Source of the DNA: a virus
Taxonomy: Duplodnaviria > Caudoviricetes
IMG/VR virus record: IMGVR_UViG_3300024272_002379
Strand: one strand, 5' to 3'
DNA length: 64,000 nucleotides
The number at the start of each line of letters is the position of its first letter. The stretch's first letter is position 1. The notes beneath the pieces are model-generated. The model searched no databases. It was not told where the DNA came from and was given only the letters and a program-made list of their open reading frames with translations. Positions 1 to 64,000 of the stretch are shown here, piece by piece. Both the position numbers and the translations under genes were made by a program.

Positions 1-165
1 AAGTGTACCGATTAGAGATATTAGTGATGATAACGAATGTGAATGCTGTGGCGATTGCAATTGTGAAAACGAAAACCATAATGGTTCCAATATCATCAAG
101 CCTCATGTATTTAATGCATCACAAAATGAAGACGAAGACATGAGAGACTCTCTTAAAGAGGATAA

Positions 166-194
166 TTGACATCAATAATCATACTCTATATAAT
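166..194 (+). promoter_or_regulatory. sigma-A/70 promoter upstream of RNA island
   Basis: TTGACA 166-171, 17 bp, TATAAT 189-194. Confidence 0.75.
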
Positions 195-310
195 CTTTTT
201 ATTAGCCCTGGCGGGCTAATTAAGGTGTTTGGTGTGATATGATTTTCCATTAAAGTTTTCCGCATTGAACTTTGGCACAGCCTTTCCCTAAATCAATGCG
301 GACTCTTTCT

Positions 311-685
311 GGGCCTGTAATGGTATCGACAGGGGCATGAAAGTTATGAGTTCGTCCGAGTGGTGACGCTATCACCAACTTTAAAATTAAACGCAAACAG
401 ACCAATGTTAGCGGCTGCCTAGTTGCAGCTACCAAAACACAGTAAGATATTGCTGGTAACTGTTGAGGTTCAAAAACTAGCATAGTATAAGAAGTTCTCT
501 GTATACAACTTAGTGAACAGAGTGGTGGAGCAAGTAAGAAACCTTACTAGCCTAGTATCTCAGGTCTGGAAGACGATAGCCAGTGAGTGAAAGCTGAGAT
601 GAAATAACTCATTTAAGTTCGTAACGACGTAAAGACTTATAATGAATAATGTTTTTGGACACGGGTTCGACTCCCGTCAGGTCCA
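311..685 (+). ncRNA. ssrA: tmRNA, tag ANRPMLAAA* (393-422)
   Basis: 5' GGGCCTG pairs with 3' CAGGTCC-A with G3.U70; T-arm ACGGG-TTCGACT-CCCGT; GCA resume codon and Ala-rich tag. Confidence 0.95.
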
Positions 686-713
686 CTCTATATTACTATA
701 AGGAGACACAAAT

Positions 714-1499
714 ATGAAATTTCAAAAGTTTTTGGTAACTGCTCTTCTGTTAACTTTAGTTTTATATTCTACATATTATTGGAATGAACAAAGTAAAACA
801 GAAATCATACAAGCCGTTAACCAGTCTAGTAATGAAATATTAGAAAAAGAAAATAAAGTTGAAACCATAGTAGAAACTGTGTACATAGACAGAAAAGATA
901 GAGACCATGAGAATTACTCTATTCTTCAACTTGATGTAAAAAGTATTTCTCAGCTTCCAGAGCTTCCAACTGGATGCGAAGTTACATCATTAGCTATTGT
1001 TTTAAACTACTTAGGATATGAGGCAGATAAAGAAATTCTTGCTGATACATATTTACCTAAAGGACCAATTGGAGAGACCCATCCCGACGTGGCTTTTATA
1101 GGTAATCCTAGAGATGCTTATGCTTATGGTGCTAACGCACCTGTATTGGTTAAAACTGCAAATGATTATTTAGCAGATATGAAATCCGACTATAAAGCTC
1201 ACAATATTACTGGTACAGATTTTAAAGACTTACTTAGTTATGTAAATGATGGTTATCCAGTAATGATATGGGAAACAATTGGTTTTCTTGAACGTTATCC
1301 ATCTACAAAATGGGTTATTGACAACAGAGAGTTTCAGTGGTATGCTAATTTCCATTGTATGGTGTTAATTGGTTATACAGATAGTGACTATATCTTATTA
1401 GACCCTCTGGATGAAAAGAATGAAGTTCATTTTGTAAATAAAGAACTTGTTGAAAAACGATATGACGAGCTTGCAAAGCAGGCTATTGTTATATATTAG
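714..1499 (+). CDS. C39-like peptidase (YvpB/C39_2 type), N-terminal membrane anchor
   Basis: QLPELPTGCEVTSL, HCMVLIGY, DP motifs. Confidence 0.85.
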   Translation: MKFQKFLVTALLLTLVLYSTYYWNEQSKTEIIQAVNQSSNEILEKENKVETIVETVYIDRKDRDHENYSILQLDVKSISQLPELPTGCEVTSLAIVLNYLGYEADKEILADTYLPKGPIGETHPDVAFIGNPRDAYAYGANAPVLVKTANDYLADMKSDYKAHNITGTDFKDLLSYVNDGYPVMIWETIGFLERYPSTKWVIDNREFQWYANFHCMVLIGYTDSDYILLDPLDEKNEVHFVNKELVEKRYDELAKQAIVIY

Positions 1500-1559
1500 G
1501 TCATAATTAAGACCATCCTTTTGTAAAAAGATTTTTATACGGGTCTCATCAACCCGTAT

Positions 1560-1634
1560 CGGAATGTAGTTCAGCTTGGCTAGAACGCTTGTTTTGGGAA
1601 CAAGAGGTCGCAGGTTCGAATCCTGTCATTCCGA
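1560..1634 (+). tRNA. tRNA-Pro(TGG)
   Basis: cloverleaf; CTTGT-TTTGGGA-ACAAG. Confidence 0.95.
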
Positions 1635-1843
1635 CTAAGACTTTTTGTTACCTCTAAGGCATTCTCTTATACGGGTTCCGTATGGGGGATATAAGGAGCG
1701 AGGCGAACCTGAATCTTCCAGTCTCTAAAGAAGAATGAAGTGGCGTTTATGGTTATTATTTCCTTTGTACGACAACAAAGAAATTTAATTCTTTTTCATT
1801 TTTTGGTGTTCCTTTAGGAATAAAGCTGTCTAACGACAGCTAA

Positions 1844-1923
<80 letters not shown>

Positions 1924-2010
1924 TTTTCAAAACGCCATAGTTTTGGAAAACCTCGTTTGTGTAAAAAATCATCGAACCTGGCAGTGTATAGGTTAACTGC
2001 CACCCCACAT

Positions 2011-2083
2011 GCCCCAATTGCACAGTTGGTAGTGCGACTGATTTGTAATCAGTAGGTCGGCGGTTCGAGTCCGTCTTGGGGCT
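2011..2083 (+). tRNA. tRNA-Thr(TGT)
   Basis: ACTGA-TTTGTAA-TCAGT. Confidence 0.95.
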
Positions 2084-2520
2084 TTGTTACATAAGCATTT
2101 ATGCCCTAAGTAGCAGATAGACATAAATGTGTAACAAAACGATGGTCTGCTATAATCGGTAAAGTTGTTCTATCCTGTATAGAGGTTATTGGGTCCGATT
2201 CAGGTAAAACTAACGAAACAGGACGATTTATTGGCGTACTTTAGTGAAAGCAGAGTCGAGTAACTAAAGAGAAAATCAATACCCAGTTCATCATTCTTTC
2301 TGGGTTACGTGAGACGTTAGTATGGTCTCGCCGTAAAGATTAAGCTGTGATATAGTATCAAAGCTATATTGCGGAATCAGGTAGGATATTTATATCAGAC
2401 CTAACGTATACATAAGTTAAAACGAAGGTAATCCAACAGTGAACCGCAGTACAGAAGGTGGGCCTAGTGTTTGTAATACAAAGTTAGACCGTGCGGGGCT
2501 AATGCATGTTTCTTATGATA
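2084..2520 (+). ncRNA. large structured RNA between tRNAs (possibly ROOL-like)
   Basis: ORF-free, many hairpins (TTGTTACA/TGTAACAA, ACCCAG/CTGGGT, GAGAC/GTCTC), tRNA-island context; family not verified. Confidence 0.45.
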
Positions 2521-2528
2521 CGGTATAT

Positions 2529-2611
2529 GCAGCGTTGTGATAATGGTAGTCGGGCGGTCTTGAAAACCGTTGTGTCGAAAGGCATTGGGAGTTCAAGTCT
2601 CTCACGCTGCG
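2529..2611 (+). tRNA. tRNA-Ser(TGA)
   Basis: GCGGT-CTTGAAA-ACCGT, long variable arm. Confidence 0.93.
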
Positions 2612-2750
2612 TTTGGCTAAGCATAGGTAGCCGTACCCAGATGACGAAACGACAGTCGTCATATAACAAGCCTATTGCAGTTTATCATGTACTAAACATG
2701 AAGGCTCTTCTGTTTTAGATGCCAGTCTGTGCAGGAGGGCCGAAGTCTCT

Positions 2751-2839
2751 GGAGTGTTACTCAAGTTGGTGAAGAGGGAACCCTGCTAAGGTTCTAGCGT
2801 CCATTATGGGCGGCGAAGGTTCGAGTCCTTCACACTCCG
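2751..2839 (+). tRNA. tRNA-Ser(GCT)
   Basis: GAACC-CTGCTAA-GGTTC, long variable arm. Confidence 0.93.
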
Positions 2840-3105
2840 TTAAGGCTGAAGTGCAATGCTAAATTTTTATGTAATAGCACGCCCGTAAAAGACGTTGAGG
2901 TTGAGGACAATGAGTATGGAAGTGGCCTTTCGAGGCCTAACACGAAAGTTTGACAATAAGTACCGAATGCATAAGATTGACCCATCTAAATGCTACGTCA
3001 GTGGGAGGAACTTATGTAAATACGTTGATACTACGAAGAAGTATCTGCTTGGAAAACGAATAGGTCATTCCCGTTTCTAGCATTTCTGTACGAAAACAGA
3101 ATTAA

Positions 3106-3199
3106 CGGAAGGTAGCCTAGTGGCTAGGCTTGTTGCGAAAAAACGGGTGAAAGCAACTGGAAACGCCGTTTGACGTGAGTTCGAATCTCACTCTTCCGT
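3106..3199 (+). ncRNA. tRNA-like RNA with pseudoknot replacing the anticodon arm
   Basis: acceptor CGGAAGG/TCTTCCG, D-arm, T-arm GTGAG-TTCGAAT-CTCAC; GTTGC/GCAAC crossing AAACGG/CCGTTT. Confidence 0.65.
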
Positions 3200-3379
3200 C
3201 TATATCATCAATATCAACTTACAACAGCCATGGTAATGTTGTGAGAGCGTCATAGGAAGACGTTCTTCCTACTTCAAAGAGACTGGAGTATGCAACAATA
3301 GCTGATGAGGCTCATGACCCCATAAATTGCAGGATAAATAAACAGCGTCTGCTGAAAGATGACAAAGATGATATTATTT

Positions 3380-3453
3380 GGACCATTAGCTCAGTTGGTC
3401 AGAGCGGTCGGCTCATAACCGATTGGTCCTTGGTTCGAGTCCAAGATGGTCCA
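3380..3453 (+). tRNA. tRNA-CAT, probably Ile2 (lysidine type)
   Basis: GTCGG-CTCATAA-CCGAT; GGACC acceptor like Firmicute tRNA-Ile2. Confidence 0.88.
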
Positions 3454-3503
3454 CTAAGAACTCAATACGCCTCTTAACAATGCGGACCACGTTGAGTCAA
3501 AAA

Positions 3504-3628
3504 CCTGGGGGAGCTGTGGCAAGCAGCCATCTGATAAATGGTGAGTTAAAATATGAAGATACTTTATATCGGCATATTACTATGGTGAAAACCCATTCAT
3601 TAACTAGGTTCGATTCCTGGCTCCAGGA
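3504..3628 (+). tRNA. atypical tRNA-Ile(GAT) with ~61-nt variable-region insertion
   Basis: acceptor CCTGGGG/CTCCAGG, anticodon arm GCCAT-CTGATAA-ATGGT, T-arm CTAGG-TTCGATT-CCTGG. Confidence 0.6.
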
Positions 3629-3783
3629 CTATAATGCCTAACGGCATTAATATGGAATAGAAACCCCAATCAATTCCGTGTCAAACGAATTTCAAGACTA
3701 CCAGGGGGAACCTAACAAGGCTGTTATTTGTGCTGCTTGTGGCGTTAGGCTGGTAGAAGTAACCTACCCCAATTACAATTAAA

Positions 3784-4488
3784 TATTGTGCTTTAAAATG
3801 CACACATATATCCTGGTGAAGATTGTTTAATCAACATGCCAGGGCATATCTACAGTAAGTATGAAATAATATTCGTTACAGGCTTAGCCAGTATGTTTAT
3901 TATGTAATACTGAGACGTATGAGAACATGGGATACTTTGTTCGGTAGTGCGTTTAACGGATATAAATCAAGTCCTAAGGACGTGGTGAAGTTCTGTTATG
4001 AAGAAGGGAACCCTTCAAACGATTGATATGGCGTAACTTATACATAACGATTAGTGTGACATGCTTTTGGTGAACAGAATAGACGCTCTCTGTGAGAGAA
4101 TAACCCTGGGAACTGGATGAGCTGGTAACTCATTACAGATGGCAGGGAATTACCAAACAAGTTCATTCGCTGTGATACCGAGACAACTCGGAGTATAACG
4201 AAAGCATAAGTCGCAAGTAGCCTAAGGCGATAAAAGAGAATATAACAGTGATAAGATGAATGAATGTATCATCAAAACATATTCTGAACGATTCGGGTGA
4301 AAGCTGGAGGTGCCAATCCTTCATGGGTTTTAGACTGATAAAAGGCTGTTAACCTTTATCAGTTGGGGCAAGAAGTATGGAAGTCATGAGCCATGCTCAG
4401 ACTTGTCTCCCCATTCGCATAATAAATCACAATGTATATTTTATAAGATGAATAAAAGTCTATATGGTGTGTGTTTTAAAGCACAATA
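3784..4488 (+). ncRNA. GOLLD-like giant structured RNA
   Basis: 22-bp terminal helix 3784-3805/4467-4488 (2 G.U), ~705 nt, no ORF, in phage tRNA cluster; 3' half resembles GOLLD as I recall it. Confidence 0.7.
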
Positions 4489-4507
4489 CTAACAGCAACG
4501 GAAACTA

Positions 4508-4536
4508 TTGACATTCCATTGCTGTTTTTGTATAAT
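4508..4536 (+). promoter_or_regulatory. sigma-A promoter
   Basis: TTGACA-17-TATAAT, 12 nt before tRNA-Tyr. Confidence 0.85.
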
Positions 4537-4548
4537 TACAATCAATTC

Positions 4549-4632
4549 GGGTAGGTAGACCGTAGTTGGTAGCGGGCCAGACTGTAAATCTGGTGCCTTC
4601 GGGCTCCGTTAGTTCGATTCTGACCCTGCCCA
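4549..4632 (+). tRNA. tRNA-Tyr(GTA)
   Basis: CCAGA-CTGTAAA-TCTGG. Confidence 0.93.
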
Positions 4633-4819
4633 TTTACATCAAGGACGGTTGGTGACAATTTATTTGTCAAAGGGATAAGGGCAATACATGTTACCGCTTA
4701 TCGTGTAGATGTGTAGTGCAAAGTGTATTGGTGTGAGATTGTTTCCATATTAGAGAAACAGCCAATCTTAAATGTGAAATATCTAATTAGAGAAGGATAA
4801 AGTAACAGCTTTGTATTAT

Positions 4820-4891
4820 AGAATATTAGCTTTAACGGCAAAAGCACACGGCTGATAACCGTGGTCAGCGGTTCGACTCCGCTATATTCTG
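4820..4891 (+). tRNA. tRNA-Ile(GAT)
   Basis: CACGG-CTGATAA-CCGTG; AU-rich acceptor AGAATAT/ATATTCT. Confidence 0.85.
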
Positions 4892-5112
4892 TTCTTTGTG
4901 AGTGTGACTACTTACAATGACCTAAAACGGCTCGTAAACTTGTAGAAAGGGCAGGCCGACGGGTAAGAGTGCCGCAAGTACCAAATAACCCTGAGGGTAA
5001 AACTGGGTTCGCCTCTTTTTGAGCACGGGATGCAGAAAAGAATAGACATCTCTCAAAGTTTAGGTAAATAAACAGCTTAGGTTGGTAACCTCTTAGTCAG
5101 AAATAACCATAT

Positions 5113-5185
5113 TGGGTATTAGCTCAGTCGGCAGAGCACATGGCTGTTAACCATGGTGTCGTAGGTTCGAGCCCTACATACCCAG
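5113..5185 (+). tRNA. tRNA-Asn(GTT)
   Basis: CATGG-CTGTTAA-CCATG. Confidence 0.95.
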
Positions 5186-5487
5186 TTTAAATCAAACTGA
5201 AACGAGTCAGGCCCAATCGCTCGATTAAGTATGTGAGGAAAGTGAGGTTGGTTGCCAGCTTACTCAAGACTTCGTGTGCTTGAGGACAGCCCATTTATGG
5301 GTCCCCACTGGTTGTAAAATGTCTTCGCATTTAAAGTGGTGTTGTAAAATACATTCCGCTTAATCTTTAGTTTGGTTTTATTTGGAGAGACATGTTGTAG
5401 CGGTTTCTACGTATGTACAAAGGCTCTGGACAAGTCTTATTTTTTGAAACAGCAAGCGTGCGATTATCAGGTTAGTCTCTCCAGTAT

Positions 5488-5561
5488 AGCGGGGTAGAGC
5501 AGTCAGGCAGCTCGCAAGGCTCATAACCTTGAGGTCATAGGTTCAAATCCTATCCCCGCCA
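5488..5561 (+). tRNA. tRNA-Met(CAT), initiator-like
   Basis: 1:72 A/C mismatch, GCGGGG acceptor, CAAGG-CTCATAA-CCTTG. Confidence 0.88.
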
Positions 5562-5636
5562 CTCATGAAAACAAGTGATTGTTTTCTGATATCAGGCATT
5601 TATCGGGTTCGAATAGATGTAGGTATTGTTTTTAAT

Positions 5637-5668
5637 CCCCAGTCGAAAGGCTGGGGTATTTTATTTTT
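5637..5668 (+). terminator. intrinsic terminator ending RNA island
   Basis: CCCCAGTC-GAAA-GGCTGGGG then T-rich tail. Confidence 0.8.
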
Positions 5669-5759
5669 GTTGACATTATCTAATCGCTGTGATATATAGT
5701 ATTTATAGGCATAGAGAGCTTATTACAGTATATTTCACTTAGAGAGGAGATTATCAATC

Positions 5760-6038
5760 ATGAACAAAACAGAATTAGCAAAAGCTATTGTAGCTGATAA
5801 TAGCTACAACATTACTCAGGCATGTGCAGAAGAAATGATTAATTCATTCATCAGCAATGTAAAGAAAGAAGTAGCAGCAGGTAACAAAGTACAGTTAATC
5901 GGATTTGGTACATTCGAATCAGCAGAAAGAGCTGAAAGAACAGGCAGAAATCCACAGACTGGAGCAGAGATGACTATTCCAGCTTGTAAGGTTCCAAAGT
6001 TCAAAGCAGGACAGGCATTCAAAGATGCTGTTAAATAA
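5760..6038 (+). CDS. hup: HU DNA-binding protein
   Basis: MNKTEL, GFGTF, GRNPQTG, PKFKAG. Confidence 0.95.
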   Translation: MNKTELAKAIVADNSYNITQACAEEMINSFISNVKKEVAAGNKVQLIGFGTFESAERAERTGRNPQTGAEMTIPACKVPKFKAGQAFKDAVK

Positions 6039-6113
6039 TTAAAGTACATATAAGACAGGACATGTTTCGCAAGATTCATGTCCTGTTTTTGTTTTATACA
6101 AAGGAGGTAACAA

Positions 6114-6530
6114 ATGAAATCATTAGAACAAATCAAAGAAAGTCAGAGACTTATAATTTCAAGAACAGGTGTAGACGGTGGCATGGGCGAGATTCACATG
6201 CCACAATGGAAAGGTAGCGTTATTTGGAGTTTTGGTGGTGGTTGGGACCATGTTTCGGTATGCCCATACAAGTCCAACGTAACACCATCATGGGACGATA
6301 TGTGCAGATTAAAAGACATTTTCTTCAATGATGATGAATGTGTCGTACAGTATCATCCACCTAAAACTGAATATGTAAATAATGCAACTAACTGTTTGCA
6401 TTTATGGAGACCAATTGACGTAGAAATGCCACAACCACCATCTATTATGGTAGGTATTAAAAAAGGCCAGAGTATGGCAAGTGCAAGAACCGAAATAAAC
6501 AAATTATACGAGGAGGCATATCATGAATAA
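6114..6530 (+). CDS. conserved phage protein
   Basis: WDHVSV..PSWDDM..HP..YVN..CLHLW pattern; RBS. Confidence 0.7.
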   Translation: MKSLEQIKESQRLIISRTGVDGGMGEIHMPQWKGSVIWSFGGGWDHVSVCPYKSNVTPSWDDMCRLKDIFFNDDECVVQYHPPKTEYVNNATNCLHLWRPIDVEMPQPPSIMVGIKKGQSMASARTEINKLYEEAYHE

Positions 6531-6999
6531 AGAAATACAAAGCAAAATAGAAATGTGTAGCAAATTGCTTATCATATGGTTTGGACAGGAACGAGACGGT
6601 GTAGATTTTTCCAATCATGATAAAGAGATTAAACAGTTATTCATCTCTCAGGTTTTGCTAAAAAGATTTGAAGTATTTGGTATTAACATTGTTATACCTG
6701 ACCCTTTATTAGCTATCTTATCATGTTGTACGGATAGCAATCCAGGTCAATCTCAGGTTATCCTTAAAGATTTACTGAATCATATTAAGAAAATAAAAGG
6801 TCCAATTCCAGATGGTTATGTTATTCAAAGTATGGACTTCAGTTTGTGCTTCCCTATGAATTTTCCTATTACTGAAATTCCAGAAGTTAATGCTAAATAT
6901 GAATCTATGTGGATTGGTCAGAAAATTGAAAGAACTGGTACTTTTTCATCGGATAATTTATGCGATACTCCTGAATGGTGGAAGGAGGTAATGGAATGA
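6523..6999 (+). CDS. hypothetical protein
   Basis: ORF with RBS, coupled. Confidence 0.7.
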   Translation: MNKEIQSKIEMCSKLLIIWFGQERDGVDFSNHDKEIKQLFISQVLLKRFEVFGINIVIPDPLLAILSCCTDSNPGQSQVILKDLLNHIKKIKGPIPDGYVIQSMDFSLCFPMNFPITEIPEVNAKYESMWIGQKIERTGTFSSDNLCDTPEWWKEVME

Positions 7000-7208
7000 T
7001 AGTAGTTTTAAAAGGAATCATTGGTAGAGGAATTAACGGCGTTGCAGAAATGCGTATAACAACTGATGATGAAATTGACCTTACAAAACCAGTTGTTAAA
7101 TTTAAAGGTGAAATTGAACGCATGGATAGTTACTGGAAAGACCATCCACTTGCAGGAGAAAGAGTATTTACCGTAAAAACAGACAATATTGTATGTTTAG
7201 TAGATTAG
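6996..7208 (+). CDS. hypothetical protein
   Basis: GGAGG RBS, start moved to 6996. Confidence 0.65.
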   Translation: MIVVLKGIIGRGINGVAEMRITTDDEIDLTKPVVKFKGEIERMDSYWKDHPLAGERVFTVKTDNIVCLVD

Positions 7209-7217
7209 GAGGTTAAT

Positions 7218-7559
7218 ATGGCAGATTATACACAAGACTGTTGGAAGTGCCATTGGTGTTGGCTGGGAAGATGTATGGACGGCTCTCACTATGGACAGGA
7301 TGTTTCCGTTAAAAAAGACCAGCCAAAAGACTGCCCAGCATATATTACCAAAGAGGAATGGAATAAAACTTATGTACCACCTATGAAACAAGAACGTTGT
7401 ATGGAACTTTTAAATGCAATGATTGACAACCTATCGGTTGCCGAAAAGTATTCAGAAATTATTAAGCACTTACTTCATATTGGATTTACAAAAGAAGAAC
7501 TGATTAATTACTTTAATTTTACTGAATCGGATATAGAAGAAGCTCTAACAAACAATTAG
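7218..7559 (+). CDS. hypothetical Cys-rich protein
   Basis: CxxCxxC N-terminus, RBS. Confidence 0.7.
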   Translation: MADYTQDCWKCHWCWLGRCMDGSHYGQDVSVKKDQPKDCPAYITKEEWNKTYVPPMKQERCMELLNAMIDNLSVAEKYSEIIKHLLHIGFTKEELINYFNFTESDIEEALTNN

Positions 7560-7572
7560 TAGGAGGTATTAT

Positions 7573-7776
7573 ATGAAAGACCGTATTTCATTTAACATGA
7601 CAAATGGCGATGTATATCGAGACATACACACTATTAATGGAACAAAAGTGAGTACTTTAGAAACTCATCGAGATTTGTCAGCAATTGTCGATTCATGCGA
7701 TAGGATATGTATTGAGTTTTCTCATTCAGGCAGTGCTATCGTTAAAACATCATGCATTTCCTCTATTAATTTATAA
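7573..7776 (+). CDS. hypothetical protein
   Basis: RBS AGGAGG. Confidence 0.65.
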   Translation: MKDRISFNMTNGDVYRDIHTINGTKVSTLETHRDLSAIVDSCDRICIEFSHSGSAIVKTSCISSINL

Positions 7777-7787
7777 GGAGGTACGCA

Positions 7788-8543
7788 ATGAAAAAACATC
7801 TTTATACAGTACTGACCTTTATGGTCATTCTCGTAATATGGTACAATGCATCATTGATTGCAAATCCATTATTCATTCCTAATCCACTAGCAGTGTGGAA
7901 TGATTTTAAAATACTTGTATCAGATGGCTCTATCTTTATTCATCTTATTTATACCTTCAGGAGAATTATGGTTGCTACATGCTTATCAGGACTTGTCGCA
8001 CTACCGTTAGGGTTATTGGTGCGTAATTTCAAAATAGCAAAAGCAACCATTTATCCTGTAATTATGCTATTACGTTATATACCTGTAACAGCATTCTATC
8101 CATTGCTTATTATGTGGGTTGGTATTGAAGAGGAAATGAAAGTAGCTTTTCTGTTTATCGCATGTTTTGTTTACATGCTCCCATCAGTAGTTCTTGCTCT
8201 TGATGAAGTAAACGACCAGCTTATTGATACAGGATTGACTATTGGAATGAGTAAATTACAAACTATCACCAGAATTCAATTACCATCTACATTACCTAGT
8301 ATTATGAACAGTTTTGTTATGATGGTTGGTATTGGCTGGACATATTGTGCAGTAGTAGAAACAATCAATGCCAAATATGGATTAGGCTACGTAATCCATC
8401 AGGCAACCGCTAGAGGTAAAACTGATTTGGTATTCATGGCTATTATTGCCATTATGATTGTTAGCTTTGTGTTTGATAACACTTGTAAATTTTTAATCCA
8501 TAAGGTATTTAAATGGAGGTACGTTAATGATAAAACTAAATAA
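7788..8543 (+). CDS. ABC transporter permease (NitT/TauT/SsuC family)
   Basis: multi-TM, EAA-like loop, VVE..GLGY. Confidence 0.9.
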   Translation: MKKHLYTVLTFMVILVIWYNASLIANPLFIPNPLAVWNDFKILVSDGSIFIHLIYTFRRIMVATCLSGLVALPLGLLVRNFKIAKATIYPVIMLLRYIPVTAFYPLLIMWVGIEEEMKVAFLFIACFVYMLPSVVLALDEVNDQLIDTGLTIGMSKLQTITRIQLPSTLPSIMNSFVMMVGIGWTYCAVVETINAKYGLGYVIHQATARGKTDLVFMAIIAIMIVSFVFDNTCKFLIHKVFKWRYVNDKTK

Positions 8544-9123
8544 TGTATCAATAGGCTACAATTGTCTTGCAATTCGGAAAGATTTAAATTATAATTTCCA
8601 TCAAGGTAAGATTTATGGAATCTTAGGAGAATCAGGTTGTGGCAAGACAACATTGTTAAAGACCATTGCTGGATTAATAAGACCCGTGAAAGGCTCAATA
8701 AGATGTGATATTCCTAAAAGAGAAATTTACATGATGCACCAGTCTTACACATGTTTTGATTGGTTATCATGCTTAGATAATATCTTGATAACGGAACGCA
8801 TCAAACATCATAAAATTACGGACGAAATTAGAAATAAAGCAATGGAAATGCTTAAGGCTGTTGGTCTTGAAGACCATGCAGACAAATACCCAACACAGTT
8901 ATCTGGCGGACAGAGACAAAGATTAGCGTTAGCACGCACGCTATTCACTTCACCTAGACTGATTTTAATGGATGAACCATTATCAGCATTAGATGAAGAA
9001 ACCCGTACAGCAATGCAGGATTTAATCCTGGATATACATAAGAAAACCTATAACACAATCATCATGATTACACATAGCAAATCCGAAGCGGATAAAATGT
9101 GTGATGAGATTATTAACTTTTAA
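8527..9123 (+). CDS. ABC transporter ATPase
   Basis: GESGCGKT, LSGGQ, DEPLSALD, H-loop. Confidence 0.95.
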   Translation: MIKLNNVSIGYNCLAIRKDLNYNFHQGKIYGILGESGCGKTTLLKTIAGLIRPVKGSIRCDIPKREIYMMHQSYTCFDWLSCLDNILITERIKHHKITDEIRNKAMEMLKAVGLEDHADKYPTQLSGGQRQRLALARTLFTSPRLILMDEPLSALDEETRTAMQDLILDIHKKTYNTIIMITHSKSEADKMCDEIINF

Positions 9124-9137
9124 GGGAGGACAAAACA

Positions 9138-9686
9138 ATGGCTAGTTTTCTTGAAAGAATGGGCTTAGTTGAAAAAACTGAAGAAGAAACATTCGACTAC
9201 GAACCAACTGAATATGAAGTAGAAACAGATGAATCTGTTGATGTAAACCTTGAAGGAGTATCCAAAGAAAATTTACAGACAAATCTGATTTCTGAAATTT
9301 ACAATGCGAATGGACTGTCTGATATGTCTAATTCTATTTTTAAAGCAGAAGAAATCAGCAAGAGTTTACCAGCTACAATGACAACTGAAGCAAAGAAAGC
9401 TTCTGTAGTAGGTATTCTTGGTTCATTCGGTCTTACAGTCGAAGGATTAATCGAAGATGCATCCACAAGAGCATTTATGCTCGGAGGAGCAGCAACACGT
9501 ATTACAGAAGATAATACAGCAGTTATTAACGCAAAGAAATTAGAAATCGAAGAAGCGAAAAAGCTTATCGAACAGTGCGAAAAGACAATCGCAGAACATG
9601 AACAGGTTATCGCTACATCCATGGATTTAATCGAGGATGAAGTAAAGCGTATCACTGGTCTTAAAGAATTTTTAGGAGGTAAGTAA
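9138..9686 (+). CDS. coiled-coil protein of ABC/PspA module
   Basis: ORF in operon, C-terminal heptads. Confidence 0.75.
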   Translation: MASFLERMGLVEKTEEETFDYEPTEYEVETDESVDVNLEGVSKENLQTNLISEIYNANGLSDMSNSIFKAEEISKSLPATMTTEAKKASVVGILGSFGLTVEGLIEDASTRAFMLGGAATRITEDNTAVINAKKLEIEEAKKLIEQCEKTIAEHEQVIATSMDLIEDEVKRITGLKEFLGGK

Positions 9687-9688
9687 TT

Positions 9689-10435
9689 ATGATTACTTTA
9701 ACACAGATGATTTATGCTACCATAATCATTATTGTGGTAGTGGCATTAATTGTTTCAGGCAAATTACGTGCATTAGGTAAGGCGTTTCTTAATCTTTTCG
9801 TGGAAGATTTAGCGGCATCTCCAGAAGGAGCTGAGGCTTTATTTAACCAGAAAATTGAAGAAGTTGAAGATAAGTATCGTAAGGCTAACGATGTTTTCTC
9901 AAGAATCGCTGGTGAACGTACAAACTGCAAGAAACAGGTAGAGAATTTAAACGCTAGATTAAAAAGAGTAGAGTCTGTTTGTGAACAGTTAGCTCAGGCT
10001 CAGGATGTAGAAAGTTTAAAAATTAAAGCTTCTGAACGTGCAGAAATCGTAGAAGAAATTAAGCTTCATGAAGAAACATTAGTAACACTTGAAGCTGCAT
10101 TAAAAGACGCAACTGAAGCAAGAAATGCTTGCGAAGAAAATCTTAACGAGCTGAGAAAACAGAAGAAACAGGTTGTTACAAAGATGAAACGTAACAGAGA
10201 TATGAAGGCAGTTTATGATGACCTTAATGGCATCGGTGCTGGTGACCATACTTCTAAATTACTTGATAAAGTAATTGAAAGAGGTACTGATTTAAACAAT
10301 CTCGTTACAGGTTCCAAAGAGGCTTATGATTCTAAGACCTCTACAAAATCAAGAAAGATTGACCAGAAACTCAGTGCTTCTGAAAACGATGCATATGTTC
10401 AAAGTTTACTGGGCAAGTACAGCAAAAAGTCATAA
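9689..10435 (+). CDS. PspA/IM30-like coiled-coil protein with N-terminal TM
   Basis: TM helix followed by a long coiled coil of PspA-like length. Confidence 0.6.
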   Translation: MITLTQMIYATIIIIVVVALIVSGKLRALGKAFLNLFVEDLAASPEGAEALFNQKIEEVEDKYRKANDVFSRIAGERTNCKKQVENLNARLKRVESVCEQLAQAQDVESLKIKASERAEIVEEIKLHEETLVTLEAALKDATEARNACEENLNELRKQKKQVVTKMKRNRDMKAVYDDLNGIGAGDHTSKLLDKVIERGTDLNNLVTGSKEAYDSKTSTKSRKIDQKLSASENDAYVQSLLGKYSKKS

Positions 10436-10453
10436 CATCAGGAGGGAATTATT

Positions 10454-12049
10454 ATGAAACAGTACAGAATTACAGGTAAGGCAAAAATTTTAATCATTGT
10501 CTTTGTTATTGTAGTATTGGCAGGACTTATCGGCGGTGGCTTAAAAACAGGCCTTATCAAAAACGACATCAAAGATGGTGGTAGTAATACAGTAGTATCT
10601 CAGGACAGCAATACAGGTTCTAACAAAAAAGAAGAATCTAATGCTACAGTAAAACCAGAAGTAACAGATACAATTAACCTCTCATTAGATGAGTGGATTG
10701 GTTGGAAATCTATTGTAGATGCTAATGGTGATTTAACAACAGATGCAGAAGAAGCTTTTGCTTTAATGGGTATCAATGTAAACATTCATGTTATGAATGA
10801 TGCCACACAGTCAAGTAATGCATTAATCAAAGGTGATTTGGATGCTGCTGGTTATACAATCAACAGAACTGCATTCTTATCTTCTAAGTTTAAAAATGCT
10901 GGCGTAGATGTTGTAATGCCATTCATTACTAACTATTCTAACGGCGGTGACGGTATTATCGCAAAATCAAGTATCAAATCAGTTAATGACTTAGTTGGTG
11001 CTAAAATCGGTGTACCAGAATTCTCTGAGGCTCAGACATTAGTTGTTTGGTTTGTAAACAATTCTAACTTAACTCAGGCAGAAAAAGATACAATTATCGA
11101 CAATCTTATTATGTTTGCAACTCCAGATGAAGCCGCTAAAGCGTTCTTCTCAGGACAGGTTGATGTAGCTGCTACATGGGAACCATATTTAACACAGGCT
11201 GAAAATATGACAGATTGCCATATCTTATTTAGTACAGCAAGTTCTTCAAATCTTGTAATGGATGGTATCTTATTCCGTAAGGATTTCGTAGATGCTAATC
11301 CAGAAACTGTAGAAAAATTCATTATGGCTTGTTTAATGGCTGCTGATAAATATGAAACAGATTTCGATGCAATCAGAAAAGTTATGCCTATGTATTCTAC
11401 AATGTCTGATGAAGACATTAAGGCAAACTGTGTTGCTGCTAAGTTAACAACATGGAAAGATAATGCTGATTTATTAAACGGAACTGCTAAGATTATGTAC
11501 ACAGACATGTGTGAAGTATGGCAGTCTATCGGTGAAGAAGTCGATGCAAGTATCGTAGATACTTTATTTGATGATAAATACATTCAGAATATCGCTTTTA
11601 ATTTCAGCAGTACAGATTCATCTTATGATACAGGTAAAACTCAGGTAACAGAAGAGAATAAACAGATTATTGCTGATACACAGGCATTACTTGGCGGTAC
11701 AGCATCTGTAACATTCGAGAAGAATACAGCTAAATTCTCTGATTCTGCCGCTGCTTCTGCTGAACTTAATAAGTTTATTGAAATGGCAAAAGTACTTGAC
11801 GGTGCTATTATCGAGATTGCTGGTAATACAGACCCAAATCCTAACAGCGACCCTCTCGATGAGTACAATAAGAAATTGTCTTCTCAGAGAGCTGAAGCTG
11901 TTAAGAATTACTTCATCATGAACGGTATTTCTGCTGATAGAATTGTTACGGTTGGTAACGGTTCAAGCAATCCTATCGTTGATAACGATACAGAAGAGCA
12001 TCGTGCAATGAATCGTCGTACAGACGTATCATTTAAAATTATTGAATAA
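10454..12049 (+). CDS. ABC substrate-binding protein fused to OmpA/MotB-like peptidoglycan-binding domain
   Basis: SNGGDGIIA, DVAATWEPY; C-terminal GNTD..YNKKLSSQRAEAV..NRR. Confidence 0.88.
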   Translation: MKQYRITGKAKILIIVFVIVVLAGLIGGGLKTGLIKNDIKDGGSNTVVSQDSNTGSNKKEESNATVKPEVTDTINLSLDEWIGWKSIVDANGDLTTDAEEAFALMGINVNIHVMNDATQSSNALIKGDLDAAGYTINRTAFLSSKFKNAGVDVVMPFITNYSNGGDGIIAKSSIKSVNDLVGAKIGVPEFSEAQTLVVWFVNNSNLTQAEKDTIIDNLIMFATPDEAAKAFFSGQVDVAATWEPYLTQAENMTDCHILFSTASSSNLVMDGILFRKDFVDANPETVEKFIMACLMAADKYETDFDAIRKVMPMYSTMSDEDIKANCVAAKLTTWKDNADLLNGTAKIMYTDMCEVWQSIGEEVDASIVDTLFDDKYIQNIAFNFSSTDSSYDTGKTQVTEENKQIIADTQALLGGTASVTFEKNTAKFSDSAAASAELNKFIEMAKVLDGAIIEIAGNTDPNPNSDPLDEYNKKLSSQRAEAVKNYFIMNGISADRIVTVGNGSSNPIVDNDTEEHRAMNRRTDVSFKIIE

Positions 12050-12062
12050 TTGAATATTGTGT

Positions 12063-12093
12063 AAGACCCTAGTTAATAGCTAGGGTCTTTTTT
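12063..12093 (+). terminator. intrinsic terminator
   Basis: AAGACCCTAG..CTAGGGTCTT then T-run. Confidence 0.75.
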
Positions 12094-12110
12094 ATTGGAG
12101 GTGTGGTGGA

Positions 12111-12533
12111 TTGATAAAGAAAACTCAACCATATGAAAAGTTAGTGGATTATGTAAAGGACAATCCACAAAAAGGATTAACCATTCCACATACAGAAATT
12201 GAAACAATTATCGGAATTCCTTACAAAAGTAGCAGATACTCATATCATGTTACTAAGGCAAACGATAAATTAACACAGGTTTCATTAAGACTGGAACCAA
12301 TTAACGGATTTGGTTACCGTATCATTCAGGATAATCAGTATGTTGACAGTATGCGTAAATCGTACAATATGGCAGTTAGAAACATTCAAAAAGCAAAATT
12401 CATTGCTGACAATACTGATGTTACAACTTTAAATGTTGGCGAACATATGGAATGGCATACTGTATCGCTAAAGATTAAGAACGCTCAAAGTGCATTAGAT
12501 GCGATTTTACCAAAACCAACAAATATCCCATAG
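12111..12533 (+). CDS. putative winged-helix protein, companion of RAMP gene
   Basis: helix-turn-helix then LEPINGFGYRI wing; TTG start with GGAGG. Confidence 0.6.
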   Translation: MIKKTQPYEKLVDYVKDNPQKGLTIPHTEIETIIGIPYKSSRYSYHVTKANDKLTQVSLRLEPINGFGYRIIQDNQYVDSMRKSYNMAVRNIQKAKFIADNTDVTTLNVGEHMEWHTVSLKIKNAQSALDAILPKPTNIP

Positions 12534-12543
12534 GAGGGAACAA

Positions 12544-13005
12544 ATGGCAAACGAATATAATTATGATGCTGCGATAAAAGTAATTCTTGACGCATTTACA
12601 GTAGGAACAAATGTTACATATGAACAATTAGAAGTTGCAATGGGATTAAAATCTCCTATTACATCAGCAACTCCTGCAAACAATTGTGCTCTTTCAAAAC
12701 TTAAACGTCGTCTTAAAGAAGAACATGGCTTAGTTATGAAAAGTGCCAATGTAAAAGGTGGCGAAAACAATTACTATGTCATTTCTAAAGTTAAAGATAA
12801 TGTAATTAGCAAGAAAGAATCCAATTCAGATAAGGATTCTAATTATGAAGCTTTATCAAAAAACAATCAGAAACTCTACATGGAATTGGAAAATGCAAAA
12901 GCTGCTAACGCAGCATTACAGGAAAAATATATTGCATTGCAGGAAAAAGAACTGGAGTATATTACAATCATCCAGTCTTTAATGGCTCTTGCAGGCATCG
13001 CATAG
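12544..13005 (+). CDS. putative winged-helix plus coiled-coil protein
   Basis: VTYEQLEVAMGL..LKRRLKEEHGL..YYVI; start moved to RBS-supported 12544. Confidence 0.55.
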   Translation: MANEYNYDAAIKVILDAFTVGTNVTYEQLEVAMGLKSPITSATPANNCALSKLKRRLKEEHGLVMKSANVKGGENNYYVISKVKDNVISKKESNSDKDSNYEALSKNNQKLYMELENAKAANAALQEKYIALQEKELEYITIIQSLMALAGIA

Positions 13006-13015
13006 GAGGTATTCT

Positions 13016-13516
13016 ATGGCAATAGTAGGAGAATGGATACCACAGTCTGGCTACAAAGGTAAAGCAGATGCAAACAAAGTAGCTTACGAAATTGAAACCA
13101 TTGGAATCAGTAACACTACGGATGAGTTTAATACTCAGGAAATGGTAGATTATGCTCGTAATAATCCAGGGTCAGAATTACATAAGTTATTTGAATGGAA
13201 CGATAGCGTTGCTGCTGAAGCATATCGAAATCAGCAAGCACGAGATATTTTACGTTTCTTAAAAATTACTGTTGTTGATGATACGACTCAGACTAAAAAT
13301 CCTACATTAGTTAGGTATTTTGTTAGTACTGGTAATCATGATGGTATGTATAAGAAAACAGAACCTATATTCCAGAATGCTTCAGAAGCAGATAGGGTAT
13401 TAGAAAATATGAGAAGAGACGCTGAAAACTTTATTAATAGATACAAAGCATATCTCAGTCTCAATCCAAATTTATCTAACGCTATTACAGCTTTACAGGC
13501 AGTTGTTAATCCTTAA
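13016..13516 (+). CDS. conserved phage protein adjacent to RAMP gene
   Basis: VDYAR..SELHKLFEWNDSVAAEAYRNQQAR motif; RBS at 13016. Confidence 0.7.
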   Translation: MAIVGEWIPQSGYKGKADANKVAYEIETIGISNTTDEFNTQEMVDYARNNPGSELHKLFEWNDSVAAEAYRNQQARDILRFLKITVVDDTTQTKNPTLVRYFVSTGNHDGMYKKTEPIFQNASEADRVLENMRRDAENFINRYKAYLSLNPNLSNAITALQAVVNP

Positions 13517-13523
13517 GTTTTAT

Positions 13524-14238
13524 ACCTTGCTGTATATATATTGGCTTTAATTGGTCAATGAAAATACAACAAATTAGGACAAACCAATCCAGCAGAGAAC
13601 ATTATCAGCATACTACAGGACATAAGCAGGATAGGACATCACAAACGGCTCGTTAGAGCCTTTATATATACAGCAAGGTTGTTGTATAAAGCTCATTATA
13701 GGACAGAATAGCTCATAGCAGATGATATCATTAAAATACATAATAACACAAAGTCTTTTATAATCTCTTATATGTATATCGACTTTAAATGCTTAGAGTC
13801 AATATACATGTAAGAGAGGACAGGACAACTCAGTGCATTTCTACCACAACAAATGACAATGTATAACAAAGCAGAGGGGCGATTTTCGCCCCATTTTTAT
13901 GAATACATATATTGGCTTTAATGGTCAATAGAACAATACAGTGCAGAGCAGTATATAATAGCTCAGTTAAGAATACCATAGCATAACACAAATGGCTCTT
14001 AGAGCCTTTATATGTGTTCATAAATAGATATATTGACTTTAGCAGTCAATAAGCTCAAAAGACCGTAGAACAGGACAGCTCATTACAAAGTAGTTCAGGT
14101 TAAAACAAGCGAAAACAAAGGCTCGTTAGAGTCAATGTATGTGTTTATGAAACACAAAAGCACAAAGACAGCATAATACATGTCAGTGCAACATAGGATA
14201 TTACAAATCATTACAAAATCCTATTGAAAATCAATAGG
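13524..14238 (+). repeat. array of six 5-nt-periodic (NYA-NN)n tracts in repeated hairpin scaffolds; putative guide-RNA array
   Basis: invariant A every 5 nt over 80 units; repeated scaffold arms ATATYGRCTTTA...TTAGAGYC inside long inverted repeats. Confidence 0.9.
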
Positions 14239-14256
14239 TAGAAAGCGAGACGCATT

Positions 14257-14913
14257 ATGGCAGCTAAAGTTACAGAAGAAGTAAAAGAGATTCAGAACAA
14301 AATTAATTTCGCTACAGCAACAATTACAATTGTTGGCGATAGTGACCTTATTCTTAACAAAATGAGAGATAGCACTACTCAGGAACTTGCAGATAAACAG
14401 GAAGGTAAAGTACAGGGTACAAAGAAACCTGTAAACATGTACGAGCATCTTGTTGGTTCCATTCATTGGCTCAAGGGAGAAGAAACAGACTATACAGAAG
14501 AAGGCTGGTTGAATGCATTAAAGAATAATGTTCCAGGTTATCCATCTTCAGGTATGAAGAAAGCATTATGTGATGCTGTTGTTCGTGTATTAGGCGAAAC
14601 ATATAGCACAAAGTTCAATGCTAACGTACAGATTCTTAATAGCTTCTTACCAATCGAATTTGGTTCAAGTGCTTATGATAAATCATTATTTAGCCCTCAG
14701 AAGGGTAGTCCAGTTCTTTGTTACAGAAATGTATTCAGAGATTGGAAAACAACATTTACAATTAAATATATTCCAGACAATTATTCATTAGACCGTATCA
14801 TCGAAGTTATTAACTGTGCAGGTTTTGCATGTGGTATCGGTAGCCACAGACCATCAAGTAAAGGTGGCTCCAACGGTATGTTCCACGTAGAATCCGTTAT
14901 GGAAGTAGTTTAA
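14257..14913 (+). CDS. stand-alone Cas7/RAMP-like RNA-binding protein
   Basis: beta1 ITIVGDSDLILN, PSSGMKKAL, YRNVFRDW, C-terminal Gly loop AGFACGIGSHRPSSKGGSNGMF. Confidence 0.8.
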   Translation: MAAKVTEEVKEIQNKINFATATITIVGDSDLILNKMRDSTTQELADKQEGKVQGTKKPVNMYEHLVGSIHWLKGEETDYTEEGWLNALKNNVPGYPSSGMKKALCDAVVRVLGETYSTKFNANVQILNSFLPIEFGSSAYDKSLFSPQKGSPVLCYRNVFRDWKTTFTIKYIPDNYSLDRIIEVINCAGFACGIGSHRPSSKGGSNGMFHVESVMEVV

Positions 14914-14921
14914 GTACATAT

Positions 14922-15650
14922 GGGAAGGAAAACCCTATAATAAACCGCTAAGATGAAGGCAGACCAAGGCTGTTGCAGGACCTGAAAAGGCGTTCGCACT
15001 TAGATGTAATAAAAGCGAAGATTAGGAGACTCATATGCAAAACCCTGACATATGACATGGAGAAATACCGTTGAATGCAACCAGGTAGTTAAGATTTTAT
15101 ACCGACAGAAACGACCGTTACTGCGTAGCTCAAAGTCGGAAGTTTACTTAATTGAAATAAAAAACAAATAGAGAGCAAAGGTAACAGCTAAGATATTACG
15201 ACCTCATGGGTGCCAACCACGCACACGAATCCGTATTAAATCTGACGTAGAGGCAAGTTCACTTAGATGCAATCAAGAACTTTAGCGTGGGTGCTTCACA
15301 ACTGCATAAATATTTTGAGAAGGAAAACTCGCTATCAAACCGCTAGGTTATGGGTCCCTTACCATGTTTAAAGACCTTGAACTCCTAGAGCGTAAGCATT
15401 TGTAACAAAAGTTTTAAAATTGAATAGTGGCTTTAGTGGTTTGATGGAAACCATCTCCCAGGAGGGGACTGGTGCGAATGAACCCAGGAGACAGGACTAA
15501 CTCCTTACACCAGCGAGTCTTGAATTAGACCGCTCGGAGAAACGATGCCCAGCTAAGTTTTCAGAGGGATAAGGTATGCTTTGCAGGAAACCCTCGGTGC
15601 TGTTTGCCTATTTCTCCTACCAGGCTTCTTAGATGCAATAAAAAGACCGA
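14922..15650 (+). ncRNA. array of five related pseudoknot-like RNA units
   Basis: repeated GCTAAG...CTTAGATGYAAT with variable 36-70 nt inserts. Confidence 0.65.
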
Positions 15651-15871
15651 TAAAACAAAATAGGATATAGTTGGTAATATACGTAGTTTCGGGTTCGAGG
15701 AACCATTTTCTGTACCATCCACAGGAATAAACGAAGAGGAATTACAAGTACATTGGCGACAAGGTGTGCGAACAAAGACGACCATTACAGTCATTCATGG
15801 TTAATCGTGTACAAAATGTATGAGAGTATCATATGCACTGCTCTCATACTACTTGTCGAACGAAATAAGTA

Positions 15872-15899
15872 TTGAAATATTTTTCAAATCTGTTACAAT
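15872..15899 (+). promoter_or_regulatory. sigma-A promoter (extended -10)
   Basis: TTGAAA-16-TACAAT with TG; precedes tRNA-Gln. Confidence 0.6.
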
Positions 15900-15912
15900 A
15901 TATAACACATAT

Positions 15913-15984
15913 AGGGCTATCGCCAAGCGGTAAGGCACAGGATTTTGATTCCTGCATCCGTTGGTTCGAATCCAACTAGCCCTG
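15913..15984 (+). tRNA. tRNA-Gln(TTG)
   Basis: CAGGA-TTTTGAT-TCCTG. Confidence 0.93.
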
Positions 15985-16069
15985 TTCATAGTGGTCAGTG
16001 TTAATGCACACTGTAAATAAAGTAGCCTCTCGATTGGCTTTCAATGGTCAGCTTTAACCACTATAACAT

Positions 16070-16244
16070 ACACGGGTTGTCTGAGCTGGTGAGAGATGAT
16101 ATCTTATCAATAGGCCAGTGAACTAGGTGCCAACCACTCTGATTAGAGTAGGGACATGTGAAAGTTATAAGGGAAGGAACGCTGATACGTAGCATTGTTT
16201 TGGTAACTTGATGAGTAGTAGAGGTTCGATTCCTTGCCCGTGTG
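16070..16244 (+). ncRNA. tRNA-like RNA with ~100-nt insert in place of anticodon arm
   Basis: ACACGGGT/GCCCGTGT acceptor, GAGG-TTCGATT-CCTT T-arm, CTTATCAA/TTGATGAG helix. Confidence 0.55.
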
Positions 16245-16259
16245 TTAAAGACCAAGCAA

Positions 16260-16332
16260 AGGTAAGTAGCTCAGTTGGGAGAGCACCCTGCATTGAGCGG
16301 GGTCGTCGCAGGTTCGAGTCCTGCCTTGTCTT
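16260..16332 (+). tRNA. atypical tRNA (loop CATTGAG, nominal TTG; identity uncertain)
   Basis: canonical D/T arms, A at position 33, two G.U in acceptor. Confidence 0.6.
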
Positions 16333-16494
16333 GATATAAGCTGAAGTCTTGAAGCCAAGTATAGTCATGCGGTGGGTGGATATTTACATTAGGTCCAATG
16401 AGATTAGACTTTAGTATCTATCAAATAGAACTGTTGACTAAAAATAATGCCCAGCAAAAACCATATGCTGGGCTATTTTATTGGAGGAAATTAT

Positions 16495-17043
16495 ATGAAT
16501 TTAATAGTAACTCTTTGCCTTATATGTATTTTTATTGAAATATATCATGTCTGTTACCATGATTACATATATAATCAGATATTTAATCCAATGTCAAAAA
16601 GACATGAAATGATTAAGGCATATCAAGATTTATGGCGTAGCCATGTAAAATTCGTAAAAGGCTATAGAGACAATAAGAAAAAAGAAGAAATCAGCCTTGA
16701 GGACATTGAGGCTATACAAAAACTAACACAATTTACAGAACATTTTGGAACAAAAAGCTCATTCTTTAAGAAAGAATTCGTAGATTATTTTGGCTCTCTA
16801 ATGGTTGGTAAATTTGTTCTTCAGCAGTTCATTGAGATTGCGTATTCAATTATTATTATCATTATAGCGTTAAACTTACCAATTGGTATAGGACTTGTAT
16901 TTTACATATTTATGATATTAATTTCATATTTCGCTCAGCAAAACGAAAAAGCCAATGCTGAAGATAAAATTAAATATCTCTACATAGCAGATACAATAAT
17001 CTGCATTACGGTGTACTTTGTAATTATTTTTGCATATTGTTAA
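16495..17043 (+). CDS. membrane protein
   Basis: several TM segments; start moved to RBS-supported 16495. Confidence 0.7.
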   Translation: MNLIVTLCLICIFIEIYHVCYHDYIYNQIFNPMSKRHEMIKAYQDLWRSHVKFVKGYRDNKKKEEISLEDIEAIQKLTQFTEHFGTKSSFFKKEFVDYFGSLMVGKFVLQQFIEIAYSIIIIIIALNLPIGIGLVFYIFMILISYFAQQNEKANAEDKIKYLYIADTIICITVYFVIIFAYC

Positions 17044-17097
17044 CACTTAGCCCCTTCCTAACGGAAGGGGCTTAAAATCTTATAGGAGGTGAATATC

Positions 17098-17778
17098 ATG
17101 GGTAAGATATCAGGCGAGGTATCAAAAGGACTCGGAACAGCTATTGCAGAAGTACAGGAAAAGTTAGGTATCACACCTGTAACTGAAGATTCTTCTGTAA
17201 CACCAGAAGATTTACTTAATTCTGGAGTAAAAGCAAAACGAAAAAGAAGAACAAAAGCTGAAATGGAAGCCGCTCGTCAAGAAGCTAATTCTGAAGGAAA
17301 TTCATTATTTGAGTCTTTAGTTGCATCTGGCAAAGAAGAAGAGGTAAGACCAAAGAATCATGAAGAATTCTGTGAATTAGAATTAAAGAAAGCTCACGAG
17401 AAAGGTTTACCTGACCCAGATTTTGACTTTAGAGCTTTTTATGAAAAAGGCCAAACTGCATATTATGTACGTGTTCAGGAAAGACTTGGTGAAAAGGAAA
17501 TCATTAAGGTATTTTTAAGAACAATATACCCTAGAACAATGATTGGTTCTGAAGAAAAATCTTGTTGTCATTGTATAGGTTACCATGAAAGAGACCGTGT
17601 TTTCGATACACCAAGAGAAGCACAAGCTTTCTATGATTCTATCACTATAGCCTCTAAATACGCTGAAGAGCCCAAATCGGAACGGAAAAAGCGTAGGGGT
17701 GCAGTTGATGACTTAGAAGAAGAAAACGGCGATTATCAGCTAAATACGAGCTTAGAGGAGATAATGAATGAAGATTAA
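17098..17778 (+). CDS. hypothetical protein
   Basis: RBS GGAGGTG; KRKRRTKAEMEAA motif. Confidence 0.7.
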   Translation: MGKISGEVSKGLGTAIAEVQEKLGITPVTEDSSVTPEDLLNSGVKAKRKRRTKAEMEAARQEANSEGNSLFESLVASGKEEEVRPKNHEEFCELELKKAHEKGLPDPDFDFRAFYEKGQTAYYVRVQERLGEKEIIKVFLRTIYPRTMIGSEEKSCCHCIGYHERDRVFDTPREAQAFYDSITIASKYAEEPKSERKKRRGAVDDLEEENGDYQLNTSLEEIMNED

Positions 17779-17944
17779 AACCTTTATATGTACAAAAATC
17801 AATCAGGAGCACTTAAAAAACGTTGAAAAAGAAGTAAATGCTTTTACTGCTAAACACAAAGTAGTAGATATCAAAGTTAATACTACATCTAATAATTATG
17901 GAGCTGTTGTTGTTTATACTGTAATTTATGAAGGAGAAGAATAA
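17768..17944 (+). CDS. 58-aa protein, DUF2758/Cse60-like (not in ORF track)
   Basis: MKIKTF..EKEVNAF..VVDIK..YTVIYE; RBS GAGGAG. Confidence 0.55.
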   Translation: MKIKTFICTKINQEHLKNVEKEVNAFTAKHKVVDIKVNTTSNNYGAVVVYTVIYEGEE

Positions 17945-18129
17945 TGGGCAGAAGTGAGTTAATCATTTATGATGAAAACCTTCGTGTTAAAGAATCCATT
18001 ACATGGAAAATACAGCAAAAAAGTCTCACTCTTCATCTAAGAGATGCAAAAGGAAACCCTGTAGCTAGAGCTAATGTACCTTTTGATACAATGAAAAAAT
18101 TTATATTAGACAACAACAAAATGAAATAG
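17944..18129 (+). CDS. small protein, paralog of next gene
   Basis: ITW..G.P.A.A..NxMK shared. Confidence 0.7.
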   Translation: MGRSELIIYDENLRVKESITWKIQQKSLTLHLRDAKGNPVARANVPFDTMKKFILDNNKMK

Positions 18130-18137
18130 GAGGAGCT

Positions 18138-18326
18138 ATGGCTAACTATTTAAGAGTACCAGATACAGACTCGCATATTACATGGAGACAAGGTGTAACA
18201 AGCGATAGAAAAGGTGAAGCGTTAGACTTTACTGTAAGAAAACAAGATGGTACGCCAATTGCTAAAGCAAAAATTACAGCAGAACAGTTACATGCTTATA
18301 TCTGTATGCATAACACAATGAAATAG
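18138..18326 (+). CDS. small protein, paralog of previous gene
   Basis: same pattern, RBS. Confidence 0.7.
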   Translation: MANYLRVPDTDSHITWRQGVTSDRKGEALDFTVRKQDGTPIAKAKITAEQLHAYICMHNTMK

Positions 18327-18335
18327 GAGGAATTC

Positions 18336-18722
18336 ATGAAAGACATTAAAAGAGTTTTAAAGTTCACCAAATATGATACATACAATAGCATTAGAAAAGT
18401 AGCTGATGATATTGTTATATCATTAATGAACAATGAAACATTTAACAGACCACGTACATTTACATCAACAATAGTGGTAAATCCTATATATCAGATAGGT
18501 GTTGGATTAGGCATTTTTATACCAAAATGTAGAGAGTATGGAGTTGAGAAAGATGAAAGATACATGCTTTATGATATCAAAATCTATCAGGTTTTGGGTA
18601 ATCGAAAAAGCAGAATATCTATCGCTCAAAATGAACAGCTAAGACAAATTGTATTAGGCAATGATATTGTTGAGCAAGAAGAAATTATTAAAATAGAGGA
18701 GGAGTCCGATGGTAAGCTTTGA
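18336..18722 (+). CDS. hypothetical protein
   Basis: RBS. Confidence 0.65.
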   Translation: MKDIKRVLKFTKYDTYNSIRKVADDIVISLMNNETFNRPRTFTSTIVVNPIYQIGVGLGIFIPKCREYGVEKDERYMLYDIKIYQVLGNRKSRISIAQNEQLRQIVLGNDIVEQEEIIKIEEESDGKL

Positions 18723-19071
18723 AGATTTATCGCCTGAAGACCAGGCAAAAGTATTAGAAGAAGCAAAGCAGTTAGTTGATAAGGAAAACATTCGTAAGCA
18801 CGCTGTTGCAATGTATGGTTTAAAGAAAAAAGAACTCACAAATGATTATCTTGAAATCATTTATAAATCATTAGGGTTGAAACCAGGCCCTGAACAGTCT
18901 GCAATAAGACAGCGATACATATCCATGGTTAATTATCTATACAAGATAGCCATTAATGGTAAATATCGTGGCGAAAACGTAAAAGCCATGTCAACGGAAG
19001 AAGAATGGATTGCTTATCAGGATGTTTCTAATAAAGTTAAAACTTTATTGGTAAGCTGTTCAAAAAAGTAG
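18709..19071 (+). CDS. hypothetical protein
   Basis: RBS. Confidence 0.65.
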   Translation: MVSFEDLSPEDQAKVLEEAKQLVDKENIRKHAVAMYGLKKKELTNDYLEIIYKSLGLKPGPEQSAIRQRYISMVNYLYKIAINGKYRGENVKAMSTEEEWIAYQDVSNKVKTLLVSCSKK

Positions 19072-19081
19072 GAGGTATGCT

Positions 19082-19345
19082 ATGAACGAAAATAAGTTAT
19101 TGGCAGACATCTGGAAAATTAAAACATTACAGGAAATATTCAGTAGTGCAGAAATTTTTACATATACAGAATCATTCATTATTGATGCATTTGCTGAAAA
19201 ACACCACATCAAAAACGAGAATAGTGAACTTATCTTACTGTTAGAAGAAATGTATACGAAAAATCCAGATAAGATTCCTACTATCATGGAATTATTGGAA
19301 ATCTGTAAAGAAAGCAATTTGATTGAGGAGGTAGAAAATGGCTAA
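19082..19345 (+). CDS. hypothetical protein
   Basis: RBS. Confidence 0.65.
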   Translation: MNENKLLADIWKIKTLQEIFSSAEIFTYTESFIIDAFAEKHHIKNENSELILLLEEMYTKNPDKIPTIMELLEICKESNLIEEVENG

Positions 19346-19751
19346 GTTTAATATTTACGCCGTTGCTTACGGCATTAATCCAGAAACAAAACAACCTACA
19401 TTCTGTCATAAATTTCGTACATGGGATGAATGTAAACCTTATGTAGTTGGAGTTGAGGGAGCGAAATACAAAGGATTCTTCACTGAAACCGAGGCTGATA
19501 TGTGGTTGGAAAAAACTGTTCAGGATTTGGTTCAGGTTAATGAAAAAGACAAAGAAACTGAATATGTACCAGCTATTGAAATCATTGCTGCTCATGGTGT
19601 GGATGAATTTGAGGTACTGTGTGCTAATCTTCACTTAGATTCTCATACCGTTACACAGTTTCTTAAGAAGCAGTTTGTTGAGCAATACAGATTCCTTTGT
19701 GATAATACAATTGATGTATCTGATATATCAACTAAAACATCAACCGAATAA
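19338..19751 (+). CDS. RNase H1 N-terminal hybrid-binding (viroplasmin) domain protein, no catalytic domain
   Basis: YAVAYG..FRTWDECKPYVVGVEGAKYKGF..EA..WL. Confidence 0.8.
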   Translation: MAKFNIYAVAYGINPETKQPTFCHKFRTWDECKPYVVGVEGAKYKGFFTETEADMWLEKTVQDLVQVNEKDKETEYVPAIEIIAAHGVDEFEVLCANLHLDSHTVTQFLKKQFVEQYRFLCDNTIDVSDISTKTSTE

Positions 19752-19780
19752 CTTTGTCTTGAGCCGAATGGACATAGTTT

Positions 19781-19823
19781 CTCCCCCTAGCCCCGAAAAA
19801 ATAAAAGCTAGGGGGAGATTTTT
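19781..19823 (+). terminator. GC-rich hairpin/terminator
   Basis: TCTCCCCCTAGC/GCTAGGGGGAGA then TTTTT. Confidence 0.7.
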
Positions 19824-20365
19824 ACTTTGTCTCTCGCATTAAGACAGTATCTTTAGTTTGACTGTTATCTCAAACAATCCTCATACCCACATCCATGACG
19901 TTCCGTATGTGTAATCTCTAAATATAGATAACTAACATATACATCTATATGTTATTCAAGTATTTATATTATCATTGAGATAATGGTATGAGCTCCCTAT
20001 TTTTATATCATGGCCCACGAACCCGTCGTCTGTTTTATTATTGAAATAATGAGGATGACCGACGTAGCTTCCTCTACAGTATGCGTAAGATACTCCGCTA
20101 TACTGCAACCGAGATTTTCTGAATGAGCTCTCGACACCACTACCGTTTATTATCCTGTGTGCGTCACCACAGTTATCTATTATTATACAGGTTTAATCCT
20201 GTCGTATTTACTAATAATCTAGTATAATCACTTAAAGCTGATTGGCACTTATCGTCTATCTGGGTTATTTTATTATACGTAGCATATAGACTTTATCTAC
20301 GTAATGATTATAAGTATTAATACATTTTTGATATGTATGCACATGTCTATGCAATTTTTGACATT

Positions 20366-20394
20366 AAAAAAGACCGTATCTGAATGATACAGTC
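20366..20394 (-). terminator. minus-strand intrinsic terminator (attenuator-like)
   Basis: GACUGUAUC/GAUACGGUC + U6 on the minus strand; the U.G pair forms only in that polarity. Confidence 0.7.
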
Positions 20395-20424
20395 ATACTT
20401 AATACACATATCTTGTAAAGAATA

Positions 20425-20453
20425 TTGACAACACTATGGCAAAATGCTATAAT
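20425..20453 (+). promoter_or_regulatory. consensus sigma-A promoter
   Basis: TTGACA-17-TATAAT with extended TG. Confidence 0.85.
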
Positions 20454-20551
20454 TATATAAATTCAATACATTTCTATGTTTGGTATTCACTCTACCATTC
20501 AGAACCTAACTTGATACTTGCAATATCAATTAGGAGTTTTGTATTAATGCT

Positions 20552-20580
20552 ATGGTAGCATAGCTACCAATGAAAGTCAA
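20552..20580 (-). promoter_or_regulatory. convergent minus-strand promoter
   Basis: TTGACT-17-TACCAT with TG on the minus strand. Confidence 0.6.
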
Positions 20581-20605
20581 GCTCATTCTTCGGAATGAGC
20601 TTTTT
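20581..20605 (+). terminator. intrinsic terminator of short + RNA
   Basis: GCTCATTC-TTCG-GAATGAGC-TTTTT. Confidence 0.8.
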
Positions 20606-20635
20606 CTATGAGCAAAAATAAAAGGAGGTAACACC

Positions 20636-20797
20636 ATGATACTTAAAGCTGGAGAATCGTATACTGTAGAGCTTATAGTTACTATAGAAGAAGATGTTGA
20701 TGAAGCAGTAATAGATGCTACAATTACAAATGCTCTCTATAATGATACACCAACAGAATCATTGACTATTGGCCATTATGAAGAGTTAACTATATAA
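20636..20797 (+). CDS. 53-aa hypothetical protein (not in ORF track)
   Basis: AGGAGG RBS, open frame. Confidence 0.55.
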   Translation: MILKAGESYTVELIVTIEEDVDEAVIDATITNALYNDTPTESLTIGHYEELTI

Positions 20798-20827
20798 AAT
20801 TCCTAACGGAATAGTAAATAGAATATT

Positions 20828-21139
20828 ATGGAGGACAATACAATGTTCAATCTTATTCAAAGTACTCCAATGTCTGGAGATTGTACCTGTGGATATATTG
20901 TGGATTTGCACAATGACTATACTGTTAATGAATTCATTCAAGAAGTGTTAACCGAACATAAAAAAGAATGGGGATGTTTTAGAATCAACGAAGGAGTTCA
21001 TCGGAATAGAGGAATTCGTTGGTACAGATATGGAAGATTAGAGTCTGGCATGATACCAGAAGAACTTTTAGACATGAAAATAGAAAAAGTTACCGCTAGA
21101 GGCGGTTGGTCCGCAATGGACTACACTATTACAATTTAG
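20828..21139 (+). CDS. hypothetical phage protein
   Basis: ORF, GGWSAMDY C-terminus. Confidence 0.7.
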   Translation: MEDNTMFNLIQSTPMSGDCTCGYIVDLHNDYTVNEFIQEVLTEHKKEWGCFRINEGVHRNRGIRWYRYGRLESGMIPEELLDMKIEKVTARGGWSAMDYTITI

Positions 21140-21151
21140 GAGGACAAACTA

Positions 21152-21529
21152 ATGTTAATATTTTCAAACGTTGCATTATTTGAGAGAGTGTACGACGCTG
21201 CTGCAAAGTGTTATCCAGAACTTAAGGATGGCATTATCGTTGTTGACTTAAATGGTACTGATAATCTTAGTATCTTTGAAGGAACTGGGGAAGACCTGGG
21301 AAAATATAAATTATCCTTAAAAATGGAAGAAAGTTACATTGAAAACGTTAAGTCTATTGCATTAGGCTTTGCAATGATTGTATGTCACAATAAACATGGT
21401 CAGATGGATTCTAAAAATATGACACAGGAACAGCAGGATGACCTTGTAAAAGTAACAACTAACATCATTGAAGCGTATGCAGATATTCCATCTCATGGAG
21501 AAATGGCATATGAGACAGGAGCGGTGTAA
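21152..21529 (+). CDS. hypothetical protein
   Basis: RBS. Confidence 0.65.
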   Translation: MLIFSNVALFERVYDAAAKCYPELKDGIIVVDLNGTDNLSIFEGTGEDLGKYKLSLKMEESYIENVKSIALGFAMIVCHNKHGQMDSKNMTQEQQDDLVKVTTNIIEAYADIPSHGEMAYETGAV

Positions 21530-21984
21530 TGGTTAAAGAGATTCTTAAGGTAACTACACATAATGATGAGGTTGAAGCATTTTTAAGTCAACCATGTAAA
21601 AAAATAACAGATATCAGAAAAGCTAGAGAAATCGTTAAAGATTTGATTGACACAGCTTTACATAATAACGAACACAATGGTACAAAATGTTGCGGACTTG
21701 CCGCAAATCAGATTGGTATCAATGCCAGAGTTATTATTGCTCAAATGCCTAATGGTAAATTTGAACCATTTATTAATCCAGTTATTGTGGACCACTCAAA
21801 AGCAATAACTCAGAGTACAGAAGGATGTATGTCATTAGAAGGAACACGAGAAGTTCCTCGCTATCATAGTATTATACTTATGGCTCAGGATATCAGTGGT
21901 AGATGGAACAAAAGAAAATTTACAGGATTTACAGCTATTGAGCTTCAGCATGAGATTGACCACACAAACGGCGTTTTGATTTAA
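21529..21984 (+). CDS. def: peptide deformylase
   Basis: GLAANQIG, EGCMS, QHEIDH. Confidence 0.95.
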   Translation: MVKEILKVTTHNDEVEAFLSQPCKKITDIRKAREIVKDLIDTALHNNEHNGTKCCGLAANQIGINARVIIAQMPNGKFEPFINPVIVDHSKAITQSTEGCMSLEGTREVPRYHSIILMAQDISGRWNKRKFTGFTAIELQHEIDHTNGVLI

Positions 21985-22046
21985 TATTTACAATTGACAC
22001 AGAAATTGGGGAATTTCTATACTCATTTAGTAAAGGAGGAAAAGAA

Positions 22047-22328
22047 ATGAACCTAGAAAATTTCAATGTAAACGTAAATCAAGTTGCCACAGTTGTAACT
22101 GAACATACATTTTGGATTGGCGAAGATGCTAATATTGAGGTTGTTGTTGATTTATATGAACACAACGGCAGCTATCAAATAATGGCTCTTCTTAATGGTA
22201 GCGAAGAAATTGACACAATAGATTACGAAGGCTCCATTGACGATACAGATGAAGTTCTGGCAACCATGGAAAAACTGGTAAACGACAATGAAGATTACAT
22301 TTTGGATTTAGCATTGTGGAATGATTAG
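22047..22328 (+). CDS. highly acidic small protein with own promoter
   Basis: D/E-rich, almost no basic residues; TTGACA-18-TATACT at 21994-22023. Confidence 0.7.
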   Translation: MNLENFNVNVNQVATVVTEHTFWIGEDANIEVVVDLYEHNGSYQIMALLNGSEEIDTIDYEGSIDDTDEVLATMEKLVNDNEDYILDLALWND

Positions 22329-22366
22329 GCAGATGAAAATCTGCCTTTTTATTTTTGGAGGTAACC

Positions 22367-22594
22367 ATGAAAGTAATTGGCACCAATGATGAAATAACAT
22401 ATTTAATGATGCAATGCCAAAACACAAAGTACGCATGTGAAGAATGCGTATTGTATAAATTTTGTTCTAAAGACATGTTTATACGTATGAAACCTGCAAC
22501 TTTAGATGCTATCGAAACAGGAAAATATCAATCTATTCTTATATCGAAAGGAGATGATGAAGATGCCAGTAGAACACAGCAATCCAGTAATTAA
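22367..22594 (+). CDS. hypothetical protein
   Basis: RBS, Cys cluster. Confidence 0.6.
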   Translation: MKVIGTNDEITYLMMQCQNTKYACEECVLYKFCSKDMFIRMKPATLDAIETGKYQSILISKGDDEDASRTQQSSN

Positions 22595-23435
22595 GGATTT
22601 AACTGACAAGATAGTAAGTGCTTTAAAAAGTCAAGGATTTGTGATTCAAAGATATGATGCATATTCAACACACTCCGTATATTTGAAATTAGATTATGGA
22701 GTGTGTAACACTATTCGGATTAGTGACCATGAAGGAAAACAGCACCTTAAGTACAGATACAATTTAATTATTGGTGGAGAAGACAACATTACCGACGAAG
22801 AATATACAAGATATTTCTTCAACGAGAATAGTGTAAGTAGCTTATTGAATCAGATTTTATTTGATAAAACCATAAAACTTCAAAAGTATGGTAAAACATC
22901 ATACAAAAATTTTATGGTTAGAAATATGCTAGACCATAGAAACGAAAAAGGTTTTTGGAGAGACGCTAAGTTAATCACCAAAGGAATAAATGATGATTTG
23001 ACAGAAACACAAGTCTCTAGGAGATATTCATCAAACCCATTTTCAACTCAAGATGATGTTATGACACTTAGACAAATGCCAGATGGTACTTATGCATGTG
23101 GGCCAGACGTGGTATTGAACGAATATAAAAAAGTAGTTGTCAATCAGATGAATTTAGATGCAAACGCAAAATTTCATCCAAACGAAAAGGTAAGAGTAAC
23201 AGCTAGTTTTAATGAATTAGTTAATTATTATATGAGTGCCAACGAAACTATTAATCAGGCTAAAACACATGCATTACAAATCTTAAGTAAAGGATTTGAC
23301 ACTGAAGAGTACGATGTTGGAACTGTTATAGGTGCAACTCAGTGTGACGAAGGAATGTTCTATACATTAGAATTGCCATTAATTCCAATGGAATTTTTGC
23401 CTGAAAGTTTTATTAGTAAATTAGGAGGTATCTAA
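22563..23435 (+). CDS. hypothetical phage protein (IRISDH motif)
   Basis: SVYLKLD..TIRISDH. Confidence 0.7.
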   Translation: MPVEHSNPVIKDLTDKIVSALKSQGFVIQRYDAYSTHSVYLKLDYGVCNTIRISDHEGKQHLKYRYNLIIGGEDNITDEEYTRYFFNENSVSSLLNQILFDKTIKLQKYGKTSYKNFMVRNMLDHRNEKGFWRDAKLITKGINDDLTETQVSRRYSSNPFSTQDDVMTLRQMPDGTYACGPDVVLNEYKKVVVNQMNLDANAKFHPNEKVRVTASFNELVNYYMSANETINQAKTHALQILSKGFDTEEYDVGTVIGATQCDEGMFYTLELPLIPMEFLPESFISKLGGI

Positions 23436-23635
23436 TGGATAAAGAAACAGCAGAACTTTTAAAAGGTGCATTAGAAGTAGTAAACAAGGTTGAAGACCCT
23501 GAGCTACATAGCATGATTGAAAAATTTGATTACACTCCAGCTCCTGAACTGACATTAAATATTAATGAATATCTTAATATTTATAATTGGTTAAAAGAGC
23601 TGGAACTGTATAGAAAAATATGTGGACCGCTATAA
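23435..23635 (+). CDS. hypothetical protein
   Basis: RBS, coupled. Confidence 0.6.
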   Translation: MDKETAELLKGALEVVNKVEDPELHSMIEKFDYTPAPELTLNINEYLNIYNWLKELELYRKICGPL

Positions 23636-23650
23636 ACAGGAGGAAATACT

Positions 23651-24154
23651 ATGAAAACATTTCAAAAGACAAGTAACGGATATACACTCGAAATCATTAT
23701 TGATGATGAAGAGTTACTTAAGAAACTGGACAAAGAAATACAGACATATCAGCATTTACTGGAAAAGCACGCTGAGCATGAAAAAGAACGAGTAGAGGCA
23801 GAAGAAAACAATAATGACGATTATTACGATTATCGTTGGGAATATAATATGCAGTCAGTTTACGGAGACCCAGAATCTGACTATTGTACTCCAGAAGAAA
23901 TTATCAGAGACCTTAAAGAGTTCAAAAAGATTATTACTGATGCGGTAAATGGCGATGGTTCTGAATTATGGGCTAAGGTATCTCTTAAGAAAAATGGTAC
24001 ATTTAAGAAAACAGGTAAACCTACATTAAAAGAAGCTATCAATGGTTCTTACTGGGAAGATAGCTATGGCTGGAACGCTCAGGTTTTAAGACTTGAACCT
24101 ACTGATGATACTCATGTTCATCTCAAATTAAGTCATGTTACGTTGCATTATTAG
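23651..24154 (+). CDS. hypothetical protein
   Basis: RBS. Confidence 0.7.
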   Translation: MKTFQKTSNGYTLEIIIDDEELLKKLDKEIQTYQHLLEKHAEHEKERVEAEENNNDDYYDYRWEYNMQSVYGDPESDYCTPEEIIRDLKEFKKIITDAVNGDGSELWAKVSLKKNGTFKKTGKPTLKEAINGSYWEDSYGWNAQVLRLEPTDDTHVHLKLSHVTLHY

Positions 24155-24174
24155 GAGGTTGTTAAGGAGGTAAT

Positions 24175-24756
24175 ATGTTCGGAGAACCATACGAAATACC
24201 ACAGCCAGAATATTATACCTTCGTTTATGAGGAACCAGATAACGGCTGGTGGTTAAAGATTGACTCAATAGAAAAATTGGGCGATTACATGATGAAAACT
24301 GAAGCAATGTACGGAGATTGCATGGAAGAGTATATGAGATATGCATTTCATCAGGAAGAGAATGAAGAAAATCGTCTAAAGCTTAGTAATAGACTTCAGG
24401 CTATTATTATGTTTGGAGAAAGAAGACATCTTACTATTATTGATGCTATTATCCAGTTTAGAATGTGTGTATTTTCTCAAATGTGTGAAGTTATAAGAGA
24501 ATCTGGATATATAGTAATCAATAAAGTAGGTGGTTATCATCGTGGTCCAGTAGAGCATTCACAGTTTGTAAACAGAAAAACATTTACTTGGCCTGATTTT
24601 CAGGAAAATGACATTCGTATATCTCAGTTTCCAGGAGGAGAACATTATTATGTTCGCATTGGTGACATGGAGCTTCATGAGAATGGTGCCATTAAATGGA
24701 ACACTAGAGAGGAAGCTTTAACGGTAGCAAGAAGATATATCTCAAAGGAAGGGTGA
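24175..24756 (+). CDS. hypothetical protein
   Basis: RBS. Confidence 0.7.
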   Translation: MFGEPYEIPQPEYYTFVYEEPDNGWWLKIDSIEKLGDYMMKTEAMYGDCMEEYMRYAFHQEENEENRLKLSNRLQAIIMFGERRHLTIIDAIIQFRMCVFSQMCEVIRESGYIVINKVGGYHRGPVEHSQFVNRKTFTWPDFQENDIRISQFPGGEHYYVRIGDMELHENGAIKWNTREEALTVARRYISKEG

Positions 24757-24760
24757 TATC

Positions 24761-24961
24761 ATGTCTAACGACGAACAATATATTGGTTCAATGTCTCCAA
24801 CAATAGGAGTCAAAGAACACAGAGAGCTATTGCAAGTTACAAAACAAGTAGGTTTTTTACTTACACAAGAAGAATTTGCAAAAATAATGGCTGTCTATAT
24901 GCAAACATTGGATAGAGTTTTTAAAGAAAATGGATTAGCGGAGGTAGAAGATGAAGATTAA
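24761..24961 (+). CDS. hypothetical protein
   Basis: ORF in operon. Confidence 0.6.
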   Translation: MSNDEQYIGSMSPTIGVKEHRELLQVTKQVGFLLTQEEFAKIMAVYMQTLDRVFKENGLAEVEDED

Positions 24962-25661
24962 ATCAGTAAACAATGATTTGAAGAAATACGGTTATCCAAC
25001 AGAGATGGAATACAATAATCACAATTTCAATGGACATCAGATTGGTGTAGCTGTATGTATTAAAAACAATGTAACAGGATTAATCGAAGAGAATTTCCTA
25101 TCAGAAAGTCTCGGTGATAAAGCAAGTAGAGATTCGCTTCTGTCTGAATTACTTGCAGATGAAAATATAACATTAATTCCAGATATCATTACACAGTTTG
25201 ACAGAGAAAATGGCGGTTTAATACCTAAAACAATTTATTATATTCCATATGTTGTAGAAAATCATTCAAGATTTATTCCAACAGTAACGAATGATAACAT
25301 TGTGGATTCTTGCAATGCTTCTTACGACATCAAGATAGAACTTCTTTTTACAGAAGAAGAAGTAAGTCGTTATTTGGTAATACCATTTAAAACAAGGAAT
25401 ATATCCGTAATGGATTTGGTGTATAACCTATTTGAAGGTGACAGAGAAGATTTGAAAGAAGTTGGTATTGAATGGCAAGACGGTTCAGACGATACAGAAG
25501 CAGGTTATACTCTTGACTTTTACACCAACACAGGTGAAAGATATAATCTTGTATTCAGTAACGGAGAAAGATTAAGAGACGCAATTGCATCAATGCGTTT
25601 AATTGATATCGTATGCCATATAGATGGCGAGGACGAAGAAGATGGAAACAAATCTGAATAA
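24951..25661 (+). CDS. hypothetical protein
   Basis: RBS. Confidence 0.7.
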   Translation: MKIKSVNNDLKKYGYPTEMEYNNHNFNGHQIGVAVCIKNNVTGLIEENFLSESLGDKASRDSLLSELLADENITLIPDIITQFDRENGGLIPKTIYYIPYVVENHSRFIPTVTNDNIVDSCNASYDIKIELLFTEEEVSRYLVIPFKTRNISVMDLVYNLFEGDREDLKEVGIEWQDGSDDTEAGYTLDFYTNTGERYNLVFSNGERLRDAIASMRLIDIVCHIDGEDEEDGNKSE

Positions 25662-26340
25662 AATAAAAGAAATGGCTAAACTTTTCTTGCATTTGCCTAT
25701 ACAAGAAGACAAACATCTACATCCGTTACTATGTGTTCACCATCCTTTTTTAGCTAGTTGTACAACATGTATTAATCATGAATTTGTTAATCTCTTAGAA
25801 AATCCAGAAAGGTTATCAGATTTTCATGAGTACATGGAAGAACAAATAGATAAAGGTGATTTATGTAAGATTTATGTTCTTATTAGAAAACCATATCGTT
25901 TAACCTTTTTAAAGCACTGTGAACCATATTTATCACCAAAAGATTTAGCTGAATATTTTGCAGATGCATGGGTTGCAAGCGAAAACCCAAATCAGGATGC
26001 AAATTGTCCAATTCCGTATCTAGTCAGAATGTTTAAGAAATGTAGCAAAGAACATCTTATGACAGAAGAAGATTACGAAGTATATCAATCATTGCCTGAA
26101 ACATTTACCATATATCGTGGTGTTGCAGTTGGAAGAAATCCAAAAGGATTATCATGGACTCAAAATTTCGAAAAAGCAAAATGGTTTTCTGAAAGATTTG
26201 ACAGAGAAGATAAAAAAGGTTATATTCAGAAAGCAACAGCAAAGAAAGAAGATGTTCTAGCATACTTTAATACACGAGGAGAAGATGAAATCGTATATGA
26301 CAGTAGAAAACTAGAAATATCTGTTTTTGAAGAGGTGTAA
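25642..26340 (+). CDS. hypothetical protein, possible ADP-ribosyltransferase-like fold
   Basis: TIYRG..GLSWT..AKWF..GEDEIV resembles the R-S-E pattern. Confidence 0.5.
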   Translation: METNLNKIKEMAKLFLHLPIQEDKHLHPLLCVHHPFLASCTTCINHEFVNLLENPERLSDFHEYMEEQIDKGDLCKIYVLIRKPYRLTFLKHCEPYLSPKDLAEYFADAWVASENPNQDANCPIPYLVRMFKKCSKEHLMTEEDYEVYQSLPETFTIYRGVAVGRNPKGLSWTQNFEKAKWFSERFDREDKKGYIQKATAKKEDVLAYFNTRGEDEIVYDSRKLEISVFEEV

Positions 26341-26343
26341 GTC

Positions 26344-28133
26344 ATGTTAACAATAACCCAATTGCCGAATAAAAAGTTAAGCATCAAGGCAGATTACTTT
26401 TATCGACAAAGAATCAAAGAGATTCCAACAGCTACTTTTGATTCCGTTACAAGACAATGGATAATCGAAGATTTCATGCTTGGTACATTAGAGCATCATT
26501 TTAATGGTGAGCTGGTATATAAAACTCCTCGATGGGTTATTCTTAACCAGTCTATGCCAGATATGTCTGCTATGTATCAAATATCAGATGCATCCATAAC
26601 AGCTCCTCAGTTAAAACTAAAACCATATGATTATCAAGATTATGGTATTCGTTTTATGATAGACAAAATATTACAGAAAGGATTTGTTCTAAACGCAGAC
26701 GACGTTGGATTGGGAAAAACAATTCAGACCATTGCAACGTTAAAATGGTTTATAGAAAATCGTGGCGTTAGAAAAATACTTATCATCTGTAAGAAGTCTA
26801 TTAAGAAACAATGGCTTGATGAAATTCAAAAGTTTACAGATTTAGGCAACGTTTTTGTAATGGAGCGTACTGGCACAACTCCAGCTCAACGTAAAAAGTC
26901 ATATGATGCATTTAATAATGCTTCTGATGCAATCCTGGTTACAAACTATCATACCTTTTTAAATGACACAAACTTATTCCAAAACATGAATATAGATTTT
27001 GTAGTTATTGACGAAGTACATAGTGTTAAGGCTAGGACTGGCAAACTGAATAATAATATTTCAAAGATTACAATGGGAAAACCCACTGTATTCTTAACAG
27101 GTACTCCAATTATGTCTAAGCCAGAAGATATCTTTGGCATTGTACAAATGGTAGCACCTAAATATTTTGGTAAATGGACAGATTTTAGCGATACTTCTTA
27201 ACCATTGACCGTAATGGTAGATTTGGAGTAAGAGTTGTTGGAGCTAAAAACCTTGATATTTTAAGAAATATGGTGCAAGATATTGTTATAAGACGTACTG
27301 AGTACGAAGTATCTATTCAGTTGCCAAAAACCCTTATTAACGAAATGAGATGCACAATGGATTCTGTGCAAGAAAGTCTGTTGATGGAAATACAAAAGAC
27401 TCAAGATACAATAGCAGAATCACTGGATAAACTAAAAGTAAATGGAGTTATTCCAGATTATCATCAGGAAAAAGCAGGTCAGTTAGAGGCTAAATCTAAA
27501 GGATTGATTGCTGCTAGACAAGCAGCATCTACAGACCCTAGATTGTTCTTAATGAGTTATTCTAAAATGATGAAAGATACATTTGGAAAACTCGTACCAT
27601 CATCATATAAGATGTCTAGTAAGGTAGAATCCATTCTTGATGTAGTTGAAGATATCCTTGCAAACGGAGATAAGGTAATCTTATTTACTAAGTTTAGAAC
27701 TTGTGCTGAAATGATTGCTAATGATATTCGAAAGGAATTGAAAGAAAACGTTCTTCTATATACAGGTGCCGAATCAGAAACAGATAGAGAAATGAATGTA
27801 GATTTCTTCAAGAATACAACCATTTACAATATCTTGATTGGTACTGAAGCAATGGCGGAAGGTTTAAATCTTCAGTGTGCCAAATATGTCATTAATATTG
27901 ACCAACCAGACACTCTTGCTATCAAAACACAGCGTATTGGTAGAGCGAGAAGAGCAGGTTCTCAGTTTAACAATGTAATTGTATATGATATGATTACATC
28001 AAGCACAGATAAGGCACACTCAAAAGATGAAGAAAGACTTCAGAATATCATGAACAATCAGGATTTAACAGATGCATTGGTATCAATAGATGAAGCTCAA
28101 CGTCAAGCATTAATAGAAGCTATGAGGAGGTAA
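26344..28133 (+). pseudogene. SNF2-family helicase interrupted by a 1-nt frameshift near 27190
   Basis: ORF1 DDVGLGKT, DEVH, TGTP; ORF2 AEGLNLQ, QRIGRARR; second frame is open back to the junction. Confidence 0.8.
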
Positions 28134-28303
28134 AACATGGTTCAAACAGTTGGAGAAATCATAGAAGAACTCATAAGTGTTAAGGATAGACTTTCACCAG
28201 ATTTATGGGGAACAGAAATAGATGCTATCAATAATGCTTGTAATATTCTTAATCATAATTTTGATAGAATGGTCACTTCAGATAAGTTAACGGAGGTTTA
28301 GGT

Positions 28304-28651
28304 ATGAGAGTAATAGGTATATCAACAGGATATACTCCAGGAGTATACATTATATGGGAAGTTCCACATGAAAACATTACAGGATACGAAGTGTATCGTA
28401 ATGGACAAATGATTGCTTCATCATTATTGGAATCTGAAGAAGAAAGAGCTGAATTTGTTCAGCCTACAGTATTTGACCATGACCATCAAACAAATCTTTT
28501 CAAAAAAGACTCTATTTTTAAACTGATGTACGTCGATGAAGATGTGCATAGATATCAGTTTTATGAGTATAAAGTAGTAGCAAAAAGAATTGTAGATGGT
28601 GTTGTCATGGAAGAAATAACATCTAACGATGTTCATATCACAGCGAATTAG
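28304..28651 (+). CDS. fibronectin type III-like protein
   Basis: IIW..ITGYEVYRNG..YVD..YEYKVVA. Confidence 0.55.
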   Translation: MRVIGISTGYTPGVYIIWEVPHENITGYEVYRNGQMIASSLLESEEERAEFVQPTVFDHDHQTNLFKKDSIFKLMYVDEDVHRYQFYEYKVVAKRIVDGVVMEEITSNDVHITAN

Positions 28652-28662
28652 GAGAAAACACG

Positions 28663-29202
28663 ATGTTAAATGATATATTTGCAAAGTATGTCAAACCAGC
28701 ATCCAAAAATGAATCCCTAGTGAACGAAAGTATATGTGAGAAATGTGGCGGAGATTGTTGTAAAACAATGGGATGCCACATTTCTCCTTTTGATTTAAGG
28801 GAAATTTCAGAACAATCCATCATTAACTTTATAGATGAAACAGGATGCGTATCTATAGATTGGTGGGAAGGCAACCCTATTACAAATGAACATGACGGAA
28901 CAAAAGGATTTTATCTACGCATTAGAAATGTAAATAGTGCGATAGTTGACCCAGCATACAAACGCCAATGTTCTATTTTGACAGATAAAGGATGCCCTCT
29001 TGCTTTTGAGTATAGACCAAAAGGAGCAAGAGAATTGGTTCCAGGCTTGTTGCAATGTAGCCCAGATTATTCTAAGCAACAATGTGCTATTGACTGGTAT
29101 CAATATATAGACATCTTATCGAATGTTTATGATTATTATGTTTCAAAAGGAGAAGTAGCATCTCCAGATTTTGATTGGATTATTGAGATGTTAGGGTTAT
29201 GA
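28663..29202 (+). CDS. YkgJ-like Cys-cluster protein
   Basis: CEKCGGDCC..CSIL..GC..RP. Confidence 0.7.
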   Translation: MLNDIFAKYVKPASKNESLVNESICEKCGGDCCKTMGCHISPFDLREISEQSIINFIDETGCVSIDWWEGNPITNEHDGTKGFYLRIRNVNSAIVDPAYKRQCSILTDKGCPLAFEYRPKGARELVPGLLQCSPDYSKQQCAIDWYQYIDILSNVYDYYVSKGEVASPDFDWIIEMLGL

Positions 29203-29537
29203 TGGATAAAGTAGAGAAATTTATTTCAGGAATGAAAGAAGTGTTCCCTGAAGAATTAGAATTTACTTTCTACAGAGGATATTGTTACTGGTTTGCATTT
29301 ATTCTTGCGGAAAGGTTTAAGGGAGATATTTGGTTCAACTCAAAGACCGTTCATTTTGCTACGAAAATAGATGGACAGTTGTATGATATATTTGGAAAAG
29401 TAAAGCTTGGTATTTGCCCCGTAAACGGTGAAGATGATTACAGTGAAAACGATTGGTCAAGCTGGGCAGATTACCAAATTTCACATCACGATGTAGTTGA
29501 ATCAATAGTAAATTCCTGCATAAAAAAGACATGTTAA
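29199..29537 (+). CDS. conserved phage protein
   Basis: GYCYWFA..HF..LYDI.G. Confidence 0.7.
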   Translation: MMDKVEKFISGMKEVFPEELEFTFYRGYCYWFAFILAERFKGDIWFNSKTVHFATKIDGQLYDIFGKVKLGICPVNGEDDYSENDWSSWADYQISHHDVVESIVNSCIKKTC

Positions 29538-29896
29538 AGAAAATATACGACAGTAATGGAATTATGACAATAATTGATACACAAACTGGTCAAAAATATA
29601 GTGAGTTTGAGTATGATGATTTTCAAACCGATAGTTATTTGTCAGATGATGGAGTTATATCATCTCTGGCCCCACCAACAGCAGAAGAACTAGGACGCCA
29701 AGTAGTTTTTATGCAAAAAAGAATAGCTGATTTAGAATACGAAATACGGCGATTAGGTCGTGCAGTTCATTCAGATATGGAGTTTCTTGATAACAAAGTC
29801 ATTGAAATAGAGGACAGAGTACAAGAGCATACAGGTTCATTTCATGCAATGCTTATATGCGGAAAGGATAATTCAAATGAAAGTAATATTTCTTGA
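29531..29896 (+). CDS. hypothetical protein
   Basis: ORF, coupled. Confidence 0.6.
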   Translation: MLKKIYDSNGIMTIIDTQTGQKYSEFEYDDFQTDSYLSDDGVISSLAPPTAEELGRQVVFMQKRIADLEYEIRRLGRAVHSDMEFLDNKVIEIEDRVQEHTGSFHAMLICGKDNSNESNIS

Positions 29897-30440
29897 TGTT
29901 GATGGAGTGTTAAATTCAGAGTATTGGTATAAGAAAAATCATGAAAAACATCCCGAATTATGCCGTGTAGATACAGCAATTGACCCACGATATGTGCGTA
30001 ATTTAAGAAAAATTGTAAAACGTACAGGAGCTAAAATCGTATTATCTGCTACCTGTCGTGGTGTTGTCCGCAAGGATAAAACGCATTATTTGCACAAGAT
30101 TCTTAAAAAATACGGACTGGAAATCTACGATTATACACTACGATTAAGTGGAGAACGAGGTTATGAAATTCAAGATTGGCTTGATAAACATAAAGATGTA
30201 ACTAATATTGTAATTCTGGATGATGATTCAGATATGTTACATCTTTCTAAGTATCTAGTACAAACTTTAAGTGGACCATACATTAAAAAGAAAGATGGTA
30301 CAGAAAAAAGGGATACTTCACCATTTGGCTGGTTAAGAGAAGGTCTAAGCTTCAAGGCAACTCGACAAGCTATTAAAATGCTTCGTCGTCCATATGTAAA
30401 TATTTATGCCACCAAGAGTGTGCATCGTAAAAGTTTTTAA
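29877..30440 (+). CDS. HAD phosphatase (Swiss-army-knife RNA-repair-like)
   Basis: FLDVDGVLN, IVLS, ILDDDSDM. Confidence 0.85.
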   Translation: MKVIFLDVDGVLNSEYWYKKNHEKHPELCRVDTAIDPRYVRNLRKIVKRTGAKIVLSATCRGVVRKDKTHYLHKILKKYGLEIYDYTLRLSGERGYEIQDWLDKHKDVTNIVILDDDSDMLHLSKYLVQTLSGPYIKKKDGTEKRDTSPFGWLREGLSFKATRQAIKMLRRPYVNIYATKSVHRKSF

Positions 30441-30492
30441 TAACTCCCTAACGGGAGTTATTTGGTTATAAAACTTAGGAAGGAGAATAAAA

Positions 30493-31242
30493 ATGTTCGA
30501 TTTACAAATTGCAAGCATCGAATTAAAAATGCCTGTGCAAGATTTTGAAACAGCATTACGTGATTGTATTGATGATTATCACGAAGACATGGATTATGCA
30601 ATAAAACCAATGAGAACAAGACATGGTAAAAACATGTATAAAATCACCATTGACAATACACAGAGTTCAACAATCGAAATTGTTGGTGAGCAGGATGATG
30701 TATCTGGTGATATTTATTTGCATCCATTCAAACTTTCAAATATGAACGAAAGTTTTTACAAAGTCAATTACAGTGATTCAAGTATTGCAGGAACAGATTC
30801 AGACCCAAGTATGTTCTTTTGTCATGCGATGAATGAAATCTGTAGAAATCAAAAAGGTAGTTTTGCTTATATCGACGCTAAAGGAAACACAACCATTATA
30901 AGAGATGGTTCAACAAAGAGAGGCTCATCAGTTGCTCTGGTAGATTCAGAAGGCAACGTTTATTCATGCGTCGGAGCAAAAAGTGTAAAAGGCGTAACAG
31001 ATAGTTCGGATTTCACTGTTAGAAAACCAATTAATGAATGGCTGGGAGAAAACCCAGAAGTACAAAGAGCAATCGCCAAATTACCATTAGCAGATAAAAT
31101 GAATTACATTGGCAAATATCTTATCAGTGCAAAGCTGAATGAAGAAATTGACGCCGACGAATTTACAGATATATTCTGTCAAGCAGGTTTATTTGGATTC
31201 ACAGAACAGTCTGTGTTAAATATTTATAAGTTAATTATGTAG
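30493..31242 (+). CDS. hypothetical protein
   Basis: RBS. Confidence 0.7.
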   Translation: MFDLQIASIELKMPVQDFETALRDCIDDYHEDMDYAIKPMRTRHGKNMYKITIDNTQSSTIEIVGEQDDVSGDIYLHPFKLSNMNESFYKVNYSDSSIAGTDSDPSMFFCHAMNEICRNQKGSFAYIDAKGNTTIIRDGSTKRGSSVALVDSEGNVYSCVGAKSVKGVTDSSDFTVRKPINEWLGENPEVQRAIAKLPLADKMNYIGKYLISAKLNEEIDADEFTDIFCQAGLFGFTEQSVLNIYKLIM

Positions 31243-31256
31243 TGGAGGAATTAATT

Positions 31257-31646
31257 ATGCAAAATTTAGATGTAAGATATTTTGTTGACGAAGAAAAGAA
31301 AATCGTTGTATGTAAAATCGAGTGTTGCTGTCACGAGCTGATTATTGATATGGCTCGTAAAGGATGGCCTGGAGATGAAGCATTATTGCTTAACCACTGT
31401 TACACTGGCAAAGCAAAGTGTTCTTCTGAAGATACATTTGATGTTGAACTCGGTAAGAAAATCGCATTCAAACGTGCTATTGCAAAATTAAATGTAGCGA
31501 AGAAGAGAACATTAACAAGATTCATTTCAGAATTCGCAAAAGTTCAGGCGAAATTAGAAAAAGACGCTAAAGCTTTAGCGGACAAGTATGAAACAACAGC
31601 GACTCGACAGGAAGAGTCTATTGCACATATGTTAAAGGAGGTATAA
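31257..31646 (+). CDS. conserved phage protein
   Basis: GKAKC..DTFDVELGKKIAF.RA. Confidence 0.7.
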   Translation: MQNLDVRYFVDEEKKIVVCKIECCCHELIIDMARKGWPGDEALLLNHCYTGKAKCSSEDTFDVELGKKIAFKRAIAKLNVAKKRTLTRFISEFAKVQAKLEKDAKALADKYETTATRQEESIAHMLKEV

Positions 31647-31650
31647 CAGA

Positions 31651-33036
31651 ATGGCATCAGCATCTAGCAATTTAGATTTCAGCGGTTTTGATGATTTATT
31701 TAAGGACATGGGTGTAAGCGAAAGCCCTTCTAATGCTGCTATGGAAGCATCAATCGCAAATGAGCAGAATGTTACAGCACAGCCAGTGCAGGTTGATGGA
31801 ATTCAGATTCAGAATGTAAATGCACCTATTAATCCAGCACTTGTTCAGTCTGGTCAGGTGAAAATGCAGCAGATTTTCGTAGAAATGAACAATCTTTTCG
31901 TAGAAAGAGATACATTGATTAAGTTAATGCAGTTAGCTGTTGTTACAGGTACTAACCTTTTAATGTTAGGCCCTCCTGGTACTGCTAAATCAGCTATTAC
32001 TTATGAACTTTGCGGTAGAGTAGAAAATGCTAACTACTTCCAGTGGATGTTAAATAAGACTTCTGACCCATCAGAAGTATTTGGTCCATTCTCTGTTAAA
32101 GAAATGGAAAATGATAAATTCATGCGTATTACAACAGGTAAGTTACCTGAGGCACATATTGCGTTCATGGATGAGGTATTTAAATCAAATGCCCCTACCT
32201 TAAATGCATTGTTAACTATTATGAATGAACATATCTTCTACAACGACGGTAAGCCACAGCCTGTTCCGTTAATCTCTATGTTCGGTGCTTCTAATGAGCC
32301 ACCAGAAGATGAAACTTTGGATGCTATGTACGACCGTTTCATTTTCCGTATCAATGTTCAGTACATTCATGATGCAGCTAACAAAAAGCGTATGCACGCT
32401 AACTATGTAGACAACAGAGCTGGTTTACTCGGTCTTGCAGGTAAGACTACAATTACTTTAGCTGAATTACAGGCTTTACAGGAAGCTTCTAAATCAGTAA
32501 AAGTTCCAAAAGATATTATCAACAAGTTCATTCGTCTTATCAGTGATTTAGACCGTCAGGCTATTCACGTATCTGATAGACGTCAGAATGAATGTTTCAA
32601 GGTAATGCAGGGTAACGCAGTTCTTGCAGGTAGAAACGTAGTAGGTCTTGATGACTTTAAATCTCTCATCTATGTATTATGGGAGAAAGAAGAGCACATT
32701 CCTATGATTGAATCTGCAATTCTTAAGATGGTTAATCCTTATGATGACCGCTTCAAAGAACTTAAAGAGAACTTCAGTCAGGTTAAGACAGATATCGACA
32801 GCATCTCAGATTCATCTCAGAAATCTAAGAAAGCAATCGAATCTAAGGGTGTAATCGAGAAAATCGTAAGCAAGACAAACAAGCTCATCAACGAAGCATC
32901 TAAGAATGGTAAAGATGTAACTGAATTTACAGAGTTCAGAGATGAAATGATTCAGTACAATCAGAAATTAATCTCTGCTGCTCTCGGTACTGCATTCGGT
33001 GGCTTTGGTGATGATGATAGCGATAGTCCCTGGTAA
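31651..33036 (+). CDS. MoxR/RavA-type AAA+ ATPase
   Basis: GPPGTAKS, EVFGP, FMDEVFK, ASNE, YDRF, SDRR. Confidence 0.92.
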   Translation: MASASSNLDFSGFDDLFKDMGVSESPSNAAMEASIANEQNVTAQPVQVDGIQIQNVNAPINPALVQSGQVKMQQIFVEMNNLFVERDTLIKLMQLAVVTGTNLLMLGPPGTAKSAITYELCGRVENANYFQWMLNKTSDPSEVFGPFSVKEMENDKFMRITTGKLPEAHIAFMDEVFKSNAPTLNALLTIMNEHIFYNDGKPQPVPLISMFGASNEPPEDETLDAMYDRFIFRINVQYIHDAANKKRMHANYVDNRAGLLGLAGKTTITLAELQALQEASKSVKVPKDIINKFIRLISDLDRQAIHVSDRRQNECFKVMQGNAVLAGRNVVGLDDFKSLIYVLWEKEEHIPMIESAILKMVNPYDDRFKELKENFSQVKTDIDSISDSSQKSKKAIESKGVIEKIVSKTNKLINEASKNGKDVTEFTEFRDEMIQYNQKLISAALGTAFGGFGDDDSDSPW

Positions 33037-33121
33037 TTCGCTAAAATATACGACAACATTTACCATTAACAACAATGCAGTTGTTAATATGACTTTTTAT
33101 TAACCAGAAAGGGAAAAATAA

Positions 33122-34957
33122 ATGGGAAACTTAGACAATTTAGGTTTTGATGAATTATTGGAAGAACTTGATGAGATTGCAAATATCTCACAGTCTTCTG
33201 TTTCAACAAACAGTGTTTCGCCAGCTCAGAAAAAGGTTGGTGGTTTTCAGGATATGTCATCAGAAGAAATTGAGCAGTTTCAGAGTTCCCAGGAATATAA
33301 AGAGTATAAAGCAGATATTGAAGAGGCTGTAAGTACACCTGCAAATTTTAAAGGTAAGACTGTTCAGGAAATTATGGGTTTATCCAATAGAAAAGATACT
33401 ATTGGATATTCCTATAATGCATTGGAGCATTATGATGTTGACATTGACATCTATCAGGACATTGTTGACCAGTCACCTGTTATGCAACAGACGTTGGAAG
33501 AGGGCGAGGAACTTCTTCCAACGTTTAAGTATTTACATCAAGATATCTTCTTAAGTCTTTATAAGTATAAAGCAAGAGTACTTCCTGAGACAGAAATGCA
33601 CATTTCTACACGTATGAATCGTGGTATTATTAGTAATTTGATTAACACACCAGAGTATATCTCATTGCGTCAGACTTGTCGTATGGACCAGTTTAATGCT
33701 GCATTAGGTACAGAGATTATTGGTAGAGAAGCTATTGACATTCTAAGAGAAGCCATTGATAAAATCAAAGACCTTCAGAAAAAGAAAGATGCAATGGACA
33801 GACTTCTTGAAGAAGAAGAAAAGATGGATGCTCTCATGGAAGAAATTGGCGATATTGATGAGCTAATCGAAGATGCTAAGCGTCAGGGTAATGGTGCTTA
33901 TGCCGCTCAGCTTGCTGCTGATAGACAAGCTAAAGAAGAGGCCGTTGCTCGACTTAAAGCAATGGCTAACAAGATTGCTGAAGAATGTGACGAACTTCTT
34001 GATGATGATGAATTAGCATCTGAAGTAAGTACTGTTATGGGTAGTACATTATCCCAGACAGGTCAGGAAGTACAGGAAGTATCTGACTTATGTCAGGCAT
34101 GGGGATTAGGTACTGGTGAAAACTGTCACGTTGCTTTCCAGAACAAGAAAGATGCAATTGAGCGTATTAGACGTTCCTCTAAATTAAATAAGCTTACTGA
34201 TTTAGTTGGTAGATTTAAAGAATCTGCCATTACTGAACAGAAAAAGAAAGCTAAACATGGTGCAGTTGAAATTAAATCTGTAACTGTTGGTAGTAGAGTA
34301 GAAGATACATTACCTTCAGACAGAATGAATCTTTGCAATGACACAACAAAGAAAGATTTCTATCGTCGTATGACAGAAAATCAGTTGATGACATACAGCA
34401 AAGAGGCACACAAACAGAAGAACAAAGGTCCAATTATCGTATGTGTTGATACTTCTGGTTCAATGCAGGGTGATGAGGAAATCTGGAGTAAAGCTCTTAC
34501 TGTAGGTATTCTTGAAGTTGCTCAGATGCAGAAACGTGACTTTGCTTGTATTATTTACAGTAGTCATGCTGACGCACCAATTGTTATCAAGAAAGATGAA
34601 ATTGCTCCTCAGAAGATTATTAATTGTGCCGAACGATTTCATAATGGCGGTACAAGCTTCGAGGCACCATTAAATGAAGCCCTTGAGTTAATTAAGGACT
34701 CAACATTTAAGAATGCTGATATCGTATTCATTACTGACGGTGATTGTTACGTATCAGATAGTTTCAGTCGTAAATTCAAACAGATGAAAGAAGAGAAAGA
34801 CTTTAAGACTCTCGGTGTATTAGTAAACATGGGTAGAGGTCATGTATCTGATAGCAGCTTGAAAGAATTCTGTGATAGTATTACACTAGTTAGTGATATT
34901 GCAGATTTGAAGGATAGTAGTTCAGATGTAAATAAGTCTATCTTTGGTGCATTATAA
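33122..34957 (+). CDS. vWA-domain protein (ViaA-like)
   Basis: MIDAS DTSGS, GGTSF, FITDG. Confidence 0.9.
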   Translation: MGNLDNLGFDELLEELDEIANISQSSVSTNSVSPAQKKVGGFQDMSSEEIEQFQSSQEYKEYKADIEEAVSTPANFKGKTVQEIMGLSNRKDTIGYSYNALEHYDVDIDIYQDIVDQSPVMQQTLEEGEELLPTFKYLHQDIFLSLYKYKARVLPETEMHISTRMNRGIISNLINTPEYISLRQTCRMDQFNAALGTEIIGREAIDILREAIDKIKDLQKKKDAMDRLLEEEEKMDALMEEIGDIDELIEDAKRQGNGAYAAQLAADRQAKEEAVARLKAMANKIAEECDELLDDDELASEVSTVMGSTLSQTGQEVQEVSDLCQAWGLGTGENCHVAFQNKKDAIERIRRSSKLNKLTDLVGRFKESAITEQKKKAKHGAVEIKSVTVGSRVEDTLPSDRMNLCNDTTKKDFYRRMTENQLMTYSKEAHKQKNKGPIIVCVDTSGSMQGDEEIWSKALTVGILEVAQMQKRDFACIIYSSHADAPIVIKKDEIAPQKIINCAERFHNGGTSFEAPLNEALELIKDSTFKNADIVFITDGDCYVSDSFSRKFKQMKEEKDFKTLGVLVNMGRGHVSDSSLKEFCDSITLVSDIADLKDSSSDVNKSIFGAL

Positions 34958-34973
34958 AATAGGAGGTTATACC

Positions 34974-35573
34974 ATGAAAGCAGATGAAGTTATTTCAAAA
35001 GCCGAGCTTTTTGCAATGGGTTTTATTTCTAAAATTCAGGATAAAAGCGAACAGCCTGGAAGAAGACAGGCATATTTTCTTGACAACCAGGAAGAGTTAA
35101 AATTATACATGGGTGCTTTGCAGAAAATCATTAAAGTGGAAGACGAATCCGCACTTACTGATGATGACCTGGTATTAGTGCAGAGAGCCGAGGAAACTCT
35201 TAGTAAGTTAAAGCTTGCTATGGATGAGTTCCAGAAAGAATTAATCATTCAGGATACAGTTTCAGAAGAAGACACAACAGCGGTCTTTACAGAAGAAACT
35301 CTTAGCAATGCTATGAAGACAAATAAGACTACACAGGAAATTTCCGCAAACATGACAGCAATTGCTGAACAGCAGAAAGCTGCTGCTAATATCGGTTACA
35401 ATTATGCTTTAGTATGTGATGGAGCGATTAACTTAATCGGAGCTCAGGATAAAGCTCAGTTAAACGATTCTATTAATGCTATTGCAAATGCAGGTAATTT
35501 TAAGAGCATCCAGTTGTATGAACTGAAATTTACTCCTGTTCCTCTTAAGAAGAAAACTGTTCTTACAGTGTAA
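34974..35573 (+). CDS. hypothetical protein
   Basis: RBS at 34974. Confidence 0.7.
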   Translation: MKADEVISKAELFAMGFISKIQDKSEQPGRRQAYFLDNQEELKLYMGALQKIIKVEDESALTDDDLVLVQRAEETLSKLKLAMDEFQKELIIQDTVSEEDTTAVFTEETLSNAMKTNKTTQEISANMTAIAEQQKAAANIGYNYALVCDGAINLIGAQDKAQLNDSINAIANAGNFKSIQLYELKFTPVPLKKKTVLTV

Positions 35574-35585
35574 AGAGGTGATTTT

Positions 35586-36563
35586 ATGAGTAATGTTTTG
35601 TGTAAAACAAATCAGGAAATACCACAGGATATGCTCTTAGGAAATCTTTTATTTACAAATTTAATTGATATGCAGATAGCAGACAGTGATTTGTCTGCTA
35701 TCTTTCAAAAGAACAATATTCCTGAGCGTTACGTAAAAAAGATTTCCCCATCAGATGCATTCCGTAGAGCATCAGCCAGCATTAAAAATCGTATCATGTA
35801 CATTACTGCAACCAATGGCAATGGTAATGACAAGGTACGTGTTGAAATTGACGAAATCAAAAGTGATGTGGACTCCATCAAGAGAATTATCGGAATTAAA
35901 AGAGTGAACGAAGTCAGTGAAGACATCACATATGAACCAATGGGTGAAATCATTTTTAACAGAGCAGGTGGTACTTGCGTTGCTACTCCATATTTGGTTC
36001 CTGGTGACGCTGATTATCAGCAGTTTAGAGATTTATGTGACGAAGTAGAAAATAAATACTCCGAATGGTCTGTGTACCACAATAAGGATACGGTAAGAAA
36101 CATTATTAACCGTATTATTGCTGACACTCATCCAGTAAATCTAATGCCAACTGGTTTATGTAAATTTGTTCCGTCAGGTTCTACAGATTTACTTTATCAC
36201 CTTAAAGAAGCATTATCTGATATGTCTCTTTATAGAGCAAAAACATCAAATGGCGGTGATAACATTATGGAAATCATTCCAGTTATCGACACCGAAGAAC
36301 AAAGAGCATTAATCGAAAAGAATTTCACGGCAGAAATTACAGAAGAACTCTTTGGATTCACTCAGGAACTCAAAGAGGTCTTATCCAAAAAACAGACATT
36401 AAGTACACGTACCGCTACAGCTTATGTTGAAAAATTCAACGTATTAAGAAACAAGGCAAAAGAATACGAGAGTTTGTTAGGAATCTATGTTGATTCTATT
36501 TATCAGCAAATTACAGACTCATTAGCCCTTGTTGATGATAACGTAGAGGATGCTACAGAGTAA
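35586..36563 (+). CDS. DUF6744/DUF3150-like protein
   Basis: DAFRRA motif, next to MoxR-vWA. Confidence 0.55.
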   Translation: MSNVLCKTNQEIPQDMLLGNLLFTNLIDMQIADSDLSAIFQKNNIPERYVKKISPSDAFRRASASIKNRIMYITATNGNGNDKVRVEIDEIKSDVDSIKRIIGIKRVNEVSEDITYEPMGEIIFNRAGGTCVATPYLVPGDADYQQFRDLCDEVENKYSEWSVYHNKDTVRNIINRIIADTHPVNLMPTGLCKFVPSGSTDLLYHLKEALSDMSLYRAKTSNGGDNIMEIIPVIDTEEQRALIEKNFTAEITEELFGFTQELKEVLSKKQTLSTRTATAYVEKFNVLRNKAKEYESLLGIYVDSIYQQITDSLALVDDNVEDATE

Positions 36564-36969
36564 TATGTACGAATATATTAAAGGCTCTAAGGTTTTAATG
36601 GAAGAACACATGCTTTCTGCAACTGAACTTGCAAAAATGTATGGTCTTTACACATTAAATAACAATCCTAATGGGTTATTAGTATGTTGCGTTCTTGCGG
36701 ATTATGTTGAGGCTAACAATTTAAATGTAGCTGAATATTATTACCCTCATGGCCGTGGTGTCATGAGGGTATATCCATCTCTTGTGTATAGAAAATCGTT
36801 AACAGATTTTGTGTTCGATTTAGAAGAAGACACAGAATATACTTATGTTACAAAAGGTAAACGTGAGAAACGCAAAATAAATTATAAGTTTAAGAAACAA
36901 AAGTGCGGTACAATTATATCTATGACAGAAAGGAGATATACAAATGTCAGAGAACAAAGAGGTAAATAA
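36550..36969 (+). CDS. hypothetical, possible DNA-binding protein
   Basis: SATELAKMYGL helix. Confidence 0.6.
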   Translation: MLQSNMYEYIKGSKVLMEEHMLSATELAKMYGLYTLNNNPNGLLVCCVLADYVEANNLNVAEYYYPHGRGVMRVYPSLVYRKSLTDFVFDLEEDTEYTYVTKGKREKRKINYKFKKQKCGTIISMTERRYTNVREQRGK

Positions 36970-37741
36970 CAAGGTATGTCCTGATTGTGGCGGAAAAATG
37001 TTCATGGCTACCATTACAAGAAGTTGTGTAGTAGAAGTTATCGCCCCAGAGAAAGAAGGGGAAGAATCTTGTTATAAGATTTTAAAAGAAAACGAAAACA
37101 AATACGATATTAACGTTATTATGTGTGCTAGATGCAGAAAAGAACTCTCAGAAGAAGAGTTGGTTACAGGTGTAAAATGTGTAGAATGCGGTAAAATTGT
37201 TAGCCCAAATGACGTTGATGAGAAAGGTGTTTGCGATGTATGTAACGCAAAGCATCAGCGTGCTGAATTACAGAATGCTTCAAGAGAAGATTTAATCAAA
37301 ATGCTTCTTGATGCAGAAAGAAAAGCAAATCCTGTAGCTTCAAAAATTGAAAAACAGATTCAGAAAGCTACTGAAGTTGAAGTACCTGCTGACCAAACTG
37401 TTGCTGAAGAGATTCCTTCAGAACAGACAACTGAAGAAACTTCAGATGTAAAACCTACAAAAAGAGCAAAAGCTCCAAGAGGAAAGAAAGCAAAAGAAGT
37501 AGTGGAAGATGCTGATACTTCTGTAACTGAAGAATCGGTTACTACAGAAGTTCCAGCAGAAGAACCTACAGAATCAGTTGAAGCAGTAAATGATTTAGCA
37601 AATCAGCAGGAAGCACCATTTCCTGAAATGAATCTTCCAGAAGAATCAACTCCAACTCCTGTTGTTGAAACACCAGTTGCAGAAGAGCCTATTGGTGCTC
37701 CAGGATTTCAAATGTTCGATGATGGAGATGAACCGTTTTAA
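36944..37741 (+). CDS. Zn-ribbon protein with acidic disordered tail
   Basis: four CxxC pairs. Confidence 0.7.
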   Translation: MSENKEVNNKVCPDCGGKMFMATITRSCVVEVIAPEKEGEESCYKILKENENKYDINVIMCARCRKELSEEELVTGVKCVECGKIVSPNDVDEKGVCDVCNAKHQRAELQNASREDLIKMLLDAERKANPVASKIEKQIQKATEVEVPADQTVAEEIPSEQTTEETSDVKPTKRAKAPRGKKAKEVVEDADTSVTEESVTTEVPAEEPTESVEAVNDLANQQEAPFPEMNLPEESTPTPVVETPVAEEPIGAPGFQMFDDGDEPF

Positions 37742-37799
37742 TTAATGTTAATAGGCAGAGATAGTTAATATCTCTGCCTATTATTTATTTCGAAAGGAA

Positions 37800-38570
37800 A
37801 TGTATATGATTGACAATAATGCGATTATGCAAGAAATGCTTGCTAATAATGAAAATTGTAGAATTATTCAGGATGGTGCTCAGGTAATAGCAAAACTTAG
37901 ACCTCTTGCTGTCACTCAATCATTAATTGGTAAATTATCTGGAAATGATATAGAGCAAGGAATATCGCTTATTTCACGACAGACATCTTTATCTAATCTT
38001 AAGACAGGTTTATATCGTCAATGTTCGAATACAAATTGCATAGCAAAAGATAAATGTGTTTTTAGGGCCATACCTAACGGTAACACTAATGCTGATGTTG
38101 TATTTGTAAGTAAAATGCCTACTCAATATGAAATGTGTAATATGACTAGTCATTGTGATAGAAATGGAGTATTCTTAACTTTGATTTTAAGTAAGATGAA
38201 TGTTTCAAGAGATTCTATATATTGCACCGATGTAATTAAATGCAATACCCAGTTAGATGAACAATCATATGACGAATGCATTAGAACTTATCTTGAACGT
38301 GAAATTGAATATGTTTCACCAAAAATAATCATATGCAACGGGTTATCTGTTCTTAAAGCCTGTATTAAATCAGGAATACTAAGCGACTTGTCATTGGATG
38401 TCACTTATGGTAAGATATACAATACTAGATTATCGTCAGGATTGCCAGTAAAAGCAATTGCGATATACGATTTAGATACGGTACTACAGAAAACAGGAGA
38501 AAATTACGAAAAGTGCAAGACAGAATTATGGACACAAATTCTATCAGCATTTAAAGAATTATCAGTTTAG
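37800..38570 (+). CDS. uracil-DNA glycosylase family 4-like, degenerate
   Basis: GNTNADVVFV, YCTDVIKC, LEREIEYVSPKIIICNG. Confidence 0.7.
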   Translation: MYMIDNNAIMQEMLANNENCRIIQDGAQVIAKLRPLAVTQSLIGKLSGNDIEQGISLISRQTSLSNLKTGLYRQCSNTNCIAKDKCVFRAIPNGNTNADVVFVSKMPTQYEMCNMTSHCDRNGVFLTLILSKMNVSRDSIYCTDVIKCNTQLDEQSYDECIRTYLEREIEYVSPKIIICNGLSVLKACIKSGILSDLSLDVTYGKIYNTRLSSGLPVKAIAIYDLDTVLQKTGENYEKCKTELWTQILSAFKELSV

Positions 38571-38582
38571 GAGGAAGTAAAC

Positions 38583-38891
38583 ATGGACGCAAGTAAAATC
38601 AAAATCAATGGTGCAAGAGTTCTTGTAAAAGAAGAAAGATTAAGTGACACCACTACTTCTGGCATTATTATGCCAGGTAGAGACAAACAGCAGACCAACA
38701 AGGGTAAAGTACTTATCGTAGGAGATGGAGCTATCCTTGAAAACGGAACTAAAATTCCAGTTCAGGTAAATGTAGGTGATACAGTTATCTATTCAAGTTT
38801 TAGCGGTTCTCCAATTAAGCAGGATGCTAACGATGAAGATGTATATTTAATTCTTAATGAAAGAGATATTCTGTGTGTTGTTACAGAATAA
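38583..38891 (+). CDS. groES: co-chaperonin GroES
   Basis: RVLV..TTSGII..GKV..VG.G..VGD.VI..ERDIL. Confidence 0.93.
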   Translation: MDASKIKINGARVLVKEERLSDTTTSGIIMPGRDKQQTNKGKVLIVGDGAILENGTKIPVQVNVGDTVIYSSFSGSPIKQDANDEDVYLILNERDILCVVTE

Positions 38892-38938
38892 TAATTAAGG
38901 CTCATGGAAACATGAGCCTTTTATTTTGGAGGTAAACA

Positions 38939-39247
38939 ATGACAACAATTAAACGTAAGCAGATTAATAACGTTAGTGGAGAAATTATCGAAACTAAAAC
39001 ATATGACTGCGAAGATTTTACAGATGCTGTTGAGGTTATAGAAAAACTTCGAAAAGCAGACTTAGCAAGATACACTCTTCTTATGACAAAATACCCAGAT
39101 TTATTTTATGACGATTGTCATAATTATACTTCGTATACTTTTGTTGTTGGAGATACTGAAATTTCATGTGAAATTGAAGATGCATTAGAAGATGCTTGCT
39201 TGGAATTTTTGATACCGTATCAGTTAAATTTACCGCTAGAAAAATAG
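38939..39247 (+). CDS. hypothetical protein
   Basis: RBS. Confidence 0.65.
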   Translation: MTTIKRKQINNVSGEIIETKTYDCEDFTDAVEVIEKLRKADLARYTLLMTKYPDLFYDDCHNYTSYTFVVGDTEISCEIEDALEDACLEFLIPYQLNLPLEK

Positions 39248-39255
39248 GAGGTAAT

Positions 39256-39423
39256 ATGAAAAAGTTTTTTAAGATTTTATTTCAACTTTTATTGGCGATA
39301 TTGCTTGCACTTTTACTTATTAGGATAATCAGTGGTCTTATTCGATTATCAACTATTATTTGTGTAGTATTGGTTTGTGCAGCATGTATCTCCTTATCAT
39401 GGTTCTTTTCAAGAAAGAGGTGA
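39256..39423 (+). CDS. small two-TM membrane protein
   Basis: RBS at 39256, hydrophobic. Confidence 0.6.
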   Translation: MKKFFKILFQLLLAILLALLLIRIISGLIRLSTIICVVLVCAACISLSWFFSRKR

Positions 39424-39429
39424 TAACCC

Positions 39430-40179
39430 ATGATGATTAAGATTACAGAGAAGTGCTCAATGCATTGTAAACATTGCCTAAATGATGCAACCTCTTGCGA
39501 AAATCATATGGACTTCCATACATTCAAGAAAGCAGTTGCTTTCCAGAAAATGTATGGTGGTCCTTTTTGTATTATTACAGGAGGAGAGCCAACTGAACAC
39601 CCACTTTTTGCCTATTTTATAGGTTTTATAATGGAAGAGTTGAAAGATTGTTTTATTACCGTAACAACAAATGGGGTATGGATGCAAGATAATGAATCTT
39701 TTATACGCAATATGAATGAAGTATATGGAGTACGTCTCATGTTTCAGGTAACAAATGATGAGAGGTATTATCCAACTCGCATTGACTTATCTCTTCCTGT
39801 ATTTAATTTAGACAATGTTGTAGTGTGCGAAGAGATTGCACAAATTTATCCACAAGGAAGGGCTCTATATAATAACTTACCATGGGAATCTAAAGGTAGT
39901 AAATGCTTTAACATACGTGCAATAACTCATCAAGTAGAGGTTAAGGATTTACGTATCATTATCGGAATGCTTGCAGTAAAACAAAAATTTTGCACACCTC
40001 ATATTGGTATTAATGGCTGCATAAAACTAGGTGAAAGTGATTTATGCCCAGCATGTAGTCACATTGACAAATCACATGACGAAATAATAAAAGACATATT
40101 GGAATTTCGCTGTGATGGTTGTAAACATGTAAATGATAATTTGCCACAAGAATACAGAAAGATAATAGGCGAACCATAG
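39430..40179 (+). CDS. radical SAM protein
   Basis: CSMHCKHC, TGGEP, TTNG. Confidence 0.9.
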   Translation: MMIKITEKCSMHCKHCLNDATSCENHMDFHTFKKAVAFQKMYGGPFCIITGGEPTEHPLFAYFIGFIMEELKDCFITVTTNGVWMQDNESFIRNMNEVYGVRLMFQVTNDERYYPTRIDLSLPVFNLDNVVVCEEIAQIYPQGRALYNNLPWESKGSKCFNIRAITHQVEVKDLRIIIGMLAVKQKFCTPHIGINGCIKLGESDLCPACSHIDKSHDEIIKDILEFRCDGCKHVNDNLPQEYRKIIGEP

Positions 40180-40187
40180 GAGACAAT

Positions 40188-40952
40188 ATGCAATATATAA
40201 ACGAAAGTAATATGGATAATTTTAAGAAAATAGATAGTTCTTCATGGGAAACTTTAAAGAGCAATGTCTATTTACGTCTTATAAATATCAAAACCTTAGA
40301 CAAATTTGGTGATGACATTGCTTACTTAAAATATCTTGATTTAGCTATTGTATTTTCTGTTCAGGAAAAAAGAAGTCAATCAATGCTTTCACATATGTTG
40401 ACAAATGCAGAATTACAAAGTTTTGGTATAACCGTTGAAGACGCATATAGAGAAGCGTTTGATAATACAAAGCACGACAAGAAAAGAAGAATTATGACAT
40501 TCAAAGAGAGCACATTAAAGAATAATGTCATGTATCCTGTTTTAACTTTCCCTAGTGGAATGACGTTAGGAACTGGTGGAACTTCGATAAACAATTGTGG
40601 TCTTATTGAAGATGTAGACCCTAATGACAATACGGAAAACATTCTTATGCTTTGTAATAAATACGACATTTTCGGAGCTGCATATATGATTGTACCAAGC
40701 ATTTTAGAGGAAATATATGAAAGATTCGATTATGAAAATTTTTATATAATTCCATTATCTATTCATGTAGTTATGTGCGTTAAGGGTTCTTATGTAACAC
40801 GAAATAAGAAAATTTATGAAGCTGAAGACGACTTATTAGATATGATAGAAGCATATAATGACCAAAACAATAAGTCCTGGCAAGATATACTATCGTATAA
40901 AATATATTATTATATGGGTGATGACGGTAAGAAACTATTCCTCATCAAATAG
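40188..40952 (+). CDS. DUF5688-like protein
   Basis: RLIN, LDLAIVF, FGAA, FYIIP.SIH, LS..IY.Y. Confidence 0.7.
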   Translation: MQYINESNMDNFKKIDSSSWETLKSNVYLRLINIKTLDKFGDDIAYLKYLDLAIVFSVQEKRSQSMLSHMLTNAELQSFGITVEDAYREAFDNTKHDKKRRIMTFKESTLKNNVMYPVLTFPSGMTLGTGGTSINNCGLIEDVDPNDNTENILMLCNKYDIFGAAYMIVPSILEEIYERFDYENFYIIPLSIHVVMCVKGSYVTRNKKIYEAEDDLLDMIEAYNDQNNKSWQDILSYKIYYYMGDDGKKLFLIK

Positions 40953-40966
40953 AAAGGAGTTTTAAA

Positions 40967-42160
40967 ATGTTTAATATTAGTATTGAACAAAAAGTGCTTG
41001 CTAAAGCATTAGAGTATCTTGAGCCAACCGTTGGAAAGAACGCTATGGGATTAGGAGATAATTGTGTCTCTATGAGAACAACGGGTAATGGTTCTATCGA
41101 AATGTATACCACAAATACGGTTGAGTTTACAAAATTAGAGGCTATTGTTGCAGTCGGTGGCAACACTCAGGATGTAGCTCCATATGTGGATTTTAAGAGA
41201 TTTAAAGCTATTGTTATGTCTATCCCAGCTAATGAAGTTATATCTCTTGAGGCAAACGTGAATGACTTATTAATCAATTTTGCATTAAAGAAAACACCGA
41301 TAACATTAGTTGGTTGCACAAATGGTATGATACCGTTACCAAGTAATCAGTTCCCATCTGCAAACATGATTACGGTTCCAAAACAGTTTATCAAACAGGC
41401 AGTTGAAAATGTATGTAGTATTATTACTGATAATGTTTCAGCTCCAATTTATAACTGTATGAGAATTTTTACAACAGCTATGAGCGTAGAAGTAACTGCT
41501 GTTGATATGACAAGTAAACGTACATTTGCACAAACTGGTACGACAACTAACAACAATCCTCAACAGGATATACTTATTGAAGCATCTAAATTAAAGAAAT
41601 CTCTAAAGTTATTCGAAGATTACAACGAAATGGAATTCTATATGGATGCCAATATGGTGAAGGTTGATGGAACAGATATAGTTCCTCAATATAGTCAGCA
41701 CGCTAACGGTATGATTAGTGGTATAAGTTATTATTCAAGAAGATTGAATGGAGCTTTCCCTGCTAATATTAAAGCTAATTTCACACCAATGCCTACTGAG
41801 TTTTCGGAAATAAACAAGGAAGACGTTGCTAATTGTTTCGCAAGAGTGAAAGCTATTGAAGACCAGGTATCTGGTGGTATTGTAACTTTTGAAATCAATG
41901 GAAGTAATGTTGGCATCTCAATAAATTCTTCATATGGAAATATTGAAGATAGCATTACTGCCGAAAATGCCATTGCAAAAACATTCAGAACTATGTTCAA
42001 ATATGAGAACCTTAATGATATAATGAAGGTAATTGGCACTGATACATTTGAAATAGGTGTGTTACCAAATCACCCATCAAATTATGTCATAAAACAAAAG
42101 GGTAGCGATGAAATTATGTTTACTATATCTGGAATGGCTGGAGCATCTGCTACACCTTAG
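40967..42160 (+). CDS. dnaN: DNA polymerase III beta sliding clamp, divergent
   Basis: size, three-domain pattern, SRRLNGAFP, next to dnaE. Confidence 0.75.
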   Translation: MFNISIEQKVLAKALEYLEPTVGKNAMGLGDNCVSMRTTGNGSIEMYTTNTVEFTKLEAIVAVGGNTQDVAPYVDFKRFKAIVMSIPANEVISLEANVNDLLINFALKKTPITLVGCTNGMIPLPSNQFPSANMITVPKQFIKQAVENVCSIITDNVSAPIYNCMRIFTTAMSVEVTAVDMTSKRTFAQTGTTTNNNPQQDILIEASKLKKSLKLFEDYNEMEFYMDANMVKVDGTDIVPQYSQHANGMISGISYYSRRLNGAFPANIKANFTPMPTEFSEINKEDVANCFARVKAIEDQVSGGIVTFEINGSNVGISINSSYGNIEDSITAENAIAKTFRTMFKYENLNDIMKVIGTDTFEIGVLPNHPSNYVIKQKGSDEIMFTISGMAGASATP

Positions 42161-42179
42161 AAGGAAAGGTGAGTAAAAA

Positions 42180-42704
42180 ATGGCAGTGAAGAAAACAATT
42201 GCCGTACTTGGTCCAGATGGAGTTTATCTTAGTCATTGTACATGGAATAGGGCATTAAGCCTACTGGAATCTAAAAGAGCCATTAGACTTGATGCCACTA
42301 CTGTACGTTTAAAGCAAACAAAGAAAGAACGCATAAGAAAAAAGCATGACATAATTGCTGAATCAAAAAGAATCTGTTATATTTGTAATACTCAAATCCC
42401 GATTGAGGAAACTGCAACTATTGACCACATTATTCCAAAGTCAAGGGATAGAAGAGCAGATGTATACTCAAATATGAGATGTTGCTGTAGTCGTTGTAAT
42501 AATGACAAAGGAAATATGACACTTTCTGAATATGTAGAACATATGTTAAAACACAGAGAGGATTATTTGTACATCTCAGACAAGCGGCTAAGATATCTTG
42601 AAAGATTTGCACAATGCTATGAAGAAGAATTCTATAGCCAAAAGAGGATACATATAAAAGATTTAAAGACACCATGTAAGAAGAGGAGAAGAAGGCGAAG
42701 ATGA
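42180..42704 (+). CDS. HNH endonuclease with RRXRR-like N-terminus
   Basis: CYIC..TIDHIIPKS..N..CSRCNNDKG. Confidence 0.88.
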   Translation: MAVKKTIAVLGPDGVYLSHCTWNRALSLLESKRAIRLDATTVRLKQTKKERIRKKHDIIAESKRICYICNTQIPIEETATIDHIIPKSRDRRADVYSNMRCCCSRCNNDKGNMTLSEYVEHMLKHREDYLYISDKRLRYLERFAQCYEEEFYSQKRIHIKDLKTPCKKRRRRRR

Positions 42705-45700
42705 TAGAATTTGCTCATATACATTGTCACACTAAATATTCTATTCATGATGCTATTCCCAGTCATAAAGCTTATGTTGATGCTATTTACGAACAAAATC
42801 AAAACAGCAGTAAGTATCATTGCGTTGGGTTTGCAGCGACGGACCATGGTAATATTTATGGACTAGTAAAACATTATAATGCATGTAACAATCCCGACCA
42901 TAAAGAACGAAAAACTAAGGCACTATATGGTTGTGAAGTCTATCATTGTATTGATGTTGAAAATAACCCAAATAATGACAGATTTCATCTTGTTCTTATA
43001 GCAACAACTCAAGAAGGTTTGACCAATTTATATGAAATAGTATCTCACGCAGGAACTAATATCATACACGGCAGACAAAAAGATTTTCCAGTAACAGACC
43101 TTAAATTCATGTCAACACATGGTAAGGGTATTGTTGCTTTAACTGCTTGTGCTGGAGGTATTGTTCCAACATGTATTATTAATGGTCAAGATAAAGATGC
43201 ATTAATGTACATTGATACATTGGCTAATATCTTTGATGAGGTTTATCTCGAAGTACAGCCACACGATTTCCCTGAGCAGTTAATAGTAAATAATGCTTTG
43301 GTAAGCATATCAGCTCAAACAGGATATAAGTTAGTAATGACTTCAGATAGTCATTACATCCATTCAGGTGATGACCAATATCATAATATTTTGAAAAACA
43401 TGTGTCATCAAAAATTATTCACAACAAATAACCATTTGTTTACACCAGAAGAAATGGAAGATTATTGTATTAAGAACAATATTCCATTGGAATGTATTAG
43501 TAATACAGCAGAGATAGCTAAATTAGCTAATGTAGACCCAAAACCAAAAGACCATAATGCTTTGTTACCAGTATTCCCTTGTCCACCTGGATATGATGAA
43601 TCTTCATATCTTAGAAAACTTTCGTATGAAAAGTTACAAGAGAAACTTATCAAGAACAATATTAAAAATCCATCAAAGTATATCAAGCAAATGACTTACG
43701 AACTTGAAATTATTTGTAATGCAGGTTTCGCTGGTTACTTCTTGATATTGTGGGATTGGTTTGAATGGTGTAGAGCTAACGATATTCTTTGCGGACCAGG
43801 AAGAGGTAGTGCCGCAGGAAGTATTATTTCTTATGCATTAAATATTACTAAGGTAGACCCTATTAAGAATGGTTTCTTCTTTGAACGTTTCTTAAATGCA
43901 GGACGTTTAGAGTTCCCTGATATTGATACTGATATTCCACGTAGTCGTAGAGCAGACGCTATTAAGTATTTGCTAAGTAAATACGGAGTACAAAATGTAT
44001 CTCAGATTATTACCTTTGGGGAATATAAGTTAAAAAATACAATTAAATCAATTATGTCTTTCTTAGGTTGCCCATTCCAAGAATCTAATGAGGTAACAAA
44101 AGGCATTCCTGACATGATTGATGGACACACAGTAACATATGAATTCATAGAAGATGTGGTTAATAACCCAGATAGTGAAAAATATGCTGGTTTAACTGAT
44201 GGAGAAAAGCAAAATCTTGTAAGAATTTATGACAAACTTAAAGATTTATTCCAAAAGTATCCAGTTGTATATGCTGGTGTATTAAACCTAAAGGGTTGTA
44301 TATCAAATACTGGAATTCATGCAGGTGGTGTAATTATATCGAACAAACCGATAAATCAAAATGCTGCTATCATTGACGGTGGAGATACAGCCGTTCTGCC
44401 TTTAATTCAGTTTGAAATGGCAGACTTAGATTTCTTCGGTTTCTTAAAGATTGACGTATTAGGATTAAAGACTCTTGACGTAATTAAAGCAACAATGGAT
44501 TTAGCTGGATTGGGATATGATTGGTACGATTCAGAAGATTATAGTGACCCAGCGGTATACGATATGCTTCGGGCTGGAGAAACAACAGATGTCTTCCAGA
44601 TGTCAAGTTACCAACCAACTTCCATGTTAGCTGACTTCGATGTACGTGACATTGACGGTATATGTGCGGTTAACGCTGGTAACAGACCAGGACCTCTTGA
44701 GAAAGATGCAACCACAGGAAAGTCAATGGTTGATTTGTATATCGAACGTAGAAGAACGGGTGTCATTGAAAGTTGGCATCCAGATATTGACCCAATTCTT
44801 AAAGATACAATGGGATGTATTTGGTATCAGGAACATTGTATTAAGATAGGACAGGTTATGGCAGGATACGATTTAGGTAGTGCCGATTTACGTATTCGTA
44901 AACCATTGGGTAAAAAGTTAAAAAAGAAGATACCAGAAATCAAAAACGAGTTCATTTATGGGAAACAATCAGAATATGATGAAGACCATAATGTAATCGG
45001 CATGAAGAATGAGCCGTCTCAATATTGTGTAGGTAGTCTTGCAAGAGGATACAGTCAGGAATTATCTGAAAAAGTATTTGATTCAATGGAAGCTTTTGCA
45101 AAATATGCTTTTAACCGTTCACACAGTTTCTGTTATGCCGTTGTTGGTTATAAGACAGCAGATTTGTCTTGTCATTACCCTCTTGAATTTGCTATTGCGA
45201 ACTGTACTGTTAATGAAGACCAAGAAAACATTACGTCAACATTAACATTAGCAAAGAAGCGTAAGATAGATATACTTCCGCCAGACATTAATAAATCTCA
45301 GGTAGGCTTTAGTATAGATAACGGATGTATTCGTTATGGACTTAAGGCTATCAAAGGTGTTGGTACATCTGTATTAAACTTCATTAGAGAGTATAAAAAG
45401 ATGGACTCAGTACCTTTTGCAGACTTTGATGATTATTATAATCGAATTCATGATGCTACAAATCCAGTTGTTGTTTTGCTACTTGATGCATTAAGAAATC
45501 AAACTGGTAAAAACAGTCCAAACCCTATGAAGAAAGACGTAGAGGTTGCTTTAATATTATCTGGTGCATTTGATTATTGTGAACCTAATCGTTTTGCATT
45601 GTTAAACCACTATATGATAGATATTAAGAAAGAAAAGACTGTAAAGATTATGGGTGAAGAGAATCCACGTACACTACCGTTGGATGTAAAAGAATACAAG

Positions 45701-46159
45701 CGTAAGACTAAACTTGCTCTTGAGAAACATTATATGGGTAGTTATATTTCAGAGCATCCATTAGACCCATTCCCATATGCAGATTTTGAATCAGCACAGG
45801 AAAATGAAGTTATCAGAACAACTGGTATTGTTACAGCAGTTGTTTCTAAACTTACAAAGAGAGGTAAAGAATACCTTTCTATAAAATTTAAAACAAAAGA
45901 TGATGTTGAGCGTACAGTAAATGTATTTGATGAAACCTTAACTCAAACCTTGAAACAAAATATCAAGAAGAACCAGATTATTATTGTCAAAGGTAAGGTA
46001 AGCAAAAAGTTCAATAACATTAATGCTACGGACGTATCGCCAGTAGCATTTAAAAAACAATCAATTGACGTTGAGGATATCGAAATAGAAGATAGAACAG
46101 CTAAAGTAGAACAACCAATGATTGTTGCTCAGCCAGTAGAATTTGGTAGTATTTTTTAA
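42701..46159 (+). CDS. dnaE: DNA polymerase III alpha (DnaE type)
   Basis: PHP HCHTKYS, GRGSAAGS, PDIDTD, KIDVLGL, FNRSH. Confidence 0.97.
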   Translation: MIEFAHIHCHTKYSIHDAIPSHKAYVDAIYEQNQNSSKYHCVGFAATDHGNIYGLVKHYNACNNPDHKERKTKALYGCEVYHCIDVENNPNNDRFHLVLIATTQEGLTNLYEIVSHAGTNIIHGRQKDFPVTDLKFMSTHGKGIVALTACAGGIVPTCIINGQDKDALMYIDTLANIFDEVYLEVQPHDFPEQLIVNNALVSISAQTGYKLVMTSDSHYIHSGDDQYHNILKNMCHQKLFTTNNHLFTPEEMEDYCIKNNIPLECISNTAEIAKLANVDPKPKDHNALLPVFPCPPGYDESSYLRKLSYEKLQEKLIKNNIKNPSKYIKQMTYELEIICNAGFAGYFLILWDWFEWCRANDILCGPGRGSAAGSIISYALNITKVDPIKNGFFFERFLNAGRLEFPDIDTDIPRSRRADAIKYLLSKYGVQNVSQIITFGEYKLKNTIKSIMSFLGCPFQESNEVTKGIPDMIDGHTVTYEFIEDVVNNPDSEKYAGLTDGEKQNLVRIYDKLKDLFQKYPVVYAGVLNLKGCISNTGIHAGGVIISNKPINQNAAIIDGGDTAVLPLIQFEMADLDFFGFLKIDVLGLKTLDVIKATMDLAGLGYDWYDSEDYSDPAVYDMLRAGETTDVFQMSSYQPTSMLADFDVRDIDGICAVNAGNRPGPLEKDATTGKSMVDLYIERRRTGVIESWHPDIDPILKDTMGCIWYQEHCIKIGQVMAGYDLGSADLRIRKPLGKKLKKKIPEIKNEFIYGKQSEYDEDHNVIGMKNEPSQYCVGSLARGYSQELSEKVFDSMEAFAKYAFNRSHSFCYAVVGYKTADLSCHYPLEFAIANCTVNEDQENITSTLTLAKKRKIDILPPDINKSQVGFSIDNGCIRYGLKAIKGVGTSVLNFIREYKKMDSVPFADFDDYYNRIHDATNPVVVLLLDALRNQTGKNSPNPMKKDVEVALILSGAFDYCEPNRFALLNHYMIDIKKEKTVKIMGEENPRTLPLDVKEYKRKTKLALEKHYMGSYISEHPLDPFPYADFESAQENEVIRTTGIVTAVVSKLTKRGKEYLSIKFKTKDDVERTVNVFDETLTQTLKQNIKKNQIIIVKGKVSKKFNNINATDVSPVAFKKQSIDVEDIEIEDRTAKVEQPMIVAQPVEFGSIF

Positions 46160-46230
46160 AATGTAACATTATATTGCACCCCTTCTTTGTATGTAATATA
46201 ATATTTATATGCGAAAGGAGGGGTAGTTTT

Positions 46231-46494
46231 ATGCTCAATGATGAAGTTATGGGATATATGTTAACAAATGCATATAAAAAGTCCCGATTATTGGACACTA
46301 AACGTGATAATATAAAGTCAGATATAACAGAGAAGGAAGCGTTAGAAATTTTCAATGAAATAGTAGAGATATATAAAAAGCACAATGTATCGTATCAGTG
46401 TGCATGTAGATTAAGCATTGCATTAAATGAAGCGTTTCTTTCTGGTGCAGTTGAGTTATATCAACAAGAGCAGTTAAATCCCTATCGGGATTAA
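46231..46494 (+). CDS. hypothetical protein
   Basis: RBS at 46231. Confidence 0.65.
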   Translation: MLNDEVMGYMLTNAYKKSRLLDTKRDNIKSDITEKEALEIFNEIVEIYKKHNVSYQCACRLSIALNEAFLSGAVELYQQEQLNPYRD

Positions 46495-46529
46495 CAAATA
46501 ATATTATTAGAGAAAGGAATTAGATAACA

Positions 46530-47075
46530 ATGGTAAATCCAGCAAACGTATGTATTTATGAAGGAAGAATGGTGCGAGAGCCACAATACAGCACCGTACA
46601 AATGGGACAGGACAGTGTAGAAAAAGCACTTTTCACAATCGCAGTAGATAGAGCATTAAGCTCTGCACAGCGTCAGAAAGTAAAGGCAGGAGACCAGTCT
46701 ATTAAGACAACAGACTTTATTCCGTGTTCATTACTAGGTGCTCAGGTTGCAACATTAAGACAGTATTATCCAGTTGGTAAAGCTATCCGTGTTATGGCTC
46801 ACTATACAGAGTATCAGACAAAAGATAATCAGACAGGTCAGACAAAATATGGTCATATCTTTGAAGTAGACAACATTAGCTTTACAGTACAGGATTCTAA
46901 GAATTTACAGAACAATAACGGACAGCAACAGGGTGGTTATCAGCAGCCAGCACCACAGCAGAATTATGCTCCGCAGAATAATGGTTATCAACAGCCAATG
47001 CAGAACAATTATCAGCAACCAGCTCCACAGCCAGGCGGCTTCGCAATGTTTGACGAAGGTGAGTCTCCATTCTAA
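46530..47075 (+). CDS. ssb: single-stranded DNA-binding protein
   Basis: OB fold (FTIAVDR, TDFIPC), Q-rich linker, acidic ..SPF tail. Confidence 0.92.
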   Translation: MVNPANVCIYEGRMVREPQYSTVQMGQDSVEKALFTIAVDRALSSAQRQKVKAGDQSIKTTDFIPCSLLGAQVATLRQYYPVGKAIRVMAHYTEYQTKDNQTGQTKYGHIFEVDNISFTVQDSKNLQNNNGQQQGGYQQPAPQQNYAPQNNGYQQPMQNNYQQPAPQPGGFAMFDEGESPF

Positions 47076-47086
47076 AAGGAGGATTT

Positions 47087-47437
47087 ATGGAAGGTAGTAA
47101 GATTTCAGGTGCAAAACATGGTGTTCAAACCATGTTGTATTACTACCTTTCTTCTCTTATTGGTACAACGCCAGACCCTAAGCAAGTCATTGCTACAGAG
47201 TTAGGAGCTATGATAGATTTGTCAGAAGAGCAAATTCAATATGTAAAAATGAGTATCGCTCATGATAATAAGATGCTTGAGAATCTGTCTTCCTGTGTTG
47301 CTTTATTAAGTAACATAGAGAAGACAGGTGAATTAGATTTACAATCCATTGGAATAGTAAGAAAAATTCTTGAAGTTATGCAATCTCAATGCAAAATTGC
47401 ATTAGATGAATATACCGATTTTACAGAGGAAGATTAA
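47087..47437 (+). CDS. hypothetical protein
   Basis: RBS. Confidence 0.65.
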   Translation: MEGSKISGAKHGVQTMLYYYLSSLIGTTPDPKQVIATELGAMIDLSEEQIQYVKMSIAHDNKMLENLSSCVALLSNIEKTGELDLQSIGIVRKILEVMQSQCKIALDEYTDFTEED

Positions 47438-47438
47438 A

Positions 47439-47969
47439 ATGGATAAAGCTTTGCAATGGTTAGTTCAAAGAGTTAATGAAGAAACTCAGAACTATACTAC
47501 TTTAACCAAAACAGATATTGGTGACATGGTAAATACAGTGTTTAACTTAGATGAAACTTTATACACTATAGTTAATGATGTAATGGGTAATTACACAATC
47601 AAAACAACGTATGATTATCAAAAATCAGAATTAACAGTTGCCAATATTTCTAAGACAAATCTAATATCAATATCAGAAGAAAGGCTAATCGAATATATAG
47701 AAATGAATTTCAGTAGAGAATATATTCGAGAATCTGGTTCATATATCTATCAAGTTATTCATGAAAAAGCGTATGAGCTTATTGTAAAAACATTGGATGA
47801 CCACAAAGATGATTATCTATATGAAGATACAGATGCTTTGGCAGAAGCAATATTTGAACAAATGGATTTTGAGTACGTATATGATATCATTGACAATATC
47901 CTAGAACAGCCAGTAACAATGGAAGAAAAACTGGCAGATATAGGTATGTCACAAAAAGACTTTTTATAA
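47439..47969 (+). CDS. hypothetical protein
   Basis: RBS at 47439. Confidence 0.65.
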   Translation: MDKALQWLVQRVNEETQNYTTLTKTDIGDMVNTVFNLDETLYTIVNDVMGNYTIKTTYDYQKSELTVANISKTNLISISEERLIEYIEMNFSREYIRESGSYIYQVIHEKAYELIVKTLDDHKDDYLYEDTDALAEAIFEQMDFEYVYDIIDNILEQPVTMEEKLADIGMSQKDFL

Positions 47970-47988
47970 TACAGGAAGGGAATCAAAC

Positions 47989-49167
47989 ATGGATAAAGAA
48001 AAAATGAAACGATTACAGGCATCCATGACTCAGATTAATAAGAGATATGGTGCTAATACTGTAATGAAAGCCTCTGACGCTGTAGCTCAGGGAAAACTTA
48101 CAAAGAAAATTATTCCTACACCATCTTTGGAATTAAATGATGCATTGCATTGTGGCGGATTTTCTGGAATTGTTGAACTTTATGGACCAAACTCTTCAGG
48201 TAAGACTAGTTTGGCTATTGATACAATTGTTAAGAACCAGAAATTAGACCCAGATTTTGCAGTTGCATGGTTAGAAACAGAAGGTTCTGTAACAGAAGAA
48301 ATCTTAAAAGACCATGGAGTTGATTTGGATAGACTATTCTTCTGGAGACAGGAAGATGTTGGTAATGCAGAAAATGCCTTAGATATTGCACGAGGATTTA
48401 TTGTAGCAGGAGATATCGACTTAATTGTTGTTAACTCAGTTGCTGGTTTAACTCCTAAAGTGGAAGCGGAAGATGATTTGGAAAAACAGAATATCGCTTT
48501 AACTGCAAGATTATTATCTAAGTTCTTTAGAGTAGCGACTGGTGCTGCTTCAAAAGGAGACGTTACCTTATTGTTTATTAATCAGGTTCGTGATAATGTA
48601 GGACAGATGTTTGGTGATACAACTACTACCACTGGCGGTAAGGCATTAGCGTTCTATGCTTCTCAAAGAATCAAGATGAACCGTAATAAGATTATGGCAG
48701 CAGACCCAATTAAAGAAGAAGAGGGTGTGAAGATTTCTTGTATCGTTCACAAGAATCGTTTTGCTGGTAAGAACAATCCATTTACTAAATGTATTTACTA
48801 TGCAACATATGCTAATGGTATTGATTCTGTAATTCCTATGCCTGCACTCTTATTAGAGGCTGGTATTATGCGTCAGGCTGGTGCATGGTGGTACTATGAA
48901 GACGCTCAGGGACAGCTTATTACTGTTGACGGTATTGTTGGTAAGTTCAGTAGTAAGAATAATTTCTTAGATGTGTTACGCACCAATGAAGCGTGGTATA
49001 ACGAAATGATTTCAAGATTAAGTGGCGGTTTGGCATCTTCTCAAACTACAGAAGAAATGGCTGAAGTTGAAGCAGAAAATGCAGAAATTAATGCCCTTAT
49101 GGATGAAGTTAACAGATTAGAAGCTGCCGAAGACATTAACGATATTCTGGAACAGAATGAGCAGTAA
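47989..49167 (+). CDS. recA: RecA recombinase
   Basis: ELYGPNSSGKT, FINQVR, TTGGKALAFYAS. Confidence 0.95.
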   Translation: MDKEKMKRLQASMTQINKRYGANTVMKASDAVAQGKLTKKIIPTPSLELNDALHCGGFSGIVELYGPNSSGKTSLAIDTIVKNQKLDPDFAVAWLETEGSVTEEILKDHGVDLDRLFFWRQEDVGNAENALDIARGFIVAGDIDLIVVNSVAGLTPKVEAEDDLEKQNIALTARLLSKFFRVATGAASKGDVTLLFINQVRDNVGQMFGDTTTTTGGKALAFYASQRIKMNRNKIMAADPIKEEEGVKISCIVHKNRFAGKNNPFTKCIYYATYANGIDSVIPMPALLLEAGIMRQAGAWWYYEDAQGQLITVDGIVGKFSSKNNFLDVLRTNEAWYNEMISRLSGGLASSQTTEEMAEVEAENAEINALMDEVNRLEAAEDINDILEQNEQ

Positions 49168-49170
49168 TGT

Positions 49171-49755
49171 ATGTTGTGCTTTGAGTCTCATCTAACAAAG
49201 CAGGAAGAAAAAGCACGGGATATAATGGTTTATCTATTTAATCCCGTGCTAAAATTTATTTTATTAAGTGAAGGCTATATTCAGTTTAAAAAATATAATT
49301 TTAATAGCTGTAGGCAGACAGCTATATTAGGAGCTGGATACTTAAGAAAATTACTTCCAGATTACAATATTGATGTATACGAAGGCCAATTTGTAGAATC
49401 TATTGATGGAGTACCTGTGCCTTATATACATGCATTTATCATGGCAACAAAAGATAGCAGATGTCTTATCATAGATTTGTCCAGAACGGAAAAAAGATTA
49501 CTGTTTACACAAGTCTATCCAGATATTTATCCGATAACGGAAGAATATTCAAATATGATATTGCTTACTTTTAGTCAATTAAACTTAGAAGAAATGCTAA
49601 ATACTGATATACCAGAATTTATTACTGGTTACATTCCACGCCAATTAATGGAAGCGATTGAAAATCTTATTGAAGAACTGAAACAACTTCCAAAAGAAAA
49701 ACAATTAGAATTTTGTGACCAAATATATTCAGAGACAACAAAGTTAAGGAGGTGA
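49171..49755 (+). CDS. hypothetical, possible transglutaminase-like fold
   Basis: C..HAF..IID spacing. Confidence 0.55.
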   Translation: MLCFESHLTKQEEKARDIMVYLFNPVLKFILLSEGYIQFKKYNFNSCRQTAILGAGYLRKLLPDYNIDVYEGQFVESIDGVPVPYIHAFIMATKDSRCLIIDLSRTEKRLLFTQVYPDIYPITEEYSNMILLTFSQLNLEEMLNTDIPEFITGYIPRQLMEAIENLIEELKQLPKEKQLEFCDQIYSETTKLRR

Positions 49756-51659
49756 GTGCTTTGACAGATTTAAGTACTTTGAACGACCAACAACGCAATG
49801 CTGTCTTAGAATCAATAGGTAACAATGTTGTACTTATGGCAGGTGCTGGAGCAGGAAAAACAGCAACTCTTGTAAGAAGAACACAGTATCTTATAGATGA
49901 CTTGGGAATATCACCAAGTAACATCATGATGATTACTTTTACAAACAAAGCAGCAAATGAAATTCGTGAAAGAGTATCGGCTATTTCAAATGAATCTCAT
50001 AAAATGTGGATTGGTACTTTCCATAGAATCTGCACAAGATTAATGCGTATGTTTGGAAGTAGATTAGGCATTCAAAATTTTACGATTATGGACGCCAAGG
50101 AAGCTAAGAATTTAGTAAAGGAAATTCTTAATGACAAAGGAATCGAGTATACCCCTTTTATGGTAAATCAGATTGTTTCAAAAATCAGTACCTACAAAAA
50201 CAATCTAGTTAAACCAGCTAAGGTATTAGCTAATCCAGATGAGAAGAAGATATATGCAGATGTATATCAAGAATATCAGAATATCTCATGGAGAAGAAAA
50301 AATTTTGATTTTGATGATTTGATTATCTATACTATTTTGTTACTGTCGTCTTATTCAGATGTTTTAGAATGGGTGCATAACAATATTAAGTATTTAATGA
50401 TTGATGAAACTCAGGATACCAACAGTGCTCAGTTCCAGCTAATTAAACTATTGGCTGGAGAAAACAATATTATGATGGTAGGAGATACCTGCCAATCTAT
50501 TTATGGTTTTCGAAATGCAAAACCACAGTACCTTGAATACTTTGCAGACAATCATCCAAATACTGTAAAGTTAAAGTTAGAGCAAAATTATCGTTCAACT
50601 AAGACTATCATTGAAGCAGCTAATCATGTTGTTAATAAAAATAGATTTGGAACAAAGCTACAAATGTTCTGTGCCAATGAGACTGGTGAAAAGATTCAGA
50701 TATTAGAAGCCGCCGATGCTCATGATGAAGCAAGATGGATAGCCTCTGAGATATTAATGCATGGAGGAAAGAACCTATCTGACTATGCTATTATTTACAG
50801 AGCAAATTTCCAATCACGTATTATAGAAGAAGAGTTTACCAAATGTGGTATTGGATATACAATTTTTGGTTCTCAATCTTTCTATTCTCGTAAAGAAGTA
50901 CGTGACTTACTAGCTTATTGTAAACTTGTAGTAAATGCTTATGATATTGATAGTTTTAAACGTATTCTCGGCACTTTAAAAGGTGTTGGAAAAGTTACAA
51001 TTGATAATATCATCACATTAGCTCAAGATGATTGTGTTAATTTCCATGATGCTATTAACCATTATTTATCTAGCAATAAGGTTAGTGCTGCAATGAAACA
51101 CAGATTAAATACAGTTTCAACAATTTTAAATACAAATTACCAAAAATGTAGCGATATTGTTAAAGATGTATTATTCTTAACAGAATATAGAACTGAAGCT
51201 CAAGCTTCTCAATCAGAAGAAGCAATAGAGAAACTGGCAATCATAGATGAATTTGTTACTATGATAGAAGGAACAGAAACTAATTCTCCAAATGATACAA
51301 TGATGGAAATCATTGACCAAATTTCATTATTGTCAGATACAAAAGGTGCAGAGAAAGAAAAGCTTAATGCAGTTAAACTCATGACCGCTCATGCTTCTAA
51401 AGGATTGGAGTTCAATACAGTATTCATTGTTGGTGCAGAAGAAGGATTATTTCCTCATTCAAATGCATTAAATGAAAATACCCAGGATGCAATCGAGGAA
51501 GAACGTAGATTATTCTATGTAGCGATGACAAGAGCCGAAAAGAAACTTTATATTACCAGAGCTTCTCAGAAAAGAGCAGGAAAGGACGGCTTAATTATGT
51601 CACAAGCTAGTCGTTTCTTGTACGAGATTCCTAAACATTTGACAGAAGAAGCTTTTTAG
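49752..51659 (+). CDS. pcrA: UvrD/PcrA helicase
   Basis: AGAGAGKT, DETQD, QNYRS, HASKGLEF, EERRLFYVAMTRA. Confidence 0.95.
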   Translation: MSALTDLSTLNDQQRNAVLESIGNNVVLMAGAGAGKTATLVRRTQYLIDDLGISPSNIMMITFTNKAANEIRERVSAISNESHKMWIGTFHRICTRLMRMFGSRLGIQNFTIMDAKEAKNLVKEILNDKGIEYTPFMVNQIVSKISTYKNNLVKPAKVLANPDEKKIYADVYQEYQNISWRRKNFDFDDLIIYTILLLSSYSDVLEWVHNNIKYLMIDETQDTNSAQFQLIKLLAGENNIMMVGDTCQSIYGFRNAKPQYLEYFADNHPNTVKLKLEQNYRSTKTIIEAANHVVNKNRFGTKLQMFCANETGEKIQILEAADAHDEARWIASEILMHGGKNLSDYAIIYRANFQSRIIEEEFTKCGIGYTIFGSQSFYSRKEVRDLLAYCKLVVNAYDIDSFKRILGTLKGVGKVTIDNIITLAQDDCVNFHDAINHYLSSNKVSAAMKHRLNTVSTILNTNYQKCSDIVKDVLFLTEYRTEAQASQSEEAIEKLAIIDEFVTMIEGTETNSPNDTMMEIIDQISLLSDTKGAEKEKLNAVKLMTAHASKGLEFNTVFIVGAEEGLFPHSNALNENTQDAIEEERRLFYVAMTRAEKKLYITRASQKRAGKDGLIMSQASRFLYEIPKHLTEEAF

Positions 51660-51682
51660 TGTATATAAAGGAGGATAAATAA

Positions 51683-52135
51683 GTGGATACATGGAGAAGC
51701 TGGGACAATCACAACGTTGCTGACGTTTGTGATAATGGACCAAACTATATGTATAGTTTAATATGTGACTATGAAAAATATATTAAGTCATTTGGCGTTA
51801 TTCCAATAAATATTTTTCTAAAGGGATGGACATGTATTCAGTACGTGGATTTTTCAAATTTCCGTATAGGTGACACTGTATATACAGCCAATGGTGATGA
51901 GTATGAAATCATTGATATACCATACGAATCAGATGATGAAGTAAATCTATACGTAGAAGTAAGACACATAAGAAAAGATGGCAAGATAAGTTCAACTACA
52001 GATATACTGCAAACAGGAGACATTTATTTTGCCAGTGTTGTTCATAAAGACTATTATAGAAAGAAAATAAAAAGAGAAAGCGAGGAACCATTATGTCCGA
52101 TTTTAATTACAAAGACAAATCAGCCCCAAAATTAA
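51683..52135 (+). CDS. hypothetical protein
   Basis: GTG start with RBS. Confidence 0.6.
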   Translation: MDTWRSWDNHNVADVCDNGPNYMYSLICDYEKYIKSFGVIPINIFLKGWTCIQYVDFSNFRIGDTVYTANGDEYEIIDIPYESDDEVNLYVEVRHIRKDGKISSTTDILQTGDIYFASVVHKDYYRKKIKRESEEPLCPILITKTNQPQN

Positions 52136-52713
52136 GTGATGAATTCAAGAAAAAATTCACCAACAATATCAAGGGTAAAGATGCCATCAAGCTTGAGGGA
52201 TTGACAGCAGTAGCCCATGAAAAGGGTATGTGGAAATTTGAAACAGAAATTATCCAGTATCCTAGTGACCAGAATGGTTGGACTGCAATTTGTAAAACTA
52301 CAGTTGGTGGTTATGATTATGACCCTATTACAGAAAAAGTTCGTGAAGTAATTTATTCTGATATTGGTGATGCAAATGTTCAGAATTGTGGTAAAATGGT
52401 AGCAGCGTCTTATATTCGTATGGCCTCTACTCGTTCACAGGCAAGAGCATTACGTAAATACGTTAACATTGATATGGTATGTTCTTCTGAGCTTAGTGAC
52501 GTTGTTGACGAAGCTCCAGAACCAATTATCAATATTGAACAGCTTACAAGAGTTAAGCAACTTCTTGGTGAGAAGCAGATTTCGAAAGAAAAATTTAACG
52601 AAATGCTGTTCCAGTTGTTCCAGCACATTAACTACACAGGACTTACAGAAACACAGGGTCACACTCTTATTGCAACATTGACATCGTATATTCCTACATC
52701 GCCTGCTCAATAA
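52093..52713 (+). CDS. putative ssDNA-annealing protein (Rad52/Sak-like)
   Basis: IGDA..RMASTRSQARALR..SSEL. Confidence 0.55.
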   Translation: MSDFNYKDKSAPKLSDEFKKKFTNNIKGKDAIKLEGLTAVAHEKGMWKFETEIIQYPSDQNGWTAICKTTVGGYDYDPITEKVREVIYSDIGDANVQNCGKMVAASYIRMASTRSQARALRKYVNIDMVCSSELSDVVDEAPEPIINIEQLTRVKQLLGEKQISKEKFNEMLFQLFQHINYTGLTETQGHTLIATLTSYIPTSPAQ

Positions 52714-52734
52714 TAAAAGAAAGGAAGTGGTCTC

Positions 52735-53496
52735 ATGCATTATGTCAGTAACCGCTTCCCTGGTAAAAGAATATTAAGAACAGTTTTAATGGCAGTTCTA
52801 TTACTTCCTATAACTATTTCTATGACTACAATAACTATTAGTGAAGATTGTAGTCATAGAATTGTAACACCAGGGAAGATGACAAACCATGATAGTAACA
52901 ACGAAATTCAGACATTATCAAGTAACGAAAAATTAACCGCAGGAATTACAGAAGAACTTAATCAATTATATTCTGAAGAAACAACTTATGTTTCTTCATC
53001 ACCAATGGTAGTAGGCATTGTTACGCAAGGCGAACAGGAAAGAGAAAATAAACTATACTACGTTTATGAATCTCATATACGAACAGATTTAGATATTGAG
53101 TATCAGGATTACCTTTATCAAATGTGCGTTGAATACGATATTCCAGAGCACTATACTTTACTCTTAGCTCAAATGTATCATGAATCAGGATTTGATGTTA
53201 ATGCTGTAAGCTCTACAAACGATTATGGTTTAATGCAAATCAATGTATTTAATCATGAATGGTTAAGAGAAAAATTAGGTATTAGTGATTTCCTTGACCC
53301 ATATGACAATATAAAAGCTGGAACATTTATGATGAGTCAATTTTTGAAAAAATATGATGATGTACAGAAAGCTTTAGTATGTTATAATAGAGGCGAAGGT
53401 GCAGTAAAGAAAGGTACATACTCAACAAGTTACAGCGAGGGAGTTTTATATGACATGACGTTACTTGTTGAAATAGAATCCAATGGAAAGGAGTAA
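52735..53496 (+). CDS. SLT lytic transglycosylase, membrane anchored
   Basis: HESGF..DYGLMQIN..YNRG. Confidence 0.88.
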   Translation: MHYVSNRFPGKRILRTVLMAVLLLPITISMTTITISEDCSHRIVTPGKMTNHDSNNEIQTLSSNEKLTAGITEELNQLYSEETTYVSSSPMVVGIVTQGEQERENKLYYVYESHIRTDLDIEYQDYLYQMCVEYDIPEHYTLLLAQMYHESGFDVNAVSSTNDYGLMQINVFNHEWLREKLGISDFLDPYDNIKAGTFMMSQFLKKYDDVQKALVCYNRGEGAVKKGTYSTSYSEGVLYDMTLLVEIESNGKE

Positions 53497-53502
53497 CTAA
53501 TT

Positions 53503-54036
53503 ATGCTACTTGAATATAATTACGATAAGGGAAATCTTGTTCTTGAAATGCTTAAGAAGTCAGAAATAGCTACATTAACTATTTCACAGGTAGAAACAGG
53601 TGACAATACAAGTGCTTTTGTTATGGATTATACACTTGTTTCAGATTATCCTGAACCTAAACAGAATGTAATCAGAAAGGCTTTGGCTGAATCTTTACCA
53701 GAACGATTACAAATTGTAAACGTTTTAAATGGTTTCGTTGAACAGCAGATACTTAACAACGTTAATAGCTTTTCATTGAAATTTAATTCTGTTAATGTTC
53801 GTAAATGCCAGATTAGCTATCAAACTTCTTATAAGTCTTCTGAAGGTAGTTTAAATTTACTACCTGAGTTAATTAATGTTCTTGAAAGATATGAACACAT
53901 TGCAACTAAAATGGGCATCATGGACCAACAGACTAACGTTTTTAGAAAAGAAGCTGGAGGCAAGGGTAAAAAATATACGCCACTTACAATTGGCGAAGTA
54001 TCTAAAGCTTTACGCCAATCTTTAATGGAGGATTAG
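53503..54036 (+). CDS. hypothetical protein
   Basis: RBS. Confidence 0.65.
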   Translation: MLLEYNYDKGNLVLEMLKKSEIATLTISQVETGDNTSAFVMDYTLVSDYPEPKQNVIRKALAESLPERLQIVNVLNGFVEQQILNNVNSFSLKFNSVNVRKCQISYQTSYKSSEGSLNLLPELINVLERYEHIATKMGIMDQQTNVFRKEAGGKGKKYTPLTIGEVSKALRQSLMED

Positions 54037-54037
54037 T

Positions 54038-54427
54038 ATGGCGACAGCTATCAACAAAGTAGACAATATCATTGAATTCACATGTGATAATGAATTCTTA
54101 CCTGGAATATATCAACACTCTTCACAAGAAAAAGGTTATCGTCTACGAGCTTATGTGGATAAGTGGATATATCCGTGGAAATATACTATTGTACCTATAA
54201 ATATCAATAGTATTTCTTTGCCAAATAACACTATTGGTTTTATTCAGACATTGGTATTTTGTGACGACATACTTAATGTTAAAACTAAAGTTCTTATTTT
54301 TGATGAAGAATGTTGCTATTTAATGGTAAAAGCGAATGGATTATTTCCAAGAAAAGTGTGTGCGAACGAAGACATAGCTACACTTCACATTCTTTCATAT
54401 CAAGAATGTCACCTTGTCAATAATTAA
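54038..54427 (+). CDS. degenerate trimeric dUTPase-like protein
   Basis: GYRLRA..I.P..IVP..I..P pattern; catalytic motifs lost. Confidence 0.4.
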   Translation: MATAINKVDNIIEFTCDNEFLPGIYQHSSQEKGYRLRAYVDKWIYPWKYTIVPININSISLPNNTIGFIQTLVFCDDILNVKTKVLIFDEECCYLMVKANGLFPRKVCANEDIATLHILSYQECHLVNN

Positions 54428-54493
54428 ATACAAAGTTGGAATAGGCGGTTGAAAGACCGCCTATTTTATTATATAATACGGAGGTGTAATATA

Positions 54494-54760
54494 ATGTTAC
54501 AAATTACAATCCTTCATGAAGAAGGAAAGGTAAAGGTTGCAGAGATTAAGGACCATGCTAACTTATCAATATTGGCAGAGTTTGATGAAGTTGAGGGTAG
54601 AATTAATCTTGAACCGTTATTGTATCACGTTGGAGAAAAAGTATTAGTTAGTCATTTCAACAAAGTTGATGATGGTGTAGTGTTCGAATATGAACACCCT
54701 GTAACATTAACCAAAGTTGATAAAGATGAAAACGGAATCTGGTTCTTCCAATACAATTAA
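54494..54760 (+). CDS. hypothetical protein
   Basis: RBS at 54494. Confidence 0.65.
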   Translation: MLQITILHEEGKVKVAEIKDHANLSILAEFDEVEGRINLEPLLYHVGEKVLVSHFNKVDDGVVFEYEHPVTLTKVDKDENGIWFFQYN

Positions 54761-54777
54761 ATATTAAGGAGGACTTT

Positions 54778-57159
54778 ATGAAAATATTACACATAACGGA
54801 CTCACATGGGACTGTTAAAGGACCAGAAAGCAGAAAGGATGTATACTACATCTCTTTTTTAAAGAAATTATATGAATTAGGTTTCGTTGTAAAAAAGAAC
54901 AATATTGATTTAATTGTTCATACTGGAGACCTATTCCATACTGCTAGAGTATCTGATAAATTTGCAGGTCAGGTATCTGAAATGATTAAAGCAATGGGTA
55001 TTCCATTTTATGTGGTTCCAGGTAATCATGATATTGAAGGATATACCACAGATACTATTGACCAAACAAAATTAGGCTTATTAGCCAAAGCTGGTGTTGT
55101 TACCATTCTTGACAGAGACAACCCAATTAGAATCACTGCAAATCAGGGTGGCGAAGAATACACAGTAGCCATTAGTGGTCAGGAATATTATGCTCATATT
55201 GATGAAGGCAATCAGACAGATTTTGAAATGCAGCAAGATGATGCAGACCTTAATATCTTAGCTATTCATGGATATTTAGCAAGTACGCCACAGCATCCTG
55301 ATATTAAATGCACGATGGTTAATGATGTAGTTACAGATGCAGATATTATCCTTACAGGACATTATCATAGAGCATTTGAATGGAATGGTCCAGATGTAGA
55401 TATTTACAATCCTGGTTCTATGATGCGTGTTGAGCAAACTGACTACAATAAAACTAATATGCCTAAGTATGGTATACTGGACATTTGGTTAGATAGTGCT
55501 GGACGTATTGATTATAGATATGATTTCCATGAGTTTAGAATTGCTCAGCCATCTACGGTTATATTTGATTATAGTGCTAAATACAAAGCAAGAGCAACAT
55601 CAATTACATTAGATGGATTTAAAAATAGCATTTCTAACACAATGAGTGCTGTACAACCATCTATGGCTATTGATAAAATCATTAGTGACATTTGTGTAGC
55701 AGGTAATGTAGAAGCTAATGTACAGCAACTTGCATTAGATACTTATCATAATACATTACAGACAATTCCAGATAAGTTTGAAGTACAACAGGGTTATATT
55801 GAAGCCCAGAGAACAAGAAAGATTTCCAAAGTAATTCTTGAAAACTTCCAGTCACATGAACATACAGAAGTAACGTTTGACGATGGCTTGAATATCATTG
55901 TTGGTGAATCCAATAATGGTAAAACTTCTATTCTTAGAGGTATTATGTGGGTTATTAATAATCAGCCATTAGGAACTGATTTCATTATGGCAGGTAAAGA
56001 TAGTTGTTGTGTTCGTATCGAATATGATGATGGGTCATTCATTGAAAGAGGTAGAACGTTAAAAGATACTGGTTATTACAAAGTAAGATTTGTTGACGAA
56101 AATGGAAATATGACTCAGGCAGAGTATCGAGGGTTTACCAATGCAGTTCCTGTTGAAGTTGCAAATGTACATCAGATGCCTAAAGTAAATATCACCAAAG
56201 ACATCGAAACTCATTTGAATGTATTATCTCAGCTTGATGGTCCATTCTTACTTACAGAAAGTCCATTAGTTAAGGCTTCTGCTATCGGTAGAATTACTGG
56301 TACTCATGTTGTAGATGATGCTATTAAAGAATCAAATAAAACTATTCAGGGCAACAATAAGCTTGTAAAGAATTACCAGAAAGAACTTGAAGAAAAAGAA
56401 AATGAACTAAGAGCGTTACCTGATATACAGATGATGTCTCAGTTTGCTGATATGTATGCTTTATTAGTAAGTCGTATTAAAAAGTTACATGATGATACGC
56501 AAGAAATTAATGACCGTATCAAGGTTCTTAATGGATTAGATATCAGTATTGCACAACAAGAAAAGATGTTCAATGAATGTTGCGTAATGAAAGGATTGTT
56601 GCCAATGATTGATGCTGCAATATCAAGACAGAAAAAGGTTAATGGTCTGTCTGGATATCTTTCTAGCTATCAGCGTAATAGTGATGAAATTCGCCAGCAA
56701 GAAAATATATTAAGTAACACAAAAGCACTTAAATTGGTAAAACCATTAGTAGATAAGGCGTATGACATTAAATGCTTTATTGACCAATTAAATGCTAAAT
56801 CTGCTTTATGCGAACATGTCATTATAGATGAGCATCAAGCACAAGATAGAGCTAGTATGTACAACAATTATAAGGCTGTACTTAATAATATAATTGTTCA
56901 CTGTCAGTTACTGTATGATTACAGTTATCGTATGATTCCTAAAGTACATCAGATAACTGAATTAGGAGAACGACAAGACAAAGAAGTACAGAATATAGCA
57001 GGTATCAAACGTACAGTTAAAAGTATTGAAAAGCAAATCAAGGATGCTCAGCAAGAAAAGAATACATTTATCGTAAGCCATGGTATTTGTCCTTGCTGTG
57101 GTCAAAAAGTTGAAGAGTCACATGTATCTGCTATTACCACATTTATGGAGGGACGATAA
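54778..57159 (+). CDS. SbcD/Mre11 nuclease fused to N-half of SbcC/Rad50 (Walker A, coiled coil, Zn hook)
   Basis: DSH, GDLFH, GNHD, GHYH; NFQSH, GESNNGKTS; terminal CPCC. Confidence 0.9.
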   Translation: MKILHITDSHGTVKGPESRKDVYYISFLKKLYELGFVVKKNNIDLIVHTGDLFHTARVSDKFAGQVSEMIKAMGIPFYVVPGNHDIEGYTTDTIDQTKLGLLAKAGVVTILDRDNPIRITANQGGEEYTVAISGQEYYAHIDEGNQTDFEMQQDDADLNILAIHGYLASTPQHPDIKCTMVNDVVTDADIILTGHYHRAFEWNGPDVDIYNPGSMMRVEQTDYNKTNMPKYGILDIWLDSAGRIDYRYDFHEFRIAQPSTVIFDYSAKYKARATSITLDGFKNSISNTMSAVQPSMAIDKIISDICVAGNVEANVQQLALDTYHNTLQTIPDKFEVQQGYIEAQRTRKISKVILENFQSHEHTEVTFDDGLNIIVGESNNGKTSILRGIMWVINNQPLGTDFIMAGKDSCCVRIEYDDGSFIERGRTLKDTGYYKVRFVDENGNMTQAEYRGFTNAVPVEVANVHQMPKVNITKDIETHLNVLSQLDGPFLLTESPLVKASAIGRITGTHVVDDAIKESNKTIQGNNKLVKNYQKELEEKENELRALPDIQMMSQFADMYALLVSRIKKLHDDTQEINDRIKVLNGLDISIAQQEKMFNECCVMKGLLPMIDAAISRQKKVNGLSGYLSSYQRNSDEIRQQENILSNTKALKLVKPLVDKAYDIKCFIDQLNAKSALCEHVIIDEHQAQDRASMYNNYKAVLNNIIVHCQLLYDYSYRMIPKVHQITELGERQDKEVQNIAGIKRTVKSIEKQIKDAQQEKNTFIVSHGICPCCGQKVEESHVSAITTFMEGR

Positions 57160-57437
57160 TGGTAACAAAATTTAAACCAGGACAAATTATTAGACATTTT
57201 AAAAGAGATTTCATTTCTCCGTTGGAGAAATCAATGAACAAATATTTGTATCAGGTTCTTGCTGTAGCACAGCATACTGAAACACAAGAACAGATGCTTG
57301 TATATCAAGCTCTTTATCACCCATTTCAGGTTTATACAAGACCATTACAAATGGCGGAAGAAAAGGTTGATAAGGTTAAATATCCTGACGCTAAACAGGA
57401 ATACAGATTAGAAGTGTGTGACGAGGAGGAAGCATAA
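57159..57437 (+). CDS. DUF1653 protein
   Basis: RHFK..Y.V..VA.HTET..VYQALY..RP..KYP..Q.YR. Confidence 0.85.
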   Translation: MVTKFKPGQIIRHFKRDFISPLEKSMNKYLYQVLAVAQHTETQEQMLVYQALYHPFQVYTRPLQMAEEKVDKVKYPDAKQEYRLEVCDEEEA

Positions 57438-57763
57438 TGGATTTTAAAGAACAATATCAGAGTTATGACCAGAAATTGAATCAGCTTAAGTCTCAATGTA
57501 CCGAAGCTGAAAAGCAAGCAATTATTGCAGAAACAAATCTAAACAATCTCAGACAGCAAAGAGAAACACTTGTAGAAGAGTGTGAAGCTTTTGCTGGTGT
57601 TCCAATGGATAAGGTTCCAGAAGTGTTACAGCAGAAAACAGAAGAGCTTGAGGCTATTATGACCAAGCTTGCTTCTATTGATGTAACAGGTCCTGTTACA
57701 CAGGAAAAACTTGATGCGATTAAAGCAATTACAGATGAATTTGCAGTTAATCCTGTAGAATAG
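57437..57763 (+). CDS. coiled-coil protein
   Basis: heptads; lies between the Rad50 halves. Confidence 0.7.
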   Translation: MDFKEQYQSYDQKLNQLKSQCTEAEKQAIIAETNLNNLRQQRETLVEECEAFAGVPMDKVPEVLQQKTEELEAIMTKLASIDVTGPVTQEKLDAIKAITDEFAVNPVE

Positions 57764-57774
57764 GAGGATTAGTT

Positions 57775-58485
57775 ATGGATATAGCGACATTTGAACAGTC
57801 ACTTAGAGAATTAGAAACAAATGTCATCATAGCTAAACAGAACGAAACAATGCTAAAGAAAGACATAGCTACTATTAAAAGCAAGATGTCTTCACTGGAA
57901 GCAATGAATCAGAATTTGGAAAAGGTTATTGTCATTCTTACTCAAGCAGCAACCACTTCACGAGATAATGCTAGAACTCATTTCGAAAAGATTATTACAG
58001 ATGCATTACAATTTGTAAGCCAAAGCAAAGACTATGAGTTCGTCATTAAAGAGCTAACTGGAAGAGTAAAAGCTTCTTACGAGTTTTATATCAAAAGTAC
58101 AGTTAATGGTGTTGAATGTATTCAGAAACCAGAAGATGCTAATGGTGGTGGCTTTGTAGATATTATCTCTGTAGCAGCAAAGTATGCGTATTTAGAGATA
58201 TTTAACGACCCTAAGATTATGAGTGGAACATTATTATATGATGAACCAGGTAAGATGATTTCCGAACAGATGTCAGTTAAGTTTGCCGAATACATTAAGT
58301 TCTTAGGAAATCATTATGGTAGACAAACCATCATGGTTACTCATAATGATAACCTTTCCAATGTTGCAGATAAGACTTTTGTTGTCCGCAAAGACAATAA
58401 TGGTATTAGTACAGCAACAGAACAATCTGCTATGGCAGTAGCTTTTGATGACGTGGAGGAATTATTAAATGAAAATACGAATTGA
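57775..58485 (+). CDS. C-half of SbcC/Rad50 ABC ATPase
   Basis: signature-like NGGG, LLYDEP, MVTH; no Walker A. Confidence 0.85.
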   Translation: MDIATFEQSLRELETNVIIAKQNETMLKKDIATIKSKMSSLEAMNQNLEKVIVILTQAATTSRDNARTHFEKIITDALQFVSQSKDYEFVIKELTGRVKASYEFYIKSTVNGVECIQKPEDANGGGFVDIISVAAKYAYLEIFNDPKIMSGTLLYDEPGKMISEQMSVKFAEYIKFLGNHYGRQTIMVTHNDNLSNVADKTFVVRKDNNGISTATEQSAMAVAFDDVEELLNENTN

Positions 58486-59203
58486 AGATTCTAAGGGCAA
58501 CGGTGTATCATTGGAAACTCCAGATGACAGAGGTCTTTCTTATATTGATGAAATCAGTGCTAAAATGCGTGACCTTATTACACATGTACGCATTGATGCA
58601 ATTAAGAGTGATATTGTCTGCAATGAACAGAAAGCTGTTCCTGCGACTCCTGTTGTATCTGATAGAGAAACATTAATTAGACCTCGTATCCCTAACAATT
58701 TGGTTGACGTAAAAGATTTAACAGTTAAGCAAGCAGTTACAGAGCAAGCATTAGTTCGTTGCCCAAACTGTGGTCAATCTCATGTTTTAGCAGTCAATGC
58801 AGGTAATCGCATTTACATGATGAGAAAATTCTATAGTCTTACAGGTAATGATGAGTTTAGAATTATTGCTGAATTCGATTCTTTAACTTCTCAGGACCTT
58901 GTTAATATGTGCTGTAAACCAGAAACAGACCGTAAGGCTTATTTTGAAGATATTCAGAAAGTCAAAATGATTGATGATAAAGATTTTGCAGTTAATAATG
59001 AGACAGAGGTATTTTGTCCTGTTTGTTGTCAATCAGATACGTTCTTCAAATGGAAAAGTGCATATGAAAATCCATTGAACTATTTTGAAACAGAATGTAT
59101 TTGTGATGCATGTGGTGGTGAAAAACTTGAAAAAATCGTAAAGAATCATAAAGTATATCAGTGCGATAAATGCGGTCTTCAAACCGACTTTAAGGAGGAA
59201 TAG
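58469..59203 (+). CDS. multi-Zn-finger protein
   Basis: four CxxC pairs. Confidence 0.7.
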   Translation: MKIRIEDSKGNGVSLETPDDRGLSYIDEISAKMRDLITHVRIDAIKSDIVCNEQKAVPATPVVSDRETLIRPRIPNNLVDVKDLTVKQAVTEQALVRCPNCGQSHVLAVNAGNRIYMMRKFYSLTGNDEFRIIAEFDSLTSQDLVNMCCKPETDRKAYFEDIQKVKMIDDKDFAVNNETEVFCPVCCQSDTFFKWKSAYENPLNYFETECICDACGGEKLEKIVKNHKVYQCDKCGLQTDFKEE

Positions 59204-59205
59204 TC

Positions 59206-59496
59206 ATGTACGCTATTTACAGAGAAGACACGCAACTTTATTGTCGCTGGGACGAAAAAGTTATTGTGTTTGACACTACCGAAGAAGTAGAAAAGTTTGC
59301 AAATGAATTTCCATTTTTCTTCTCGTTAGCAGCAAAGCATGTTCGTGTAATTAAAGTTACAGTTGATGACGATTATGATGATAGTATTATCAACTATAAA
59401 GACATAAGCAAAGATGCTATTGAAGAAAACAAACAGCTTTTTAAAGAAATGGAAAAGCATAATGATGACATGAAGGAGGAACTCAAAAATGAGTAA
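59206..59496 (+). CDS. hypothetical protein
   Basis: RBS. Confidence 0.65.
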   Translation: MYAIYREDTQLYCRWDEKVIVFDTTEEVEKFANEFPFFFSLAAKHVRVIKVTVDDDYDDSIINYKDISKDAIEENKQLFKEMEKHNDDMKEELKNE

Positions 59497-59776
59497 AACA
59501 TTACAGGAAGTACTGGATACCGATTTATCACCAGATAAAATGGGAGATTATACTCCAAACGAATTAGCGGATTTCCTCGTAAAAAATGGTATCGTAGATA
59601 ACGCAGCAGATGTTAACCGTTTAGTTATTGAAGGTATTCAGAGAGCATTAAATGATGATGACGAATTCCCAATTCGTTATTATGCTAAAGATGAGGAAAT
59701 GTCGGAAGAAGGACGCACAGTTGACCCAGGCGAATGTCTTACAGATGATTATATTGAAAATAATCTCTCTAAATAG
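59489..59776 (+). CDS. acidic hypothetical protein
   Basis: RBS. Confidence 0.65.
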   Translation: MSKTLQEVLDTDLSPDKMGDYTPNELADFLVKNGIVDNAADVNRLVIEGIQRALNDDDEFPIRYYAKDEEMSEEGRTVDPGECLTDDYIENNLSK

Positions 59777-59825
59777 TCCATCCCCTTAACAGGGGTTGTG
59801 TACTATATTTTTGTGGAGGGAACAT

Positions 59826-61037
59826 ATGGACATTAATACAGAAGAGCTTAAGGCTCATGCCCCTCTTATTCCATATGTAAAACAACATTATAAAGACAAA
59901 ATACATATAGAGCGAGAGACGAAACATGTTGTATTTATGAGATGCTTATGGCACCAAGAAAATACAGCGTCTCTTGCTTTATTTGCGAATGGGACTTATA
60001 AATGTTTTGGGGAATGTGGAGCTCATGGAGACGTAATCACATTCGTACAGGCAATGGAAAATTTACAATTTCAGGAGGCATGTAAATTGATAGGCGACAA
60101 CGTAGGATATGACGTTATATTGGAAGAGCCAAATCCTGTATTTGAAGCTTACAAAGATAAGCTAGATAATTATTCGAGAAGATATTGGAGCAATCTTCAA
60201 CAGAATGGCCCTGCTCTTAAGTACCTTATCTGTGAAAGAGGTATATCAAAAGAAATGATAGACCAATTCAGATTAGGATTTACAGACCAGGAAGAATACA
60301 GGTATAGAACAGACATCGGAAATATATCAAGTAAGCTCGTATTTCCGATATTAGAACATAAAAGAAGAGCTCCTAAATGTGTTGGAATGGCTTATAGAGG
60401 GCTTACAGATGAAAAACCTAAGTATGTTAATGACCCTAATCAAGATGGACGAGAAGGGCAAGATTTACAGCTTGCAGGTGTATTCATTAAGGGAGATTTA
60501 TTATATGGTATGCCATTTGCTCATGAAAGCATAAGTAAAAATGGTTGTGCGATATTAGTAGAAGGGTATCTGGATGTTATATCACTACATCAATCTGGAA
60601 TCACAAATTCAGTTGGAGTAATGGGAACATCTATTACGGAAAATCAAATAAAAGTATTATCTAAAATCACGAAAAACATTTTGCTATTTCTTGATGGTGA
60701 TAAAGCTGGAACAGGAGCAATGCTAAAGGTAATTGGAGATTTATATAATGCTGGTCTAAATGTAGCAATATGCTTGTTAGATAATAACATGGACCCAGCA
60801 GATTTATGCAAAGCTTTAGATTTTGACAACGCAAGAGTTACAGCGGAGATTAAAGCTCATACAAAACAAGGAATAGAGCTTGTTGTTAGTAATGCCGTTG
60901 AACGATATGAAAGTATCGCTACATTGGAAAGAACAAAAGCGTTACGTACCGCAATGCCTATCATTGAGGCAGTGCAGGACCAGGGCATTAAAGAAATGTA
61001 TAAAGCAAAACTTTATAAAAGACTTGATATTAATTAA
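59826..61037 (+). CDS. dnaG: DnaG primase
   Basis: CHC2 finger, PKYVN, TOPRIM VEGYLDV, DGDKAG, DPAD. Confidence 0.95.
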   Translation: MDINTEELKAHAPLIPYVKQHYKDKIHIERETKHVVFMRCLWHQENTASLALFANGTYKCFGECGAHGDVITFVQAMENLQFQEACKLIGDNVGYDVILEEPNPVFEAYKDKLDNYSRRYWSNLQQNGPALKYLICERGISKEMIDQFRLGFTDQEEYRYRTDIGNISSKLVFPILEHKRRAPKCVGMAYRGLTDEKPKYVNDPNQDGREGQDLQLAGVFIKGDLLYGMPFAHESISKNGCAILVEGYLDVISLHQSGITNSVGVMGTSITENQIKVLSKITKNILLFLDGDKAGTGAMLKVIGDLYNAGLNVAICLLDNNMDPADLCKALDFDNARVTAEIKAHTKQGIELVVSNAVERYESIATLERTKALRTAMPIIEAVQDQGIKEMYKAKLYKRLDIN

Positions 61038-61049
61038 GGAGGCATATTA

Positions 61050-61934
61050 ATGGAACAGATGGAAAACATGATTAAAGAAGTCATGGGACAAAAAGTAACA
61101 GTAGTTAAACCAGAAGATGAATTTGGTTTTAAATGTCAGCAATGTGGTGCGTGCTGTACTAACAGAGATGATATTATTCTTAATCCATTTGATGTTTACA
61201 ATGGAGCGAAATATTTAGGAATTACACCAGAAGATTTCTTGATGAAATTTACTTTTAGTGAATTAGGACATACTTCAAAAATTCCGATTGTATTGCTTCA
61301 ACCAGAGAGCAATGGCTTTTGTCCATTATTAGAATTTGACATCAAAAATGGTGGTAAATTCAAATGTAAAATACACCCTGTTAAACCTGGTGCATGTGCA
61401 AACCATCCTATTGGTGTAGCATTTTCTAAAAACATAGAAACAGGTGAAGAAGAAATGTCTTACATTAAAGTTGACCAGTGTCATAATAGTGTATCAGATG
61501 AAATGCACAAGGTTTCTGATTGGTTAAAAGCTTATACAGATAATATCGAAGACATTAAGGCAGCTCACAGAATTCAGTTATTCGTTAGAGAAGTAATGAA
61601 TCCAGAAGAATTTATCAAAACTCTTGCCTTAATTGGTATAATATATGATAGAGAACCTACTACAACAGCATTAGGTTTGAACATCAAAGACTCTGTTAAA
61701 CAGGTTATTGATACTTATTCAATAGCTACTGTTAAGTATGGATATGCTAATTATGATACCAGTAGACCTTTTGCAGAACAGGTTGATGAGAATATTGAAA
61801 AATTAAGAAATATATATAATGACATGAATATTTTCTATACCAATGTTAAAGTCAAACTGGAAGAAACTACTGGTAAAACCATAGATGAACATATCGAGGA
61901 AATCAAAGAATTAATTATCAACGAGGAGGAATAA
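61050..61934 (+). CDS. YkgJ-family Cys-cluster protein
   Basis: FKCQQCGACC, CPLL, CKIHPVKPGAC..P. Confidence 0.85.
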   Translation: MEQMENMIKEVMGQKVTVVKPEDEFGFKCQQCGACCTNRDDIILNPFDVYNGAKYLGITPEDFLMKFTFSELGHTSKIPIVLLQPESNGFCPLLEFDIKNGGKFKCKIHPVKPGACANHPIGVAFSKNIETGEEEMSYIKVDQCHNSVSDEMHKVSDWLKAYTDNIEDIKAAHRIQLFVREVMNPEEFIKTLALIGIIYDREPTTTALGLNIKDSVKQVIDTYSIATVKYGYANYDTSRPFAEQVDENIEKLRNIYNDMNIFYTNVKVKLEETTGKTIDEHIEEIKELIINEEE

Positions 61935-61936
61935 CA

Positions 61937-62338
61937 ATGGCAACAGCTATGGATGCAACCACACACTTTAGTCCAGCTCAGTTACAGGAAATGACGGAGT
62001 TGGCTATGATTAACGAAGAGATGAAGAAACTTGAATCAAGAAAAAAAGTTTTATCTGACAGCGTTAAACAGCATATGATAACTGCAAACATTGATAAGGT
62101 AGCTGTAAATGGTAGCGTATTTGGTCTTACAGAATCGGAAAGAAGAACGGTAACTAAAGCTACCAAAGACCAGTTCATCGCAGACCTTGTAGGAATGGGC
62201 AAAAAACATCTTGTAACTTATTCTATTGAGCCAGATTTAGATAGCATCTTTGCAGAAGTAGATGCTGGTTCGCTGCAACAGGACTTTGTTGATAAATATG
62301 TTAAAGTTACTCCTATAGTAACATTGAGATGTAATTAA
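61937..62338 (+). CDS. hypothetical phage protein
   Basis: RBS. Confidence 0.65.
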   Translation: MATAMDATTHFSPAQLQEMTELAMINEEMKKLESRKKVLSDSVKQHMITANIDKVAVNGSVFGLTESERRTVTKATKDQFIADLVGMGKKHLVTYSIEPDLDSIFAEVDAGSLQQDFVDKYVKVTPIVTLRCN

Positions 62339-62895
62339 TGAGTTCATTAGATGACATGAGACAATATCTTCTGCCGTTAGATACTACGGCAGAAGATAAA
62401 AGATACGCTATGTACTTCTGCAAGAAATTAAACTATCTAAACGAACTCAGAAATGCTATTATAAAAGATACCAATGAAAGTTATATTTCAATGGGATATG
62501 GAAATGTAAATGCCAAAATCTGTATAGTAGTTAAAGATGAAGAGATGTTTAATATTGTAAAGCCATTGATTCAAGATGTATTAGAACGCTTTGACGTTAA
62601 TTTTTGGAACATATATGTCACATTTATTGACAAGACCAAAACTCCATATAAAGAAAAATATGAGTTACTTGTAAATGAAATCAATGCCATTAAGCCCAAC
62701 TTAATGTACGTAATTGATAAAGATGACACAATGTATTTAGAAATGATTCGGTCTTTCTGTACATTAAATATTGATTTTCCAGAGAAATATTTTTTCATTG
62801 ACTTAGAATATCTTGCATCAACAGATATAGAAGTTCGTAAGTTATTATGGCGTGATTTTAGATATCTTATCAATTACAAAGAAATAGAACAATAA
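62338..62895 (+). CDS. second degenerate UDG-like protein
   Basis: GYGNVNAKI, IYVT..K, EI.AIKP. Confidence 0.45.
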   Translation: MSSLDDMRQYLLPLDTTAEDKRYAMYFCKKLNYLNELRNAIIKDTNESYISMGYGNVNAKICIVVKDEEMFNIVKPLIQDVLERFDVNFWNIYVTFIDKTKTPYKEKYELLVNEINAIKPNLMYVIDKDDTMYLEMIRSFCTLNIDFPEKYFFIDLEYLASTDIEVRKLLWRDFRYLINYKEIEQ

Positions 62896-62908
62896 GGAGG
62901 AATGTATA

Positions 62909-63553
62909 ATGTCTTTAGCACAAGATGTGGCTCCAAATCCAATGGGAGCTATAAAATTTCCACAAGAAGACCAACAACCTGTTCTTCAGCAACAAGTTGC
63001 TTTTGACCCATCACAAATTCGTAGAGCTTATAACGATGCTCAATGGATGGCAAAAGAAGACTGGTATACTCAGCAATGTAACGCAATACAATTAACTGAT
63101 AGTCCATCTCCAGCAGAGGTGCAAAGTGCAGCTCTTCAGATTGATACTTTATTATCCGTAGCTCGTATTGATTATGCATACGTTGCTCAAATGTATGATA
63201 GATACAGTATGCAGTTAAAAATCGAAGAAAAACGTTTATTCGTTGACCTTAAGATTCAGCCACCATCTCAGTATAATACTTTAAAACTTACTGTTGATGA
63301 AATGAAAGGCGTTGTAGCATCTGTCATTCAAAAACAGCCATGGGCAAATACAAAGTATTCATTGTATGAGTTGGTTGAAAAATCAAGTTCAAGAAATATC
63401 TTCATGGAAGCTATTATCAAGATTCTTCAGGATAAGAAAGACTTACTTATCACTCATAGTGGTATGTTAAAGATTGAGAATAGCTTAAATGGCATTCAGC
63501 CAACTGTTCCAGGACAGCATAAAACAGCATACAGACATCCTATGGAGGAATAA
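62909..63553 (+). CDS. hypothetical protein
   Basis: RBS. Confidence 0.7.
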   Translation: MSLAQDVAPNPMGAIKFPQEDQQPVLQQQVAFDPSQIRRAYNDAQWMAKEDWYTQQCNAIQLTDSPSPAEVQSAALQIDTLLSVARIDYAYVAQMYDRYSMQLKIEEKRLFVDLKIQPPSQYNTLKLTVDEMKGVVASVIQKQPWANTKYSLYELVEKSSSRNIFMEAIIKILQDKKDLLITHSGMLKIENSLNGIQPTVPGQHKTAYRHPMEE

Positions 63554-63554
63554 C

Positions 63555-64000
63555 ATGAGTTGTGCGTATGAAAGCTCTTGTTTAAATTATGGCAAGTGTT
63601 ATCGGTGTACAAACCAAGGTCTATTGAAATTAAAAGGACAAAAGGGCCAGCGTAAAACCGCTGGTCTTTTTAATTCAGTTGACCATAAAACAGCAACTGC
63701 CGATGATTCATGGAAAGATTTAGAACAACAAGTTGCCGACAAGTTAAATAATATTCCAACAATGCAAGAGGCCAGAAGAAGTAGAGCCTCTGGTGCTTTG
63801 TGGTTTGAAAAAGGTGACATTGTTGATACTATTCTGCATCCAGAATGCAAAGAACGAAAAGGCAATGAATTAAAGTCTGGTGAAAAATCTTTATCCATTA
63901 AGAGGGAATGGCTTGAAAAGGCTGCTGACGAATGTAAATTTGAAGATAAAACAATGTGTTTACCATTCAGATTTAAATGTGATGAGAATATTTATTGCAT
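63555..64000 (+). CDS. Holliday-junction resolvase-like PD-(D/E)xK nuclease, runs off window (not in ORF track)
   Basis: LEQQVA..RASGALWFEKGDI..ECK..SIKREWLEK. Confidence 0.7.
   Translation, partial: MSCAYESSCLNYGKCYRCTNQGLLKLKGQKGQRKTAGLFNSVDHKTATADDSWKDLEQQVADKLNNIPTMQEARRSRASGALWFEKGDIVDTILHPECKERKGNELKSGEKSLSIKREWLEKAADECKFEDKTMCLPFRFKCDENIYC

Follow-up and report, generated by a model that had tools for sequence, protein, structure and literature searches.

What can a phage encode in a long stretch of DNA that holds no gene, and against what might it be directed? We addressed this question for a locus in a 64,000-nt stretch of DNA from a virus of the class Caudoviricetes (IMG/VR record IMGVR_UViG_3300024272_002379; henceforth the window), in which the 740 nt between the stop codon of the gene at 13037-13516 and the start codon of the gene at 14257-14913 contain no credible open reading frame (ORF). 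The window is phage-like (i.e., it carries a tmRNA, a ROOL RNA, 13 tRNAs and phage-type genes), and its relatives, among them complete IMG/VR genomes of 208-210 kb, were recovered from metagenomes of the human gut (Hadza samples included). An initial annotation had read one tract within the 740 nt as a series of dinucleotides spelling a motif of HsdM, the methyltransferase of type I restriction-modification (R-M) systems, and had proposed from this a programmable anti-defence function that blocks transcription of the host hsd operon.

The locus bears on a recently described class of phage systems, Viral Interference Programmable Repeat (VIPR), which comprises a protein, Vipr, and its guide RNAs (vrRNAs), and whose type II representatives come from Escherichia phage SUSP1 and from a prophage of Pseudomonas fulva (bioRxiv 10.64898/2026.04.26.720920, 10.64898/2026.04.26.720927, 10.64898/2026.10.15.759431). 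Briefly, Vipr is a lone phage-encoded RAMP protein that polymerises on vrRNAs of 9-16 pentamers (GGY/NN); the fixed bases of each pentamer are sequestered and the NN are presented, and double-stranded DNA is paired with a 1-nt skip at wobble positions. Transcription is silenced by the resulting gapped R-loop 'triplex' whichever way the target is oriented, and satellites, prophages, other VIPRs and viruses have been reported as natural targets (10.64898/2026.04.26.720920, 10.64898/2026.04.26.720927).

A structured array of pentamer tracts

The sequence between the two genes is an array of six A/C-rich pentamer tracts (A to F) set among long conserved stems (13517-14256, + strand, as are all features described here), which lies between a small candidate accessory gene and a gene for a Vipr-like protein and which we refer to as the vrRNA array. 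Tracts in the array are 11-17 units long; within a unit, the third base never varies, the second is a pyrimidine and the last two change from tract to tract. Tract B (13688-13752) consists of 13 consecutive perfect 5-nt units of the form n-Y-A-N-N, the third base being A in 13/13; its positions 4-5 read GC TT GG GA GC TA GA TA TT AT TA AC AA, and our re-reading of the series was identical to that of the initial annotation, with every unit in register. The periodicity is also visible in the self-identity of the tract, which is 0.43 at lag 5 and 0.56 at lag 10 (vs. ~0.25-0.27 in neighbouring coding sequence). Pooling tracts B, D, E and F gave 51 units, all of which have A at position 3; position 2 is held by a pyrimidine in 43 of them and position 4 by a purine in 39. 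Runs of at least 13 units with an A every 5 nt are expected ~0.1 times per window; three were observed within 430 nt.

The tracts are embedded in a regular arrangement of predicted RNA stems. Tract A (13559-13645) is enclosed by stem I1 (13524-13679), whose 27-nt arms (13524-13550 and 13653-13679) are 89% complementary and which also contains a small GGCTC-GTTA-GAGCC hairpin (13647-13660) followed by a T-rich run; hairpins of this kind (GGCTC-loop-GAGCC) with U-rich runs are located 3' of tracts A and D (and also E). Tract B, by contrast, lies between two stems without being enclosed, and in place of the GGCTC..GAGCC hairpin seen after tracts A and D it has another sequence, beyond which lies hairpin I2 (13764-13817; 25-nt arms, 4-nt loop), an 'empty' copy of the stem cassette directly downstream of the tract. 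The counterpart of hairpin I2 in one relative (L002) encloses an additional tract, and I2 may be a candidate 3' handle for tract B. Tract C (13810-13875) is kept in relatives, and an intrinsic terminator-like hairpin (13876-13897) closes the A-B-C segment. Stems I3 and I4 (13896-14151; arms 13896-13921/13999-14024 and 14017-14041/14127-14151) form the region that encloses tracts D (13928-13992) and E (14050-14119). Finally, tract F (14163-14217; 11 units) is near-identical in five related phages and overlaps a small hairpin ahead of the ribosome-binding site of vipr. Folded as RNA, the segment 13517-13900 had a z-score of -8.65 relative to shuffles, with tract B mostly unpaired and flanked by two strong stems.

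Searches for known relatives of the array were negative. No Rfam family was found over 13517-14256 (sub-threshold noise only), no CRISPR-like direct repeats were present in 13400-14400, a blastn search against 50,697 phage records gave no match, and an IMG/VR scan with the conserved stem sequence returned nothing beyond two relatives already known.

A lone RAMP protein and a small candidate accessory gene

The gene directly downstream of the array (14257-14913, + strand) encodes a 218-aa protein that we annotate as Vipr, i.e., a lone RAMP (Cas7/Csm3-like) protein, from its predicted fold and from Pfam domains in its homologues. Specifically, its AlphaFold (AF2) model had a pLDDT of 83.5, and the best Foldseek hits of this model were Csm3/Cas7 chains (E 3.7e-7, probability 1.0, TM ~0.5). 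We found 180 homologues in metagenomic phage contigs; the Pfam RAMPs domain (PF03787) was detected in 13/36 homologues sampled, and a G-rich C-terminal loop is conserved. The protein is also 25% identical over ~90% of its length to P21_9 of Pseudomonas phage LESphi2 (tblastn E 3e-7, pairwise E 1e-14), the gene for which is preceded by an intergenic region packed with canonical NNGGC pentamers. The association of a RAMP protein with the array, which had been proposed before, agrees with these results.

Directly upstream of the array lies a gene for a 159-aa protein (13037-13516, + strand), which we treat as a candidate vipr-accessory gene (vap). A homologue in the same position (142-173 aa, 27-74% identity) was present in 7/7 lineages compared. 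Fold searches with its product returned weak, winged-helix-type rows only (E >=0.7), and no Pfam or PADLOC family was assigned to it. The gene at 12111-12533 showed no similarity to the gene that follows the Vipr homologue in LESphi2, and the genes neighbouring the array carry no Cas families and no nuclease or other effector domain. The layout of a gene for 142-173 aa, a 450-750-nt gene-free pentamer array and a RAMP gene was the same in every homologous locus fetched, down to 42% protein identity. Judged by its sequence features, the locus is a VIPR system.

The NN series of tract B matches hsdM genes

To read tract B as a guide, each NN was taken as the first two bases of a codon and the third base was left free. 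This gave the pattern GCN TTN GGN GAN GCN TAN GAN TAN TTN AT (20 specified bases), which we scanned on both strands against a set of one genome per prokaryote species (596 Gb), where by arithmetic ~1 chance match is expected. At least 120 genome contigs matched. All 120 matches listed lie in hsdM and in frame, and read [D/E]-A-[F/L]-G-D-A-Y-E-Y-L-[M/I], then ..YASNAGKSGGEFFTP. The tract B decode far exceeds chance, and the assignment of the first ten units to A-F-G-D-A-Y-E-Y-L-(M/I) holds in real genes.

The genomic context of the matches agrees with their identity. In four matched ORFs, Pfam searches found HsdM_N (PF12161) and N6_Mtase (PF02384) with E down to 1e-115; a Methylase_S gene came next in three of these four loci, and an HsdR gene (HSDR_N, ResIII, EcoR124_C) was found downstream in two loci (L045 and L156). 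The matched gene, hsdM, is the first, promoter-proximal gene of hsdM-hsdS-hsdR operons, and among the matches listed the motif has a median position of codon 180 in genes with a median length of 523 codons. The 120 sites listed vary widely at the wobble bases, with 110 distinct strings among them; few would be matched by a contiguous guide, whereas the gapped series fits them all.

A search of Clostridia genomes, which the initial annotation had proposed as a check, gave a concordant result. Among 251 genomes from the class of a Hadza-gut Clostridia metagenome-assembled genome (MAG), 31 had a site at <=2 mismatches, amounting to 35 sites (nine of them exact) vs. 3 for a control with the reversed pattern. 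No period-3 match to any tract series was found in the window above the level of shuffled series, and no tract B site at <=3 mismatches was present in the two complete 208-210 kb relatives.

The match also delimits the guide. Unit 11 (ACATA, NN = TA) breaks the HsdM motif, the codons past L-[M/I] in the matched genes do not fit TA AC AA, and the last two units (ATAAC ACAAA) constitute a constant 3' flank that also ends tract D. Given that unit 11 is a mismatch and that AC AA belongs to a flank shared with tract D, the guide proper consists of the 10 units at 13688-13737, whose NN correspond to HsdM codon positions 1-2, and is followed by unit 11 and the flank at 13738-13752. The earlier remark that the last three units do not continue the motif is explained in this way. 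We are highly confident that tract B is a VIPR guide specified for hsdM.

Decoding of the other tracts

The NN of tract A spell Q-K-G-K-I-A-E-L-A-L-G-Y-G-G-S, and a 10-unit sub-pattern of it matched at least 115 viral contigs; all matches listed read ..RQKGKIAELALGYGG[S/G].. in ORFs of ~600-700 aa. Judged by the motif and the polymerase-sized ORFs, tract A appears to spell a segment of the phage family-A (PolA-type) DNA polymerase. Since tract A also decodes in frame, the code is validated independently within the array, and the wobble-skipping rule proposed for tract B agrees with the decodes of both tracts.

The remaining tracts were less informative. Tract D had one exact in-frame viral match, in an ORF reading ..GDIVDVYAVDP..; we did not name a target, a single viral match being too thin. 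For tract C, a target was not found. Tract E had 0 viral matches and 0 matches at <=3 mismatches in five hsdM-bearing genomes. Tract F likewise had 0 viral matches and 0 matches in five hsdM-bearing genomes, which lends no support to its suggested resemblance to HsdR.

Conservation and retuning of the guide

We then compared tract B with orthologous guides found at the same array position in two related loci, L002 (Vipr ~89% identical) and L017 (61-65%). Both keep the six units GG GA GC TA GA TA, i.e., the GDAYEY core. By contrast, their first two units are GT AT where tract B has GC TT, and at unit 9, TT (Leu) of tract B corresponds to GT (Val) in L002 and to CT (Leu) in L017. The variant pattern of L002 and L017 matched at least 119 metagenome contigs, and all matches listed read V-[I/M]-G-D-A-Y-E-Y-L-I..FA.., which represents another HsdM subfamily. 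Extending this pattern to 12 units by including GA AC gave 0 metagenome matches, meaning that GA AC in these loci is flank and not guide. A comparable change was seen between tract A and its orthologue in L015, with TT vs. CT at a Leu codon.

To see where within the units such changes fall, we counted variable columns over five orthologous tract sets. At unit positions 1-5, respectively, 19, 14, 2, 6 and 6 of 39 columns were variable, and the difference in drift between positions 1-2 and positions 4-5 was significant (Fisher p = 3.5e-4). At the level of sequence comparison, the fact that the NN are held while the non-pairing positions 1-2 drift is evidence that the match to hsdM is maintained by selection.

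Relation to published VIPR systems and to other phage and bacterial systems

How closely does the locus follow the published class? The likenesses are extensive: it is phage-borne, pairs a single RAMP protein and a small candidate accessory gene with a long intergenic guide array, and uses pentamers in which three bases are fixed and two vary, the variable ones matching protein-coding targets with a 1-nt skip that coincides with the wobble base (1 nt being the skip length searched here). It is also without self-targets, and one of its guides (tract A) points at other phages. The programmable part of the earlier anti-defence proposal stood, since the locus falls into the VIPR class, for which NN-only pairing is published, and the decode is exact; the implication that the system was unknown did not, as both the class and the code were published in 2026.

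The differences concern the scaffold and the target. Published VIPR units are GGY (YNNGG), NNNGG, YNNNG and NNNNG, all of which contain G; in the published structure the pocket for the third (Y) base excludes purines, and the G-recognising residues of SUSP1 Vipr are D177, W178 and R179 (10.64898/2026.04.26.720920, 10.64898/2026.04.26.720927). In the locus described here, by contrast, the fixed part of the unit is n-Y-A; the base adjoining the NN is always the purine A, and G is not required, unlike in the published GGY-type units. A related clade (L026/L027) uses A-Y-T. Where the LESphi2 protein has D-Y-R in its G-loop, the protein encoded here aligns with S-H-R; we infer from this alignment that these positions would correspond to D177-W178-R179 of SUSP1. 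Moreover, the guides of the array lie inside and between 25-27-bp stems, whereas published guides are followed by a pseudoknot tail. Finally, one guide here matches a host-defence gene, hsdM; hsd, methyltransferase or anti-defence targets are unmentioned in the main text of the three VIPR preprints. The class has thus been known since 2026, and the locus is new in its A-based scaffold and in an hsdM-directed guide conserved across lineages. By homology, the published mechanism would carry over to this A-Y-A locus.

The backbone of Class 1 CRISPR-Cas complexes (Cas7/Csm3 on crRNA) offers a further comparison, as it has the same RAMP fold and glycine-rich loop, one protomer per guide segment and periodic base flipping, and the nuclease-free type IV and Tn7-associated type I systems likewise act by binding and not by cutting. 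However, Class 1 systems have a 6-nt period with 5 pairing bases, whereas the period here is 5 nt with 2 pairing bases, and the locus contains no repeat-spacer array or other cas genes; its guides are inherited, not acquired as spacers. Three other explanations of the array that we had entertained (a CsrA sponge, TRAP-like ring binding and the template of a DGR) were set aside when the NN had been decoded and the RAMP fold recognised.

With regard to its presumed goal, namely the neutralisation of type I R-M in the infected cell, tract B resembles Ocr of phage T7 and ArdA, which are protein anti-restriction factors acting against type I R-M. Ocr and ArdA are DNA-mimic proteins that block existing enzyme at once, whereas tract B would act through RNA-guided gene repression and affect new synthesis only.

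Proposed mechanism

Under the mechanism that we propose, a + strand transcript of the array (13517-14256) would be processed into guides. On each guide Vipr would assemble, one protomer per 5-nt unit, with each protomer hiding the fixed n-Y-A bases and displaying the two variable ones. Because its NN equal the hsdM coding strand, the tract B filament would pair with the hsdM template strand, skipping each wobble base, and would form a stable gapped R-loop. RNA polymerase would then be blocked ~180 codons (~540 bp) into hsdM, which would turn off the entire hsdM-hsdS-hsdR operon and stop the synthesis of new type I R-M enzyme in the infected cell, i.e., provide RNA-guided counter-defence. Since wobble bases would be ignored, one guide would cover the hsdM of very many species, and synonymous change would offer no escape. 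Targeting of mRNA was considered and rejected: the NN of tract B are sense-oriented, and RNA from the + strand cannot pair with hsdM mRNA.

Several steps of this scheme are borrowed, with filament formation, dsDNA binding and silencing all taken from the VIPR literature. For the remainder, we infer that tract B is expressed and processed, that it acts on the hsd operon of the host itself and that the phage benefits. Taken as a whole, the statement that the tract B guide silences the host R-M operon as counter-defence seems to us somewhat likely, on balance, to be correct.

The benefit to the phage deserves particular attention. Repression of transcription leaves in place the restriction enzyme (HsdMSR) already made when phage DNA enters the cell, and loss of HsdM leaves the phage progeny unmethylated. 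The selective benefit is not obvious for these two reasons. One may speculate that shut-off at a later stage could still pay if infection were long, if the phage persisted in a carrier state or if its DNA were protected on entry in some other way.

Alternative explanations

The match between tract B and hsdM can be explained in other ways. One explanation retains the same VIPR guide and places its natural targets on rival mobile elements (prophages, islands, plasmids or other phages) that carry type I R-M operons. Such targets would be in keeping with those published for VIPR (satellites, prophages, other VIPRs) and with tract A, which in the same array is directed at a phage polymerase motif, and an exact tract B site does occur on nine IMG/VR contigs, including one viral/proviral contig on which we checked a complete hsdM-S-R operon (L156) and one on which the ORF sizes indicate it (L158). 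These nine, however, are all that 2.9 million viral/proviral contigs contain, compared with at least 115 viral contigs for the tract A sub-pattern, and as many IMG/VR contigs are proviruses with host flanks, the nine may themselves be chromosomal. Exact sites are, by contrast, common in cellular genomes, as is evident from the contigs of the species set and from the nine exact sites and 31/251 genomes of the Clostridia set. We therefore regard rival mobile elements as an unlikely, though reasonable, answer to the question of what the guide naturally meets. The function would in either case still be the shut-off of R-M.

The other two explanations depart further from counter-defence. The guide might bind hsdM for a purpose other than restriction, such as a change in methylation or epigenetic state, the marking of the chromosome for an accessory effector or the provision of a sink for Vipr filaments. 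The costs noted above speak for this (silencing spares pre-made enzyme and deprives progeny of protective methylation), as does the conserved accessory gene, which has no recognised function; for satellites, moreover, vrRNAs are reported to target host repeats as decoys (10.64898/2026.10.15.759431). Yet the neighbouring genes provide no nuclease or other effector domain, a decoy would be expected to have multicopy sites whereas hsdM is present once or twice per genome, and the guide falls on the best-conserved part of the operon's leading gene, as silencing would require; we hold a purpose of this kind to be improbable. It could also be argued that tract B matches HsdM by coincidence or as a relic, being a pentamer-repeat scaffold or a decayed guide without a present target, given that the motif was first recognised post hoc, that tracts C, E and F found no targets and that unit 11 mismatches. 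Coincidence, though, would have to account for 20/20 specified bases fitting a motif found at least 120 times where ~1 is expected, and always in frame, for 35 sites against the 3 of the reversed control, for the guides of two further lineages that keep the core while their non-pairing positions drift, and for tract A decoding equally cleanly. We find it very hard to credit. Our preferred reading thus remains that of a guide directed at hsdM, for which an anti-restriction function is, by analogy with the published mechanism, plausible.

Implications

In its first descriptions, from 2026, VIPR serves phages in attacks on other mobile elements. If our reading is true, the same machinery would have been turned on the bacterial immune system, in a form of RNA-guided counter-defence that is absent from the text of the VIPR preprints. 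It would also show the pay-off of a wobble-skipping code, in that one guide would address the 120 hsdM genes listed despite their 110 wobble strings. A broader version of this proposal, to which we would give an even chance, is that the VIPR guide is an RNA-programmed anti-restriction device working across host species, that relatives of the phage retune it to other HsdM subfamilies, and that the A-based repeat points to a RAMP protein whose base-recognition pocket differs.

With its A-Y-A repeat, the locus extends the rules for VIPR scaffolds. This is relevant to the engineering of VIPR as well as to its detection in genomes, where searches for YNNGG units would miss this family. For the biology of these phages, the reading, if true, makes a testable prediction, as it would link a lineage of gut jumbo phages to the restriction barrier of Clostridia-type hosts.

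Non-coding context of the VIPR locus

Downstream of vipr lies a gene-free stretch of about 1 kb (window 14914-15912), in which we found no 5-nt-periodic tracts. It appears to be a separate structured non-coding region, distinct from the guide array, and the locus differs here from the published VIPR system of Escherichia phage SUSP1, where part of the vrRNAs is located downstream of the genes. Elsewhere in the window, an 11-unit run with A every 5 nt (47672-47722) falls within a coding ORF (47406-47969); since chance alone should yield about 0.8 runs of this kind over the whole window, this one is probably fortuitous. The window is phage-like, and carries a ROOL RNA (3788-4481; 231 bits), a tmRNA (311-688; tag ANRPMLAAA) and 13 tRNA genes (1560-5562 and 15912-16333) together with the VIPR locus.

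Diversity of scaffolds, cassettes and gene neighbourhoods

In a more distant clade (Vipr identity ~42%), represented by contigs L026 and L027 (both 3552-4000), the pentamer tracts carry an invariant T in units of the form NN-A-Y-T, which constitutes a second non-G scaffold. Residues of about 189-200 in the window's Vipr (14257-14913, plus strand) form a G-loop that reads ..G-I-G-S-H-R-P.., compared with ..G-L-C-D-Y-R-P.. in the homologue from Pseudomonas phage LESphi2, which has GGY-type repeats. Judging from this alignment, the differing residues may set A versus G recognition, and their positions may be equivalent to D177/W178/R179 of SUSP1.

The stem at window 13764-13817 is an "empty" hairpin whose counterpart in the homologous locus of L002 (2280-2400) holds an extra pentamer tract, a difference which shows that close relatives gain or lose cassettes. 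In a clade of roughly 70-kb phages (L021, L022 and L024; genes at about 679-2971), the VIPR module adjoins an anti-Thoeris gene of the Tad4 family (PF25186) and a gene for a 645-aa AAA_23/AAA_15 ATPase; it looks to be situated in an anti-defence neighbourhood.

Candidate guide targets

For the first ten units of tract D (window 13928-13992), the sole exact match was found in a viral contig (L393; IMG/VR 3300018495_003548) at 10649-10677, where it lies in frame within an ORF reading ..RRGDIVDVYAVDPTTD... Two hsdM-type sites, i.e., of the kind spelled by tract B, were found in a gut Clostridia MAG (G003; C1:201625-201653 and 221391-221419), one exact and the other with 2 mismatches (V-L-G-D-A-Y-E-Y-L-I). 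Paralogous restriction-modification systems in the same cell may thus be within reach of one guide.

What the first reader, a model, noticed from the sequence alone, without database searches (positions are those of the whole stretch)
13524..14151. Modular hairpin cassettes around the tracts, including one empty cassette and alternative pairings
Seen: tracts A, D and E each sit in the loop of a long inverted repeat (13524-13540/13663-13679, perfect 17 bp; 13896-13911/14009-14024; 14017-14042/14126-14151). The outer arms differ in sequence but keep pairing, while the inner core is conserved (GRCTTTAR...TTAGAGYC). 13764-13817 is the same scaffold with only a 4-nt loop. Each core arm can also fold locally (ATTGRC..GTCAAT; GGCTC..GAGCC), and cassettes 3 and 4 overlap. 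Tracts B, C and F lie between cassettes. Inference: these are processing signals (RNase III-like or RAMP-mediated) and possibly units of guide gain and loss.
Basis: partly seen in the sequence, partly recalled or inferred. Interest (0 to 1): 0.75.

Follow-up and report, generated by a model that had tools for sequence, protein, structure and literature searches.

The report
Helix-closed guide RNAs of phage VIPR
The hairpin cassettes are real RNA helices that each enclose one guide RNA of a phage VIPR system, a CRISPR-like RNA-guided DNA-binding system described in 2026; the helix-closed layout is not in the VIPR papers I could read and suggests how the guides are cut out and swapped.

Summary
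The 740-nt gap at 13517-14256 holds four inverted repeats with 25-33-nt arms, one of them with only a 4-nt loop.

The gene just downstream (14257-14913) is a Vipr-family RAMP. The loops are made of 5-nt units, NN-W-Y-A, with two variable and three constant bases. The region is therefore the guide (vrRNA) array of a VIPR system (bioRxiv 10.64898/2026.04.26.720920), with a non-GGY constant triplet.

Eleven related loci, down to 43% Vipr identity, carry the same layout:
- Arm sequences differ but stay paired (98% of cells, 15 of 28 pairs with compensatory changes).
- G·U outnumbers A·C 130 to 15, so the helix forms in + strand RNA.
- Both conserved cores can also fold as local hairpins.

The tracts behave as guides under the published 1-nt-skip rule. 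Loop guide D matches a CpaB-like gene in frame, and inter-cassette tract B matches the HsdM motif AFGDAYEYLM.

Cassettes are gained and lost. Two otherwise identical phage loci differ by one 182-nt cassette-sized indel at the conserved core.

Cleavage by RNase III or by the RAMP is inference only.

This scan already noted the same architecture in another genome (e1-5664254).

Verdict: a new array variant of a known system.

The parts
13016..13516 (+). Conserved 166-aa gene directly upstream of the array; candidate vipr-accessory protein (vap)
   Evidence: A homologous gene sits directly upstream of the array in the other loci compared, L036 and L038-L044, including the distant ones. It matches phrog_15946. 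There is no Pfam or PDB sequence hit. The AF2 model (pLDDT 80) gives only weak winged-helix/forkhead-like matches, E about 0.5.
13524..13679 (+). Cassette 1. Closing helix 13524-13556 with 13647-13679. 5' local hairpin ATTGGC 13540-13545 with GTCAAT 13554-13559. Guide tract A 13557-13646, about 18 pentamers. 3' local hairpin GGCTC 13647-13651 with GAGCC 13656-13660.
   Evidence: z -6.1. The orthologous cassette in L040 has an 80% identical loop that differs by one 5-nt unit indel.
13680..13763 (+). Inter-cassette tract B, an open guide. Units 13691-13740 read GC TT GG GA GC TA GA TA TT AT.
   Evidence: Parsed. The 1-nt-skip pattern gives at least 120 exact hits in bacterial genomes. Of the 80 retrieved hits translated in frame, 77 read A(F/L)GDAYEYL(M/I) and one reads AFGEAYEYLM, all in HsdM-type context.
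13764..13817 (+). Cassette 2, the 'empty' one: the same scaffold as a plain 25-bp hairpin with a 4-nt loop (pairing extends to 13756-13825)
   Evidence: -28.6 kcal/mol, z -8.0. The orthologous cassette still holds a guide loop in L002 (3261-3414, 78-nt loop) and in L001.
13818..13900 (+). Inter-cassette tract C (13818-13875), nearly invariant among close relatives, ending in an intrinsic terminator (stem 13876-13892 plus a T run)
13896..14024 (+). Cassette 3. Closing helix 13896-13929 with 13991-14024. 5' hairpin 13911-13916 with 13924-13929. Guide tract D 13930-13990, 12-13 pentamers. 3' hairpin 13994-13998 with 14002-14006.
   Evidence: z -5.6. Guide D matches an RcpC/CpaB-like gene in frame, in 11-12 of 13 units, on 21 metagenome contigs.
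14017..14151 (+). Cassette 4. Closing helix 14017-14047 with 14121-14151, overlapping cassette 3 by 8 nt. 5' hairpin ATTGAC 14032-14037 with GTCAAT 14045-14050. Guide tract E 14048-14120, about 15 pentamers. 3' hairpin GGCTC 14120-14124 with GAGTC 14129-14133.
   Evidence: z -6.4. L001 and L002 have no counterpart at this position.
14152..14256 (+). Tract F: conserved pentamer tract with the strongest periodicity in the window, followed by a hairpin at 14220-14238. It forms the leader of the vipr gene.
   Evidence: No convincing target was found.
14257..14913 (+). vipr gene: 218-aa single-RRM RAMP with a C-terminal glycine-rich loop
   Evidence: A profile of 32 homologues hits PDB 36pp_D, 'SUSP1 Vipr protein', at E 7e-5. 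21 of the 32 hit Pfam RAMPs PF03787. The AF2 model has pLDDT 84, and its best Foldseek matches are Csm3/Cas7 chains, E 4e-7.

Best explanation
The 740-nt region is the guide-RNA (vrRNA) array of a VIPR system, transcribed on the + strand.

Each cassette is one guide gene and has five parts:
- a 5' arm;
- a short 5' hairpin;
- 10-23 pentamer units, NN-W-Y-A, whose NN pairs specify the target;
- a short 3' hairpin, which is the counterpart of the published vrRNA tail;
- a 3' arm.

In the precursor RNA the two arms and the conserved cores pair into a 28-36-bp helix, which holds the unstructured guide in its loop.

Inferred mechanism: the helices are the maturation signals of a multi-guide transcript. 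The host double-strand-specific RNase III most likely cuts them. One set of cuts would free both the loop guides (A, D, E) and the guides between cassettes (B, C, F). That would explain why the 'empty' cassette 2 keeps an intact helix. After cutting, or once Vipr coats the guide, the cores refold into the two local hairpins that cap the mature guide.

The conserved cores are also direct repeats. Recombination between them deletes, duplicates or exchanges whole guides.

Shown here: the system identity, RNA-level pairing with covariation, guide-like targets, and cassette-level indels. Inferred: the cleavage, the enzyme that does it, and the refolding.
For: System identity:
- The downstream protein is a Vipr-family RAMP.
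- The loops have strong 5-nt periodicity. The same-base frequency is 0.47 at lag 5, against 0.25-0.33 at lags that are not multiples of 5, and a coding control shows no such peak.
- The pentamer logo has positions 1-2 free, position 3 W, position 4 Y, and position 5 A in 97% of units.
- Such tracts occur only at 13556-14234 in the window.

The helix is real and forms in RNA:
- The same architecture lies upstream of vipr homologues in 11 other loci, including those at 50% and 43% Vipr identity, whose arms have unrelated sequences.
- RNAalifold predicts 28 pairs, 15 of them with compensatory changes.
- 98.4% of cells are paired, against 82.6% in shuffles (0 of 500 as high) and 33-52% when partners are slid.
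- The outer 14 nt pair with their own partner at 13.3 of 14 positions, against 6.3 with other cassettes' partners.
- G·U outnumbers A·C 130 to 15, p 5e-24.
- The + strand folds better than the - strand.

Alternative hairpins: 99.3% and 97.4% of cells paired, with two compensatory pairs each.

Multi-guide transcript:
- Only one strong terminator lies in the array, and no convincing promoter lies in front of each cassette.
- The array starts 7 nt after the upstream stop codon.

The tracts are guides:
- Guide D matches GDIVDVYAVDPAT codons in 11-12 of 13 units, while the wobble bases vary.
- Tract B matches the HsdM motif. L039 carries an equivalent guide.

Gain and loss:
- L036 and L037 are identical over 569 nt except for one 182-nt indel bounded by the conserved 3' core.
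- The delta scaffold arms are 95-96% identical in five phages, while their loops are no more alike than shuffled sequence.
Against: - There are no RNA-end or expression data, so cleavage and the enzyme are untested.
- No RNase III gene (PF14622) was found in two complete relatives, so a host enzyme must be assumed.
- Calculated energies favour the long helix over the local hairpins. Even after trimming the outer arms, only cassette 1 prefers the local hairpins.
- The 3' hairpin followed by TTTAT also looks like a weak terminator.
- Targets were found for only one of the three loop guides.
- The VIPR papers' figures and supplements were not readable, so the layout may already be drawn there.
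Confidence: 0.55

Rival explanations
1. The helices are not cut. They act as clamps and boundaries. They stop Vipr polymerisation from running between neighbouring guides, and they block exonucleases, so that ends are set by trimming up to the helix.
For: The covariation and G·U evidence fits this reading equally well. Firmicute-type hosts have 5' exonucleases that stop at helices (general knowledge). The helix is the most stable fold.
Against: In the published structures Vipr forms an extended helical filament on a linear vrRNA (10.64898/2026.04.26.720927). That is hard to reconcile with a loop whose ends are held 0 nt apart. Guides between cassettes would remain tethered to their neighbours.
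Confidence: 0.2
2. Vipr itself, or the upstream accessory protein, recognises the conserved local hairpins and processes the array, as Cas6 does with CRISPR repeats.
For: Vipr is a RAMP with a GhGxxxxxGhG-type loop and an invariant His-Trp pair. The two local hairpins are conserved in sequence and pairing.
Against: No nuclease activity is reported for Vipr in the texts I read. The fold is closest to Cas7/Csm3, not Cas6. This reading does not explain why outer arms of arbitrary sequence must pair.
Confidence: 0.1
3. Each cassette is its own transcription unit. The left core carries a -10-like TATATT, and the right GGCTC..GAGCC hairpin plus TTTAT acts as a terminator. On this reading the inverted repeat is incidental.
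For: A promoter-like match spans 14007-14034, and terminator-like matches lie at 13647-13660 and 13994-14006.
Against: Promoter-like matches are fewer than in shuffled sequence, 2 against 5.3. Outer arms with no promoter or terminator role covary strongly: 12 of 15 pairs are compensatory. The 5-bp hairpins are weak terminators.
Confidence: 0.07
4. The repeats act in DNA, as cruciforms or folded single strands that serve as recombination sites, like integron attC sites.
For: The sites are imperfect inverted repeats with conserved cores and variable centres. Cassette-level indels end in the cores.
Against: The strong G·U over A·C bias (130:15) and the weaker - strand folds point to RNA of one strand. 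No integrase lies nearby. The indel is explained by ordinary recombination between 27-nt direct repeats.
Confidence: 0.05

Closest known systems
VIPR systems (Vipr protein plus vrRNA), type II exemplars Escherichia phage SUSP1 and the Pseudomonas fulva prophage; bioRxiv 10.64898/2026.04.26.720920, 10.64898/2026.04.26.720927 and 10.64898/2026.10.15.759431
   Same: Both are phage-borne. Both have a small single-RRM RAMP next to long non-coding regions. Guides are built from about 10-20 pentamers with three constant and two variable bases, followed by a conserved structured 3' element. Targets match with one skipped base that falls on the codon wobble position. An accessory gene lies beside the system.
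   Different: The constant triplet is W-Y-A, not GGY. Each hypervariable guide is enclosed by a covarying 28-36-bp closing helix, with a conserved 5' hairpin as well as the 3' one. The published texts describe a 3' pseudoknot tail and staggered, hammerhead-interspersed or single-guide arrays, and none mentions a closing helix. One guide matches a host restriction-modification gene, whereas the published natural targets are mostly satellites, prophages and other VIPR systems.
Non-canonical VIPR repeat clusters reported in bioRxiv 10.64898/2026.10.21.760802
   Same: That paper reports 21 clusters of 5-nt-periodic arrays beside Vipr-like folds, with constant triplets other than GGY: GAC, CAC, WGT and TGH. 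TGH/NN is what NN-W-Y-A gives when read on the opposite strand.
   Different: Whether this family is one of those clusters could not be checked, because the figures are not held. That text does not discuss closing helices.
RNase III processing helices: rRNA precursor stems, phage T7 early mRNA sites, tracrRNA:pre-crRNA duplexes of type II CRISPR (textbook knowledge)
   Same: Long, nearly perfect RNA helices are formed by sequences flanking a functional RNA in a multi-unit precursor. Helix length is above the roughly 20 bp that the enzyme needs.
   Different: Cleavage here is untested. The helix cores have a second, local fold.
CRISPR arrays processed by Cas6
   Same: Conserved structured repeats alternate with variable guide segments next to a RAMP gene.
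   Different: There are no direct-repeat/spacer units and no cas1, cas2 or effector genes. The guide is itself a repeat tract read discontinuously. Two different conserved elements flank each guide and pair with each other.

Membership tests
VIPR system | Vipr protein: a small single-RRM RAMP with a glycine-rich loop and a thumb | tested here: met
   The profile hits SUSP1 Vipr (PDB 36pp_D) at E 7e-5. 21 of 32 homologues hit Pfam RAMPs. The AF2 model is closest to Csm3/Cas7.
VIPR system | vrRNA of tandem pentamers with a constant triplet and a variable dinucleotide (canonically GGY/NN) | tested here: met
   Period 5 is clear, and the logo is NN-W-Y-A with A in 97% of units, 10-23 units per guide. 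The architecture is met, but the canonical GGY triplet is not; published alternatives exist.
VIPR system | Conserved structured 3' tail directly after the repeat tract | tested here: met
   A GGCTC-loop-GAGYC hairpin follows each loop guide and is 97.4% paired across 23 cassettes. It has no sequence likeness to the SUSP1 pseudoknot tail. A pseudoknot was not tested.
VIPR system | Targets match the NN string with one skipped base, usually the codon wobble position | tested here: met
   Tract B matches hsdM codons. Guide D matches codons of a CpaB-like gene. Guides E and F gave no convincing target, and A and C were not searched in the public collections.
VIPR system | Adjacent accessory (vap) gene | tested here: inconclusive
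   A conserved gene lies upstream in all loci. Homology to the published vap1-6 could not be tested. Only weak winged-helix-like structural matches were found.
VIPR system | Vipr-vrRNA filament binds and silences double-stranded DNA | not testable with these tools
   This needs pull-down and reporter assays.
RNase III substrate | RNA helix of about 20 bp or more in the transcript | tested here: met
   The helices are 28-36 bp with few mismatches and dominate the fold of the whole region.
RNase III substrate | Staggered double-strand cleavage that depends on the enzyme | not testable with these tools
   No RNA-end data are available. No phage RNase III gene was found in two complete relatives.
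CRISPR array | Identical direct repeats alternating with unique spacers, with cas genes nearby | tested here: not met
   The repeat families are two different cores in inverted orientation. No cas gene other than the RAMP lies among the neighbours.
Integron attC site | Folded single-stranded DNA site acted on by an adjacent integron integrase | tested here: not met
   No integrase lies in the neighbourhood. The G·U bias indicates folding in RNA.

The most novel reading that the evidence does not exclude
The closing helices and their conserved cores may be more than maturation signals. They may be the handles by which guides are acquired and exchanged between co-infecting phages. That would be a Cas1-free way of renewing a guide repertoire, in which a constant scaffold is kept and the enclosed guide is swapped as a unit. 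The two alternative folds would then act as a switch that licenses Vipr loading only after processing.
Probability: 0.2. Interest if true: 0.8.

Novelty: new variant of a known kind. Interest (0 to 1): 0.5.

Why it matters
How VIPR guides are made from their precursors is not addressed for most array types in the available papers. A layout in which every guide sits inside a long covarying helix gives a concrete, testable route: host RNase III cuts, then the ends refold into capping hairpins. It would also give a design rule for expressing several guides from one transcript.

The cassette-sized indel between two otherwise identical phage loci, together with unrelated guides inside nearly identical scaffolds, shows how a repertoire can turn over without an adaptation machine. 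That bears on the proposed VIPR-to-CRISPR transition.

The guides themselves point to uses beyond phage-versus-phage conflict. One matches the most conserved motif of host type I restriction-modification methylases. Another matches a pilus-assembly gene in a locus with conjugation-like genes.

Tried and rejected
- Rfam scan of the region: only sub-threshold chance matches.
- blastn against phage records: no relative.
- Exact search for the left core in IMG/VR: 32 stretches, of which only the two relatives carry cassettes; the rest are coding-sequence coincidences.
- Early ideas dropped once the RAMP was identified as Vipr: a CsrA sponge (ACAGGA motifs), TRAP-like binding, a ToxI-like antitoxin mimic, retron or DRT2-type templates, and integron attC sites.
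- Target searches that found nothing:
  - guide D and guide E, full length, in IMG/VR;
  - a 10-unit seed of guide E in IMG/VR;
  - guides D and E in 301 Clostridia genomes with up to 3 mismatches;
  - tract F, which gave only near-chance matches;
  - all 48 regular guide runs against the window, the viral loci and 120 restriction-modification loci, which gave nothing beyond the HsdM guides.
- Phage-encoded RNase III: none in two complete relatives.
- Upstream protein: no Pfam or PDB sequence match and only weak fold matches.
- The whole genome of the window is not held. Supplements of the VIPR paper are not held.

Full report
**What is there**

The window is part of an uncultured phage whose closest relatives are about 210-kb contigs. 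All genes run on the + strand, and the window carries a tmRNA and 12 tRNA genes. The finding lies in a 740-nt gene-free gap, 13517-14256, between a 166-aa gene (13016-13516) and a 218-aa gene (14257-14913).

Extending them gaplessly with G·U allowed gives arms of 31-34 nt:
- Cassette 1: 13524-13556 with 13647-13679.
- Cassette 2: 13764-13788 with 13793-13817, with a 4-nt loop.
- Cassette 3: 13896-13929 with 13991-14024.
- Cassette 4: 14017-14047 with 14121-14151.

The two conserved cores occur nowhere else in the 64 kb, and never as often in shuffles. As RNA, the whole region folds at -206 kcal/mol (z -10.9), with all four helices in the minimum-energy structure and the loops largely unpaired.

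**What system it belongs to**

The downstream protein has 180 database relatives. Three results place it in the Vipr family:
- A profile of 32 of them matches one solved structure, chain 36pp_D, 'SUSP1 Vipr protein', at E 7e-5.
- 21 of the 32 touch Pfam RAMPs.
- The AlphaFold model (pLDDT 84) is closest to Csm3/Cas7 subunits.

Vipr is the protein of VIPR systems, described in 2026 preprints. It is a small RAMP that polymerises on a guide RNA (vrRNA) made of 9-16 pentamers. The constant GGY triplet is held by the protein. The variable NN pair reads double-stranded DNA while skipping every third base, usually the codon wobble position (10.64898/2026.04.26.720920 and 10.64898/2026.04.26.720927).

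The loops of the cassettes fit this design with a different constant triplet:
- Same-base frequency is 0.47 at lag 5 and 0.45 at lag 10, against 0.25-0.33 at other lags. A coding control shows no such peak.
- A phase model over 34 loops (2531 nt) gives positions 1-2 free (0.09 and 0.06 bit), position 3 A or T, position 4 C or T, and position 5 A in 97% of units.
- Tracts of this kind occur only at 13556-14234 in the window.

A later preprint lists non-canonical VIPR triplets, including TGH/NN. That is NN-W-Y-A read on the other strand (10.64898/2026.10.21.760802). I could not verify that it is the same family.

**Is the helix real, and in what molecule**

I fetched eleven further loci through Vipr homologues: L001, L002, L036-L044, at 92% down to 43% protein identity. 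Every one has a gene-free stretch upstream of vipr that holds one to four cassettes of the same design. In the distant loci the arms and cores have unrelated sequences, yet they still pair, and they still flank a pentamer tract.

On an alignment of 23 close-clade cassettes:
- RNAalifold predicts the closing helix with 28 pairs, 15 of them with compensatory changes.
- 98.4% of cells are standard pairs, against 82.6% in shuffles (0 of 500 as high) and 33-52% when partners are slid by 1-3 columns.
- The outer 14 nt of each cassette pair with their own partner at 13.3 of 14 positions, against 6.3 ± 2.4 with other cassettes' partners. 32 of the 35 outer arms are distinct.

These counts include paralogous and orthologous copies, so cells are not independent events. 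The number of distinct arm sequences still makes chance or simple inheritance implausible.

With arms redefined by a strand-symmetric rule, G·U pairs outnumber A·C 130 to 15 (p 5e-24), where base composition predicts 1.8 to 1. The - strand also folds worse: cassettes 3 and 4 score z -2.6, against -5.6 and -6.4 on the + strand. The pairing is therefore selected in + strand RNA, not in duplex DNA.

**The alternative pairings**

The left core can fold locally as ATTGRC with GYCAAT. The right core can fold as GGCTC with GAGYC. Across the 23 cassettes these hairpins are 99.3% and 97.4% paired, each with two compensatory pairs. One example is GACTC/GAGTC in L040. The distant clades have local hairpins of different sequence at the same two places (and direct reading).

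The local hairpins exclude the inner third of the long helix but not its outer half. Calculated energies favour the full helix in the precursor: -47, -38 and -39 kcal/mol against -34, -23 and -15. After removal of the outer arms, cassette 1 prefers the two local hairpins, while cassettes 3 and 4 still prefer the inner long-range pairing. The alternative fold is thus conserved, but it would need cleavage or protein binding to become dominant.

**Are the tracts guides**

I applied the published one-base-skip rule.

Guide D, in the loop of cassette 3:
- A 10-unit seed found 21 metagenome contigs, mostly from human gut.
- All matches are in frame on the peptide GDIVDVYAVDPAT. 11-12 of the 13 units match, while the skipped bases vary.
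- An exact 12-unit match (24 bases) is expected well under once by chance, on my rough guess of the collection's size. The 21 hits are homologues of one gene, so they count as one event.
- The gene is RcpC/CpaB-like (27.8 bits, just under Pfam's 28.8 cut-off). It lies beside a T2SSF gene and a 1264-aa AAA_30/UvrD_C_2 helicase, with IS110 transposases nearby. That suggests a pilus locus of a mobile element or of the host.

Tract B, which lies between cassettes:
- Its pattern gives at least 120 exact matches in bacterial genomes.
- Of the 80 retrieved hits translated in frame, 77 read A(F/L)GDAYEYL(M/I) and one reads AFGEAYEYLM. This is the conserved HsdM motif that precedes NAGKSGGEFF.
- The 65%-identity relative L039 carries an equivalent guide.

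No convincing targets turned up for E or F. A and C were checked only against the sequences already fetched, not the public collections.

**How it most likely works**

The array begins 7 nt after the upstream stop codon. It contains one strong terminator (13876-13892) and has no better-than-chance promoter in front of each cassette. So several guides probably share a transcript and must be separated.

The only conserved signals at the guide boundaries are the helices. At 28-36 bp they are classical substrates for RNase III. Two complete relatives encode no RNase III of their own, so the host enzyme would be used.

Cuts in the helices would release both the enclosed guides and the guides between cassettes. 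This explains why cassette 2 keeps a perfect helix although its guide is deleted, and its orthologues in L001 and L002 are full. Because Vipr forms an extended filament on linear vrRNA, a loop closed by a helix could not be fully coated. This also argues for opening or cutting.

All of this is inference. No RNA ends are available, and the rival readings cannot be excluded: uncut clamps, Vipr self-processing, or separate transcription units.

**Gain and loss**

L036 and L037 are two loci on contigs from different samples. Their vipr genes differ by one base, and they are identical over 569 nt of the array. The one difference is a 182-nt segment in L037 (3165-3346), bounded on both sides by the same 27-nt 3' core. 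Its loss leaves a chimeric cassette with the left arm of one scaffold and the right arm of the next.

The delta scaffold is 95-96% identical in five phages. The enclosed loops are no more alike than shuffled sequence, 0.56 against 0.54 ± 0.07. The alpha loops of the window and L040 are 80% identical and differ by point changes and one 5-nt unit.

Orphan half-cassettes occur in L036/L037 and L040. Cassette 4 of the window has no counterpart in L001 or L002. Cassettes are therefore real units of turnover, and the conserved cores serve as recombination homology.

**Novelty and verdict**

The system is known. This scan has met VIPR in at least 74 genomes and has already noted this helix-closed layout in another genome (e1-5664254).

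The texts of the three VIPR preprints mention tails, staggered arrays, hammerhead-interspersed arrays and single guides. They do not mention closing helices or RNase III. Their figures and supplements were not readable.

I class the finding as a new variant of a known kind. It is a real feature with strong structural evidence and a plausible but untested maturation mechanism.

Noticed in passing
window 13691-13740 (tract B): Ten consecutive guide units read, with one skipped base, as the codons of AFGDAYEYLM. This is the conserved motif of type I restriction-modification methylase HsdM. At least 120 diverse bacterial genomes match exactly. It suggests that a phage VIPR guide silences a host defence gene, a target class not named in the VIPR texts I read.
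   Followed up: partly
L039 2838-2887: A relative at 65% Vipr identity has a 10-unit guide at the start of its array. It matches D(A/I)(F/I)GDAYEY(L/F) in 119 of 120 HsdM loci at 85% or better, so the HsdM-directed guide is conserved across the clade.
   Followed up: partly
L180 2322-3068; L183 5441-6208; L171 11633-12379: The target of loop guide D is an RcpC/CpaB-like gene. In L183 it lies next to a T2SSF gene and a 1264-aa AAA_30/UvrD_C_2 helicase. In L171 and L180 IS110 transposases lie beside it. The locus is possibly the pilus locus of a conjugative element.
   Followed up: partly
window 14152-14238: Tract F has the strongest pentamer periodicity in the window and is nearly invariant among relatives. 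It lies in the leader of vipr itself, followed by a hairpin. It could be a conserved guide or a site of Vipr autoregulation. No target was found.
   Followed up: partly
L043 and L044 (Vipr 43% identical): The distant VIPR loci sit between a 645-aa AAA_15/AAA_23 protein plus a Tad4-family gene (PF25186) upstream, and a diversity-generating retroelement (bAvd, RVT_1) downstream.
   Followed up: no
window 7788-12049: The phage carries an ABC-transporter-like set (BPD_transp_1 permease, ABC_tran ATPase), a PspA-like protein, and a 531-aa NMT1/substrate-binding protein fused to an OmpA domain. This is an unusual cargo just upstream of the VIPR locus, and it is conserved in L036 and L038.
   Followed up: no
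window 311-5562 and 15912-16333: A tmRNA gene (tag ANRPMLAAA) and 12 tRNA genes lie in long non-coding stretches. The non-coding region 14921-16446 downstream of vipr shows no NN-W-Y-A periodicity, so it is not a second guide array of this type.
   Followed up: partly
L040 3105-3152; L036/L037 array start: Orphan half-cassettes occur: a 3' core and right arm without a left arm in L040, and a left arm without its partner in L036/L037. They look like remnants of cassette deletions.
   Followed up: no

What the first reader, a model, noticed from the sequence alone, without database searches (positions are those of the whole stretch)
14922..15650. Second array of five related pseudoknot-like RNAs right after the RAMP gene
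Seen: arm pairs GCTAAG 14947/CTTAGATGTAAT 14999; GTTAAG 15088/CTTAATTGAAAT 15147; GCTAAG 15187/CTTAGATGCAAT 15262; GCTAGG 15342/CCTAG 15384; GCTAAG 15552/CTTAGATGCAAT 15628. The changes in units 2 and 4 are compensatory. Inserts are 36-70 nt and unrelated to each other. Bases just 5' of the right arm pair downstream (TTCGC/GCGAA; AAGTTC/GAACTT), giving an H-type pseudoknot. Units 1 and 4 share a leader GRGAAGGAAAACYC..AAACCGCTA. Inference: an unknown ncRNA family, such as guides for another protein, antitoxin or decoy mimics, or nuclease-blocking elements.
Basis: partly seen in the sequence, partly recalled or inferred. Interest (0 to 1): 0.72.

Follow-up and report, generated by a model that had tools for sequence, protein, structure and literature searches.

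The report
New pseudoknot RNA family beside vipr
The five units are real members of an undescribed family of small structured phage RNAs, each a conserved hairpin plus a pseudoknot around a variable middle part; they lie just after the gene of a newly discovered CRISPR-like phage system (VIPR), but they are not its guide RNAs and their role is unknown.

Summary
Window 14922-15650 holds five co-oriented units. Each has an S1 stem, G(C/U)UA(A/G)G paired with C(U/C)UA(G/A). S1 encloses a 36-70 nt unit-specific insert and is followed by the A-rich loop RUGYAAYAAA. Bases just 5' of the right arm usually pair after that loop (S2), giving an H-type pseudoknot. Units 1 and 4 also carry a 5' hairpin with the invariant loop AAGGAAAA.

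I found 44 such units in 13 contigs of one clade of about 210-kb uncultured phages.
- S1 pairs in 44 of 44 units, in three covarying forms.
- The 5' hairpin stem covaries (0 of 500 shuffles reach it).
- S2 is longer than in any of 2000 shuffles.

Rfam 15 has no match. There is no 5-nt periodicity, so these are not VIPR guide RNAs. They are also not tRNAs, CRISPR repeats or coding sequence.

In 10 contigs the array starts just downstream of vipr or its accessory genes and ends before tRNA-Gln. Single units also lie among tRNAs, and one contig carries units without vipr.

Best reading (about 0.4): processed, end-locked small RNAs with a shared scaffold and an exchangeable middle domain. A direct role in VIPR is about 0.3. 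Earlier notes of this scan covered the neighbouring VIPR locus, not this family.

The parts
14257..14913 (+). vipr (lone Cas7/RAMP-like gene of a VIPR system). The array starts 8 nt after its stop codon.
   Evidence: ORF. A 42%-identical homologue, P0119, carries Pfam PF03787 (RAMP). tblastn matches the gene flanked by GGYNN arrays in the SUSP1-like phage ESCO56. VIPR is described in bioRxiv 10.64898/2026.04.26.720920.
14922..15019 (+). Unit W1, complete. P1 hairpin 14922-14935 (GGG, loop AAGGAAAA, CCC); linker J 14936-14946; S1-5' 14947-14952; insert L1 14953-14992; S2-5' 14993-14997; A 14998; S1-3' 14999-15003; L3 15004-15014; S2-3' 15015-15019.
   Evidence: R1 scores 55 bits. Orthologues in L054, L029, L041, L072, L078 and L079 show S1 and S2 covariation.
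15020..15087 (+). Spacer conserved among relatives. AGGAG motif within 15023-15030; covarying hairpin CATATG 15032-15037 / 15049-15054; type-2 leader hairpin 15066-15087.
   Evidence: The hairpin arms differ but stay complementary in L054, L029 and L041.
15088..15165 (+). Unit W2. S1-5' GTTAAG 15088-15093; L1 15094-15141; S2-5' GTTT 15142-15145; S1-3' CTTAA 15147-15151; L3 15152-15161; S2-3' AAAC 15162-15165.
   Evidence: The C-to-U change in the left arm is matched by G-to-A in the right arm. Orthologues with a stronger S2: L079 GATGTTT/AAACATC and L041 GTGATTTG/CAAATCAC.
15170..15290 (+). Unit W3. Degenerate leader 15170-15186; S1-5' 15187-15192; L1 15193-15254; S2 AAGTTC 15255-15260 / GAACTT 15277-15282; S1-3' 15262-15266; L3 15267-15276; outer stem CCACGC 15217-15222 / GCGTGG 15285-15290.
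   Evidence: The orthologue in G002 (L002:6089-6212) keeps a full P1 hairpin, and an inner L1 stem covaries (CCUC/GAGG against GCC/GGC).
15317..15397 (+). Unit W4. P1 15317-15330 (GAG, loop AAGGAAAA, CTC); J 15331-15341; S1-5' GCTAGG 15342-15347; L1 15348-15383; S1-3' CCTAG 15384-15388; then a small hairpin GC-GTAA-GC 15390-15397 in place of the usual L3 and S2.
   Evidence: (50 bits). The same GCUAGG/CCUAG double change occurs independently in L072 with a canonical L3. The same variant tail is seen in L002:5973-5993.
15398..15551 (+). Extra structured segment absent from G002. It contains TAGTGGTTTGAT 15434-15445, a perfect complement of ATCAAACCGCTA 15334-15345.
   Evidence: I19. Comparison with L002:6232-6385.
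15552..15648 (+). Unit W5. S1-5' 15552-15557; L1 15558-15622; S1-3' 15628-15632; L3 15633-15642; weak S2 GGCTT 15623-15627 / AAGACC 15643-15648 with one bulge.
   Evidence: Orthologues in L077, L078 and L079 have GUUAAG/CUUAA with S2 GGCU/AGCC.
15649..15860 (+). 3' end of the non-coding transcript. tRNA-like fragment about 15660-15710; closing hairpin 15811-15826 / 15841-15856.
   Evidence: (I6). Partly conserved in G002.
15872..15985 (+). Sigma-70-like promoter (TTGAAA-16-TACAAT, 15872-15899) and tRNA-Gln 15912-15985, which bound the array on its 3' side.

Best explanation
The region encodes five paralogous members of an undescribed family of small phage RNAs, transcribed on the + strand as the untranslated continuation of the vipr transcript.

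A full unit has three parts.
1. A short 5' hairpin (P1) whose stem covaries and whose loop is always AAGGAAAA (or AAGGAWA), followed by an A-rich linker ending in AACC.
2. An H-type pseudoknot. S1 is G(C/U)UA(A/G)G paired with C(U/C)UA(G/A). S2 is the 3-8 bases just 5' of the right arm, paired with bases after the loop. L3 is the conserved A-rich loop RUGYAAYAAA.
3. A unit-specific insert (L1) of 9-100 nt, held inside S1.

Shown: the structure, its conservation, its strand and its genomic distribution.

Inferred:
- Host RNases cut the long transcript into separate RNAs of about 90-170 nt.
- P1 (a purine-rich, Shine-Dalgarno-like 5' element) and the pseudoknot (a 3' cap of the vrRNA-tail or triple-helix kind) lock both ends and make each RNA long-lived.
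- The shared scaffold, which is strongly sequence-conserved, is a recognition surface for one protein partner.
- The exchangeable L1 is the part that differs in function between paralogues.

They do not use the VIPR 5-nt guide code. The most likely role is as stable protein-binding RNAs, such as sponges, decoys or accessory RNP parts. The partner is not identified.
For: Structure:
- P1 is 100% paired, with 2 of 3 pairs covarying and 0 of 500 shuffles reaching the score.
- S1 is 100% paired in the tool count and in 44 of 44 units, in three concordant variants.
- The C:G to U:A change arose repeatedly within orthologous unit types: W2 against L054/L041/L029, L041 type 1, and type 5 in L077-L079.
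- S2 totals 192 bp against 160.9 +/- 6.6 in shuffles. 20 units have 5 bp or more against 10.6 expected, and S2 covaries among orthologues (TTCGC/GCGAA, TTGC/GCAA, ACTGC/GCAGT; GTGATTTG/CAAATCAC against GTGGCTTG/CAAACCAC).
- G-U pairs work only on the + strand.

Minimal units: G002 (L014:5438-5495) and L079:2913 are just P1 plus a compact pseudoknot with a 9-nt L1.

Modularity:
- The same leader is joined to different inserts (W1 against L002:5907).
- L1 is replaced wholesale between subclades in type 2.
- About 205 nt is inserted between the W4 leader and the W5 body.

Co-transcription: there is no promoter or terminator between vipr and W1. The array starts 4-8 nt after the vipr stop in the window, L078, L079 and L080.

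tRNA-like placement: single units lie between tRNA genes.

P1-J alone sits about 10 nt downstream of sigma-70-like promoters at L001:660-720, L073:7805-7885 and L022. This fits a 5'-end element.

The phage uses strong AGGAGG ribosome sites. This fits a Firmicute-type host, where purine-rich 5' stabilisers are known (from my own knowledge: the SP82 polypurine element and the cryIIIA STAB-SD element).
Against: - There are no expression or end-mapping data.
- Single-sequence folding energies are not better than shuffles.
- S2 is short or absent in about a third of units, including W4 and W5.
- P1 has decayed in W3 and W5, so it is dispensable.
- The constant position next to vipr (10 contigs) may mean a dedicated VIPR role rather than independence.
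- No partner protein or target was identified.
- The stabiliser and cap roles are analogies, not tests.
Confidence: 0.4

Rival explanations
1. The units are a second, non-guide RNA component of this clade's VIPR system. They are made from the vipr transcript and bind Vipr or an accessory protein through the pseudoknot. Possible roles are a cap, an assembly regulator, a competitor of foreign vrRNAs, or a decoy for rival phages' Vipr.
For: - In 10 of 13 contigs the array lies directly downstream of vipr or its accessory genes, often 4-8 nt after the stop codon: window, G002, L029, L041, L054, L073, L077-L080.
- L045 lacks both vipr and the array yet keeps tRNA-Gln.
- In SUSP1, vrRNAs lie both upstream and downstream of the genes.
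- Canonical type II vrRNAs end in an H-type pseudoknot of the same topology, with a 1-nt L2 and an A-rich L3. I read it in ESCO56 as GUAG-UCA-GUCUCA-G-CUAC-AUUAAAA-UGAGAC.
Against: - There is no 5-nt periodic tract. No position in a 5-nt frame exceeds 62% identity in any insert, against an invariant A in four of the six tracts of array 1.
- The vrRNAs of this Vipr subfamily are bracketed by long stems and have no such pseudoknot.
- G001 has vipr but no downstream array. In L072 a terminator follows vipr.
- Vipr homologues at 50%, 42% and 32% identity have no units within 6 kb.
- Units also lie 3-8 kb away among tRNAs.
- All array-bearing contigs belong to one clade, so inherited gene order explains the position equally well.
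Confidence: 0.3
2. The units are decoys that mimic an RNA ligand of a host defence ribonuclease. The model is type III antitoxins (ToxI, CptI, TenpI) and the pseudo-ToxI arrays of phages: tandem pseudoknots that bind and neutralise the toxin.
For: - They are tandem H-type pseudoknots with a conserved A-rich loop, suited to A-minor or triplex contacts, as in CptI (PMC4627078).
- Phage-encoded antitoxin mimics are an established precedent (from my own knowledge: phage PhiTE).
- S1 and L3 are strongly sequence-conserved, which fits protein recognition.
Against: - The units are not identical and not of fixed length. L1 is 9-100 nt, against 1 nt in CptI.
- Each has an extra P1 hairpin, and unit-specific spacers separate them.
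- No ToxN-family gene is present in G001 or G002, although that search was uninformative because its controls were also silent.
- The motif was found in none of 185,579 prokaryote species genomes. All 12 pattern hits lacked the hairpin or the right arm, and one I read lies inside the L35 gene.
Confidence: 0.12
3. The units are only cis-acting punctuation. They are structured spacers that guide RNase processing and protect the vipr mRNA and neighbouring tRNA precursors from exonucleases, and the released pieces have no function of their own.
For: - They occupy the 3' untranslated position after vipr and lie between tRNAs.
- P1-J occurs alone at the 5' ends of a tRNA-Gln transcript.
- The island also contains a tmRNA, ROOL and many tRNAs.
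Against: - Unit-specific inserts are conserved between orthologues at about 78% identity, close to the 84% of vipr itself.
- Five or six different units are kept in the same order across genomes.
- The loop sequences AAGGAAAA and RUGYAAYAAA are more conserved than a plain stabiliser would need.
Confidence: 0.1
4. The scaffold is a new small self-cleaving ribozyme or ligand-binding aptamer that separates the units, like the hammerhead-interspersed arrays reported for other VIPR types.
For: - About 30 near-invariant positions are spread over a hairpin loop, a linker, a stem and a loop, which is typical of compact catalytic or ligand-binding folds.
- Ribozyme-separated arrays exist in VIPR types I and V.
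Against: - There is no match to any Rfam ribozyme or riboswitch even at E up to 5.
- P1 is dispensable in several units.
- No expression platform or downstream gene is present.
Confidence: 0.06

Closest known systems
3' pseudoknot 'tail' of type II VIPR guide RNAs (vrRNAs) of Escherichia phage SUSP1 and relatives (bioRxiv 10.64898/2026.04.26.720920 and 10.64898/2026.04.26.720927)
   Same: An H-type pseudoknot with a 1-nt L2 and an A-rich L3. It occurs in arrays flanking vipr and is encoded by phages. In the cryo-EM structures it is reported to cap the RNA 3' end.
   Different: - There is no preceding tract of 5-nt repeats.
- L1 is 9-100 nt instead of 3.
- Stems and loops share no sequence with the SUSP1 tail.
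- There is an extra 5' hairpin.
- The guide RNAs of this very Vipr subfamily lack such a tail.
Type III toxin-antitoxin RNA antitoxins (ToxI, CptI, TenpI) and phage pseudo-ToxI
   Same: Tandem arrays of H-type pseudoknots with A-rich loops (CptI L2 AUAUAAAUG against RUGYAAYAAA here). Phages are known to carry mimics (own knowledge).
   Different: Antitoxin repeats are near-identical and of fixed length (34-45 nt), and they are cut by the adjacent toxin. Here the units differ, are 65-170 nt long, have P1 and long L1 inserts, and no toxin gene is present.
Stable non-tRNA RNAs in phage tRNA clusters (T4 species 1 and 2 RNAs; ROOL and GOLLD RNAs)
   Same: Structured RNAs of unknown function interleaved with phage tRNA genes and probably released by tRNA-processing enzymes. 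ROOL itself is at 3788-4481 of this window.
   Different: Unrelated sequence and fold. These units are much smaller than ROOL, modular and repeated.
Purine-rich 5' stabilisers of Firmicute and phage RNAs (SP82 polypurine element, cryIIIA STAB-SD), recalled from memory and not tested
   Same: A Shine-Dalgarno-like purine run (AAGGA) near the 5' end of an untranslated RNA. P1-J sits about 10 nt after promoters in three places.
   Different: Here the purine run is the loop of a covarying hairpin, and it also occurs inside polycistronic arrays. Ribosome binding is untested.

Membership tests
VIPR guide RNA (vrRNA) | Tract of 9-16 tandem 5-nt units with a fixed trinucleotide (GGY or a related consensus) alternating with variable NN | tested here: not met
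   Lag-5 self-match is 0.16-0.26 in all five inserts, against 0.33 (lag 5) and 0.38 (lag 10) in array 1. No position in a 5-nt frame exceeds 62% identity, against an invariant A in four of the six tracts of array 1.
VIPR guide RNA (vrRNA) | Encoded next to vipr | tested here: met
   The array starts 8 nt after the vipr stop. The position is the same in 9 further contigs.
VIPR guide RNA (vrRNA) | Conserved 3' tail (a pseudoknot in the SUSP1 clade) directly after the repeat tract | tested here: inconclusive
   A pseudoknot of the same topology is present, but it is not preceded by a tract and shares no sequence with the tail. The true vrRNAs of this subfamily are stem-bracketed instead.
VIPR guide RNA (vrRNA) | Co-purifies with Vipr | not testable with these tools
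   Needs a pull-down followed by RNA sequencing.
Type III antitoxin RNA | Near-identical direct repeats of fixed length (about 34-45 nt) | tested here: not met
   Units are 65-170 nt with inserts of 9-100 nt. Tandem and direct-repeat search finds only the short shared motifs.
Type III antitoxin RNA | Adjacent endoribonuclease toxin gene (ToxN, CptN or TenpN) | tested here: not met
   The neighbours are vipr, tRNA-Gln and small ORFs without Pfam hits. PF13958 was not found in G001 or G002, though the control genomes were also silent.
Type III antitoxin RNA | H-type pseudoknot fold | tested here: met
   S1 and S2 are supported by covariation and shuffles.
Any Rfam 15 family (including ribozymes, riboswitches and tRNA) | Covariance-model score at or near the gathering threshold | tested here: not met
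   Nothing falls within 14915-15900 at the gathering threshold or at E up to 5. ARAGORN finds no tRNA there.
CRISPR array or RNA anti-CRISPR (solitary repeat units) | Contiguous direct repeats of 28-37 nt with regular spacing | tested here: not met
   The longest shared block is 17 nt, in three copies spaced 263 and 366 nt apart (D8). The conserved parts are split around the insert.
Protein-coding sequence | Conserved open reading frame | tested here: not met
   No + strand ORF of 40 aa or more lies in 14915-15750. The 77-aa minus-strand ORF 15561-15794 is not conserved in relatives.

The most novel reading that the evidence does not exclude
The P1-pseudoknot RNAs are a second RNA class of a VIPR subtype. 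They would be scaffolded, non-guide RNAs made from the vipr transcript that bind Vipr or its accessory proteins, with single copies in the tRNA island acting in trans. Possible roles are to control filament assembly, to shield the phage's own system from hijacking by foreign solo vrRNAs, or to disarm rival phages' VIPR. This would be an RNA-level regulator or counter-measure within the newly found VIPR conflict, and the three VIPR preprints I searched do not mention one.
Probability: 0.25. Interest if true: 0.85.

Novelty: new variant of a known kind. Interest (0 to 1): 0.66.

Why it matters
VIPR was first described in 2026, and its known RNA component is the 5-nt-periodic guide. This report shows a different, well-supported structured RNA family kept directly after vipr in ten related phage genomes. 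The three preprints I searched do not mention it, and Rfam has no match.

If the family works with Vipr, it adds a new layer to that system: regulation, capping or counter-defence. If it does not, it is still a compact, modular pseudoknot scaffold with an exchangeable internal domain. Phages keep it in several copies among their tRNAs, so it is a candidate stable-RNA scaffold and a new entry for RNA family databases.

Either way the structure model is precise enough to test directly by small-RNA sequencing, a Vipr pull-down and compensatory mutagenesis.

Tried and rejected
1. Rfam at the gathering threshold and at E up to 5: no match in the region.
2. tRNA or tmRNA: none in the array.
3. VIPR guide tract: no 5-nt periodicity.
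4. Coding sequence: no conserved ORF on either strand.
5. Targets of the inserts: blastn-short of the array against the rest of the window, both strands, gave a best E of 0.19. blastn against 50,697 GenBank phage records matched only the tRNA-Gln.
6. Pattern scans.
   - Viral contigs gave only G001 and G002, plus a leader-only relative (L022) and coding false positives (L017, L023, L024 read as an EGKPxKPVK peptide; L018, L021, L025 lack the hairpin).
   - L004 is probably a chance match at a contig end.
   - The metagenome scan gave 30 loci, of which four are true family members (L029, L041, L045, L054) and L032 is a leader-only relative.
   - The scan of 185,579 prokaryote species genomes gave 12 loci, none convincing. 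L066 lies inside rpmI.
7. The more distant phage G003 (PolIII 46%, Vipr 32%): the R1 hit at 79688 appears to lie in coding sequence, and its VIPR has an ordinary GGY/NN array.
8. ToxN family in G001 and G002: none, but the search was uninformative.
9. CsrA-type or Shine-Dalgarno-type motif enrichment: AGGA occurs 12 times against 5.5 +/- 2.4. This is suggestive only, being one of several motifs tried.
10. Resemblances of P1 and the W1 insert to SRP RNA domain IV, lambda boxB and the fluoride riboswitch were considered from memory. I dropped them because orthologues do not conserve the matching bases and Rfam gives no hit.
11. A nested alternative for W3 (GCUAAG with UUUAGC 15281-15286) is not conserved in G002.
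Full report
**What is there.** Window 14915-15860 is a gene-free stretch. It lies between a 218-aa gene (14257-14913, + strand) and a promoter plus tRNA-Gln at 15872-15985. The window comes from a large phage: it carries a tmRNA, a ROOL RNA, 12 tRNAs, a PolIII alpha subunit, RecA and a primase. No whole genome is held for it.

So are the two clear downstream pairings, TTCGC/GCGAA and AAGTTC/GAACTT, and the leader shared by units 1 and 4. On one sequence alone this would not be convincing. The arms are only 5-6 nt, and the folding energies of the five units are no better than shuffled sequence, with z from -0.6 to +1.1.

**Relatives.** The neighbouring protein led to two complete phage contigs of about 210 kb, G001 and G002. 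A DNA pattern built from the leader found four metagenome contigs: L029, L041, L045 and L054. Homologues of the neighbouring protein led to six more: L072, L073 and L077-L080.

Across these 13 contigs I catalogued 44 units. The consensus unit reads, 5' to 3':
- P1, a 3-5 bp hairpin with loop AAGGAAAA (sometimes AAGGAAA, AAGGAUA or AAAGAAA);
- J, an A-rich linker ending AAACC or AACCC;
- S1-5', G(C/U)UA(A/G)G;
- L1, an insert of 9-100 nt;
- S2-5', 3-8 nt;
- usually a single A;
- S1-3', C(U/C)UA(G/A);
- L3, RUGYAAYAAA(A);
- S2-3'.

**Statistical support.**
- P1 is paired in 100% of cells, and two of its three pairs covary (GC, CG, AU and UA at the outer pair). No shuffle out of 500 reaches this, and sliding the partner by one column destroys it. 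Three units with 7-nt loops were left out of that count only because MAFFT put their hairpins out of register. Read directly, their stems are perfect: GGG/CCC, UAGAG/CUCUG and GAG/CUC.
- S1 is 100% paired in the 12-sequence full-unit alignment, with 5 of 500 shuffles reaching it. Across all 44 units the left and right variants agree every time: 32 GCUAAG/CUUAG, 10 GUUAAG/CUUAA and 2 GCUAGG/CCUAG.
- The double changes arose several times within otherwise orthologous unit types. Examples are W2 against its orthologues in L054, L041 and L029; the type-1 unit of L041; the type-5 units of L077-L079 against W5 and G002; and W4 and L072:9284 for the second position.
- S2 is less regular. The summed best stem is 192 bp against 160.9 +/- 6.6 in 2000 shuffles, whose maximum is 183. 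Twenty units have 5 bp or more against 10.6 expected, and 12 have 6 bp or more against 4.3. S2 covaries among orthologues, but about a third of units have 3 bp or fewer. In the window those are W4 (only a 4-bp TGAA/TTTG match with G-U pairs, which I do not count as S2) and W5.
- G-U pairs in P1 and S2 would be C-A mismatches on the other strand. All units point the same way as the genes and tRNAs, so the structure is selected at the RNA level on the + strand.

**What it is not.**
- Rfam 15 gives nothing in the region, even at E up to 5, and ARAGORN finds no tRNA there.
- There is no conserved ORF on either strand.
- The longest contiguous repeat is 17 nt at irregular spacing, so it is not a CRISPR array or a solitary-repeat mimic.

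**The VIPR context.** Earlier notes of this scan identified the upstream array (13520-14215) and the 218-aa protein as a VIPR system. I checked this lead in part.
- The preprints exist and describe Vipr, a lone RAMP protein, working with vrRNAs made of 5-nt units.
- A 42%-identical homologue carries Pfam PF03787.
- The protein matches the gene flanked by GGYNN arrays in the SUSP1-like phage ESCO56.

Array 1 has the expected periodicity: an invariant A in four of its six 5-nt-phased tracts, and self-match of 0.33 at lag 5 and 0.38 at lag 10. The five inserts of array 2 have none. Array 2 is therefore not a set of VIPR guides.

**Relation to VIPR, for and against.**

For a link:
- In ten contigs the array sits directly downstream of vipr or its accessory genes. 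It starts 4-8 nt after the stop codon in four of them, and always ends before tRNA-Gln.
- L045 lacks both vipr and the array while keeping tRNA-Gln.
- SUSP1 has vrRNAs on both sides of its genes.
- Canonical vrRNAs end in an H-type pseudoknot with a 1-nt L2 and an A-rich L3. That topology is the same as here.

Against a link:
- The true guide RNAs of this Vipr subfamily are bracketed by long stems and have no such pseudoknot.
- G001 has vipr but no array after it. In L072 a terminator follows vipr, and the units lie 2.6-5.6 kb away.
- Vipr homologues at 50%, 42% and 32% identity have no units nearby.
- Single units lie among tRNAs 3-8 kb from vipr in G001, G002 and L079, and in L045 without any vipr.
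- Every array-bearing contig belongs to one clade, so inherited gene order is a sufficient explanation.

I put a direct VIPR role at about 0.3.

**Modularity.**
- Orthologous units keep their inserts. Across the array the window is about 78% identical to L054, against 84% for vipr. The inserts are therefore not hypervariable spacers.
- Modules are nevertheless exchanged. W1 and G002 unit A share an identical 34-nt leader but have unrelated inserts and tails. The type-2 insert differs completely between subclades. The window also has about 205 extra nt between the W4 leader and the W5 body, which are joined directly in G002.
- In L078, five of six units carry a recognisable P1-J leader, whereas in the window only two of five do. 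W3 and W5 have therefore lost theirs.
- P1-J also occurs alone about 10 nt downstream of sigma-70-like promoters. One copy lies in front of a tRNA-Gln (L073:7805-7885). Another lies in front of an unrelated RNA in a different phage, L022.
- Two minimal units, L014:5438-5495 and L079:2913, are just P1 plus a compact pseudoknot with a 9-nt L1.

**How it most likely works.** The structure, strand and distribution are shown. The rest is inferred.

My best reading (confidence about 0.4) is as follows. The long untranslated transcript is cut into separate small RNAs. In each RNA, P1 at the 5' side and the pseudoknot at the 3' side lock both ends. The sequence-conserved scaffold (P1 loop, S1 and L3) is recognised by one partner. 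L1 gives each paralogue its own property.

The end-protection idea rests on two analogies only. [quoted passage not shown] The other, from memory, is the purine-rich 5' stabilisers of Firmicute and phage RNAs. The phage's strong AGGAGG ribosome sites fit such a host.

The rivals are:
- a VIPR accessory RNA (0.3);
- a decoy for a host ribonuclease, in the manner of type III antitoxins (0.12);
- pure cis-acting punctuation (0.1);
- a new ribozyme or aptamer (0.06).

**Novelty and verdict.** The family matches nothing in Rfam, the GenBank phage records or the prokaryote species genomes searched. The three VIPR preprints I searched do not mention it. It fails the defining tests for vrRNAs, type III antitoxins, CRISPR repeats and tRNAs.

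Its nearest analogues are phage tandem pseudoknot RNAs, so I class it as a new variant of a known kind: the RNA family is new and its function is open.

Noticed in passing
window 15348-15551: About 205 nt lie between the W4 leader and the W5 body. They are absent from G002, where leader and body are joined directly. The segment is flanked by GCTA repeats. It holds TAGTGGTTTGAT (15434-15445), a perfect 12-nt complement of the W4 linker and left arm (15334-15345), which could compete with S1.
   Followed up: partly
window 15660-15710: A tRNA-like fragment: a D-arm-like AGTTGGTAATAT and a T-arm-like GGTTCGAGGAACC. It is partly conserved in G002 and is not called by ARAGORN or Rfam.
   Followed up: no
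L054:676-822 (minus strand); L073:2724-2846: A conserved ORF of about 40 aa (motif YxLQDGWGGSSxPWDDxEDNxAPGWPS) lies between vipr and the first unit in two relatives. In L054 its last codons run through P1 and J. It is absent from the window.
   Followed up: no
L073:7805-7885; L001:614-650; L022 (minus strand, about 1955-2000): The P1-J leader occurs without a pseudoknot. In L073 (before a tRNA-Gln) and L022 (before an unrelated RNA in another phage, G005) it directly follows a sigma-70-like promoter. The L001:614-650 copy lies just upstream of the promoter of unit G1a.
   Followed up: partly
L071:3146-3732 (minus strand; contig G003): A more distant 200-kb phage (Vipr 32% identical) has an ordinary GGY/NN vrRNA array directly downstream of vipr and no P1-pseudoknot units.
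   Followed up: partly
L045 (14.4-kb contig): A member of the same clade has two units in its tRNA island. It has neither vipr nor the array in front of tRNA-Gln.
   Followed up: partly
window 14915-15860: AGGA occurs 12 times, against 5.5 +/- 2.4 in equal-sized windows, often as CAGGA or AAGGA. This could reflect Shine-Dalgarno-like or CsrA-type sites, or only purine richness.
   Followed up: partly
window 16259-16333: A second tRNA-Gln(UUG) has a weak score (47 bits) and an imperfect acceptor stem, 270 nt after the first.
   Followed up: no
window 13520-14151; L072:5440-5900; L074:5290-5930: The guide RNAs of this Vipr subfamily are each enclosed by inverted repeats of about 25 nt (TATATTGGCTTTAA ... 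TTAGAGCCTTTATATA). These are likely RNase III substrates. The layout is the same in relatives with 50-65% identical Vipr.
   Followed up: partly

Follow-up and report, generated by a model that had tools for sequence, protein, structure and literature searches.

The window, by which we mean the whole stretch of 64,000 nucleotides of DNA that we analyzed, is part of a ~213-kb metagenomic contig from a phage of ~210 kb, and its plus strand holds every long ORF. These include replisome genes for DnaE (42701-46159) and the beta clamp (40967), together with genes for RecA (47989), UvrD (49752), an SbcCD-like protein (54778), and the DnaG primase (59796). The window also encodes a tmRNA, 12 tRNAs, and a ROOL RNA at 3788-4481, identified by an Rfam covariance-model match of 231 bits. 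The closest polymerase among GenBank phages, that of Moorella phage MTATph1, is only 32% identical, and we therefore place the virus in an uncharacterized jumbo-phage lineage.

A gap of 884 nt separates the stop codon of a gene for a 137-aa protein (19338-19751, plus strand) from the next start codon (20636). An earlier note on this DNA had described the gap as free of ORFs and furnished with convergent promoters, an antisense RNA, and an attenuator, and had read it as a candidate RNA-controlled origin of replication. Every feature listed there is in the sequence, at its stated position or a few bases from it. On the absence of ORFs our comparison agrees, as none is conserved on either strand among the relatives; the minus-strand frames differ through indels, and we rejected the minus-strand RNA described below as a coding sequence because its frames are broken in this way. 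No tRNA or tmRNA was found in the gap. Rfam 15, searched up to an E value of 10, returned best E values of 0.9 to 8.5, far below the gathering scores, so that the gap has no match to ROOL, GOLLD, OLE, HEARO, raiA, 6S, or the group I/II introns, among others; the elements of five relatives likewise matched no Rfam family. Terminator-like sites number 8 in the gap, compared with 1.3 in shuffled sequences, and promoter-like sites are not above shuffles (15 versus 17.6). Downstream, a 53-codon ORF (20636-20797, plus strand) lies in the window between the plus-strand terminator and a small hairpin, ATTCC-UAAC-GGAAT (20799-20812, plus strand), that precedes the ribosome-binding site of the next gene; in most relatives this hairpin is directly 3' of the plus terminator. 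The motif ATTCCTAACGGAAT was considered as a phage promoter and set aside, since it occurs in only 2-3 copies per genome and thus is not a general promoter.

A gene-free element beside a hybrid-binding protein

The gene immediately upstream of the gap matches Pfam PF01693 with an E value of 6.7e-10. Its sole Pfam domain, the Cauli_VI/RNase H1 N-terminal domain, spans residues 7-56 of the 137-aa product, and the AF2 model of the protein superposes on the hybrid-binding domain of human RNase H1 (3bsu) with a TM score of 0.87 by target and an rmsd of 1.2 Å. The protein has no nuclease domain, and its small helical C-terminal domain found no structural match in the PDB. The description of this neighbor as a lone RNA:DNA hybrid-binding domain is therefore upheld by both the Pfam match and the superposition.

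We found 38 homologues of this protein in a large protein collection and compared the DNA of 12 loci. An ORF-free gap of 860-1110 nt lies downstream of the hybrid-binding-domain gene in 11 of the 12, with 0-3 small genes between the gene and the element. The exception, L150, encodes a more distant homologue (43% identical) amid tightly packed genes, and it has no element. The gaps of 10 distinct metagenomic relatives share 77-89% DNA identity with the element of the window, in alignments that span 79-100% of its length. For the coding DNA on either side the alignable share is mostly just 6-48%, apart from the closest relative (L002) and a downstream block in L137, and the flanking hybrid-binding-domain proteins are 42-75% identical. 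The gap is therefore the most conserved sequence of its neighborhood. Our comparison set is small, with 11 distinct sequences in ~3-4 clades; the promoters and terminators of both strands, as well as the hairpins, recur in 10 independent relatives, in which the promoter spacers vary and the stems show compensatory changes.

A blastn search of GenBank phages with the region gave no match, nor did one of PLSDB plasmids with the element, and two specific patterns gave 0 matches in 185,579 GTDB species-representative bacterial and archaeal genomes. IMG/VR yielded no relative when searched by the flanking proteins and one true relative only (L006, referred to below as G001) when searched by DNA patterns; four other pattern matches (L011-L014) proved to be chance 17-mer matches. 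A 14-mer scan drew in 120 metagenome stretches (L015-L134), of which 0 match the element by blastn, and we regard these as chance matches to a 14-mer that was too short. The cassette is single-copy in the window and in G001, which is a complete relative.

Two structured RNAs on opposite strands

The plus strand of the gap carries a promoter, P+, at 20425-20453 (TTGACA, 17 nt, TGcTATAAT) that matches the sigma-70/sigma-A consensus with an extended -10 at 12 of 12 positions and has a predicted start at ~20460. TTGAC(A/T) and TGnTATAAT are kept in all 11 sequences and the spacer varies freely, as would be expected if the promoter is genuine. The RNA that it would produce, a small RNA (sRNA) of ~145 nt (20460-20607), contains three hairpins (20481-20497, 20505-20534, and 20553-20569) and ends at a terminator with a 10-bp stem (20579-20602) followed by a T-run. 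Its single-sequence fold has a z score of -4.9, and its consensus fold shows compensatory changes in 15 of 43 pairs, those of the terminator stem included. Non-Watson-Crick pairs within 20466-20601 comprise ~11 plus-strand G.U events and ~2 A.C events; the folding energy of the sRNA region shows no strand bias. Both the plus promoter and the ~145-nt plus RNA of the earlier note thus stand, and comparison among relatives shows this RNA to be the product of a structured RNA gene. We treated a complementarity between an arm of the plus terminator and the loop at 20117-20129 (repeat D2) as chance because it does not covary in the relatives.

The larger RNA is read from the minus strand. Its ornate core of ~510 nt (20353-19843) adopts a multi-junction fold of ~20 helices, examples of which are 20107-20096/20085-20075, 19992-19985/19887-19880, 19970-19959/19933-19921, and 20316-20306/20219-20209. 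The entire minus RNA would measure up to ~776 nt and comprise, in order, a leader of ~180 nt, a terminator, the core, and a 3' hairpin. We scored a structure of 200 pairs, covering the core together with the leader hairpin, the antiterminator, and the 3' hairpin, on an alignment termed A4: two-sided compensatory changes occur in 51 of these pairs, and 96.8% of the alignment cells are paired. None of 500 shuffles reached the observed values, and slid controls gave at most 10 such pairs.

Two measures assign the core to the minus strand. It folds better as minus than as plus strand in 10 of 10 sequences, by 6-23 kcal/mol. When non-Watson-Crick pairs were counted in helices predicted identically on both strands, plus-strand A.C pairs, which equal minus-strand G.U pairs, accounted for ~22 independent events within 19860-20352, compared with 7 of the opposite kind; many invariant G.U pairs of the minus fold would be mismatches if read on the other strand. 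The earlier note had seen here ~580 nt of hairpin-rich sequence. Hairpins there are, only not as separate structures: they belong to a single, strongly covarying minus-strand fold. Sequence comparison thus shows two structured RNAs, the strand of each, the terminators of both, and P+.

At the left end of the element stands a long hairpin (19771-19831) that can form on both strands, with an outer stem at 19771-19778/19824-19831 and an inner stem at 19780-19791/19807-19818. The latter is the G5/C5 hairpin previously placed at 19781-19818, and we find it to be a perfect 12-bp inverted repeat, its 12-nt arms 100% complementary. The inner stem is identical in the seven A4 sequences carrying it, has one arm change in L135 (which lies outside A4), and gives way in the L010 clade to a different hairpin at the same place. 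In the window a TTTTT follows the hairpin on the plus strand, which suggests that the upstream operon is terminated here; most relatives have a T-run after it on the minus strand too, so that the long minus RNA probably has its 3' end at the same hairpin. The one hairpin thus probably ends both transcripts.

A putative minus promoter and a proposed leader switch

A second, putative promoter, P-, at 20580-20552 on the minus strand (TTGACT, 17 nt, TGcTACCAT), matches the consensus at 9 of 12 positions and has the TG of an extended -10; its -10 itself (TACCAT) is weak, and the predicted start of the minus RNA is ~20545. P- lies inside the plus sRNA gene, adjoining the plus terminator, and reads the opposite way, as had been claimed for it. 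None of the 11 sequences departs from its -35 hexamer or its 17-nt spacing, and all keep TAnnnT in the -10, in the form TGcTA(C/T)CAT (TATCAT in L136). The promoter is kept even in L135, in which the body of the sRNA is a replacement of ~260 nt of AT-rich sequence. This conservation is not independent proof of a promoter, because the third sRNA hairpin and the plus terminator impose constraints of their own on the same sequence. We found no conserved sigma-70-type promoter between the minus terminator and the ornate core, in a scan that phage-specific promoters escape. Two candidates in the core were rejected: a TATAAT at 20309-20314, which is part of a covarying helix with G.U variants, and a minus-strand promoter-like site at 20299-20272, which also sits in a covarying helix; the hexamers of neither are conserved.

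Adjoining the core on its 5' side is an intrinsic terminator of the minus strand (20394-20364), the putative attenuator, with a 9-bp stem (20394-20386/20380-20372), the loop AUUCA, and a U-run at 20371-20364. The earlier note had placed it at 20394-20366, and the 9-bp stem followed by TTTTTT is indeed there, as it is in all 10 relatives that keep the terminator, in which the hairpin has a folding energy of -9.5 to -14.2 kcal/mol, is followed by 6-8 U, and has a covarying stem. In L135 the core and both promoters are kept and the GC-rich minus terminator is missing, so that gating is not universal.

The leader of the minus RNA contains a segment, CUGAAUGGUA (20502-20493, minus strand), that pairs with UAUCAUUCAG (20389-20380), which spans the terminator from the last four bases of the 5' arm through the loop to the first base of the 3' arm. 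The RNAalifold consensus fold of the leader consists of this long-range pairing. Its helix of 10 pairs is 96% paired and includes two compensatory pairs and two one-sided (G.U wobble) pairs, and the duplex has an energy of -16 to -24 kcal/mol in all 10 relatives. Both partners are changed at two positions in L137; in L136 the motif is partly lost, and another stretch of the leader pairs with the same terminator arm at -17.6 kcal/mol. The complementarity to the terminator arm and loop, together with its covariation, identifies the segment as an antiterminator, a role that we consider shown by comparison of the relatives' sequences. When the full leader is folded to minimum energy, roughly half of the sequences form the antiterminator and the others the terminator, a division compatible with a switch.

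The countertranscript bears directly on this pairing. The first 86 nt of the sRNA (20460-20545) are perfectly complementary to the minus leader, and they cover the antiterminator strand (20493-20502). The sRNA contains UACCAUUCAG, the same sequence as the terminator segment bound by the antiterminator, and would therefore compete for the same partner. The arrangement of convergent promoters, antisense RNA, and attenuator that was proposed for this gap is thus borne out by conserved hexamers, a conserved terminator, and a covarying antiterminator within the stretch covered by the sRNA.

We propose that the gap is a self-contained non-coding RNA cassette, opposed to the direction of all surrounding genes, in which an antisense RNA gates the production of the large ornate RNA, and we put the probability of this reading at roughly 0.6. 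In this scenario P-, a moderate promoter of the host type, would start the minus RNA near 20545. The leader could then take either of two states. In the first, 20502-20493 would pair with 20389-20380, and the polymerase would continue into the ornate RNA and end at 19771-19831; in the second, the terminator at 20394-20364 would form and transcription would stop. P+, convergent and much stronger, would make the sRNA, which would pair with the nascent leader and free the terminator arm. Production of the ornate RNA would then be largely confined to times of low sRNA abundance, such as the early phase of infection or when genome copies are few. In addition, the plus transcript would cross P-, terminating at its -35, and may thereby add promoter occlusion. 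That P- fires and that binding of the sRNA drives termination are steps that we infer; the ornate RNA could also have its own, separate start from a phage-specific promoter.

Competing interpretations and kindred systems

That last possibility leads to the main rival of the gated cassette, namely, that the two RNA genes are uncoupled. The core would then be transcribed from an unrecognized, e.g., phage-specific, promoter just upstream of 20353, and the terminator at 20394-20364 would insulate it against stray antisense transcription. The 9-of-12 match of P- and the persistence of the core in L135 despite the missing terminator both suit such an arrangement. It leaves unexplained, however, why 20502-20493 maintains a conserved, covarying 10-bp complementarity to the arm and loop of the terminator and why the hexamers of P- are kept in L135, and we consider it a possible but clearly less probable account of the locus.

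Less probable again is the replicative reading with which the earlier note had concluded, in which the minus RNA serves as a pre-primer and forms an R-loop toward its 3' end, around the G5/C5 hairpin (19770-19860), that starts replication without an initiator, the sRNA provides copy control, and the hybrid-binding protein stabilizes, protects, or marks the hybrid. Its attraction lies in a geometry that parallels ColE1 RNA II/RNA I combined with Inc18 attenuation. In ColE1, as here, a long non-coding sense RNA has its 5' end covered by a short antisense RNA from a stronger promoter; the corresponding overlap of the predicted transcripts in the phage is 86 nt. An antisense negative-feedback loop is typical of replicons, transcript-primed origins exist in T4, T7, and pAMbeta1, synteny with the hybrid-binding-domain gene holds in 11 of 12 loci, and the G5/C5 stem is invariant in the seven A4 sequences that carry it, with a replacement hairpin in the L010 clade. 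ColE1 control, however, acts on R-loop formation and not on an intrinsic terminator, and a ColE1-type replicon has a mapped origin at which it depends on RNase H and Pol I from the host, whereas no origin feature (repeats or skew) was found here. A search of the gap for iterons and direct-repeat families found none, and DnaA-box-like sites are likewise absent from it. The phage encodes a DnaG primase and a DnaE replisome of its own, one homologue of the hybrid-binding-domain protein (L150) has no element beside it, and ~20 covarying helices suggest the function of a folded RNA rather than that of a hybrid.

Whole-genome GC skew had been named as a check on the proposed origin, and we ran it on the complete IMG/VR relative, G001 (208,433 bp, 123-bp terminal overlap, CheckV 100%). 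The cumulative skew has its minimum at ~184 kb and its maximum at ~63 kb, exactly where gene orientation flips, and the element lies at 11.0-11.9 kb, inside a monotonic stretch with the turning points 34 kb and 52 kb away. Because skew in this genome tracks gene orientation and transcription, the result is an absence of support for an origin and not a refutation. We looked in G001 for an integrase, ParB, an AAA_31-type ParA, and an RNase H catalytic domain and found none. The missing integrase and partition genes, together with the absence of copies from the 185,579 representative genomes and from PLSDB plasmids, give no sign of a plasmid or lysogenic state, and partition genes and host assemblies thus offer nothing that would point to the autonomous life of a plasmid or phage-plasmid. 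The inferences to a Rep-less, RNA-primed origin and to a phage-plasmid are, in our assessment, unsupported. If the primer reading were true after all, the element would represent an initiator-less, RNA-controlled origin with a dosage-sensing countertranscript attenuator in a ~210-kb, virulent-looking phage.

Two further readings carry far less weight. The element could act as DNA, as a set of protein operators, a packaging site, or a cruciform, and not through RNA genes. Its very high sequence identity would fit such a role, as would a perfect palindrome in the P- spacer, TGGTAGC-ATA-GCTACCA (20553-20569), that could be an operator. We judge this highly improbable in view of the compensatory changes throughout ~20 helices, the canonical promoters and terminators that bracket both units, and a wobble asymmetry that points to one strand in the core and to the other in the sRNA region, as expected of single-stranded folding and not of duplex DNA. 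A type I toxin-antitoxin locus, in which an antisense RNA would control the mRNA of a small toxic peptide, is hardly credible even though convergent, overlapping transcripts are typical of such loci, as neither transcript has a conserved small ORF and the frames shift among relatives.

We read the element, then, as countertranscript-driven attenuation of the pT181, pIP501, or pCF10 kind that gates a non-coding RNA. It is established that in pT181 and pIP501 the rep leader forms a terminator in response to an antisense RNA (PMC5703833). The phage element resembles pT181 (RNAI/II-repC) and pIP501/pAMbeta1 (RNAIII-repR/repE) in having a cis antisense RNA, with its own strong promoter and terminator, over the 5' leader and its antiterminator strand, and in having, as computed, mutually exclusive antiterminator and terminator folds of that leader, of which antisense binding favors the terminator in those plasmids (PMC5703833). 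The extended -10 style of its promoters is also that of Gram-positive hosts. It differs from them in its gated product, a non-coding RNA of ~510 nt in place of a rep gene, there being no conserved ORF downstream of the attenuator; in its carrier, a ~210-kb phage in which no plasmid or lysogeny genes were found; and in having neither an adjacent Cop-type repressor gene nor sequence similarity to PLSDB plasmids. In the prgQ/prgX system of the Enterococcus plasmid pCF10 (Anti-Q RNA, IRS1 attenuator), face-to-face promoters give overlapping transcripts, and the switch, which combines antisense-induced termination with transcriptional interference, controls gene expression and not replication. The phage element shares the face-to-face promoters and overlapping transcripts and may share the rest of this logic; unlike pCF10, it has no regulator protein or peptide-signaling genes, and its payload is non-coding.

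Large RNAs with elaborate structures and no assigned role are rare in bacteria and phages. The ornate RNA resembles the ROOL, GOLLD, and OLE classes in its length (500-800 nt for such RNAs), its many covarying helices, and its carriage by a phage (PMC12286853, PMC5737381). It differs from them in lacking any Rfam match, in running antisense to the surrounding genes, and in lying behind an antisense-controlled attenuator. To our knowledge, no such attenuator has been described for the ROOL, GOLLD, or OLE classes, and a plasmid-style countertranscript attenuator that gates a phage non-coding RNA, and not a rep gene, would be the first case. Our best guess is that the ornate RNA functions through its fold, in the manner of ROOL and other phage-borne ornate RNAs, and that the neighboring duplex- and hybrid-binding protein may be its partner.

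If the attenuator does gate a non-coding RNA, the phage must keep the dose or timing of that RNA within narrow bounds, perhaps confining it to a brief burst as infection begins. Because the proposed switch is compact and defined by sequence (two promoters, a 10-bp antiterminator, and a terminator), it is directly testable in vitro. The element adds to the known large RNAs a family of ~510-780 nt with strong covariation, borne by an uncultured jumbo-phage lineage that also carries ROOL, and its conserved association with a hybrid- and duplex-binding protein provides a concrete lead to the function of the ornate RNA.

Sequence around the plus-strand terminator and a natural variant

The terminator of the plus-strand small RNA (sRNA) is followed directly, in most relatives, by a UAAC-loop hairpin (TTCC-TAAC-GGAA). 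This small hairpin recurs, 20 to 30 nt upstream of the ribosome-binding site, in a few genes of these phages. Copies lie at 20799-20812, 17054-17067, and 3634-3647 in the window and at 8357, 11888, and 45732 in the complete relative G001. A role as a general promoter can be ruled out because the copies are too few; the hairpin may instead be a processing or regulatory site. Between the terminator and the hairpin, the window carries a 53-codon open reading frame (ORF) on the plus strand with a strong Shine-Dalgarno sequence (20636-20797). This ORF was seen in no sequence other than the window and a locus identical to it, and the nine relatives whose alignment extends beyond the sRNA terminator have no space for it.

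One relative, L135 (5256-5717 of that locus), still has the ornate core, along with the plus terminator and the pair of convergent promoters, with the sRNA/leader body swapped for ~260 nt of AT-rich sequence. The locus is without a GC-rich minus terminator, the proposed attenuator, and offers a natural variant on which the attenuator can be tested.

Contig ends, skew switch points, and replication genes

Five independent assemblies (L004, L008, L009, L010, and L137) end 1 to 4.5 kb upstream of the gene for the hybrid-binding domain, close to the tRNA region. These shared ends may reflect either an assembly-breaking repeat or a real genome end. GC skew and gene orientation both flip in G001 at ~184 to 185 kb and at ~63 kb, with genes divergent at ~185 kb and convergent at ~63 kb. 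Judged by skew, the divergent point makes the better candidate for a replication origin. In the window, a plus-strand replication and recombination block (40967-61037) encodes a beta clamp, a DnaE-type polymerase (1152 aa), RecA, a UvrD helicase, a DnaG primase, and a fused SbcD/SbcC-like nuclease-ATPase. The nearest GenBank phage match to the DnaE, from Moorella phage MTATph1, is only 32% identical.

Cargo genes and other structured RNAs

Two phage cargoes, both unusual, are encoded on the plus strand: a 531-aa protein that joins an NMT1/periplasmic-binding-like domain to an OmpA domain (10454-12049), and a MoxR-type AAA ATPase whose gene precedes one for a VWA-domain protein (31651-34957). 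The window also bears 12 tRNA genes (1560-5562 and 15912-16333), a plus-strand tmRNA with the tag ANRPMLAAA (311-688), and a plus-strand ROOL RNA (3788-4481; Rfam, 231 bits). Given the ROOL RNA, this phage would therefore hold two large structured RNAs, ROOL and the ornate RNA, unrelated to each other.
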